Shown here: positions 1 to 64,000 of the stretch, one piece after another
Layout: every line of letters starts with the position of its first letter
How positions within the stretch are numbered: position 1 is the stretch's first letter
Source: Eledone cirrhosa
Lineage: Eukaryota
Direction of reading: 5' to 3'
Assembly (NCBI GenBank): GCA_964016885.1
Contig: CAXHJY010001225.1
Coordinates: 38,332-102,331 of the forward strand
Length of the DNA: 64,000 bases
The notes under the pieces: model-generated
What the model was told of the DNA's origin: nothing
Database searches by the model: none
What the model saw: only the letters and a program-made list of their open reading frames with translations
Made by a program: the position numbers and the translations under genes

Positions 1-17
1 ATGTGTTTATCTTCGGG

Positions 18-74
<57 letters not shown>

Positions 75-189
75 TCTTTCGCTTTCTTACTAAATGTGTG
101 TGAATATATTGTTGTGTATGTGGCCATTGAATATATGCACATGTTTGTACTTGTGTATTCGTGTATGTGTGTGTGTGTGTGTGTTTGTA

Positions 190-599
190 CGAGGGTCGGC
201 TGAAATATTCATAAGCTGAAAAGTCATAGGTTGTCCAAGATTCTCTCATGGAATGACTAAATGAGGTTTATTTACCCGGGAAAGAAACTATGCAGTTAAT
301 AATAATTGTTTCTACTTTTGGCACAAGGCCAGCAATTAAACAGTGTATTACTGGTACTTTATTTTATCGACCCCGTAAGGATGAAAGGCAAAGTTAACCT
401 CGGTTAGATTTGAACTCAGAATGGCAAAGGCCGTAACTCTATACATCAAAGCATGGCGTCCGACCCTCTACCGATACTGCCAATACACCGCCCTGTATGT
501 AGTTAATAATAATATGAGTTGAAATTAATGCATGCAATATCTCACAACTCTATCATCACTCCTTCGCGGTTAGCTGATGAACTTTTCAGCCTACCCTCG
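190..599. mobile_element. Mariner-type MITE with a nested SINE
   Basis: TIRs cgagggtcggctgaaatattcat (190) and atgaacttttcagcctaccctcg (ends 599), flanked by TA on both sides; a related SINE-free copy lies at ~25812-26018. Confidence 0.7.
306..500 (-). mobile_element. tRNA-derived SINE (Meta-domain-like core)
   Basis: Minus strand: A-box-like tggcagtatcggtagag, B-box-like gagttcaaatc, core gcctttcatccttacggggtcgataaaataaagtaccag; apparent TSD agttaataataat at 293-305 and 501-513. Confidence 0.8.
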
Positions 600-1512
600 T
601 ATTTTATCTGCCGCTGTCTATTACTGCATATGCATAATATCCAACAAAGAAATCTCTACTAGTCGTTTGGCCTGTTAGACATAACTGGCAAATTCCTTCC
701 AATAACACACCACCGTCGTCATAGTGGAAAGGATCTATGTTAAATGGACTATTGAATTGGATCGTCTATGAAATACAGTTTCATAAATAAGATCTGAAAT
801 GGGGCTAAACACATTGTGACTGTGCGCATATTTGTGTGTCTTTTTCTATTCCTTCACATGTGCGTAGATATCAATGTATGAATATATAGATATAATTGTT
901 TGTTTATGTATCCATACATAGATTTTTGTATATGTGTATGTGAATATTAAAGATCCATAAAGATCATATTAAAGACCCTACTACTAGGGTCGATTCTTCC
1001 TCTACATAGTATTCTCACTTCCATTCTCTCTTTCTAACCTGGGGAGGAGTTGGGCTAGGAAAGCCGTATTTTAATATGGCGCCCCGAAAATAGATGTATG
1101 TGTATATGTATGTATACAAAGTGTCCTATAAGCAATAGTGTATTATACTTTTATTTCTATTAATGTAAACGCGACAGAGTAAAGTTACATTAACTCTACT
1201 CCTGTATTTTCATGTCTCCTCAATTTTCTAGTTATGTTTTTTTTTATATAATGAATTATGTGTGATTGTTGTTTGTTTCATTTCTTTTTTGTTTTTTTTG
1301 TTATCACATTTTCAACATTTAAATTTTTTGTTTTGTTTTTGGTGTTGCTATTATTAGCAGTGAAATATTGTTTGTATTTAGTTTCTATTGTTTCTATTTA
1401 GTTTGTAATGCAGTCCGATGATGATATACTATCAATCTGAGAACTTACTATCTACGTCTACCATACATGATTCAATCTCTCTTAATTATTTATGAGGGTA
1501 ATAGGGTAGTGG

Positions 1513-1720
1513 ATTGGCAGTTTAGTAGAGGGTCGAACGCCATGCTTTGCAGCATAGACTTACGGTCTTTTATTATCTAAGTTAAAATCCCGTCGAGGTT
1601 AACTTTGCCTTTCATCCTTACCATGTCGATAAATAAAGTACGAGTCACGCACTGGGGTCGATTTAATCGACTTTCCCCTCCCCCAAAATTACTTGCCTTG
1701 TGCCTATATAAGAAACCATT
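1513..1720 (+). mobile_element. tRNA-derived SINE, same family
   Basis: ttggcagtttagtagagggtcg...gaggttaactttgcctttcatcc...gtcgataaataaagtac. Confidence 0.75.
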
Positions 1721-2632
1721 ATTTATGAGTGTAATGAATGGTTTGAAGAAGAAACGGAAGTTATTTCTAGTCGTCGGAAAGTCTGGCACTTATATATATT
1801 GAGAGATATTATCATTCCTAATTGATCAGACCTATCATAAAAGGCATTTCAAATATAACTTTCCCGGCCTTTGTCCACACATTTTGTACTCTTGACCACA
1901 TTAATTGTCACTGTTTCTTTGCTGGTAGAGTGTGTTTACAGGTAGATTCGGCTACTATCTCCGTTGTCGACTCCTCAGCCACACTCATGGTATATTCTCC
2001 ACTCTACTAATTTTGATACCAAAATGCCTTCGACAGGAGCGGCATGCTACGGTGTGTCATCTGTTTAGATTAGTTCATCCTAACTTCATTAACGATTCAT
2101 CAGGAGAACTGAATTTGTTACCTGTTTCATAATATCTTTTTCTGATACTGACGCAAGGTCAGCAATTTGGGGGAAGGGGAAAGTGGATTATATCGATCTC
2201 GGTACGAGAAAAGGTAAGCTGAGCGCAGCGCTGTGCTCGACGCCCTACCGATATTGCTATACCACCGTACTCGCTATTCCGTAATAAGAAATTCTAATAA
2301 AGCACAAGGCCAAATATCTTTGTGAGAGTGGCAAAAGTCGATTAAATCGACCCCAGTACTTAAAACGTGCTTTATGTGGTGTATGGGCTATTAGGGTTAC
2401 GTCATCTGCAAATTTAAGGTGACATATGAGTTAACCACCTCTGTTGATAGCCTTCTTCTCTCAGTTGTCTTTGTTGATGACTTGCGCTTCTTTCTAACAT
2501 GATTTTGTTACTAGGCAAACACGGAAAAAGATAATTTTATATATGTGCGGTTGTGTTTTTGCGAAAAGGTGCAGGTGTACCTGAATGCGGATGTGTATGA
2601 GTGATAAGCGTATATATAGTATTTATATATAC

Positions 2633-4710
2633 TCTTCTTCTTCTTCGTCGTCATCGTTCACTTATGTCAGAGATGGTTGGGGGGGGGGGGGGGGAGTCTT
2701 CAAACACTCATTCCAGAGGCTCTTTTCAGAAGCAACCGTCTCCAACTTATCCGGCTGTATGCCCAAGCGAGAACAGCTAAGCTCATGAATGTTATCCAAG
2801 CATCGTGCTCGTGGTCTACCCGGTTGGTTTTGCCCGTAAATTTTGTCCAATTCTTTCCTGAGACATTCTAACCACATGACCATAGTAACGGAGCTGTAAA
2901 CTCTCAATTCGGAAAAGTAGTGGCTCTACCTGGAGGGAATCTCTGATCTCTGAGCTACACACTCTATCAAGAAACGTTACTCCAATCACCCTTTGGAGTA
3001 ACCCCATTTCGGCCGCTCGTATTCACGATCGTATTCTTTCAGTCATTACCCAAGATTCATGACCATGGTTAAGAGTTGACATGAATATCTAATTAAAGCC
3101 AGTGAGTTTGGTTTTAACGACTATTGTTCTTCTGATAACTGATTGCTGAAGCGGGCATATTCCTGCAAAGCTCCTGCAATTCTTGCACTTAATTTAGCCT
3201 CTCGCCTTCAATCACTCGTGAATACGGCCCCGAGATACTTGAACTTCTCCACTTGCTTCAGTGGAACTCCATTCTTATAAAGAGTGCACTATGCGGGTTT
3301 CCTTGCGAGGACGTGTGTGTCAGTTTTTGCAGCACTGATTTTCATTCCAGCCATGCAGCACGCGGCATCGAACCTATCATGTGCCAATCTGAGATAACCT
3401 TCTGTCGTGTTAATTAACACCATGTCGTCGCAAATTCCAGCCAACTGACTTTCCACCCACCATTCATGATATCACTTCTAACCCGATTGCATATGCCAAT
3501 CCTGTTCATGTAAATAACAAACAGGAGAGGAGAGGTGACAGTTCGCACCCTTGGCGGAGTCCGACTCTCACAGGGAATGGTGCCCATTTAGCACCATTTA
3601 TGCAAATACAAATACTATGGCATTAGTATAGGGACATCAGGACAGCAAGATGCTGATCATCGATCCCATGCTCCTGCACAACCTTCCACAACAGGTCTCG
3701 AGGAACACAGTCATTTGCCTTTTCAAGGTTGACAAAACAAGAATATACCTCTTGGCATTACTCCCAAGATTACTCGTGTATTTGCAGCAGTGTGAATATT
3801 TGGTTGGCTGTGCTGTGTCTGGTGCAAAACCACACTGGTCATCAGCTAGCCTGGACTCAGCAATCTTCTTGCATCTCTTTGCCAGACACTAAGCAAATAC
3901 TTTACCGGGGAGGCTTAACAAAGAGATCCTTCTATAATTGGAACAATCTGTCTTGTCCCCCTGTTTCAAAATTGGGATTATCACTCCCGATTGCCATTAC
4001 TTAGGTGACTTTCCAGAGATCCAGACCACCCGGGACACGCGAGTCAGCCAGAGAATACCTTCTCTATTTAAGGCTTTTAACATCTTGGGCCAGATTTAAT
4101 CTTCCTCCTGCACTTGTGACCTCAGCCTCGGAGATATTAGTCCCCGCTCCCAGATGCACTTCGTGGACATCCGAAAATGCTCTTGTGAGCGGGATAGGAG
4201 ATCAGCTAAGTATTCTCTCCACCTCACGCGTATGTACCGCTCCGAATATAGAATGTGGAAGGGGGCTTCTCATTACGAAGTCGGCGGATGGTCTACCAGA
4301 ACACTTTATTTGCTGATCTAGAGTCGGATTCCAGCTTAACAGCAAAGTCATACCACGTCTTAATTTCGGACGCCTCCTTGTGGCGCAAGTGCAAGAAAGA
4401 GGACTTATTTCCAAGCCAAGCTTTGTAAGCACCTTTCTTTATTCGGATGGCATCTTTGGCCCCTTGGTTGAACTAAAGGGTCCTCCTGCCATCCTGTGTC
4501 ATATCAAGCCTCTTTCGCTCGCAGCATTTAACAGCTGAAGCAGAAACTGCTGAACAATGTCCACTTTGTCTCAACATCTATCGTTTACTCAGAGAGTTCT
4601 CTGAATTTGGATGCAGTAGTATCTGCATACCTGGTCCTGAATTCCTTACCAACCAATGGTTCCCAATTTAACCTGTAGGTCGCCCTGGACCTGCCAGTTT
4701 TGTGAACTTC
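2633..4710 (-). mobile_element. Degenerate RTE-clade LINE (3' part, RT region)
   Basis: Minus-strand peptides WQSGVIIPILKQG, VGLRQGCELSP, VEKFKYLG, LRYYGHVVRM...GRPRAR; (GAA)n-like tail at ~2633-2650; many frameshifts; 5' boundary approximate. Confidence 0.8.
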
Positions 4711-4784
4711 GTTGGTTTATTTGGCGTTATTATATATATATGTGTGTGTGTCTGTGTGTGTGTGTATATATGTGTATATATATG

Positions 4785-4837
<53 letters not shown>

Positions 4838-4957
4838 AAAGTTATATTTAAATTGTTGGGTTACAACTAGTAAATATTTATAACTGATATAAAAGCACTC
4901 GACAAGTATTTGGAGTATATTTACGATATTAAATAAATGGAAACTATATTTATAAAA

Positions 4958-5037
4958 CCATATTTATTTCATTATATATATTTCAGGGATATCATATTAA
5001 CAATATGCTATGCCTTCCTCAGACAAAATACAATATA
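4958..5037 (-). ncRNA. Minimal type I hammerhead ribozyme (PLE pLTR)
   Basis: tattttgt-CTGAGGA-agg...catattgttaatatg...cct-GAAA-tatata-TA-atgaaata. Confidence 0.75.
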
Positions 5038-5471
5038 AACAGTTTTATAGATAAATAGATTCGACATACCGTAACAACATCGACTTGTATTTGAAAGAGT
5101 TGAATTGGCAGTGAAAAAATTGTACACAGAGAGAAAGAAAGAGAGAAAAAAGGAAAGAAAGACAGAAAACGAAGAAAAAGAAGAAAAAGAAGAAATACAT
5201 GGAACAAAATAGAGAGATGGAAAGATAGATAAAGAGAAGAACTTCATGTAAAGAAGCAGAGAGAGATATATATATAGAGAGAGAGAGGAAATAGAGATAG
5301 ATACATATATATAGAAAACTAGGTAGTGGGACGTCCGTTGAGTAAACGTATCAATGATATATTTATTTATTTATTTATTTATTTATTTAGCTCTAGTATT
5401 AATGTAAGGGAGATATATGGAGAGAAACCAGCTGTTATATAGAGAGAAAAATTTAAAAAGCATCTTGTATA

Positions 5472-7201
5472 ATGCACGAGTTGGAAATTGAGAACAGAAC
5501 ACAACCTTTCGTGCCCAGGAAACCGAAGATCAATATGAAAGATCACAAGAGGAATTTTGAAAATGACTTGCCAGTTAGATTGATCGCACCATCAAAATCG
5601 GACCTGGGCAAATTAAGCAAAAACATTCTTGACAGGGTGATACAGCAAATTAAGAACTTGGATTGTTTATCTAACCTGAGCTTGTGGAAGGTAACTGGAG
5701 AGGTTGTTGAGTGGTTTAAGCAAATTAGATATAACAATAATAATAAGTTTATTCAACTTGATATAGCTAACTATTATTCTTCTATTACCCCTAATCTACT
5801 AAATAAGGCACTAAATTACGCATTCAAACATACTGACCTAACTAGCAATGAAATGCATATTATATTATCGGCTAGGAAAACTTTGATAGAATTTAATGAC
5901 CAACTATGGACCAGAGCAGATAGAGATAGCAATTTTGACATTACTATGGGATCATCCGACTCAGCTCAGGTAACTGACCTTGTGGGCTTATTTTTAATCA
6001 ATTCGCTACATAGGAAAATACCTGGTACTACCGGAGGTTTATATAGAGATGACATGCTTTTACTTATTGATAATAATAACTCTGAACTAAATAGAAAATG
6101 TAAACAAATTACACAATTTTTTAATTACTTTAATCTTAAAATAGAAATTGAGAACAACCATAGAATAGTCAATTTCCTAGATATAACATTAAATCTCAAC
6201 ACATGTCTTCACTATCCTTTTCACAAGTTGAATGAAAACTTAAACTATGTCAACTTTAACTCTAACCACCCCAGATCTGTCAAAAACACTATAGTAAACT
6301 CTGTTCAAAAACGTATCTCTAGGATCTCGTCGAATAGAAAGATTTTCGACGAAAAAGCCCAATACTACAATGAAACATTAGCTAGAGCAGGATATGCTGA
6401 TAAGATTGTGTACATAGATAATGATAGACAAACTAAACAAAATAACAACTATTTTAATTACGGCAACAACCTTAACAACTATAATAGAAAGCATTACAAT
6501 AATTCCAAAGGCCAAAAAAGAAATAGAACTAGGAACATAATTTGGTTTGCCCCCCTTTCTCACTAAACATTAAAACCCACATCGCTAAACTATTTTTTAA
6601 AGCTCTTGATAATCGCTTCCCTAGAACACATAGGTATCACTCAATTTTCAATAGACATACAATAAAATTAACCTACTCATCCACCAAAAATTTAGCACAA
6701 AATATTAATAGAATAAATAATAGGAACTTAAAACCTAGTGATAATAGCATAAATAATATACAAGTTAACAAATGTAACTGTAGAGATAGATCTAAATGTC
6801 CGTTAAATAACAACTGCTTAGTTAAAAATATAGTATACAATTGTAATGTTAATACTGACTCTAATTCTTTTAACTACGTCGGTTCCACATCGACGGAATT
6901 TAAACTTCGCTATAATAACCACAAGAATTCTTTCACAGATCCAAGCAAAAAATCTTCAACGGCACTATCAGGCGTACTCTGGCAACTTAAGCTAGATAAC
7001 GTTAGATATTCGACGGCTTGGAATATAGTCTCAAGAGGGATTCCTTTTAATTCATCCTCTGAGACATGTGACCTCTGCGCAGAGGAGATATTCTTTATAC
7101 TAAAATCTAAAAATTCCCTTAATCTACGGACAAATTTATTCAGTTGCTGCAAACATAGATTAAACTCAACGTTTAAATATAAATTTAAATTTAAAATGTA
7201 G
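5472..7201 (+). pseudogene. 5'-truncated PLE polyprotein: reverse transcriptase plus C-terminal GIY-YIG endonuclease, one frameshift at ~6550
   Basis: ORF 5472-6566: KFIQLDIANYYSSI, FDITMGSSDSAQVTDLVG, GGLYRDDML, VNFLDITL, SNHPRSV; ORF 6542-7201: CNC..CPL..CLVKNIVY, YVGSTSTEFKLRYNNH, CDLC..E..LN. Confidence 0.9.
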
Positions 7202-8525
7202 TATATTTAGTTTGATTTATAATTATATGGGAAACTAGCCGATAAATCTTTGATTTCTTCTTTTTATTCTTTTTATTTTTATTTTTATTTTTATTTAAAT
7301 ATTCTTCATGAAAAATTAAGCTACCCTAAAAGTTGATGCTCCAAATATTTCGAATAAACGTTACACTAGATAAACTTCTATATTAAATATAAGAACACAT
7401 GTAGACCAAATGGGCATCCTAAACTTTTTGAAATGATCTTTGCTAGATGCGATTTGATAGATAATTTTTGGCTTTATCTGTTTTTCGACTCTGATGCTTA
7501 TAATGAACTTGGCAATATATTGTCAATTAATTTTGAAGGGTTGATCTTTGTGGTTTATTTTTATTTTTATTATTGTAGTATTTTCTAATATTTTTATTTT
7601 AATATTTTTAATATGTAATATTTTTAATATGTAATATTCTTTCGTAATATTTTTTAGTTTTCTATTTTATTATTACTTATTATTATTATTGTTATTTTTT
7701 AGTTTTGTTTCTGATATATATTTTTATTAGTATATTGAAATCTGCTCTCTATTTCTGCTTGATAGATAATCTTGTAGAGTAAAGACAGGAATAGTACTAA
7801 TATTGACTCTATATATATTTGTGTGTATATATATACACATATATGTATACTTAAATATTTATACCACAATGAGAATGTTTTCCGTGAACTTAGGGTTTGC
7901 AGAGTTGATCATGTAAATTCACATAGATGTTTGTAGTTATCACATAAACATATGAATTTTTTAAAAAAACTAAACATAAGATCATTAATTTTCACACATA
8001 TTGGATACATGTCTCATTCAGGAATACTGATATTTACAATATAGTGGCTGGTTTTTATACATACTAATACCTCTACATTAAAACATAGGGTTTTTACGCC
8101 TCGCCTATGTCTGGTTATTTTTAAATTTTTCTCTATATATAACAGCTGGTTTCTCTCCATATATCTCCCTTACATTAATACTAGAGCTAAATAAATAAAT
8201 AAATAAATAAATGTATCATTGATACGTTTACTCAACGGACATCCCACTACCTAGTTTTCTATATATATGTATCTATCTCTATTTCCTCTCTCTCTCTATA
8301 TATATATCTCTCTCTGTTTCTTTACATGGAGTTCTTCTCTTTATCTATCTTTCCATCTCTCTATTTTGTTCCATGCATTTCTTCTTTTTCTTCGTTTACT
8401 GTCTTTCTTTCCTTTTTTCTCTCTTTCTTTCTCTCTGTGTACAATTTTTTCACTGCCAATTCAACTCTTTCAAATACAAGTCGATGTTGTTACGGTATGT
8501 CGAATCTATTTATCTATAAAACTGT

Positions 8526-8606
8526 TTATATTGTATTTTGTCTGAGGAAGGCATAGCATATTGTTAATATGATATCCGTGAAATATATATAATGAAATAA
8601 ATATGG
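8526..8606 (+). ncRNA. Minimal type I hammerhead ribozyme (PLE pLTR)
   Basis: CTGAGGA at 8542, GAAA at 8580, palindromic stem III tatata, stem I tattttgt/atgaaata. Confidence 0.7.
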
Positions 8607-8636
8607 TTTTATAAATATAGTTTCCATTTATTTAAT

Positions 8637-9326
<690 letters not shown>

Positions 9327-9814
9327 ATTGTTATACTTTGGGAGGGTCATGTTGCCAATAAGAAACACACGCACCAGTTGCTTTCACTTCAATTTATTAT
9401 ATATTTATAAATTTATAAATTTATAAATCTATAAATTTCTGGTTGGTTGGTTGGTTCCACAACCAGATAGTTGTTTATATATAGTCATAGTTCTTTCGTC
9501 ACACACTCTGTGACCTCTTCAGTGACTGGGGATTCCTTTCTTTGTTTCTGTGCCTCTCCTTTGTTCTGTCCTACACAGAGTGTGTGACGAAAGAACTATG
9601 ACTATATATAAACAACTATCTGGTTGTGGAACCAACCAACCAACCAGAAACTTATAGATTTATAAATTTATAAATTTATAAATATATAATAAATTGAAGT
9701 GAAAGCAACTGGTGCGTGTGTTTCTTATTGGCAACATGACCCTCCCAAATATAACAATACCGGTTTCAACACACGATTTCAGATAAAGAATCTTGCTAAA
9801 CAAATTCAGAAACG

Positions 9815-9816
<2 letters not shown>
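9327..9816. mobile_element. Non-coding fold-back PLE derivative, related to the terminus of the Nematis-like family
   Basis: Arms 9327-9512 and 9574-9759; tail 9760-9816 homologous to the reverse complement of 28547-28592; in (TA)n. Confidence 0.85.
9482..9527 (-). ncRNA. Minimal type I hammerhead ribozyme
   Basis: agtca-CTGAAGA-g-gtcac-agagtgt-gtgac-GAAA-gaac-TA-tgact. Confidence 0.85.
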
Positions 9817-9853
<37 letters not shown>

Positions 9854-11013
9854 CATACATACATACATACACAGATACATGCATATCTGAGTTTATGTTT
9901 ATCTTTGTGCGAATGTTTGTATGTGCATGATAGGGAGAGTAGAGTGGAATGAAATGAGTGACAGCAGGTGGGATTGAATGCTTCTCTCTGTAAGAAGGTG
10001 AGATACATATGAACGTAACTACAGATAAAATTCCATTGCAACTGCTGCTGCTGTTATTATTGTTGCCGTTGCTGTTGTTGTTGTTTTTGTTTACCTGGTT
10101 GTTATCGTTGTTGTCGTCCGTGTTTTTGTTGTTCTTATTTTAAAGGAAGTTGTTAATCATTAACTCAGCCAGTTGTTTGGAATAGTTTATCACTTGGAAT
10201 GCCATTGGCTGGCTACCTACCTCCGTACATTGCAATACGGATGTTGAATGCGGCAAATAAAACATCATTAGTTAAAAGATTGTGGGACAACGCACGAATT
10301 AGACAGTCTAGACAAACAACAAACACACTAACTAGCACAACAAACAAATCACAACAGACTAGTAAATGAGCGAGTCCTCGTGTGGTCTTGTACAATTCTA
10401 GAAAAAGTCATCACATTTCTAAATTTTTCTTATGGTCAGACATATTGGATATTTAAGCCAGAGATACAGGGTCTTCGACATTAAATAATGGAATTTACAC
10501 GTCCAGAACGACTTTTTTTATAGTCTGCATAATCAGTGATGACCGGGGGCTAAATATACAAGAAAAGCAGGCGCAAGGATAAATCCGTAACAATACAAAA
10601 CTTCACTTTCTCAATCTGCATCAACCCCGACAACTTTCCGAATATCTTCGTTTCCCTTCACAATCCCAGCAGCATGTTTAGCCACGACTCCCACTCTTTC
10701 ATCAATTTTACTTCATCTCATATCAAACACTGCATTCATTAATTAGTCCCTTTGATTTGCCTCCACTACGTCTACAACCATGATCATAATCTGACATAAT
10801 TATTTGAGCAATCCCTCACAACATGTGCGTATTACTAGTCCCTAGCTAGCACCAAACATCTTGGGTAAAAGGGAACACGTATAGTTGATTAATATAGCCC
10901 CATTACTTGGTGTGTGCATTACGTTTTCGACACTTAGAAGGATGGGAATTAATTTAACCCAGACACGATGGACTTTAACAAAGAACCCATTGAATATATG
11001 TATATATATATAT

Positions 11014-11109
<96 letters not shown>

Positions 11110-12715
11110 GATAATATGTATAATAATATATATATATAAATATGTAAATAAATAAATGCCTTTTTGCTTTGATTTCATGCTTCAGAAAAGGTTTGACATT
11201 ACAAAAGGAAACACAGATAAGCTATAGCCATCTGTTATGAAAATCCTTTTTATTTTCATTTTTTAGGTTGTGCGGTTTAGAAGTAGACGTCACTATCATG
11301 TTGTTCCTTGTTAATTTCATTGCATTGCATGTTGGACATGCGTCTTATACCATAGCTGTGTCAAAACGAAGCCTTATGAACGAAACTGTGTAGTCAGAAT
11401 CTGCGGGAAAATGAGTCGGTTGGCTTGTGTATGTTTTTGTTTGGTCTATAAATAGTCTAAACTTCGAAATTAAAGGTACACCACGCCAAACTCCAATCCA
11501 AATTCTTGACAGGACATCAGTCCTTCAAAATGTTAAACTCATACCTGTTCATTTTTTAAAATTTTAGTTGAGTGGGTGGAGAAATGTGAAAGGGCCTTGC
11601 GCGTGGACAAATCACGCCGCCTGTTTTAGGAATGGAAACCCTGACTTTACATGAGGCTACCACTATATTCATTACGTCACGTGCTATACATGGCAGAGTT
11701 ACTTAATCGAGCATCCAGTTATCCGCACTACCTCGCTTATCGTTTCCTTCAACTGAATATACATAAATCTTTCTTCAACCATTTACGCAGGTCATGCAAA
11801 TGCATCACAGGCGCTGTCATTTCTTGCACCATAAAAACAACATAACATTTCAAATTGCTGCAGTGATTGCCATGGATATGTAGGAGGTTAGATAGTATAT
11901 AAAATATAATAGGAATCGTTTTATTATTTCCAGAGCATTTGCAACTTGTTGGCCACTCATTCTATCATTACCCATATTGTTTCAGTCTATCTAGACGTGT
12001 ACTAACCACCACCTAAGACCACCGGCTTTTGGAATTTCCTTAGCGCATATATTTTCCCTGACAGACCCCAATTTATGACTATTTAAAAGGATATCTAACT
12101 GTGTCGGTATTACCGGTCAGGAAGGTCTGGGGGGTGTATTTGATTCAGCCTGAAAATTGTATTTGCATGAAACCTTCAGATAAACCCAATTTTTAAAAAC
12201 GTACGATGGCTTGACAGAAAAGGTAGAGTGATGAATGAAATATGTTGACGTATATAAGGTGTGAAGCAATGAAATGAACCGGAAAACACGCGAGAGTAAC
12301 GTCTGCTTCGAAAACATTCGAACTATAAAAAGTATGTTCATAACAACAAATATCTATAGCTATGTGTATGTCTCTCTGTGTGAAGTCGTAACTCTCTTGG
12401 ACCATGAAATCAAAGCAAAAATATATTTCTTTCTTTATGTATATATGTTATAAATATTAATATATTTATTATATGTATCTATTCAATGGGTCCGATGATA
12501 AAACTGAGCATATCTGGGTCAACTTTAACTTTCATCGGTCTGTTGACGGTAAAATAAAATGCACATCAAGTAACAGGGCCGGATTAATCAACTATACACA
12601 TTTACTAATACCCAATTTGGTAGAAATCAGTAATACTTCCCTGTGTATAATTTTGAGGGCTGAATTGAATTTACTCAACTATACCCACCTCGAAACGTGC
12701 TTCAACACTATCATT

Positions 12716-13002
12716 ATGGCAGTATCAGTAGAGCGTCGGACGCCATGCTTTCCAGCATAGTTACGGCCCTTTACGATCTGAGTTCAAATCCGGCCGAGGT
12801 TAACTTTGCCTTTCATCCTTACGGGGTCGATAAAATAAAGTACCAGTAATGCACTGGGTAATTGCTGGCCTTGTGCCAAAAGTAGAAACAATTATTATGG
12901 CAGTATCGGTAGAGGGTCGAGCGCCATGCTTTGTAGCTAGAGTTACAGCCTTTTATGATCTGAGTTCATATCCCGACGTGGAAAACTTTGCCTTTCATCC
13001 TT
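12716..13002 (+). mobile_element. Two tandem tRNA-derived SINEs (12716-12895 and truncated 12896-13002)
   Basis: Each starts tatggcagtatc(a/g)gtagag and has gagttca(a/t)atcc followed by gcctttcatcct. Confidence 0.8.
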
Positions 13003-13121
13003 GTCTATTTGGCTGAGCTGCACACGTGGGTCAACCGAAACCGCGACTAAAACACCACGCCTTGTGTTGCGCATGATTAAGTATCAATCGATACGATTAT
13101 TCGAAATCGAGTTAAACCGTC

Positions 13122-13152
<31 letters not shown>

Positions 13153-13441
13153 ACATATATGTAATGTAGCGATGTGAACATTCTCAAATTGAGATTACTC
13201 ATGCAACAAGCTCGTAAAATCTCCAGCTACAGGACTAGAACTGTTTCATTCGTATGAACGTATGGAATAATCAAGAATGTTTGATGATGTCATAGGAATG
13301 AAATATTTCTAGACTTCTAGAAGTCCTTTCTATATCAACTAATTGTGTTTCCACTCTACTAATGTAATGAGTACCATTTTTAACTGTGTTTACTCCAGAA
13401 TTTACCCAGAATTTACACACACACACACACACATACACACA

Positions 13442-13512
<71 letters not shown>

Positions 13513-13540
13513 TTATATATATTTATATATATATATACAC

Positions 13541-13633
<93 letters not shown>

Positions 13634-14065
13634 CAGGTGTGTTCGTGTGGGTATGTGAGAGACTATGTGTGTATACGTATATATAACCCATATATATGTA
13701 AATACACACAGAGATGAGTATGTAGATACATAGGCTGTAGGCAAGACACACAAATCGAAAGATAAACAGAAGTTTGTACATTGTTGATTCTGTTTTATTT
13801 CATATTAAAGCTGGTTATTTGAAACTTTAATGGACATTTCTGTAGCAGCCTTATAGATGGGATGTAACCCAATCTTTCTTTGTCTCGGGACATGACACTG
13901 GAAATGCAGGCTGCTGTATTAAACTATGGCCACTGAACTCTCAGTTTGAACTGACTTCCAATATACCAGCTGGAAGTGGCGGGAAAAACAACAATAGGTT
14001 AGTAAGCTATGTCAGTAAAGCAGAGCGGTAGATAGACAGACAGACAGAAAAACAAGCTGACAAAC

Positions 14066-14110
<45 letters not shown>

Positions 14111-15380
14111 TGTTTCTTTTATTTGCCACCAGGGCATCAAAAGTGGGACAAGTACAAAGGGGGGAGTTTACACAAAAAGGCGTCCTCAATAAGGAGGAGG
14201 CAATAACAAAATATAAAAATAAAATAAAATATAACAAAAAATAAAATTTATAACAAAATCCTCAATAGAGAGGAGGCGCCTTGGGGGTCGCACACACCCC
14301 CGAAAAAAGTGTGCAACCCTTTTCCTCAGGAGCACAGAGAGGGGGTGCTCCCTCGTTCCTTCCTCTTTTCCACCTACAGGCTTATGTAAAGTGAAGGCCC
14401 ATTCACACGGGCCATTCTCGCCACTTTCACCCACCTTTCATAAAAACGACTGGGGTGGAGCACCTCTCTCTCCATCCTGATCCTTCTTCCGAAATGATAT
14501 CGGAAGAAACGGACCAGTTGTTGGCCAGAGAGAAAGGTGCCTGACCTCAGTCCTTTCAGACGCGTCCACCATACAACCTCTTTCGCCATGGCTATTACGC
14601 ACAGAAACACCGCCTCTGCTTCATCTTTGAATGGGGGAGGCGGCTTGATCATTACAATAGACTCGGTGGTCAACCGGATCGGTCCCACCCTTGACAGCAG
14701 TTGTTCGACATAGCCCCACAGATCGGCTACGCCCGAGCAGTGTACCAATGCGTGTGCAACGGTTTCCTCGTCGCACACGCATCTAGGACAGATCTTTTTG
14801 GCGGGGTCCCTACCCGGGCGCCCGTGTCTGTAGAGCCTTTCTCGAATGGGTAAAGACCCTCGGTAGCACTGCCAGGCCAGGGACTTCTGGAAGTTGTCCA
14901 TAGGTCCCGGGCTGAATGTCCTACCGAACAGGCTGGCCAGTTCGTCCTCCTCCATGTCTAGGGCTTCTCCGAGGGCGTCGTCGCACCTGCTGCGTACCAG
15001 CCCTCTATAGAATGTTGCGGTGGAGTCTCCACTGATAACCCGATCCGCCTGCCAGAGGGCGGTGAGCGCCTGGGCACACTCAGTGTGCCAGGCGCCCAGT
15101 TTTCTCGGTCTTTGCTTGACCCAGGATTGCAGCTCGGTGAGTGAGACGAGTCTGGGAAAGGTTCGTCTCACAAACGAGGCCCACACCGGTTGACCGGTGA
15201 GGAATACGTAGAGGTGCCGTAGCCTTAATGCGTGTTTACGCATCATTAGCCACGGCATCCCCAGCCCTCCTTTCGAAGGGTGTTGACAGCAGATGGATCT
15301 CCTCACCATAGGAGCCCGCCTCTTCCAAAGGAATTGGAAGAGTGCGCGCTCCATCTTGGTGAGGGTTTCCCTTGGGCATA
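14111..15380 (-). mobile_element. 5'-truncated Tx1/L1-type LINE inserted in a (GATA)n tract
   Basis: ORF 14374-~15380 with GGLGMP, LAWQCYRGSLPIRERL and the CCHC knuckle CPRC...ETVAHALVHC; AATAAA near the 3' end; (AGAT)n/(AGAC)n on both flanks. Confidence 0.85.
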
Positions 15381-15552
15381 GACAGACAGATACGTAGATA
15401 GATACATACATACATGCACATACAAACATACATACATACTTACATACATACATGCATACATACATCAAGAAATTCGTAGATACAAACATATATTCATGCA
15501 AGCATATATATATATATATGTTTGTTTCATTCATTAATTATATTATATATAA

Positions 15553-15617
<65 letters not shown>

Positions 15618-15619
<2 letters not shown>

Positions 15620-15807
15620 AAAGGAATTGTGGCAAGAAACCAGATGGACCATAACGCACCAGAATACTCAATACTTAGGGTATTAGAGTAGGAAATAGGA
15701 AAAAGTATGAACCCGACAGCAGAGCTCAAGCCGTTTCGACGGATATTTCAGTCCAGAAATAGCCGTCGAAACGGCTTGAGCTCTGCCGTCGGGGTCATAC
15801 TTTTTCC
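15618..15807. mobile_element. ~190-bp fold-back mini-element (half-HHR family), tail on the left
   Basis: Arms ~15695-15749 and 15756-15810; contains GAAACGGC-ttgagctct-GCCGTC; in (TA)n. Confidence 0.85.
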
Positions 15808-15823
15808 TATATATATATATATA

Positions 15824-15930
15824 TGAAAAATTTGGGGAGAAGAATACTGCATGGTTGCACATGGATTACATGTTATAAAATGAGTCCCTCATCAGTGATT
15901 TGCCAACGATCATTGGTATTTCATCGCATT
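15824..15930 (-). mobile_element. 3' fragment of the ~530-nt non-coding family
   Basis: Highly similar to 51298-51402. Confidence 0.75.
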
Positions 15931-16175
15931 ATATATATATATATATATATATTACATTTATTATTATTACTATATATATATATTACATTTATTATAATTA
16001 CTATATATATATATTACATTTATTATAATTACTATATATACATAGAGAGAGAACGAATGTGGTGCTGAGACAGAGGGGACCACCAATCATTGGTGTAGTC
16101 AATGAGTGGGGAACTGCAGGGCGGGTATGATATATGTAAAATTCCCAACCACGGCGCCAAGCGATCGGAAATTTA

Positions 16176-16266
<91 letters not shown>

Positions 16267-16437
16267 GGAAAATGTTTAACCCCGACGGCAGAGCTCACGC
16301 CGTTTCGACGGCTATGAGAAATAGCCGTCGAAACGGCTTGAGCTCTGCCGTCGGGGTTAAACATTTTCCTATTACCCACTCTACTACCTACTCTGTATGC
16401 GTTATGGTCCATCTGGTTCCTTACCACACTTCCTTCA
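16267..16437. mobile_element. Fold-back mini-element (half-HHR family), tail on the right
   Basis: Arms ~16264-16313 and ~16320-16371; same GAAACGGC...GCCGTC motif. Confidence 0.85.
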
Positions 16438-16454
16438 TTATATATATATATATA

Positions 16455-16544
16455 GTTATACTTGGGGAGGGTCATATTTGTGTAATATTGCCAGAATTAA
16501 TATTTGTTTCGACACACGATTTCATATAAAAAATCTCGCTAAAC
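16455..16544. mobile_element. 90-bp inverted-junction fragment of the Nematis-like PLE terminus
   Basis: 16455-16502 matches 28593-28640; 16499-16544 matches the reverse complement of 28547-28592; AATA microhomology at the junction. Confidence 0.85.
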
Positions 16545-16563
16545 TATACACATATATATATAC

Positions 16564-16606
<43 letters not shown>

Positions 16607-16655
16607 AATATATATATACATATATATACATATATATATATATACATATATATAC

Positions 16656-16708
<53 letters not shown>

Positions 16709-16757
16709 TATATATATATATAATATAAGATCAAAAGATGGTTAAAAGAGTTCCAAG

Positions 16758-16828
16758 TATTTTATTATGCGCATTTCAAAAACAAATATCATCCTGGGAT
16801 GATATCTGCGTTTTCATCAGATAAAATA
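16758..16828 (-). ncRNA. Type I hammerhead ribozyme in a solo ~190-bp insertion (16730-16920)
   Basis: tattttat-CTGATGA-aaacgcagatatcatcc-c-aggatgatatttgttttt-GAAA-tgcgca-TA-ataaaata. Confidence 0.9.
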
Positions 16829-16919
16829 GGGAAACATGACATGAAGCTTAAAAAACACTTGTGAATAGTAAAGTTTTAAATCAACATTGCTTTATTGTGC
16901 GACAATAAAACTCACCTCC

Positions 16920-17001
<82 letters not shown>

Positions 17002-17129
17002 AGATGGAACTGCGGCTCCAGAGGGGGGGGGGGGACATGGTTCCCTCAAAAACTATATTTTTCTCCCCAAACTAACATTACGCAAATTTATTCATTTATT
17101 TGCTATGCGCTACATTTTATGTCGAGACA

Positions 17130-17720
17130 GATGGGGGATAGATATAGATATAGAGCGGGGGAGAATTTAGTGATAAGGAATAGAGTGGGAGGATTGATAG
17201 AGATAGGTATTGATAGATATAGAAACGGGCAGATGTTGGTAGTCATGGGATAAAGTGAGATGGAATGATGAAGAGTTTCGTATGGCAGATATATAGAGGG
17301 GGATGTTTGGTGGTAATTGATATAGAGAAGGGTGTGGAAAGTGTGTTGTATATTAGATATGGAGAGGGGGAGAGATTGATGTTTATTGATATAGAGAGGG
17401 GGATATTTTGGTTTTAATTGATATAGAGAGTGTGAATGGAAGAGAGTTCCATATAGTAGATGTAGAGAGGGGTGTAGTTTAGTGTTAATTCATATAGAGA
17501 GGTGTATTAAAAGTGCATTGGAAGAGGTGTATTAGAAAAGGAGGAAAGGGAGAGTATCGTGTAGTAGATATAGATAGAGTAGGAGTGTGCGTTAGTCTGA
17601 GAGATAGAGAGTGGGATAAGAGAGGCGGTTCATTGTATATATAGAGAGGGGTAAAGTTTGGTTTTAGTGGATACAGAGAGGGGGATTAAAAGAGAGTTTT
17701 GTGTGATAGACATCGAGATT
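17130..17720. repeat. Degenerate purine-rich tandem repeat (atatagagaggg motif)
   Basis: Recurrent gatatagaga(g)gg at irregular ~35-nt spacing. Confidence 0.5.
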
Positions 17721-18137
17721 AGAAGAATTTCGTGGCACGCTCAGGTCCCAAATAATAGGAGGGGTGGCAATAATGGGATGGGGGTTGGGGTTCTTGAGAA
17801 ATCAGTTATTGTATAGTGTACGTTCGTAAATATGGGAATTCTTGAAATGTTCTTTTGTCATACATAATATTTTTAATGTAAAATAAAATGTATATATACA
17901 AGATGAATAAATTGGATATAATACCAGTTTCTTACCAAATGCGAAGAAGCTCGATATATTAACACCTTAGGAAAGGGCACAGAGCATAATGTATTCTTTA
18001 ATTATATATATACAGTGACGGTAGAATTGAGGTAGGGGGAGGGGGGGGGGGGGGGGCATGCCTTCCTCCAATAATTAGATTTTCTCCCCAAACTATTAAG
18101 ACACACATATATTTGAATATGCTGTACAGTGTATGTA

Positions 18138-18285
18138 CCGTATTTCCTGGAGCCGAAGACGCACCCTAATTTTGACAACCAAAAATTTGAAAAAAATTAT
18201 AAACAACCATCGGCCTCCAGGACGCATGGTAGATTTTTGACATTTATTTTAGGAAAAAAAGTAGTGTCTTCGCCGGGAAATACGG
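18138..18285. mobile_element. Tc2/pogo-type MITE
   Basis: TA-ccgtatttcctgg ... ccgggaaatacgg-TA terminal inverted repeats. Confidence 0.75.
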
Positions 18286-18601
18286 TATATGTTATGTTTA
18301 TCACATATCGAAGTTTTCTCACCATTTTAGAGTGCAAAGAGTTAAACTAATCACTACAACTAAATTGCCCCCCCCATATTCAGAAATGTTTCCAGCGCCC
18401 ATGGAATATATGTATATATGCTGGGGTGCGTATCCATCTGTTTACGTGTGGCGCTACTGTGGAGGGACGTGTGCGCTTACTTATGGTTGTGTCATTAGGA
18501 AGTCTGCATCAAAACAAGGACTTCAGAAGAAATGGCTTAAACCTATATACTCTACTGCCTTGTGTACCTTACTTACTGTAGTTACTCCATTGAACCCAGG
18601 A

Positions 18602-18658
<57 letters not shown>

Positions 18659-18659
18659 A

Positions 18660-18711
<52 letters not shown>

Positions 18712-18799
18712 GTACATATATACACTAATAAGCCTACGCGTAGATTAGGGACAGAAATCACAGTATTTAGTAAATATAAACTGAAGAAAATGATATTAC

Positions 18800-19150
18800 T
18801 ATTAGGCACACGGCTAGACAACAGCAACCGACCAAAAGTGAAGCAGTAGTAAGTTGGTTTAGAAAGGTGAAAATAAGAATCAACTCAAATTCCCCCACTT
18901 CGATATCTATATCCCTGATAGACGTTACTAGAACATACGTCGGACAAACATGGTATTTACTCTTCTGAAAAGTCTCAGCATAGTTAGAATCGATCCTTCA
19001 CTTTAGGCTTATATGATGTTAGTATTGGAACTTTTGGCAACGTGGACATTTAAGATTCGGCTAGCCTATATATACTGGACCAATTTAAGTGTAAGTTTTC
19101 AAATTTTAGCGTAGACCTATACCGAGATGACTGTTAGCGCTAACTCGCCA
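18800..19150 (+). pseudogene. Old Hydra-like PLE RT remnant
   Basis: Broken frames give VVSWFRKV, FDI, YDVSIGTF and VDLYRDDC, colinear with the 5472 ORF. Confidence 0.55.
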
Positions 19151-20452
19151 TGAAGTTGACCAAAGTTTAGTTCCTTCTCTATAATCCTTGTAACATCCTT
19201 TAAAGAGAATTTTAATAATATATTTCAGCAATGAGCATGCTGGGTAAATAGATATAAGCACTGGAACAATACTTGACTATCTGGACTAAATTCAAAACTA
19301 CGTGCCACACAAAACCAGAAAAATCTAGAGTTCATTACTTTTACTCAACAGAAACGATGCATTTCTTTATGGCATCGGGACGTGCAATGAAATGTGTATG
19401 CTGCTCAGCAACCGGTAGTGCTCAGTACAGTGTTTGAACCGAGAAGAATCTCCTACGCACTTTCCAAGTTCGTCGTTGCACCAAAGGAAAGTGATGTGAT
19501 TGTTTGATGGCCCGCAGCCGGATTAATCCACTACTGCTTTTCTGAAATCCGGTAAAATAATCTCAACAGTGACGTATTTTTTACTAAATCGATGAAATAC
19601 ATTAAAAGACTCAGCGTATGTATCCAGAATTGGTCACAAGAACAGGTGCAGTCCTCTATCACGATAACGCTAAGCTATGTATCACAAAATCATCACTTTA
19701 GAAGTTGAACGAATTGAGCTACGAAACTGTCTAAACCAACGTATTCGCCGGAGCATTTTGTCAAACGGCTACACATTCTTCCAAGGAAAAGGCTTCAAAA
19801 AACAAACGCACGCAAAAAGGCCTTCGGAGAATTTCCCACATTCAGGGCTTTAGCATAAAATATTACCAGAATATATAGACTTGTGCCTTGTTGTTACAAA
19901 CATGTATCTTCTAATGTTTTCTATTTTGGACAATAAATTTTATTCTGGATTGAGATATGAAGTTTTAAAATTATTGTTTAAAAACCTGTATTAATTTCGG
20001 AACCACACGTATTAAAATAATTTCGGATACTGAAAAAGATGATTGTGGTAGTGGTAGTGATGGTATCGTTGCTGCTGTCGATAGTGGTGGTGATGGTATT
20101 ATGGTGGTAAGTTTGTTAGCCGTAGTGGTGGTTATTGTTGTAATAAAAGTCATGGTAATAATCATGATTAAAATGTTAGCGTATAGGTTATGTTTGTGTT
20201 GCTGTTGCCGTCGTAACAGTGGCAGCAGTTGTAAGACGACATCTGGAGGTCTAGTATATGGGTTAAAATCACCTGCTGTTTGCTGTCCTGACTCTAGTTA
20301 CCTGAGATAACTTTTGTTTGTCCCAGCGTGCTCCTCTCGATTTTGCCACATTTTTTCTACACACAAACAGACATATTCACACGTACATACACACAGAGAT
20401 ATATTATGTGTGTATGTGTATACATGTATAGATAAGTATGCACACACACACA

Positions 20453-20496
<44 letters not shown>

Positions 20497-20557
20497 TATG
20501 TATGTATGTACACATATATGTACACATACATGAACATAAAACATGTACAAAGACACG

Positions 20558-20601
<44 letters not shown>

Positions 20602-21249
20602 TGTATACGTATGCAAACACAAACACACACACACACACATATATATATCTGTGTGTGTGTGTGAGTCTTTGTATGTATATGCTTTGTGTGTATTTGTTTC
20701 TCCTTTTGTTTGTATGTGTTTGTATGTGTTTGTTTGTGTATAGTTACCTACACAGAAACACTAAGACTAAATGCAAAACCTATATTGAATATATAGAAAC
20801 AAAATGCTAGTTCAGATCAGACGAATATACAGAGTTTCATGTCCCTATCTTTACAAAGGTACAGTACAGCTGGTGGAATAATATTTCTGTAGGTCAGAGT
20901 TACTCAGCAGGTTTTGGCGCATAATTGACCCTCTCCCCACGTACCAATTGTGATTTGTGCACTGGATACTTTTCTGTGGACCTCCAGCTTTTAGCATGAA
21001 TTGTACACATACGAAACACATATATATCCATTCATGTATATACGCATACACACATATATTCACATTCATATATGTGTGTGAGTTTGTCTGTCTACTCATA
21101 CAGATACCATTATAGGCACACATGTTAGTAATGGGTACAGAATGAGTCTATGGACTTTGGTGGGTGGCTTTTGATAGCTCAGCTACTTTAAAAGAATGAA
21201 CATAATTTCATGATGGCACTTAGAGATTAATTTTTTGTTGTAGCTGTCT

Positions 21250-21960
21250 GTCATTGTGGTGCAGATGAAATATCTAACATTATCACAATGGATGGCATTG
21301 GGCTGGCGATTCGTTTAGAACGCGGGACAAAATGTTTAATCTGTCGAAATATAGATCTAGACATATCTAAGACGAATAAACCAATTGAATCACTAGTACC
21401 ATCTCTGTGAAATCAAACCAATGGGACATCACAGAAGGCCATCACTGAAGTTTCTTGAATGCATGATTATATCTACATCACAGTTGACACAATGACAATA
21501 AATCATTCTAAATTCTAAGTCTTTAGTAAGAAGGAATTTGAAGATTTATGGATATAATTCGAAAATATCGAACCGGGTGAATTTACAAATACTTTCATGA
21601 CTAATAATGTTGAGCAGGTTTACTCTGCTGTTATTAGAGGTATTCATAATTGTGTCATTTACGTGATCTTATATATGTTTGCTAATTTATTCAACCCAAG
21701 TTTAGCAGGATTAACTTGCATTATGAGGTCATGGCGAGATTCTCCTTGAAATAATTAACGATTACGTATAATATACGTTTGGTTAAAGACTTCACATTCT
21801 TATCAGGTTTAAGTGTCGTGAATGTTTACGCTTCGTGGTTAATGGTATCGTAGGCATTTGTGTTATCTTTCTCGTATTTTTGTATGATATTGTTCATTAA
21901 GAGTTTAGCAGATGTGTCCTTGTCTAGTTTGTACAGGATTTTATTTTATCTTATCTGAAA
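21250..21960 (-). pseudogene. Old Hydra-like PLE RT remnant
   Basis: Minus-strand fragments NPAKLG, CKFTRFDI, DIIMHSR, CDVP. Confidence 0.45.
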
Positions 21961-22041
21961 AATGTGAAGATTGAGTTAGAGTACTTAATGGTCGTGTTGT
22001 CAGACAATGATATATAAGCACTCAGACACACAAACACTTAT

Positions 22042-22125
<84 letters not shown>

Positions 22126-22145
22126 ACACACACACACACACACAT

Positions 22146-22181
<36 letters not shown>

Positions 22182-22479
22182 AACATGTATAATATTTATT
22201 AGGGTTTTCTTTACGACCAAAGTCTATACTGCCGAATATGGAGCAACACGATTTAAGGTAAACGGCCAAAATACCCATACGAAATCTATTAAGATCAATA
22301 TGAAGCACACATTGGAGAAGAGAGATGATACAGTTAGACATATGTGAAGGAAAGGCTTTCCATATCTTGACTAAAATTGCGTTGTCTCTCTTACCTCTTC
22401 GGTATTAAGACATGCAAGGACTAAAAGCCATGTGAATTCAAACATCAAGGGCTAAAATTTATCATGGGTGTTTGCCAAT

Positions 22480-22985
22480 ACAGACTTCTACCCACTCATA
22501 CAGACTTCTACCCTACCGCGTAGAAGTCTGTATGAGTAGATCGAGAAGTTTAAGAGTGGTCGGACAAGCGTGATGCACGAAGAAGGAGCAGGACATCTGT
22601 CAACCTCCACCATTGACGAGAAGATTCAGCAAGCCCGACAGATGGTAATGGCAAACCGGCGAGTTATCATCGATGAGGTAGCATGTTCTCTGCAGATTAT
22701 TTATGGTGCTGCCTATCAAATCATCAACGACGAGCCCGGTTTCCATAAAGTCTGTCGGAAATGGGTGGAAAGAGAGTCAACGGTAGAGCTAAAGCGCAAA
22801 CGAATTGAGGTCTGCCAATGGTTCTTTCACCACTACAACTGTCGCCGTTTTGTGTTAAAAGCCTCCGATGATTTACAGCCACTGACACTTTCCAATCAGA
22901 GAAATCGGATCACTGCTCTTTGGTCCTGCATGCTGCACACGGCTAGCGGAGCAGCCATGTTTACACTGTAACAGCAGCAAGAAAA
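22480..22985. mobile_element. Mariner transposase N-terminal fragment with an internal inversion
   Basis: Plus strand 22520-22835: KFKSGRTSV..G..STS..RRVIIDEVA..GFHKVCRKWV (WVP-like); minus strand 22835-22960: QDQRAVIRFL..HRRLL. Confidence 0.75.
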
Positions 22986-23292
22986 CTGGAACAATCAAAA
23001 ACAATAATAATGATATTGATAATAATCGTTATAATTATCATCACCTTCAACATCGATTATAATAATAATACTGATGGTGAACCAATCAGGAAAATTTGTG
23101 AAACCGGTAAAGTTAAAAATGATTGCAAATAAAGACTTCAATGGAAGACTCCAATTGCATTTATGTATATATGTGTGTGTGTATATATATATATATATTG
23201 TCACTGCCTCTGTCTTCATATATATATGAGGGCAGAGGCAGTGACAAACCTAACCTAAAGATATGTTATGACAAAAGCGTTGCCATAACCTT

Positions 23293-23471
<179 letters not shown>

Positions 23472-23542
23472 CTGTCGTGTAGCGCTGATCATCGATACCT
23501 AATATCGATTTACTAAATAACAGAAGCTATGACATATAAGAA

Positions 23543-23648
<106 letters not shown>

Positions 23649-24223
23649 GTGTGTGTGTATATATGCCTGAAAGCATATGACTCTATTACATTTCGATTTC
23701 AGATCTCCTTTCCAATATGAAATCTGGGATTAATTAGATTATGTCTTTTTAAAGATTACTATATTTAAATGAGTAAATCATATAATAGAAAAAAAGCGAA
23801 ATGCGTTAGAAATGAATGTAAAACCTGTTCAACTGAACCGTGGGAAAGAGGAAAAGGTGCAATTTCTATAGATGTGTTACAGTACTATTCAGACTAATTA
23901 AAATCATGTCCCCTCAGGTCATTTTATGGTGAATTAATATTTCTTCCCTGTTGTATTTTGCTTCAGAGAACCATAGGTGTCGTATTGGTCTGTCAGCATT
24001 CTATTTCTCTGCAAGAGATTATTCTCTAACAATTTCCCTTTTTATTGTGGCAAGATGTTCTCGCCGTTTTAAGTAAGTTCTACATCAATCAGCCAGTCGG
24101 ACTATTTTGAATGTTATTGTTACAGTAGCATAGATAGAACCGTTGTAAAAAAAGGAAATTTAACAAATAGTTACGGAGGTCGAAAAAGTTGTATTTGAAG
24201 ATATTGGGCTATAAGTGAAGATA

Positions 24224-24312
<89 letters not shown>

Positions 24313-24313
<1 letters not shown>

Positions 24314-25025
24314 GATAAAGAACACAAGAGCGTCTACAACATCAAAATATTTTTATTGGCTTACAATGTTTCTTCCTTACGTAACCGTAGGATTCGTCAG
24401 AGCTATAAAAGGGCTTTGATTGGTGTTATGGACCAACCAAACATTCAAGAACAAAGAGTAAAGAGAGTAAAGAGCAAAAGTAGGGGACGATAAGTCTAAT
24501 TTTGGTGCGGGAGGGCGGGGTGTGGGTCCTTGTTTACTAGCTGCGGTCATATTCATTCCCGGGAGTCGAGTGGTTAGCTGAACCATAGATGGGGTGGCGT
24601 CGATAGTATGGTGCAGGGGGTGTGCAGAGGCTACACAAACACAAAGGGCATACAATATATATATATAACGGAGGAGAAAGTACATGAGGTAATTAGAAAT
24701 GGAAAAAGAGTAATAATAATAATCTATAATTAATAATGTATAATAAGGCATGGGGAAGATTACACTATAATAAGGTATGAAAGTAAGAATAAGGTAAAAT
24801 ATAAAGTAGGATAAAAGTGAAAATAAGAATAAAGATAAAAAATATATATATAAAAAAATATATAGAGAATATGTAAAGAAATATAAGCGAGTATTTGGAG
24901 GGGAAAACAATGTAAAAAACCGATTTTTTCAAATAAAAATAAAAATATTATAATTATGGGGGGAGAAAACGGGATAGAGAAATATTATCAAATGTGATTA
25001 GTTGAGAGAATATAAGATGATAATA
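24313..25025 (-). mobile_element. PLE pseudo-LTR/3'UTR fragment in (TA)n
   Basis: HHR near the TA-abutting end, followed by skewed non-coding sequence. Confidence 0.6.
24351..24411 (-). ncRNA. Type I hammerhead ribozyme
   Basis: gct-CTGACGA-a-tcctacg-gtta-cgtaagga-a-GAAA-cattg-TA-agc. Confidence 0.85.
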
Positions 25026-25282
25026 GTTATATATATATATATATATTGAAAATTGCAAACTAGACTGTCACCACAGAATTTGAACCTGAAGATTGCGAAA
25101 GCATGAAAGTACTTGTTCAATTAACACTTAACATTTAATATTCTACCAAACTATTTCATTCTAATGCCATTATACATTTTAACGGATTGTAAATAAAACG
25201 AGTAAATCAGACAAAGTTGGAATTCCTTTTATTAATATATATTCTATACACAATCATACACACCCGTGTATATATATATATA

Positions 25283-25570
25283 TGTCTGATTCTTTCCTCA
25301 CGCACACTTTGACCAGGTCGGATGGTCTTTATTCTCTCTCGTCTACGATTTCACAGAACTTATGTTCATTGATTTCAGGGACTTGACTCCTTCTTCCTCA
25401 CTTTTCGTTGCTTTACCATCTTTGATTGTTTACTGTCCGGCTCGTTCCCCTTATTTACGTGTCCCAACGACTTTCTTTAGCCGTTGCTCGCACCAACCGG
25501 AGGTATATAGTCTTTAAAGCGATGAAATACCAATGAAGGTTGGAAGATCACTGATGAAGGACTAAATTTA

Positions 25571-25574
<4 letters not shown>
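25283..25574 (+). mobile_element. Diverged 3' half of the ~530-nt non-coding family
   Basis: Colinear with the reverse complement of 53778-54050; ends ttattca|tata. Confidence 0.7.
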
Positions 25575-25612
<38 letters not shown>

Positions 25613-25750
25613 GAGGGATTCATTTTGAAACTGATTAGACCATTACTCATTAGAATACTCGATACATTAGGTAGTAGAGTACGGTTATATTATAAAGAGT
25701 CAGGGTTTCGAAGGCCGAGCTGTTGTCATATATATATATATATATATAAG

Positions 25751-25811
<61 letters not shown>

Positions 25812-25813
<2 letters not shown>

Positions 25814-26018
25814 GGAGGATGCGATGAAAGGTTCAGAGGCTACTTATGAAAAAATGGTGGTAGAGCAATGAAAGCTTGCATGCATTAATTTCAACTTCCC
25901 ATATTAATAACTGCATTCTTTCTTTCCTGGTACTATGCTGAAAAATATATCTCATTTGATCATTTCATAAGTGTATCTTGGTCTATGTGTCTATGAGCCT
26001 TTCAGCCGACTATCGCAT
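25812..26018. mobile_element. Mariner-type MITE, diverged copy of 190-599 without the SINE
   Basis: Shares ttgcatgcattaatttcaact and degenerate TIRs (tttcagccgactatcg). Confidence 0.55.
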
Positions 26019-26341
26019 ATACATATTCATATAAGAAGCAAAACAGCTAAAGTCTAACAAATGCACAATTGTGCAATGCATGTTATATACATCTAATTGC
26101 AGACATTTTCTACAATGGATTATTTTGAAATATAATTAAAGAAAAATATTGGGAGGTATAGATATAAGGGAACCATGTAATAAAAGCTAGAATGCTAGAT
26201 ACAAACACACACATCTTTGTATACAGAGATACATGTAGACGCACACACGCACACACACACACACACAGACACACACACATATATATATAGATGTGCTTGT
26301 ATTTGCGTATACATATATCTTTATATGCACGTATATATGTA

Positions 26342-26378
<37 letters not shown>

Positions 26379-26935
26379 GCACATATGTATTATTTATTCC
26401 ATTGTATACATACACATATGTATTCATCTTGCCACCAATCCGTCCGTCTATACATACATGCATATATATATCTAAGCAAACGCAAAGAGAGAGAGAGAGA
26501 AATATGGCTGATTAAATTATACAAATCTTGCTAGTTTGAAAGCAATGGAATATTTTTCTTCTTCAAAGACACATGCCAGAATATCTGTTACACTTCATTA
26601 GCACCTTATGTTACATATTTTTGACATCATAGATGGTCTGCAACTAACAACAACCTTTTAAGTTCTTTGATCACTATTATTATTTCTTCCATTACTCTAC
26701 AGAATTTATCTTTCCAAAGCCGTTCCATAATTCGATTTTCCATGGTTAATTCTCTGTATTATAACCAGTTATCTTTTCACTTTGAAACTAACGTGATAAC
26801 AGTCTTTTAGTCACAATTACATGATCATCATTGACAACATTGGATATATTTGCTTAGCTTTGATACATACAAATGAATGTGTATGCCTGTGAATAAACCG
26901 TTCCGTAGATATTTAAGCCCAATTATTAGACTTCG

Positions 26936-27810
26936 ATTGGCAGTATGCTTTGAAGCATAGAGTTACGTCTCTTTATGATCTGAGTTCAAATCCCGCCGAG
27001 GTTAACTTTTCCTTTCATCCTTACGGGTCATTAAAATAAAGTACCAGTTATGTACTGGGTTTTTGCTGGCCTTGTGCCCGAAATAGAAACAATTATTAGA
27101 CTATATTAGAGTCAAAGATATTACGGCGAAGCTTCTATTTCTATTTCAATATATATAACAACTCTCTATGTTCTGAGGTCAAATCCCACCGAGGTTGACT
27201 TTGCCTTTCATCCTTACGGGGTCGATAAAATAAAGTACCAGTAATGAACTGGGTAATTTGCTGGCCTTGTGCCTAAAGTAGAAACAAATATATATAACAA
27301 CAACAACAACAAAGACGATGACGTCGACAACAACAACAGCAACAACAAAGACGACGACAACAACAACAACAATAATAATAATGATTTCTGATTTTGGTAC
27401 AAGGCCAACACAACAACATTGGGACGGGCAAATATCGCTTAAATCGACCCCAGTGCCTACTGGTGTTACATTTTATTGATCCCGTAAAGATGAAAGGCAA
27501 AGGTAACCTTGGTGGGATTTGACCTCAGAACATAGAGAGATGTAAATATATACCACAATGCATATTGTCAGACGCTCTACCGATACTGCCAATACTAATA
27601 ATGATATGAACCAATCAGCAAAATAAACAATAATTGTACGTGACTGATTGGTTCATCATCAGTAGAGGGTTGGATGCCATGCTTTGCAGCATAGAGTTAC
27701 GGCTCTTTAGTGTGTGAGTTCAAATCCCACCGAGGTCAACTTTGCCTTTCATCCTTATGGGGTCGTTAAAATAAAGCACCAGTAATACACTCGGGTAATT
27801 GCTGGCCTTG
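26936..27810. mobile_element. Cluster of four tRNA-derived SINE copies (+26936-27097, +27168-27288, -27383-27595, +27655-27810)
   Basis: Repeated gagttcaaatccc..cgagg..aactttgcctttcatcctta.ggggtcg core. Confidence 0.8.
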
Positions 27811-27826
27811 AAATAACAATGTATAG

Positions 27827-28230
27827 ATGAATATATGTATAGTATATTTGGCAATATACCGTATGTTTAATTAAAAACATTTTGAAGACCTTCCGCTATC
27901 ATTTTTAAAGTAGTCACTATGTCACTTACTTTTTTTTTTTCGGCAAAGGAAGGGAGAGAATCTGACAGATTCTATTTCACAATCAGTTCCTGATTATTAC
28001 TTGAATTATATAAAAATGCAGCCTCTATAATTTTCGGCAAAGGCGGGGAGTACGATTCTCTAAGGATCACCAACAGTGTGAAACAGAATCTGTCAGCTTC
28101 TCCCCCTTCCTTTGCCGAAAAAAAGAAGTAAGTAACATAGTCACTACTTTCGAAATGATAGCGCAAGGTCTTCAACATGTTTTTGATTAAACATACGGTA
28201 TATTGCCAAATATACTATGCATACATTCAT
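27827..28230. mobile_element. Fold-back non-coding PLE/retrozyme-related element
   Basis: Arms 27827-27980 and 28077-28230; HHR-like motif in the right arm. Confidence 0.8.
28031..28121 (+). ncRNA. Hammerhead with mutated core (CTAAGGA)
   Basis: Stem I ttttcggcaaagg/cctttgccgaaaa, CTAAGGA at 28060, stem II cac/gtg, GAAA-cag-aat-ctg-TC. Confidence 0.65.
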
Positions 28231-28426
28231 ATATATGCATATATATATATATATATATAATAAATAAATACAATATCGGAGAAAGCTTTTTAGCGATACT
28301 GCGGCCAAATTCCAACTCACTCAACAAACATTAGGAAATAAGTGATTATATTCCCAATTATGTGTTCGGGGTGCTAACTAAAAGTATTGCGTGGAAAATT
28401 GGCTGTATTATTTCAAATGAGACATA

Positions 28427-28484
<58 letters not shown>

Positions 28485-28485
28485 C

Positions 28486-28531
<46 letters not shown>

Positions 28532-28799
28532 ATATATATATATATAGTTTAGCGAGGTTTTTTATATGAAATCGTGTGTCGAAACAGATATTGTTATACT
28601 TGGGGAGGGTCATATTTGCGTAATATTGCCAGAATTAATAACAGAACACACTCACTGTTTGGTTGGTTTTCGCTTCTCGCTGTCTTTTATATCTGCGATC
28701 TAACTTACTCGGTCCTCAATGTTGCCATTGACTGACCGACGGTCAAAAATAATACAGATACAATATAGACACAAACACATATATATAGTTTACATAATT

Positions 28800-28845
28800 T
28801 ACATAAATCTTTCGTTGCACATCTGCAACATCGTCAGTGGTGCTA
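28800..28845 (-). ncRNA. Hammerhead core (weak stem I)
   Basis: CTGACGA-t-gttgca-gatg-tgcaac-GAAA-gatt-TA. Confidence 0.6.
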
Positions 28846-29365
28846 TATTCTTTGTTCCTCCTGTTGTGTTGTATGCCTACGCCATTTTTTATTCAGTCTG
28901 TCTATATATTTATTTATTTATTTGCTTGTTTGTTTATCTTATTTTATTTTGTCTTCTTTGCGCATGCGTTTGCGTGTGTGTATAGTGTTATGTGTGCTGT
29001 GTGACTAGTGTGTATAGTGTTGTGTCTGCTGGGTGGCTAGTGTGTGTTTATGTGCTTGTTGTTATTGTGCTTGTGTATGTATTTATTTATCTTATTTTAT
29101 TTTATTTTATTTACTTACTTATTTATACTTCTCTTAGGTCAGTGTTGTTTGTTTGGGTGTTGTTGTTGTTCCACTCATTCTTTCTGTTTAGCTTTGGTCT
29201 TCTAATTTCTATTTCACTGGCCTCTCTGATTTGCCTATCTGCTGGGTCATTCCTATGTTTAGATATTATTCTAATTTCTATGTTGTCTATGTTACCGTCA
29301 TGTTGTCGTCTAGCATGTTCGTATAGTACTGACCAATTTTTTTGTCCTTTTAGTTCCCCCCAGTG

Positions 29366-31155
29366 TTAGTCTATCCTTTCACCTATGCTACGAGCTGTCT
29401 CACCTATGTATGTTGTTGTCATGTTTCTGCAAGTACCCTCTGTACATCTTATGCTATAGACTACGTTTCTAGTTTTACAGTTTATCCGGGGGTTCACCTT
29501 ACATATGATACATTTCCTATTGGTACAGTGGGTTTTCTTAAAAGGGTAGGTTTTGCTGATCAGGGATTTTATGGTGGTTCCTGACTTTTCTACCACCTTT
29601 ATTTTTAAGTGGGTCTTTCTCAGGGCCTTTCTACACTGGTTAGCTAATTTCCCTCCAGGGGTGGCGTCCACAAACATGACACTCTGATATCTCTGGTTGT
29701 CGTACCATGATGTGGCCTTCCCTATCTTATGTCTAGCCCTATCTAAGCTATTCCATGATTTGCTCCTGTATAGTGGGCAAATTCCTTTCATGTCCAGTTC
29801 TATGAGGGTCTTATACTTTTCCATGGCTCCTTCGTATACTCTGACTCTGTCTCTTTGGTTGTAGCCAGAGAACTGCATGCGGTTGATGAAGTGTTGGATG
29901 TGTCCTTCCATTTCTGTTGGGTCGCACATGCTGGACACATTCTTCATCACTCGTACCAAATCTGCGATCAGAATATTAAACTTAGCACTACTGGACATTG
30001 CTGAGTGTTTGAGTATCAGGTATTTGGAGGCCATGGGCTTAGCATAGTGTGAGTGGAGAATTTGGGCTCTCTCGTCTATAGTGTTAATCCAGAGTTCTGT
30101 GTCTAATACAGGTAGTCTATTGTTAGGGTGTTTGGAAGGGAAGTCGATAGTTACAGTTATACTCTGGTGTATGGAATTAGCTATCTGCTGGATGCTTTCC
30201 ATCGTGCTACGTTCTAAATCAAACTTGTTAGTGCTCTCTAGTGGGGGTGTTCTTATAACTATATTGATATCGTCTACATAACGAGAGTACATGATGAGGT
30301 CTATGGAGCTTTCATTAAGGAGATCTTTAAGTCTCCTTTCCCACCATACCATGAAAAGGTTGGCAACATCACCAGCTATGCTGATGCCGATGGCTGCTCC
30401 CTCATTTTGGGTGTAGATTTTCTCATTGAACTTAAATATGTGGCCCTTTAGGGTAGTTTTGATACTAGCCCCTATTGCATGTGCGACCATTTTTCTTACC
30501 TGATCAGTATTTTGGGGGGTCCATATAGCTTTGGTCCACCCAATCCACTTTACTATGGGAGTCTTTTTAGCCATTGAGGTTATGGTGGGGGGTCTACCTC
30601 TTATAGGTCTACTAGGGCAGAAACATCTAAGGTCATGGCTGTCTATGTAGTCGGTGTCGTAGGTAAGTCTAAGTAGGAGGCCCAGTTCGTCTGTGTCGAC
30701 GTCGCAGAACTCCACCTCACTCTCAATGATCATCTCCACACATCTTTTCACAGCAAAATCAATGTTAATGGATGGGTACAGTGACACCACATCCATGCTG
30801 CCTATTATGCAGTTGGATAGGCTCCTGTTTTTGTTGCACTCACTGATTCTGCTGAGGAGGTCCTCTGTACTTTCACATACATCTGGGGACATCTTGATTA
30901 TGGGGCGTATAACCATTGAGAGGAAGTAGGAGATCCTGTAGTTGCTAGCTATATTAGCTCCGCATACGGGTCTTGTTGGTGGTCCTGTTGTCGGGTCGTC
31001 GACTGTCTTGTGGTCTTTGCGGAGCCCATACAAGGGTGGTATGCCATTGTTAGATGCCTGGAAGTTGTTGGCAGTGCGTCTGCTTGGCTTTAGGATGTCA
31101 GTCCACATCCTCATGTGAGCGTTGAGGATTTTTTCTCTCCCATCGTGTGGGAAAA
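29366..31155 (-). CDS. 5'-truncated PLE RT plus GIY-YIG ORF, open over ~590 codons
   Basis: PPLYGLRKDHK, RPVCGA, GSMDVVSLYPSI, GAAIG..AG..ANLFM, YSRYVDDI, LPVLD, YAKPMAS, C..C..CKTRNVVY..C..YIGETARSIGER. Confidence 0.85.
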
Positions 31156-31177
31156 AATGGCATACCACCCTTGTATG

Positions 31178-33060
31178 GGCATACCACACTTGTATGGGCT
31201 CCGCAAAGACCACAAGGCAGTCGACGACCCGACAACAGGACCACCAACAAGACCCGTATGCGGAGCTAATATAGCTAGCAACTACAGGATCTCCTACTTC
31301 CTCTCAATGGTTATACGCCCCATAATCAAGATGTCCCCAGATGTATGGGAAAGTACAGAGGACCTCCTCAGCAGAATCAGTGAGTGCAACAAAAACAGGA
31401 GCCTATCCAACTGCATAATAGGCAGCATGGATGTGGTGTCACTGTACCCATCCATTAACATTGATTTTGCTGTGAAAAGATGTGTGGAGATGATCATTGA
31501 GAGTGAGGTGGGGTTCTGTGACGTCGACACAGACGAACTGGGCCTCCTACTTAGACTTACCTACGACACCGACTACCTAGACAGCCATGACCTTAGATGT
31601 TTCTGCCCTAGTAGACATATAAGAGGTAGACCCCCACCATAACCTCAATGGCTAAAAAGACTCCCATAGGAAGGTGGATTGGGTGGACCAAAGCTATACG
31701 GACCTCCCCAAAACACTGATCAGGTAAGAAAAATGGTCGCACATGCAATAGGGGCTAGTATCAAAACTACCCTAAAGGGCCACATATTTAAGTTCAATGA
31801 GAAAATCTACACCCAAAATGAGGGAGCAGCCATCGGCGTCAGCATAGCTGGTGATGTTGCCAACCTTTTCATGGTATGGTGGGAAAGGAGACTTAAAGAT
31901 CTCCTTAATGAAAACTCCATAGACCTCATCATGTACTCTCGTTATGTAGACGATATCAATATAGTTATAAGACCACCCCCACTAGAGAGCACTAACAAGT
32001 TTGATTTAGAACGTAGTACGATGGAAAGCATCCAGCAGATAGCTAATTCCATACACCAGAGTATAACTGTAACTATCGACTTCCCTTCCAAACACCCTAA
32101 CAATAGACTACCAGTATTAGACACATAACTCTGGATTAACACTATAGACGAGAGAGCCCAAATTCTCCACTCACACTATGCTAAACCCATGGCCTCCAAA
32201 TCTCCAAATACCTGATACTCAAAAACTCAGCAATGTTCAGTAGTGCTAAGTTTAATATTCTGATCGCAGATTTGGTACGAGTGATGAAGAATGTGTCCAG
32301 CATGTGCGACCCAACAGAAATGGAAGGACACATCCAACACTTCATCAACCGCATGCAGTTCTCTGGCTACAACCAAAGAGACAGAGTCAGAGTATACGAA
32401 GGAGCCATGGAAAAGTATAAGACCCTCATAGAACTGGACATGAAAGGAATTTGCCCACTATACAGGAGCAAATCATGGAATAGCTTAGATAAGGCTAGAC
32501 ATAAGATAGGGAAGGCCACATCATGGTACGACAACCAGAGATATCAGAGTGTCATGTTTGTGGACGCCACCCCTGGAGGGAAATTAGCTAACCAGTGTAG
32601 AAAGGCCCTGAGAAAGACCCACTTAAAAATAAAGGTGGCAGAAAAGCCAGGAACCACCATAAAATCCCTGATCAGCAAAACCTACCCTTTTAAGAAAACC
32701 CACTGTACCAATAGGAAATGTATCATATGTAAGGTGAAACCTCGGATAAACTGTAAAACTAGAAACGTAGTCTATAGCATAAGATGTACAGAGGGCACTT
32801 GCAGAAACATGAAAAACAACATACATAGGTGAGACAGCTCGTAGCATAGGTGAAAGGATAGACCAACACTGGGGGGAACAAAAAGGACGAAAAAAACGGG
32901 TCAGTACTACACGAACATGCTAGACAACAACATGACGGTAACATAAACAACATAGAAATTAGAATAATATCTAAACATAGGAATGACCCAGCAGATAGGC
33001 AAATCAGAGAGGCCAGTGAAATAGAAATTAGAAGACCAAAGCTAAACAGAAAGAATGAGT
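31178..33060 (+). pseudogene. Second, frameshifted copy of the same RT/GIY-YIG ORF
   Basis: ORF pieces 31115-31642, 31679-32128 and 32233-32832 are near-identical to the minus-strand ORF. Confidence 0.9.
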
Positions 33061-33387
33061 GGAACAACAACAACACCCAAACAAACAACACTGACCTACG
33101 AGAAGTATAAATAAGTAAGTAAATAAAATAAAATAAAATAAGATAAATAAATACATACACAAGCACAATAACAACAAGCACATAAACACACACTAGCCAC
33201 CCAGCAGACACAACACTATACACACTAGTCACACAGCACACATAACACTATACACACACGCAAACGCATGCGCAAAGAAGACAAAATAAAATAAGATAAA
33301 CAAACAAGCAAATAAATAAATAAATATATAGACAGACTGAATAAAAAATGGCGTAGACATACAACACCACAGGCGGAACAAAGAATA

Positions 33388-33432
33388 TAGCACCACTGAC
33401 GATGTTGCAGATGTGCAACGAAAGATTTATGT
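33388..33432 (+). ncRNA. Hammerhead core (weak stem I)
   Basis: CTGACGA at 33396, stem II gttgca/tgcaac, GAAA at 33420. Confidence 0.6.
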
Positions 33433-33636
33433 AAATTATGTAAACTATATATATGTGTTTGTGTCTATATTGTATCTGTATTATTTTTGACCGTCGGTCA
33501 GTCAATGGCAACATTGAGGACCGAGTAAGTTAGATTGCAAATATAAAAGACAGCGAGAAGCGAAAACCAACCAAACAGTGAGTGTGTTCTGTTATTAATT
33601 CTGGCAATATTACGCAAATATGACCCTCCCCAAGTA

Positions 33637-33749
<113 letters not shown>

Positions 33750-33771
33750 GTATATATATATATACATATAC

Positions 33772-33848
<77 letters not shown>

Positions 33849-33994
33849 TTTACGTCTCTCATATTATTGTTCTGCATCCCCATGCATTGAACCACAAAGT
33901 TACTAAGACAAAACCTATATATTTGCTAGCATAAGTATGCATCTGTGTATATATATGTTACTAGATATACTAATTCTTTATATATACATATATG

Positions 33995-34113
<119 letters not shown>

Positions 34114-34226
34114 GTATATATATATATGTATATATGTGTGTGTATATATATATATATATATATGTATATACATATATAAATATATATATATATGTATATA
34201 TATATTTATGTATATATATATTTATG

Positions 34227-34262
<36 letters not shown>

Positions 34263-34983
34263 TACAAGTCAATATAAATTAATATATTCGATAAACACAA
34301 ATACCAACATATCCGTGTTTGTATCGTAAATGACTAAGTTAGCTAGATTGAAAAATACTAATTATAATAATACAGTTTGCCTGTCTCGATTTAAAACAAT
34401 AAATCAATAAAAACAAAGCATATTGGCAAAGGGCCGTGGTGCTTGGATAAATATAAATTTCAAAATCAAACCTGTTCCATAGACATGTTTAAACCTTAAA
34501 ATCCAGCGGCAGCTAGACACTCGGTAACCATGTGTGAAAAACAATGTGCGTTAAACTGTCTTTTAAAATATTTTGAAGTGAAACATACCAATTTTTCTAG
34601 TGCTTGCTTGAGGTGATCAAAATTAGGTATTTTTTCACTTTTTCATTTTTTGAAACTTATTTGGATTTTAAAGTTTAAACCTGTCTACGGAACAGGTTTG
34701 ATTTTGAAATTTAAATTTGTCCAAGCACCACGGCCATTTGCCAATATGCTTTGTTTTTATTGATTTATTGTTTTATATCGAGACAGGCAGACTCTATTAT
34801 TATAATTAGTATTTTTCAATCTAGCTAACTTAGTCATTTACAATACAAACACGAATATGTTGGTATTTGTGTTTATCAAATATATTAATTTATATTGACT
34901 TGTATTACACGGCTCAGAAATACTTCTTTCTTTGAGCTATTTCATTGTAAAGGACTGCCTGAGTTTTGAACTCATTATTAATA
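34263..34983. mobile_element. Fold-back non-coding element with right-side tail
   Basis: Arms 34263-34505 and 34662-34904; tail 34905-34983; degenerate HHR-like gtgcttg...GAAA...gtc-caagcac; in (TA)n. Confidence 0.8.
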
Positions 34984-35018
<35 letters not shown>

Positions 35019-35225
35019 AATATATGACAGGGATGAACACCAATAGAAGTACACATGTTTACGAATTGCAAATGACGGAATTAGCTAAGTTGAAAAATAC
35101 TAATATAAAACAATATGGTTTGCCTGTCTCGATTTAAAGTAATAAATCAATAAAAATAACAAACCTATATTGAGAAAGTGGTGTTTTTATTGAAACCTTT
35201 ATAGATTCAATAAAAACACCAGTAT

Positions 35226-35290
35226 TTTTTCCATTCTGATGATTGAAAGCAAATTTGTTTGCTTTCAAGAAACCACTGGTAAATGAAATA
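35226..35290 (+). ncRNA. Type I hammerhead ribozyme
   Basis: catt-CTGATGA-ttgaaagcaaa...tttgctttcaa-GAAA-ccactgg-TA-aatg. Confidence 0.9.
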
Positions 35291-35381
35291 ATCATCTTAT
35301 GTTGTTTATTACATAACTAATAAGCTCTTTAACCTACATAGAGCACTCTTTTTTCCTGGACTTTTCCGACGGAATTACTTC

Positions 35382-36309
<928 letters not shown>

Positions 36310-36440
36310 ATAAATGCTCTGAAATAGCGATATATATGTGAAGATAGACATAGAATATTCGAAAATATTCTGTATGTTTATAATAAACATTTTGAAGACC
36401 TAATCGCTATAGAATAGAATACGTCACGTATTACAATTAG

Positions 36441-36529
36441 ATTCTCGATAAAAGCAAGGGAAGTAACCTACGCGTTTCATTCTTATTAGAAATCTTCAGG
36501 ATTACATATCCAGTGCTTTTATCGAGAAT
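36441..36529 (-). ncRNA. Retrozyme hammerhead
   Basis: Reverse complement of the motif at 36895. Confidence 0.9.
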
Positions 36530-36894
36530 GGCACAGCTAGAGACTTATAGAATACTTAGCTGTGTACAGGAACTGGTTTGAAAGAGCGGTTGCCGGTCCG
36601 GCAGAAATTAGAAATTGGAATAAATGCTCTGAAATAGCGATATATATGTGAAGATAGACATAGAATATTCGAAAATATTCTGTATGTTTATAATAAACAT
36701 TTTGAAGACCTAATCGCTATAGAATAGAATACGTCACGTACAGAATATTTTCGAATATTCTATGTCTATCTTCACATATATATCGCTATTTCAGAGCATT
36801 TATTCCAATTTCTAATTTCTGCCGGACCGGCAACCGCTCTTTCAAACCAGTTCCTGTACACAGCTAAGTATTCTATAAGTCTCTAGCTGTGCCA

Positions 36895-36982
36895 TTCTCG
36901 ATAAAAGCACTGGATATGTAATCCTGAAGATTTCTAATAAGAATGAAACGCGTAGGTTACTTCCCTTGCTTTTATCGAGAAT
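36895..36982 (+). ncRNA. Retrozyme hammerhead
   Basis: attctcgataaaagca..gtaatc-CTGAAGA(36924)-tttct-aata-agaat-GAAA-cgcg-TA(36954)-ggttac..tgcttttatcgagaat. Confidence 0.9.
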
Positions 36983-37204
36983 CTAATTGTAATACGTGAC
37001 GTATTCTATTCTATAGCGATTAGGTCTTCAAAATGTTTATTATAAACATACAGAATATTTTCGAATATTCTATGTCTATCTTCACATATATATCGCTATT
37101 TCAGAGCATTTATTCCAATTTCTAATTTCTGCCGGACCGGCAACCGCTCTTTCAAACCAGTTCCTGTACACAGCTAAGTATTCTATAAGTCTCTAGCTGT
37201 GCCA

Positions 37205-37292
37205 TTCTCGATAAAAGCACTGGATATGTAATCCTGAAGATTTCTAATAAGAATGAAACGCGTAGGTTACTTCCCTTGCTTTTATCGAGAAT
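37205..37292 (+). ncRNA. Retrozyme hammerhead
   Basis: Same motif 310 nt downstream (CTGAAGA at 37234). Confidence 0.9.
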
Positions 37293-37393
37293 CTAATTGT
37301 AATACGTGACGTATTCTATTCTATAGCGATTAGGTCTTCAAAATGTTTATTATAAACATACAGAATATTTTCGAATATTCTATGTCTATCTTC

Positions 37394-37456
<63 letters not shown>

Positions 37457-37461
37457 CATAT

Positions 37462-37505
<44 letters not shown>

Positions 37506-37835
37506 ATTTCTACTGAATTAAACAATTCTAGTCCTGTAGAAGCCATTTGTATATTAAATATTTATACTCTGCTATGTATTGAGTACTTTTCTTACTGTGG
37601 TTACACCCGTTTGATCCCGGAATAAACTTTTATAACGGATATAACGGATTTTAAATAAACCTAAACCAAATGAATATGACCTCACGTTTTTTTATTGATA
37701 TATATATATATAAAAGCTGTATTCGTGTATATATATATATATATGTGTGTGTGTGTGCGCGCGTGTGTATGTATGTATGTATGTATGTATGTATGTATGT
37801 ATGTATGTATGTATGTATGTATGTATGTATGTATG

Positions 37836-37900
<65 letters not shown>

Positions 37901-37905
37901 ATATA

Positions 37906-38094
37906 ACGAAGGAGGTGTGGTAAGGAACCAGAAGGACCATAACGCACCAGATTACTCAATACTTAGGGTAGTAGAGTGGGTAATAGGGAAATGTCGTGAC
38001 CCTGATGGCAGTGCTCCAGCCGTTGCGACGGCTATTTCTGGACCAGAAATAGCCGTCGAAATGGCTCGAGCTCTGCCGTTGGGGTCAAATATTT

Positions 38095-38097
<3 letters not shown>
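37906..38097. mobile_element. Fold-back mini-element (half-HHR family), tail on the left
   Basis: Apex gacggctatttctgg-a-ccagaaatagccgtc; homologous to 15618 and 16267. Confidence 0.85.
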
Positions 38098-38135
<38 letters not shown>

Positions 38136-38766
38136 AGTGTGTGTATATATATATATATACAGCTTTTATTCGTAGGTGTATCTTCATAAATAATTATTAG
38201 CCAGAGTTTCACGCTGTTGCTATCGTCAGACGATGAATTAGTTTCTCGTAGACAGTACTGTTGAAGTTATAATATATCTCTAATTGCATGCCATATGAAT
38301 AAATCAAAAAATAAATACATGAATGATAATGACTGATATGAATTATAATCTATCACAAATATATTAATTAAATATTTATAATTCATTTTCATAAACAGGA
38401 ACTCAGGCGCTGTTAATGCATGTTAGCCTTTTCTGGTTAGGTAGCAATTTTGATGATGTCACACAGAGAAACATGTGTTAAGGCAATCATCAAGGAAGTG
38501 GGTGGAGTTATAGTGTACGGAGTGGGTTCTGTTGGTGGCACTTATACTCAGAGATACGATACTTTTTTTTTTACAAGGAAATACACTCACAGTCATAGAC
38601 ATTTGCATACACTTAAAAACACTTATATCAGCATATATATATATATATATATATATACTTGAGGGCGGCCGACTGATGTAGAAGTTGCTAAATAGTCGGT
38701 CGTCCTCTTGTCTCTGATTTTCAGTCCCATGGAATTTATCTGTTATATTCCTTTGTTATATTTTGA

Positions 38767-38824
38767 ATACTTGATGATGTCACCGGATTCATACTGAACC
38801 CGGTCATTGAAATGATCATAGTAT
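38767..38824 (+). ncRNA. Hammerhead variant (UUGAUGA core)
   Basis: atac-TTGATGA-tg..accgg-attca-tac-tgaac-ccggt-ca..-GAAA-tgatca-TA-gtat. Confidence 0.7.
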
Positions 38825-39015
38825 AATAAACCTTTTAAGGAATTACACCAGTTCAGCCTCCTGTTATTTTATAATAATTAACTCCGTACTCGCACCACCA
38901 ACTAAACTAACGAAGCCGGGTGAGTTGCATTACGTTGAGTGCTCTCCATAATATTACATTGAGGTTGATCATACGGTATGACCAGTTCTATCCAGTGGTG
39001 AACCAACAAACCTAA

Positions 39016-39088
<73 letters not shown>

Positions 39089-40282
39089 TATATATACACA
39101 TATGTATCTATACACGTATTTTCCTATACAAATATGCGTTTGCATTGGTTTAAAATTATTGATTGTAAATATGATAATGATGGTACTTATGTGAACAATC
39201 TTTGAAATATCATAAACAATTATTTAAAAGTTCATCCATAGCTAGGACTATAGAGCGACGTTTCCATTCTTATTTCCACTGCGGTTACTATTTCATGGTC
39301 ACAATTCATGACAGATGGAGACTTAACAAATAGAGATCTCTATAGTTAAAGCAATCTCTTATGTCTCGCTTTGTTTTTTTTTAAATTGGGATTATCACTC
39401 CCGATCGCCATTGTTTAGGTGCCTTCCCAAAAAGTCAGACAGAGAATACCTGTGTACATGTGTGGAATATACATCTATTCTTATTTTAAATCAACCCATT
39501 TATTTATAACTGCATATTTAAATCCTTTCATTTATGCATGCCTAAAATTGTACACACGTATATGTTGGAAGTACACGGACACTGGCTTGGTGCGGCGGAA
39601 AGGCAGGCTGTGTATTACAGTTTTAGCTGAATATCTGAATGGTGGATGGAAGTATAATATAAACTTTAAAAATTGGAATGTACCTTTGATGATGCACGTA
39701 TACACGTCTGTAAATAGACATCCTTATATGGATATATGCTCATCTGTAATATGAAGATTTGTCACCTTAAATTCAACTCGTTTCAAAATGGAAAACATGA
39801 TGAGATATAAAAAGTAAAAATAAAAAATGAATATAAAATAAATATTAAGCTTATCATTGCAGGGAAATGTTTCTTCCTATGTTGAGTTCAAGATATTGCC
39901 ATTGTAACAAAATCGGGGTTTTCTATGACGTGCAAAGATAATGGCAGTTTTGTGACTACGGGTTGGCATGATCTAGAATCCTCCACGTAACTTTGTAGTA
40001 TGTCTCGCTGGTTTCTTAATGAGCTGATGTATATTATTAACTTTGTGCCTTCGCTTCTCTTGCTATTTATGAAATTTCAACTGTACTGAGTTAATCTACA
40101 TTTCAAGACTTTCCCCGTCAGTCCGAAGTAAGTTTTACTGGCGGATTTTTACTGGCGAAATTGAAACTAAATCATTGCACTATGTGACTGAATTTGTGAG
40201 ATAAAAGCCGACTAATCACAGTCTGGTGGGTGAAATACGATTTCATATCTGTGAACTCTAGAGGTCGGAATGGTAACCATTT

Positions 40283-40313
<31 letters not shown>

Positions 40314-40423
40314 AAGAAGAAGAAGAACTAAGAGGATAAAGAAAAGAGTCAGATTAACATACCTACAAATTCGACTCTGACACACACACACACATACCCA
40401 CACACACACACACACACACACAC

Positions 40424-40488
<65 letters not shown>

Positions 40489-41568
40489 ACGCACTCTATA
40501 TTTGTGTAATTCGCTTAAAGTCATAACTTGTCTCTACCTATTTTGTTATGTCCTAATGTGCATTGGAATGAATGGTATCGTCCTTAAATAACCGAACCCG
40601 TAGTAATTTTCAGAAGTTGACTGAGGCGATGGGACTCCGTCTTGCGTTTGTCGTTTTTTTTTACATTGTTTTTGTCCTGTGCTCTACATATTTTGAATTT
40701 ATATTCTAATGGCGGAGCGTTTTTCTTTTTTAAACTATCATATAATAGACATCACACCGGCAAGCCTTTTTTTCCACATTCTACCTGCTTACATTTCTAT
40801 GCCTCAGTGTGCTATTATGTCTGCACGCTGGACAACAGTCCTTATTTATATGTTCCAGAATAATGTTTCCAATGCAATCACTATATCTATAAAAATAAAC
40901 ATCTATTCCTACCTACGTAAACATCTAAACACCATTACTTACAAACCTAAACACTAGACCGAACAGATATCTAATCATTGATATAGTGAATCTACAGAGA
41001 CCCCGTAAACACAAAATCTACCATATAATAGTATTACAAAATATAACTAGAATAAATTCATATCATAATTTCTATATTATATCCAGCCGTGAGGATGAAA
41101 TAAATAATGATTAAAATGGTTAAACAGTTTTGATGGGAAGACTTGGAACGAAAGAAAGAAAGTAACAAAAAGAGAAATAAATAAATACATAAAGAAGGGA
41201 AGAAGGGAGAAAATATAAAAAAATGAGGAACACAGAAATACAAAAATTGTAGTGTGTGGGTTCGTTTGAAATACCTAGGTTTAACTACCATAGAGTACAA
41301 ATAGATTTCGTTGGCAAGAATATCAACAATGAATTTTTGGCCGTTAGGCAAGAAATGTTACGTTGAGTAGAAAAAAATCTGAAAATCATTTAGTAAAAGA
41401 ATGAAAGCCAATTATTTCATTGAAAACGACTTCTTCTTCTTCGCATATTTTGTTTTTTTTTCTTCAATTCTTCTTTCGTTTTCTTTCTTTTTGTTCCCCT
41501 TAATCATTTATTATTTGAATGCATTAGATGTCAAAATCGGTAGTATGCCGGACACAATCCCCTGAGGA

Positions 41569-44605
<3,037 letters not shown>

Positions 44606-61961: not shown

Positions 61962-64000
<2,039 letters not shown>

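What the first reader, a model, noticed from the sequence alone, without database searches (positions are those of the whole stretch)
15618..16437. ~180-bp mini-palindromes folded at hammerhead stem II (also 37906-38097)
Seen: three copies carry only the 3' half of an HHR (GAAACGGC-loop-GCCGTC, a strong stem III with GUC; slightly decayed in the 37906 copy), mirrored around the hairpin gacggctatttc..gaaatagccgtc. CUGANGA is replaced by the mirror of GAAA. The tail is on the left in two copies and on the right in one, and the apex differs slightly between copies. Inference: RT stalls at stem II, whose self-complementarity joins the two cDNAs or lets one self-prime, repeatedly generating MITE-like palindromes from an RNA element.
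Basis: partly seen in the sequence, partly recalled or inferred. Interest (0 to 1): 0.7.

Follow-up and report, generated by a model that had tools for sequence, protein, structure and literature searches.

The report
Penelope stubs marking the RNA start
These three hairpins belong to a family of over ten thousand short back-to-back stubs of a Penelope-like jumping gene, and they fold where they do most likely because the element's capped RNA begins inside its own self-cutting ribozyme and the copying enzyme runs off that end, not because it stalls at the ribozyme's hairpin.

Summary
The three palindromes are real. They belong to a family with at least 16,246 tailed copies genome-wide. The parent is a ~3.1-kb Hydra-type Penelope-like element (PLE) with a complete type I hammerhead, whose core is mostly UUGANAA and rarely CUGAGGA. 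Each mini is two head-to-head arms, ending at +61 or +141 in (TA)n: the published PLE inverted-copy-plus-tail layout.

The apex hairpin is a mirror product, not native stem II. Of 89 arms reaching +3, 66 stop within -3..+3 of one base (+1, an initiator-like TTAGTCC). Stops at the base of stem II are rare, and 16 of 17 ORF-bearing units read through. An untemplated G precedes +1 (15 of 22), but is rare in read-through copies (2 of 32 non-T bases).

Best reading (0.65): both target strands prime near the 5' end of a capped sense RNA, run off the cap and are end-joined. The stall/self-priming idea is not supported, and MITE is rejected. No RNA data were found. The scan reached this reading before on other DNA of this genome. 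New variant of a known kind.

The parts
15618..15749 (-). Copy 1, long (tailed) arm: parent positions +7 to about +141
   Evidence: numbering from parent copy L183
15750..15807 (+). Copy 1, short arm: starts exactly at parent +1 (AGTCCAG); stem II 3' strand, GAAA, stem III, GUC; ends at the internal TA near +60
16267..16315 (-). Copy 2, short arm, 5' end at +10
16317..16437 (+). Copy 2, long (tailed) arm, 5' end at +6 (read by eye; the script gave +12), with two small deletions in the tail; one extra G at 16316 between the arms
37906..38043 (-). Copy 3, long (tailed) arm, 5' end at +2, more diverged
38043..38097 (+). Copy 3, short arm, 5' end at +4, sharing 1 nt with the long arm
15540..15617 (.). 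(TA)n-rich target flank left of copy 1; all three copies have (TA)n on both sides, so no target-site duplication can be defined
   Evidence: 84 of 85 tail ends and 54 of 57 scored short-arm ends abut TA runs

Best explanation
Each palindrome is two short head-to-head copies of the front end of a Hydra-type Penelope-like retrotransposon, likely made when both cut strands of a (TA)n target prime reverse transcription at two internal sites (+61 and +141) near the 5' end of a probably capped sense RNA, run off that end at +1 and are then joined. Shown: the parent element, its complete hammerhead, the two fixed 3' ends, the (TA)n target, the sharp pile-up of 5' ends at +1, the excess untemplated G at -1, and variable apexes with both arms from one subfamily. 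Inferred: +1 is a Pol II start (initiator-like TTAGTCC) and the G is the copied cap; both strands prime (by analogy with the in vitro Anolis PLE); end-joining with 0-7 nt overlaps or small insertions closes the apex. Because +1 lies inside stem II, downstream of the YUGANRA half-core, such an RNA would begin with only the 3' half of the ribozyme. That is why the minis lack CUGANGA and appear folded at stem II.
For: Parent with pLTR-ORF, RWR, DKT, YRDD, CxCx5C, GIY-YIG, CxxC/CxH. Native hammerhead fold. 2,289 copies with the YTGANRA half-core. Exact word counts fall about 8-fold from 20,812 downstream of +1 to 2,492 upstream. 66 of 89 arms stop at -3..+3, mode +1 (24 of 157). Independent Logan contigs have loose ends at +1, +61 and +141. 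Base at -1 not explained by the partner arm: G 15, C 7, A 0 of 22 by script (p = 9e-4); G 31, A 5, C 4 by hand in the first 100 of 3,825 matches. In read-through copies the non-T base at -1 is G in only 2 of 32. Solo arms also start at +1 +/- 2. Copies with one arm full to about +1 and the tail arm cut at +43 to +95 (L053, L065, L072, L114, L131) need two primed cDNAs. Literature: two internal RT starts with both strands extended (PMC11167929); internal promoter in the Penelope pLTR (PMC2377424); untemplated G as cap trace in L1 and SVA (PMC4859970).
Against: No RNA evidence was obtained. Full-length copies do not pile up at +1 (1 of 17), so a simple mRNA starting at +1 and primed at its 3' end is not their main source; this needs a second template class (tandem read-through, circle or strand jump). 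T, the native base, is still the commonest base at -1 (7,270 vs G 3,236 and A+C 2,703), and about half of the G cases can be explained by the partner arm (13 of 28). Against plain background, G is enriched after ATATATA (18 of 48 vs 0.21, p = 0.008) but not after TATATAT (67 of 78 vs 0.88, p = 0.77); both are significant only against a microhomology-conditioned background. The +1 base lies inside a weak upper helix of stem II, so structure may contribute. A second PLE family shows only a weak cluster of 5' ends (17 of 30 read through). The commonest apex (+1 joined to +7) is not explained by microhomology.
Confidence: 0.65

Rival explanations
1. The RNA has a fixed 5' end at +1 made by processing (a nuclease cut, recapping or another cleavage), not by transcription initiation; the G comes from the RT adding an untemplated C at any template end.
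For: Everything that shows a fixed 5' end fits equally. ORF-bearing copies read through +1, as expected if primary transcripts start further upstream.
Against: +1 fits the initiator consensus YYANWYY (consensus recalled). The predicted hammerhead cut is at +41, not +1. Penelope and Chlamys-3 start inside the pLTR.
Confidence: 0.14
2. One reading: RT stalls in stem II of a longer RNA, and stem II complementarity joins the cDNAs or lets one self-prime.
For: The apex lies within the extended stem II; +1 is in its upper helix. A minor group of arms ends at -26..-30, next to the native 5' strand (5 of 157).
Against: Lowest stop rate across the main stem; single-base mode with untemplated G; native loop absent from most apexes; 16 of 17 long units read through (Fisher p = 2e-9 against 95 of 118 minis stopping at -3..+10); asymmetric and solo copies exist.
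Confidence: 0.1
3. Head-to-head palindromes arise by self-priming on an antisense RNA template, as proposed for rotifer Penelope elements.
For: Proposed in PMC3846280 (passages) to explain head-to-head palindromes.
Against: The untemplated G sits at the 5' end of the sense strand; both arms have fixed sense-3' ends at TA; apexes are variable and often asymmetric.
Confidence: 0.05
4. A DNA-transposon MITE amplified from master palindromes, with fixed TIRs and TSDs.
For: High copy number, short length, hairpin shape, TA target.
Against: The sequence is the pLTR/5' leader of an RT-GIY-YIG element. One end has a ~80-nt unpaired tail, so the termini are not inverted repeats. There are 20 apexes in 29 copies, and the same apex recurs in different subfamilies. 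A continuum up to multi-kb palindromes exists.
Confidence: 0.02

Closest known systems
Hydra clade of C-terminal EN+ Penelope-like elements (Craig et al. 2021, PMC8557442; section 11 and passages read)
   Same: RWK-like (RWR) and DKT motifs, CxCx5C linker, CxxC and CxH around E/N, (TA)n target, hammerhead in the pLTR, inverted 5'-truncated copy with a tail on one end.
   Different: Unit ~3.1 kb (generally <3 kb in the paper); tail ~80 nt, not 30-40; hammerhead core mostly U3-A8. About 89% of tailed copies (76 of 85) are stubs whose tail arm ends downstream of -11; I saw no such class in the passages read.
Poseidon PLE of Anolis (Frangieh et al. 2024, PMC11167929; parts 1-2 of 4 read)
   Same: Two internal RT start sites defining the tail, both target strands extended, AT-rich target, ribozyme upstream of the start sites.
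   Different: In vitro with defined RNAs; no fixed upstream end or cap trace described in the parts read. Here the genomic copies record such an end.
Penelope of Drosophila virilis (Schostak et al. 2008, PMC2377424; passages read)
   Same: Transcription starts inside the pLTR from an internal promoter; tandem plus inverted structure.
   Different: There the start lies 46 bp upstream of an intron whose 3' end abuts hammerhead helix I, so upstream of the ribozyme. Here the inferred start is inside stem II. No RGACGTGY DPE is visible at +28..+35 (by eye).
Metazoan non-LTR retrozymes (bioRxiv 10.64898/2026.07.22.740005; part 1 of 5 and passages read)
   Same: Short, non-coding, PLE-derived, hammerhead-related.
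   Different: Retrozymes are tandem arrays with a complete ribozyme in each unit; these are inverted pairs with half a ribozyme.
L1 twin priming and cap-derived 5' G (review PMC4859970; passages read)
   Same: Two primed cDNAs joined with small indels; untemplated G at full-length 5' ends.
   Different: L1 twin priming copies two different parts of one RNA, whereas here both arms copy the same 5' segment, which gives a palindrome.

Membership tests
Penelope-like element (EN+) | Single ORF with RT and C-terminal GIY-YIG | tested here: met
   YRDD and VIY..YIG motifs in order in natural, frameshifted copies. 828 homologues at E <= 1e-10, the best 120 mostly ~700 aa. Pfam gave only a weak GIY-YIG hit (E 0.085) and no RT family, so the RT call rests on motifs.
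Penelope-like element (EN+) | pLTR/partial tandem, inverted 5'-truncated copy, one-sided tail | tested here: met
Hydra clade | RWK-type and DKT motifs | tested here: met
   RLRWR (R for K) and SDKTG in L161 and L183
Hydra clade | CxCx5C linker; CxxC and CxH around E and N; no CCHH | tested here: met
   CNCPDRSTC, CNLCSEE, ACKH; absence of CCHH judged by eye only
Hydra clade | (TA)n insertion | tested here: met
   84 of 85 tail ends
Hydra clade | Phylogenetic placement with reference Hydra RTs | not tested
   reference sequences (paper supplement) not fetched
Type I hammerhead ribozyme (parent) | Three stems around C/U3-UGAN-G/A8-A, GAAA and NUH | tested here: met
   Fold of L183. First 100 of 2,289 matches: U3-A8 86, C3-A8 14, none G8. 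CUGAGGA in 3 family copies. The U3-A8 core is published for Schistosoma PLEs (PMC4209133).
Type I hammerhead ribozyme (parent) | Self-cleavage activity | not testable with these tools
   needs an assay
Type I hammerhead ribozyme (the minis) | 5' half-core present | tested here: not met
   absent in all three window copies; 0 matches
MITE | Fixed TIRs at both termini, uniform size, fixed TSD, DNA-transposase partner | tested here: not met
   one-sided tail, variable apex, RT parent; TSD undefinable inside (TA)n
Non-LTR retrozyme | Tandem monomers each with a complete hammerhead | tested here: not met
   inverted half-ribozyme pairs
Pol II capped start | Capped RNA 5' ends at +1 | tested here: inconclusive
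   only genomic proxies; no RNA reads available

The most novel reading that the evidence does not exclude
The minis are the PLE equivalent of retroviral strong-stop DNA. The RNA starts inside the ribozyme (+1), so only its 3' copy can self-cut (+41), leaving +1..+41 repeated at both RNA ends. RT starts at +61/+141 near the cap, runs off, and must jump to the 3' repeat to make long or tandem copies and regenerate the pLTR; failed jumps are joined into palindromes. For: same-sense contig joints landing on +1/+2 from -174, +223 and +279, and seamless read-through in long copies. Against: no cap-G trace in read-through copies (2 of 32, no insertions).
Probability: 0.2. Interest if true: 0.8.

Novelty: new variant of a known kind. 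Interest (0 to 1): 0.48.

Why it matters
How Penelope-like elements replicate is open: which strand is the template, what the ribozyme is for, and why insertions are tandem or inverted. Here more than ten thousand natural insertions mark, to the base, two RT start sites and one upstream stop with a cap-like G. If right, the template is the capped sense RNA, priming happens near its 5' end in vivo, and the promoter splits the ribozyme so that the 5' copy cannot cut. Each point can be tested with one RACE experiment and one in vitro assay. It also warns that such PLE stubs can be misannotated as MITEs.

Tried and rejected
- The repeat finder and Rfam on the window were swamped by (TA)n. The 150 Rfam rows listed of 431 were all sub-threshold miRNA models.
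The relaxed pattern gave 10 hits against 4 control hits; 4 were family copies with the core in place, and 1 was a mirror arm next to a chance CTGATGA.
- RNA: no RNA holder listed. Only contigs of unknown kind from one sample were laid; they may be the sample of the assembly.
- PDB sequence search: 0 hits. Pfam did not name the RT.
- Strand-transfer test: no excess G or insertion at -1 in read-through copies.
- Exact +1/+1 junctions with 2-nt spacers (first 50 of 59 loci, hand tally): 24 A/T-only, 18 with G next to +1, 6 with G before the native T, 2 not cap-compatible. Weak support only.
- Second PLE family as a control: inconclusive.
- The first automated arm parse was contaminated by TA runs in the references and was redone. 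A few arms with internal deletions are still mis-called, which moves ends downstream.
- Fisher's test used a miscount (1 of 18); the corrected value is.
- Splice-acceptor origin of +1: rejected, since ends fall on the A of AG and are not joined to an exon.
- Hammerhead cut as apex: only 4 of 157 arm ends at +41/+42.
- Assembly artefact: disfavoured, since separately assembled contigs show the same ends and opposite-strand joints.
- Literature searches for a published description of cap-ended PLE mini-palindromes found none. The library lacks most subscription papers and Repbase notes, and the supplements of PMC8557442, PMC11167929 and the bioRxiv preprint were not seen.

Full report
Observation. 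They are not chance: the core 17-mer has 20,812 exact matches in the 3.0-Gb genome and the tail 21-mer 16,246, against 0 for the reversed controls. These exact counts are lower bounds. The host is an unnamed animal; an earlier scan note calls it octopus, which I did not test.

Parent. Two of the first 30 loci (one 3.8-kb palindrome, L002/L003) had unmirrored sequence upstream, leading into an ORF with YRDD and GIY-YIG motifs. Six further long loci and 30 loci holding the ORF's 5' part gave the layout: pLTR, leader, ATG at +232, ORF, a 3' UTR of about 740 nt, pLTR; unit about 3.1 kb. Here +1 is the A of AGTCCAG. The motifs RLRWR, SDKTG, CxCx5C, CxxC and CxH and the (TA)n target match the Hydra clade as defined in PMC8557442 section 11. 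I built no tree, and Pfam did not name the RT.

Ribozyme. The parent folds into a type I hammerhead with stem I ACCCC/GGGGU, a 9-bp stem II plus a weak upper helix, stem III and a predicted cut after +41. The native 5' strand of stem II is GTTCGGCTATTT, and the core is mostly UUGANAA: 86 of the first 100 of 2,289 matches are U3-A8, 14 are C3-A8 and none has G8. CUGAGGA occurs in 3 copies. The U3-A8 core is published (PMC4209133, passages). So the hairpin at the centre of the minis is the mirror of stem II's 3' strand.

Architecture. Minis and multi-kb palindromes share the same ends: one arm stops near +61 (37 of 72 mirror arms at +60/+61; most others are called at +51..+59 because of subfamily differences) and the other near +141, both at TA. 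This is the known inverted copy with a one-sided tail (PMC8557442). The Anolis PLE work explains that tail by two internal RT start sites, with both target strands extended (PMC11167929, parts 1-2 of 4). Both arms carry the same subfamily marker in 50 of 52 scorable copies (0.5 expected). There are 20 apex sequences among 29 parsed, and some recur across subfamilies. The minis are therefore made repeatedly and are not copies of a master MITE.

Where the arms stop. I scored 85 tailed loci: the first 84 of the 100 listed matches on contig C1, plus one further match in a fetched stretch. They gave 157 arms. Stop rates per base were 0.006 over +11..+44 (26 of 144), 0.039 over +4..+10 (29 of 118), 0.20 over -3..+3 (66 of 89) and 0.016 over -60..-11 (9 of 16); the mode is +1 (24 arms). 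The window's arms end at +7/+1, +6/+10 and +2/+4. Genome word counts drop from 20,812 to 2,492 across this point. Contigs of two unnamed runs from one sample show loose ends at +1, +61 and +141. Of 30 ORF-bearing units, 17 reach +10; 16 read through and 1 stops at +5 (Fisher p = 2e-9 against the minis). A structural stall should act at the stem's base and on long copies too. It does neither, although long copies may be a selected processive subset.

Cap-like G. The native base at -1 is T. Genome counts are T 7,270, G 3,236 and A+C 2,703, with A 12 of the first 100 of the last group. Among all 58 non-T arms in the first 44 Mb of C1, 33 were explained by the partner arm, 1 was a native variant and 2 were the partner's own G; the remaining 22 were G 15, C 7, A 0 (p = 9e-4). 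A hand tally of the first 100 of 3,825 matches gave G 31, A 5, C 4; that pattern excluded C at -13. In read-through copies the non-T base is C 22, A 8, G 2, so ordinary mutation does not make the G. Arms abutting (TA)n gave mixed support: G 18 of 48 against 0.21 background (p = 0.008), and G 67 of 78 against 0.88 (p = 0.77); both are significant against a background conditioned on a following A. Untemplated G is the accepted trace of a copied cap in L1 and SVA (PMC4859970, passages). TTAGTCC fits the initiator consensus (recalled), and Penelope has an internal pLTR promoter (PMC2377424, passages).

Mechanism. Shown: parent, ends, target, pile-up, G excess. Inferred: a capped sense RNA starts at +1 inside the ribozyme; the endonuclease cuts both strands of (TA)n; one strand primes at +141 and the other at +61; both run to the cap; the ends are trimmed and joined. 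Copies with one full arm and a tail arm cut far downstream, and solo arms starting at +1, fit this and do not fit snap-back. It favours a sense template over the antisense self-priming proposed in PMC3846280 (passages). Open: why long copies rarely stop at +1 (tandem read-through RNA, circles or a strand jump), whether minis are themselves transcribed, and why +1 joined to +7 is the commonest apex. A second PLE family in the window shows only weak clustering (13 of 30 stop within 40 nt upstream of the anchor), so generality is not shown here.

Novelty. The element class, the inverted-plus-tail layout, internal priming and the U3-A8 core are published. I found no paper describing cap-ended mini-palindromes or a start site inside a PLE hammerhead (searches; PMC13282606 and the retrozyme preprint checked by passages). 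Supplements were not seen and may bear on this. I noted the start-site idea; one search then showed that three unreviewed scan reports had reached the same reading on other DNA of this genome. They are not independent evidence. Verdict: a real feature, a new variant of a known kind, interest 0.48.

Noticed in passing
window 28548-33640: 5.1-kb head-to-head palindrome of the 3' part of a different PLE family (RT ORF 29366-31303 minus, RVT_1 E 1e-4), tail on the left arm only, (TA)n flanks; hammerhead-like CTGACGA-stem-GAAA near 33396.
   Followed up: partly
window 16454-16545: A stub palindrome of that second family abuts copy 2 through a shared (TA)n run; the family has at least 1,664 matches of a 17-nt word.
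   Followed up: partly
window 25545-25710: CTGATGA ... GAAA hammerhead-like end interrupted by a (TA)n run, followed by a tail about 80% like the minis' tail.
   Followed up: no
window 35236-35275: CTGATGA, a 12-bp hairpin and GAAA: candidate hammerhead core of another element.
   Followed up: no
window 14374-15537 (minus): 387-aa frame with zf-RVT (E 1e-5): likely a LINE 3' fragment.
   Followed up: no
G000:C3:187250084-187250327: Four (TA)n-G-+1 starts at 74-nt spacing: a tandem array of the short arm.
   Followed up: no
320 arms in stored loci, parent +7..+51: Sense-strand A>G changes (80 at 10 sites) are about twice T>C (38 at 9 sites); could be RNA editing or subfamily variants.
   Followed up: no
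L165, L166, L180, L191: ORF-bearing units whose 5' ends fall at +59/+60 and +74/+75, the first pair at the short RT start site.
   Followed up: no
L183:1369-1510: The tail holds a short upstream ORF (ATG, stop after 13 codons), and a pyrimidine tract ending in CAG precedes the main ATG: possible leader intron.
   Followed up: no

Follow-up and report, generated by a model that had tools for sequence, protein, structure and literature searches.

A 90-base PLE-derived insert in Eledone cirrhosa probably joins copies made from two fixed start sites

For Penelope-like elements (PLEs), cleavage and extension of both target strands, with two start sites that bound the tail, have been reported in vitro for an element of the anole (accessible part of PMC11167929). 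That two start sites define the tail is thus already published and known (PMC11167929). The accessible part of that article gives no word on whether the two sites share one RNA or serve the two opposite strands in a single event; its in vitro observations stop at initiation. The origin of PLE inverted repeats with a one-sided tail is stated as an open question in the available portion of PMC8557442. In one-RNA twin priming of L1, a deletion was found in 66% of cases and a duplication in 17%, the latter with a median of 22 bp (excerpts of bioRxiv 10.1101/2024.08.27.596794). Our search, which left subscription papers including older Penelope reviews outside its scope, found no paper proposing twin priming or a one-RNA model for PLEs.

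The locus considered here lies in a 64-kb stretch of Eledone cirrhosa DNA, the whole of which was analysed and is called the window. A 90-base PLE-derived insert at 16455-16544 sits between (TA)n-type tracts, and the feature is confirmed. The first-pass annotation had taken it for a PLE terminus in which 48 inverted bases are joined through AATA to 46 further bases with no duplication; the assignment is borne out by matches to the left end of a larger element in the window (family A), and the geometry by 47/48 and 44/46 identical positions. The features of the insert are as follows.

16440-16454, no strand: left (TA)n target tract, ~15 nt, directly after the tail end of an unrelated family-B insert (16266-16439)
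16455-16502, plus strand: antisense arm, 48 nt, from the internal start site (the bar); 47/48 to 28593-28640
16499-16502, no strand: AATA microhomology at the inversion junction, the same as the first 4 nt of the tail
16499-16544, minus strand: tail, 46 nt; 44/46 to the reverse complement of 28547-28592
16545-16728, no strand: right (TA)n tract, imperfect, read from the window sequence

Both matches, that of the arm to the plus strand of the window (BLAST E 1e-15) and that of the tail (E 1e-14), are far beyond chance. The AATA is common to the two parts (48 + 46 - 4 = 90), and since the base 5′ of it differs from the reference, zero bases upstream of the bar are duplicated; the join is “exact” in the sense of lying within the 4-nt microhomology. 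A target-site duplication is unreadable in the (TA)n flanks, which on both sides correspond to the AT-rich or microsatellite target of endonuclease-bearing PLEs. The insert differs from the reference at 3/90 positions, two of which, the substitutions in the tail, are silent on translation of the frame that follows an ATG upstream of the bar; with so few changes, it may be young. The arm would be the cDNA primed from the top target strand; the minus strand of the tail would be the other cDNA, for which the bottom target strand served as primer at the distal site. The insert is a real PLE scrap whose two halves were probably copied from two fixed starts and then joined; it is a rare outcome among its many neighbours, and by itself it is no proof that both copies came from one RNA.

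The parent element of the insert and its other relatives in the window comprise the following features.

28547-33640, no strand: reference family-A insertion with head-to-head arms; tail (28547-28592) at the left end only
29366-31157, minus strand: 5′-truncated PLE ORF with RT, CX4CxxC linker and GIY-YIG-type endonuclease
28802-28837, minus strand: hammerhead-like core, ~210-245 nt upstream of the bar, whose stem II has 6 bp; from our own pattern scan
9330-9816, no strand: diverged family-A′ insertion; palindrome that continues ~200 nt past the bar, with a tail of 61 nt on the right side alone
61778-61956, plus strand: family-A arm, 149 nt from the bar, no tail; then two inverted 12-nt copies, then TA

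In the parent copy a single ORF encodes an RT and, C-terminal to it, a GIY-YIG endonuclease, and the copy is inverted and 5′-truncated with a tail that is optional and at one end, both as in canonical endonuclease-bearing PLEs. The ORF has one in-frame stop near its C-terminus, and the opposite arm carries several indels. Its RVT_1 match (E 1.3e-4) is below the Pfam cut-off, and the 83-aa endonuclease piece in the window gave no Pfam hit; the protein aligns over its full length with homologues that bear GIY-YIG hits (P0080 above the Pfam cut-off, P0013 below it), and its closest named homologue, from Octopus vulgaris, is 68% identical. A sequence search of the PDB returned two weak bacterial RT matches only and no PLE structure. 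The CX4CxxC linker and the CCHH motif, of which two cysteines fall within the endonuclease core and the downstream histidines beyond the in-frame stop, agree with the Neptune/Nematis pattern (CX2-5CxxC before GIY-YIG, and CCHH) given in the available portion of PMC8557442. By these motifs, family A is classed as a Neptune/Nematis-type PLE, an assignment that takes Neptune and Nematis together. Membership of the Hydra clade (CxCX5C linker, no CCHH) was considered and is ruled out for family A by its CX4CxxC linker. The window also holds a second PLE family, D (4835-8638 and 44604-47705), with a CxCX5C linker, the Hydra-type motif, and an 88-nt tail.

A 22-codon frame starts at an ATG located 21 nt upstream of the bar and runs through the tail; no comparable ORF start was seen in eight homologues, and the true N-terminus lies outside the window. 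The hammerhead-like core of family A′ (starting at 9522, minus strand) has a different stem II in which pairing is kept; in the cores of both A and A′ stem II pairs, and stems I and III are weak. Rfam returned no hammerhead family for 28547-29300 at E 10 (one chance match) and, for the whole window, only sub-threshold microRNA-type matches among the best 150 of 431. RNA folding of five stretches around the bar, the tail and the hammerhead-like core gave no significant structure in any (5/5; z -0.17 to 0.68), and we therefore make no claim of a stem-loop for the start sites. At the centre of the large family-A palindrome is a tandem duplication of ~20 nt (31158-31196).

The bar and the distal end are fixed start sites of the family. 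The bar is identical in 4/4 family-A/A′ ends, namely those at 16455, 33640 and 61778 and the diverged one at 9330; the distal start, 46 nt from the bar, is shared by 16544 and 28547 and lies 15 nt further out in the diverged copy 9330-9816. Families B (three copies) and D (two copies) likewise have both start sites in common within each family. At 2/4 family-A bar ends, 4-5 nt of the flank match the template. A short TA-like run tends to precede the internal sites (8 families, match sum 19 versus ~7 expected, P 0.003, a weak test in which boundaries were scored by eye and matches by hand), a tendency that partly accounts for AATA adjoining the bar. An assembly or read chimera was also considered. 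Palindromes and (TA)n tracts are prone to error, and the several indels in the right arm of the large family-A copy fit such an origin; the insert has three private substitutions relative to its nearest copies and ends on both sides exactly at start sites of the family, and a chimera is accordingly very improbable. In 61778-61956, the 12-nt copies are template bases starting one base past the end of the arm, and the join lies at the centre of a short interrupted palindrome; of the four copies of the 12-mer in the window, two belong to the reference arms and two to this end. That end may be an abutting inversion at a site other than the tail, and templated repair insertion explains it equally well.

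Fourteen inserts in the 64-kb window are bounded by TA and have both a tail and an inversion, and these were scored. They are listed by family and start position.

Families A/A′ and B: A 28547, A′ 9330, A 16455; B 15617, 16266, 37905
Families C, D and E: C 53777; D 4835, 44604; E 23199
Families G, H, I and J: G 36305; H 34265; I 57343; J 61957

Self-BLAST of the window was run masked, as microsatellites swamp the matches otherwise. Left out of the fourteen were 27809-28239 (left end not at TA), 11146-12436 (old, with one end not placed), 51865-52540 (left end inside another element), internal hairpins away from TA such as 57093-57244, and 61778-61956, which lacks a tail. Three flags of symmetry were rejected, one that fell on two separate family-B inserts whose diagnostic sites differ and two that arose from a TA run inside the family-G unit.

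In 13/14 inserts the tail-bearing arm runs ~24-2565 nt past the bar (lengths entered by hand and accurate to ~10 nt), and only the 16455 insert stops there. The first-pass annotation had proposed a check of whether the tail-side breakpoint is fixed at the internal site; across the window it lies there in 1/14 inserts and in 1/3 family-A/A′ inversions, and it is therefore not fixed at the bar. A scan of 56 segments between TA runs for non-overlapping inversions yielded seven pairs, the 16455 insert twice, four among SINE-like repeats and one overlapping family-N case, with no second case that has a tail; nor did any insert show a gap ahead of the bar. Non-overlapping inversions can be seen only in families with another copy in the window, so their true share may be higher.

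The tail is at one end only in 14/14 of these inserts, and among 36 inverted pairs examined none is a true TA-to-TA symmetric palindrome. Under an independent 50:50 choice of site at each end, one-sidedness throughout has P 6e-5 counted by insert and 2e-3 counted by the nine families. The arms of one insertion also group together, at 15/15 informative sites in family D and at 3/3 and 2/2 in family B; the family-A arms have zero sites informative for a shared source.

A join through microhomology would mark where the two ends annealed rather than where reverse transcription stopped, because annealing followed by trimming of a 3′ flap, as expected from end-joining mechanics, would set only a lower bound on the length of the cDNA. 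The earlier reading, in which the distal cDNA stopped exactly at the bar, went further than such a join allows. An internal cDNA that ends in AATA at 48 nt has only three sites to pair with (46, 70 and 81), the bar among them, over the distal cDNA's first 300 nt. Under four rough length models, the probability of at least one join within a 5-nt interval is 0.12-0.31 among the 14 inserts and 0.06-0.08 among the three family-A/A′ inversions, so that a single exact join at the bar is compatible with chance (P 0.12-0.31). Distinct products with at least 4 nt of microhomology and with both cDNAs at most 100 nt long end exactly at the bar in 2/44 cases, versus 1% if the ends were uniform; for junctions lying 0-4 nt from the bar, microhomology leads one to expect ~2-5%.

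These figures are also consistent with the use of two RNAs, each subunit of a dimer having its own; the two cDNAs would then have met at the bar by chance, through an AT-rich microhomology. This reading shares everything but the number of RNAs with the preferred one, in which two target-primed cDNAs were joined at integration, so its likelihood overlaps with that of the preferred reading and is not to be added to it. Two templates would give kilobase overlaps with no strand displacement, and the anole protein is predicted to form a dimer, its start sites having been alike on the two strands (accessible part of PMC11167929). Independent site choice predicts that half of the inserts be symmetric, however, where 0/14 are, and the arms of one insertion have one source; the reading survives only as an asymmetric dimer with RNAs loaded in cis, and we consider it unlikely. 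For the preferred reading, coupling of site choice is inferred from the one-sided tails (14/14) together with the same-source arms, although arms of one source could also stem from fold-back, from gene conversion or from subfamilies whose activity differed in time.

The lengths of the two arms carry further information. Eight inserts have a central spacer that can be oriented, and in six of them the arm that starts at the bar is the longer one; four others are near-symmetric at the centre, and the family-H spacer is not orientable. In the 16455 insert, too, the bar-start arm is the longer. This predominance is consistent with priming at the distal site alone, in which the distal cDNA runs for 94 nt, its AATA end folds back to pair with the cDNA's own TATT next to the bar, and the tail is copied once more; nicking at the bar would then open the hairpin so that it could be joined to the remaining target end. 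One distal cDNA folded back and nicked in this manner would yield the same 90 bases, and later fold-back points would give a palindrome plus tail. Fold-back with a nick predicts one-sided tails and accounts for arms of one source; ATT, the motif most cut by the anole enzyme, directly precedes the bar on the cDNA strand, and both self-priming (PMC3846280) and resolution of the tail by the endonuclease (PMC8557442) are published proposals, as far as the available portions of these articles go. The model requires, however, that the bar-start arm be at least as long as the tail arm, and it fails in 2/8 orientable inserts, where the tail arm is longer by ~108 nt (family A, 28547) and by ~1.9 kb (family D, 44604). 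In the family-A reference, the tail-bearing arm reads ~2565 nt through the bar, and the spacer that makes up the difference (~31050-31157) is genuine ORF on the tail arm. Initiation from nicked DNA was, moreover, observed in vitro to occur directly at each of the two sites (accessible part of PMC11167929). Fold-back from a single primer is thus improbable. The longer tail arms at 28547 and 44604 mean that two cDNAs are needed, although they could also come from later deletion.

Any palindromic copy has its hairpin base at the bar, and a later collapse therefore predicts the same breakpoint. In such a collapse, a palindrome-plus-tail insert would have lost its centre by slippage or repair between direct AATA repeats, one at the hairpin base and the other 44-48 nt inside the opposite arm. 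Thirteen of the 14 inserts scored are palindromes of this kind; the AATA abuts the bar, which also fixes the tail-side breakpoint there, and it recurs in the arm at 34 and 48 nt. Pausing of a polymerase at a hairpin base after a first direct repeat, followed by re-annealing to a second, is described in the available portion of PMC4134008. Against a collapse, palindromes with arms of up to 2.5 kb and short spacers survive in the same window, the second repeat lies inside the stem, so that partial melting would be required, and an insert changed at so few positions may be young; we regard this origin as distinctly unlikely. The first-pass annotation had held the 90-bp insert to be the cleanest support in the window for dual priming, a position that is not supported, as hairpin slippage and fold-back with a nick break at the bar as well. 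The discriminating evidence sits in 28547-33640, in 44604-47705 and in the one-sided tails rather than in the 16455 insert.

Taken together, two independently primed cDNAs are the best model for 16455-16544, and formation of the 90 bp at integration, from two target-primed cDNAs joined at AATA, is probable. Under this model, a Neptune/Nematis-type PLE would integrate into a (TA)n tract, its GIY-YIG endonuclease nicking both target strands as shown in vitro for another PLE. The RNA would offer two internal priming sites separated by 46 nt, the bar being used by one nicked strand and the distal site by the other, with site choice coupled so that each end receives one; in the simplest form, both primers would be on one RNA or in one asymmetric particle. 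In the usual case, the distal cDNA would pass the bar, either by displacement of the other cDNA or on a second template, to give a palindrome plus tail, and the two cDNA 3′ ends would anneal at a short microhomology before fill-in. For the 16455 insert, the internal cDNA would have been ~48 nt long, its AATA end annealing to the TATT that abuts the bar. That the distal cDNA stalled at the bar is somewhat unlikely, and that it ran further and was then trimmed is a tentative possibility; the sequence of the insert cannot separate the two, and within the integration model the chances that the distal RT halted at the internal primer are about even. One-sided tails, longer tail arms and same-source arms fit two cDNAs from one RNA, or from one asymmetric particle, with routine read-through. 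Against this reading, the overlaps past the bar in 13/14 inserts imply that priming on one RNA would need long strand displacement; that neither inserts with a gap ahead of the bar nor significant RNA structure at the two sites were found likewise weighs against it. We put forward, as a conjecture, that PLE integration may be obligatory one-RNA twin priming at two hard-wired sites, one per target strand, in which the distal RT would usually displace the internal cDNA for tens to thousands of bases to leave a head-to-head palindrome with a one-sided tail; the 90-bp insert would then be a rare collision product and 61778 a second abutting inversion, at an unscheduled site.

Other elements in the window were observed alongside. 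The short family-B palindromes (15617-15808, 16266-16439 and 37905-38097), with tails of 69-81 nt, have nearly coincident centres, which suggests either that a hairpin in the template acts as a hot spot for junctions or that the master copy is palindromic. Family E (23199-23293) is a 95-bp insert consisting of a palindrome with 24-bp arms centred on a TA run and a 47-nt tail, and its join may have used a self-complementary TATA box. The family-G insert (36305-37394) is built of a non-coding tandem unit of 310 bp that carries a hammerhead-like core; it has a tail of 34 nt, its inverted arms show 100% identity, and it looks like a young retrozyme-type passenger. Family C (51299-51860, 53777-54413, 15827-15930 and 25285-25574) has a non-coding unit of ~480-530 nt and is present as distal-only, internal-only and inverted insertions. 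Family N (51863-52540) has a tandem unit of ~480 nt that carries a hammerhead-like core (at 52254), and its left end, short and inverted, lies within a family-C fragment; it is possibly a third case of a longer tail arm. A further hammerhead-like core, with a 12-bp stem II, lies at 35228-35300; the insert that contains it is similar to family H in its left part. Two more insertions of PLE type, at 57343-60522 and 61957-63344, have a tail on one side and spacers that code for endonuclease. A non-LTR element ORF fragment lies at 14374-15537 (minus strand; zf-RVT match just under the Pfam cut-off), and a SINE-like repeat family of 100-190 nt occurs in mixed orientations at 299-482, 1503-1654, 12707-13002 and 26938-27810. 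A degenerate frame at 22540-22971 (plus strand), which we take to resemble the N-terminus of a mariner-type transposase, gave no Pfam hit.

In terms of known systems, Poseidon of Anolis carolinensis resembles the present case in that two internal starts bound the tail, both strands are cut and extended and the target is AT-rich (accessible part of PMC11167929). The two differ in clade architecture, family A having the linker zinc finger, and in that the same part of the article reports no primer homology for Poseidon, whereas 4-5 nt of flank match at half of the family-A bar ends. Penelope, Adineta Pen2a and Naiad are reminiscent of the window's elements in their inverted-pLTR and one-sided-tail structure with a 5′-truncated inverted copy, and further in a tail that may continue the ORF start, an AT-rich or (TA)n target and an upstream core that may be hammerhead-like (available portions of PMC8557442 and PMC3846280). 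The family-A ATG and its frame through the tail likewise recall pLTRs that contain the ORF start (available portion of PMC3846280). Unlike these endonuclease-bearing elements, the 16455 insert has no overlap of its arms. Tails of 30-40 nt are given in the available portion of PMC8557442; the tail here is 46 nt, within a window range of 30-88 nt, and those of families B, D and H (~80-88 nt) are about twice the length given there.

Twin priming of L1 shares with this locus an inverted 5′ part, microhomology at the junction (here AATA, 4 nt), near-abutting breakpoints and, probably, two target-primed cDNAs (excerpts of PMC2912911, PMC11702581 and bioRxiv 10.1101/2024.08.27.596794). In the same excerpts, the first L1 primer sits on poly(A) and the second site is variable, whereas here there is no poly(A) and both sites are internal and fixed per family. 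Overlap is the rule here (13/14), in contrast to the short minority outcome that it represents in L1 (17%, median 22 bp; Fisher P 1e-9), and abutting breakpoints with mostly small deletions, as in L1, are found only at 16455 (1/14). As two features that define the L1 process fail, the insert is not classed as L1-type twin priming, despite the like geometry. The lone 90-bp case adds little, and the window points to genome-wide counts as a test of the open mechanism: with 14 scorable inserts per 64 kb, Octopus-type genomes would allow the models to be separated by counting symmetric versus one-sided inserts, the identity of the longer arm and any pile-up of junctions at the bar. If both primers act on one RNA, twin priming would be the normal route of PLEs, as opposed to the accident that it is in L1.

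Follow-up and report, generated by a model that had tools for sequence, protein, structure and literature searches.

At positions 36304–37394 of the window, by which we mean the whole 64,000-nt stretch of DNA analyzed, lies an insertion built from a 310-nt repeat unit in two opposed arms between (TA)n tracts. We took the unit as window positions 36955–37264 and assigned unit position 1 to the first base 3′ of the GUA site. The features of the locus are as follows.

35442–36303, no strand: left (TA)n-rich target tract (TRF and sequence).
36304–36740, minus strand: minus arm of 1.41 units, 5′ end at unit position 39 and 3′ "long" end at 165, bearing a 26–35 nt tail (sequence comparison).
36463–36505, minus strand: type I hammerhead motif, expected to cleave 3′ of A36469 (sequence; sub-threshold Rfam HH9 match at 36449–36514).
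36739–36740, no strand: head-to-head junction with TA microhomology of 2 nt (sequence comparison).
36739–37394, plus strand: plus arm of 2.12 units, 5′ end at unit position 95 and 3′ "short" end at 130–139 on an (AT)4 tract (TRF and sequence).
36918–36960, plus strand: type I hammerhead, predicted cleavage after 36954 (descriptor; sub-threshold Rfam score).
36955–37264, plus strand: full cleavage-to-cleavage monomer of 310 nt, the predicted circular RNA (sequence).
37032–37071, plus strand: pair of conserved hairpins lying directly upstream of the short start (compensatory base changes among the sibling families).
37228–37270, plus strand: second plus-strand hammerhead, predicted cleavage after 37264 (sequence; sub-threshold Rfam score).
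37395–37501, no strand: right (TA)n target tract (TRF).

The unit has a GC content of 34.5%, and its longest stop-free frame, read on the circularized unit, is 59 amino acids. TRF reported the array with a period of 310 and 2.1 copies. These values place it among the tandem non-coding units (~150–450 nt, GC < 50%) of non-LTR retrozymes; the RT-GIY-YIG ORF between pLTRs that marks an autonomous PLE is absent, the insertion carrying no ORF. The 3′ end of the plus arm lies at 130, which reads as 139 if the unit's own (AT)4 is counted as common with the target. An initial annotation of this DNA had described a non-coding 310-nt unit in a 1.4-unit minus arm and a 2.1-unit plus arm that end ~130–165 nt past the cleavage site, with (TA)n at both outer ends, and each of these points agrees with our measurements (1.41 and 2.12 units, ends at 165 and 130, both adjoining (TA)n). 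The alignment of units that it proposed gave 0 mismatches among the copies. We conclude that the element is a genuine and young insertion of a non-LTR retrozyme, with the anatomy of a PLE insertion. A read-through transcript of 36304–37394 would be expected to fold as a long perfect duplex between the arms, and such a duplex could block the hammerheads and feed small-RNA silencing.

Each complete unit carries a type I hammerhead, present twice in tandem at 36954 and 37264, and the GUA sites number three (36954 and 37264 on the plus strand, 36469 on the minus strand), the last of them absent from the initial annotation. The motif consists of a 6-bp stem I, CUGAAGA, a stem II of a U.U pair and 4 bp, GAAA and a 2-bp palindromic stem III. 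A descriptor (CUGANGA, GAAA, UH, stem I of at least 6 and stem II of at least 4) matched the unit but none of 20,000 shuffled versions of it. With Rfam, HH9 scored 17.1 bits (E 0.43) on the hammerhead, below the cut-off of 52, and over the wider region false (TA)n matches dominated. Stem I stays paired in the family variants, whose main subfamilies have CUGAUGA. While the CUGAAGA/GAAA core, the palindromic stem III and the two plus-strand GUA sites of the initial annotation are present, its term "canonical" does not fit a helix II that opens with U.U instead of G10.1–C11.1, nor the HH9 score. Together, the U.U helix II and the 2-bp helix III suggest weak cleavage of the monomer. Axolotl HHR_Amex2 has the same U.U at the foot of helix II, according to the accessible text of PMC7229834 and 10.64898/2026.07.22.740005; a similar axolotl motif was 22% cleaved in an hour and 8 of 9 Xenopus hammerhead dimers showed no cleavage in vitro, as far as the available portions of those reports go. 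Another type I hammerhead-like motif, with CUGAUGA and a long stem II, lies at 35230–35289 just left of the target tract, and motifs like it are present at L032, L057 and L087.

The 310-nt repeat has inserted more than a thousand times in the 3.0-Gb genome. The exact hammerhead pattern of the window subtype yielded 2,580 matches and a looser CUGAUGA pattern 14,377, of which 99 of 100 among the matches listed belong to the window's retrozyme family. Copy number and end positions, for which the initial annotation had proposed a genome search, thus came to a total of ~17,000 hammerheads of this type and, for the end patterns of one subfamily, at least 1,173 long ends and 109 short ends, in two fixed classes. 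These copies are dispersed and lack an attached ORF; no in-line PLE ORF was seen at the 99 loci L031–L129. Unit sequence also occurred, as one 340-nt contig, in runs from other organisms (X4, X8, X10 and X9), at a depth of 10–365 compared with ~300,000 in organism A, and we read it as cross-contamination rather than horizontal transfer or expression. X23, which carries the same organism label as X9, had 0 unit reads in 1,938 million letters, which is no test by itself.

To describe the architecture of the family we used two sets of loci. The first comprised 39 other loci from the first DNA search, taken with no end filter; a search with the reverse strand returned the identical 40 candidates. 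The second comprised 60 regions around the first long-end matches on contig C1, taken blind to the second arm. Because the second set was chosen by its long end, all it can show is that the other end is never long as well, and the first set shows neither long/long nor short/short pairs. Junction counts leave out L032 and L070, and variant counts leave out L032, L070, L072, L075, L079 and L090, where junctions were complex or mis-segmented.

Of the 58 loci that could be resolved in the second set, 55 were two-armed and tail-out and three one-armed, and two further regions fell at gaps; at one of the 55, an arm measures just 19 nt. Over both sets we scored 88 junctions, and both outer ends could be classified in 83. 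All 83 paired one long end (~165–172) with one short end (~125–139). Of the remaining five, four proved to be long plus short after extension and L044 ends at 191 beside non-TA sequence. Both arms exceeded one unit in 62 of the 83 pairs. The anatomy is that of PLEs: an inverted, 5′-truncated copy adjoins the 5′ end at those 55 loci, a tail of 26–35 nt (30–40 bp in PLEs) protrudes at one end only in every classifiable pair, and the flanks show (TA)n targeting, inside which a target-site duplication is unreadable. Two distinct start positions are fixed in the family, and the arms of a pair never share one. The initial annotation had read the window locus as two RT events, and the two arms and the (TA)n at both ends agree with this; the two-armed form is the family default rather than a rarity. 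At L171–L172 (G000:C28, near 43.31–43.36 Mb), a small two-arm insertion has been amplified within a 2–4 kb tandem repeat.

We consider it probable that a borrowed PLE RT-endonuclease writes this non-coding retrozyme by two-strand target-primed reverse transcription on a monomer circle, starting at +165 and within (AT)4, and that end-joining at microhomologies completes the insertion. Within this reading, circularity, self-cleavage and the involvement of a PLE enzyme are inferred. A multimeric transcript would self-cleave, probably as paired hammerheads, and the monomer would be ligated. A PLE protein, probably a dimer, would then bind near the two hairpins, nick both (TA)n strands and copy one RNA from both DNA ends, one active site priming at +165 on ~2 paired nucleotides and its partner within (AT)4 on ~8. 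Displacing the strand ahead, both cDNAs would be extended round the circle to random stopping points, and host end-joining would link their 3′ ends. Some long arrays became longer still after insertion.

The composition of the arms bears directly on the template. Among pairs with at least one unit in both arms (six complex loci dropped), the two arms were of one haplotype in 63 of 65, with 16 haplotypes represented and a chance expectation of 0.13. In 9 of the 65 pairs, a sample-unique variant occurred in all or all but one of the units of both arms; one of these variants was later met at L265. The variant 248C is not private to the window locus, since a genome-wide search gave 60 matches at 13 loci. 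Twelve of these loci have at least two covering units, and 248C was in all units at seven (6/6, 6/6, 20/20, 13/13, 5/5, 2/2 and, at the window, 3/3), in one unit at five, and at no frequency in between. Its backgrounds number at least five, with unit lengths of 308, 310 and 311 nt, and for the 248C haplotypes of L264, L265 and L267 no second locus was found in the assembly. Minor variants occurred at 0.9 per kb, with 183 of 193 private to one arm and 10 common to both. The one-haplotype arms and the all-or-one distribution of 248C lead us to infer a one-unit stage in most insertions, with one unit, in the simplest case a ligated circle, being copied again and again.

Several loci behave differently. 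At L119 both arms switch family haplotype after the same two outer units, at L038 and L101 unit-level variants are common to the arms and in register, and at L092 a haplotype switch is confined to one arm. A plain monomer circle cannot give these patterns, so they count against the circle and call for a template of several units, a joint switch of template or conversion at a later stage. The one-circle reading of the initial annotation fits the single template haplotype and the one-unit bottleneck, while a few loci (L119, L038 and L101) point to a multimeric template or later conversion. In the main rival to our reading, PLE two-strand priming would act on a linear transcript of a genomic array, multimeric and left uncleaved, or on a multimeric circle, with a weak hammerhead and no need for monomer circles. 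We judge this rather unlikely. The in-register heterogeneity of L119, L038, L101 and L051 speaks for it, as do the weak hammerhead design, the same two-arm shape in a coding Neptune element (below), and the use of uncleaved RNA as the main in vitro substrate in the available text of PMC11167929. However, such a template does not readily give all-or-one variants on five or more backgrounds or 248C haplotypes that have no second locus in the assembly, the 10 of 193 minor variants common to both arms also stand against it, and 5′ truncation would shrink the arrays in each generation.

A second alternative is that short insertions of 1–2 units per arm were later expanded and homogenized by unequal exchange and by conversion between the inverted arms. 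L162 contains a block duplication with a period of 10 units, so long arrays do also grow after insertion; block duplications and mid-frequency variants at L162, L104 and L060, and the symmetry of some shared variants about the junction, are in keeping with expansion. As the origin of the arrays in general we find it improbable, because variants at sites covered at least six times were single in 117 cases and fixed in 218, compared with 26 intermediate and a further 25 at n−1, as in arrays born at once. Expansion would also leave the fixed long and short ends unexplained, and the window locus has no internal variation.

The 5′ ends of the arms and the joints between them provide a separate view of the reaction. 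The 5′ ends are evenly spread around the unit (p 0.31), and 5 of 176 fall within 3 nt of the cleavage site (~3.4 expected). Direct joints share at least 2 nt in 44 of 65 cases, compared with 18% in a random null, with microhomology of 1–5 nt; inserted letters, often copied from nearby, occupy 22 of the 88 joints. The 5′ ends of the two arms are mutually independent.

In LINE-1 twin priming, both target ends prime cDNA and an inverted 5′ part is joined by microhomology, the arms being adjacent, non-overlapping parts of one linear RNA. Unlike these, the arms of the window family are both copied from one and the same sequence, beginning at two fixed sites and ending independently of each other. 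An L1-type event in which the second primer blocks the first enzyme, or a second arm that is a hairpin copy of the first by self-priming (fold-back, as proposed for head-to-head PLE repeats in the accessible text of PMC3846280), is highly improbable here. The inserted letters at joints, a weak correlation between arm lengths (rho 0.25, p 0.02) and the single haplotype of the arms would suit such a scheme. However, fold-back and collision-type twin priming predict linked 5′ ends, and none were seen: offsets in phase between paired 5′ ends are evenly distributed (7, 12, 19, 17, 15 and 18, where uniformity would give ~8.5, 9, 18, 18, 18 and 18), the arm with the long end exceeds its partner in length in only 45 of 83 pairs, and the short start site draws no excess of long-arm 5′ ends (8 of 86 within 125–145, ~6 expected). 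The window-family data disfavour the self-priming scheme. As for an assembly artefact from chimeric fold-back reads, the window locus does sit on a small 102-kb contig and its junction is unbridged among the public contigs listed, but ~90 loci with the same rule and differing junctions, most on the largest contigs, further minus-to-plus joints in contigs from independent short-read runs, and two different fixed ends that such reads would not yield leave this with next to no probability.

The hairpin pair at 37032–37071 is 98% paired over 18 different sequences, and at three base pairs both partners have changed; the sequences are mutually related, so this covariation is suggestive only, and the pair is a candidate RT recognition signal. 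The comparison draws on sibling families of ~320 nt (5,732 pattern matches), which are ~75% alike over unit positions 59–235 and mostly have the same long and short ends. Members at window 27805–28237 and at L126, L128 and L130–L159 show the same two-arm, long/short layout, and by eye the sibling-family hammerhead-like cores read UUGAUAA, with U3–A8 for the usual C3–G8 and a G–C-based stem II. No ORF lies in line with 30 sibling-family loci.

The initial annotation had allowed that the unit might be only the pLTR of a longer coding PLE. We found no pLTR homology to the unit at 60 PLE loci, 30 Neptune and 30 GIY-YIG, by blastn and nhmmer, and no pLTR similarity to the unit in the masked flanks of L031–L129 and the window. 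The one-arm chimeras L054, L062 and L155 were considered as pointers to a partner and proved too inconsistent to name one. Two of these (L054:2790–3062 and L062:2500–3068) are tail-out chimeras in which the 3′ portion of an unrelated coding PLE takes the place of the opposite arm, from either a mixed-RNA event or a deletion between neighbors.

The genome does contain a young Neptune-type PLE with a 775-aa RT-GIY-YIG frame that inserts in (TA)n. Its clade name rests on a zinc-finger linker as described in the available text of PMC8557442. The hammerhead of this element has CUGAAGA, U.U and a 2-bp palindromic stem III, and its ends lie at +124 to +128 and +172 to +174. Across 20 regions, all 8 insertions with both outer ends found paired long with short, the class of L245 being assigned by eye. 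Its DNA similarity to the unit (local score 96.5, compared with 89 ± 8 for shuffled sequence) is within the shuffled range, and it shares no pLTR similarity with the unit, only hammerhead design and end geometry, so Neptune is a candidate enzyme by geometry only. Full-length copies in this family (L234–L253) have a second, overlapping upstream frame of ~476 aa, a two-frame layout that is unusual beside elements described as single-ORF.

Combining these observations, we put forward tentatively a more specific scheme that we regard as possible. A PLE dimer would place both active sites on one ribozyme-made circle at fixed points 26–35 nt apart and send two cDNAs into both strands of nicked (TA)n, which would account for the arrays; the same two-site, two-strand priming would explain why PLEs at large have an inverted arm and a one-sided tail; and the enzyme would be the 775-aa Neptune, reading RNA shape and not sequence.

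Each component of this scheme is already known separately, including retrozymes, the circle-plus-PLE proposal, the inverted copy and tail of PLEs, and two-strand, two-site priming. As described in the accessible text of PMC7229834 and 10.64898/2026.07.22.740005, metazoan non-LTR retrozymes are, like the window family, non-coding, low-GC, dispersed ~300-nt tandems with a type I hammerhead per unit and co-occurring PLEs, and copying of the retrozyme circle into tandem cDNA by a PLE RT is the proposed cycle, a proposal and not a demonstration. There the tandems are head-to-tail, whereas the two-arm inversion, the fixed paired ends and the haplotype bottleneck are those of the window family; conversely, expression and circles were shown for the published retrozymes, while those of the window family are predicted. 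The strings "inverted", "opposite" and "head-to" have 0 occurrences in the available portion of PMC7229834.

Endonuclease-positive PLEs (Neptune, Poseidon, Naiad and Hydra) are closer in anatomy. Within the accessible text of PMC8557442 and PMC3846280, they have an inverted 5′-truncated copy, partial tandems and often a one-sided tail of 30–40 bp, and the window family shares with them the inverted arm, the one-sided tail, the (TA)n preference and microhomology at the 5′ junction. Unlike those PLEs, it is without an ORF and both of its arms are multimers, of up to at least 27 units. Additionally, the tail rule is strict in the window family (83/83), while the same papers, where available, word it as "often" or "optionally". 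A purified PLE (PAc Poseidon, PMC11167929, available text) nicks and extends both strands of AT-rich DNA, initiates at two internal sites, which set the tail, and is a predicted dimer. For PAc the start sites did not differ between strands and showed no primer homology, a point against our reading; uncleaved RNA was used and the assays were without circles, in that text; the window family, in contrast, pairs the two sites one per arm and has its short site on an (AT)4 tract.

The initial annotation had known of no description of the bidirectional form. For PLEs the inverted arm and one-sided tail are published; for retrozymes, no description of two-armed insertions, strict start-site pairing or a genomic one-unit bottleneck was found in the literature searched, mostly main texts of open-access papers. 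The origin of the tandem and inverted ends of PLEs and of their tail is stated to be open in the accessible text of PMC8557442. The 310-nt family makes this question and the copying of retrozyme circles, two open mechanistic questions, testable, as it offers more than a thousand young records of the reaction, which obey a strict end rule, stop at random and carry mutations that are fixed in the two arms alike. Because a 310-nt substrate, two start sites, covarying hairpins and an intact candidate enzyme are named, the existing in vitro PLE assay is directly applicable.

The window contains other PLE copies, whose proteins Pfam barely detects. A coding PLE at 4836–8640 and ~44811–47410 resembles the C-terminal-endonuclease type and is tail-out in (TA)n; its left end is, by eye, ~95 nt longer than its right, so the tail can far exceed 30–40 bp. 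Another coding PLE at 28548–33641 has two opposed arms with unequal ends, a 645-aa frame at 29366–31303 on the minus strand and a broken copy on the plus strand. Truncated PLE fragments lie at 50485–51257 and 58312–59250, the latter Neptune-like and flanked by (CA)n, not (TA)n.
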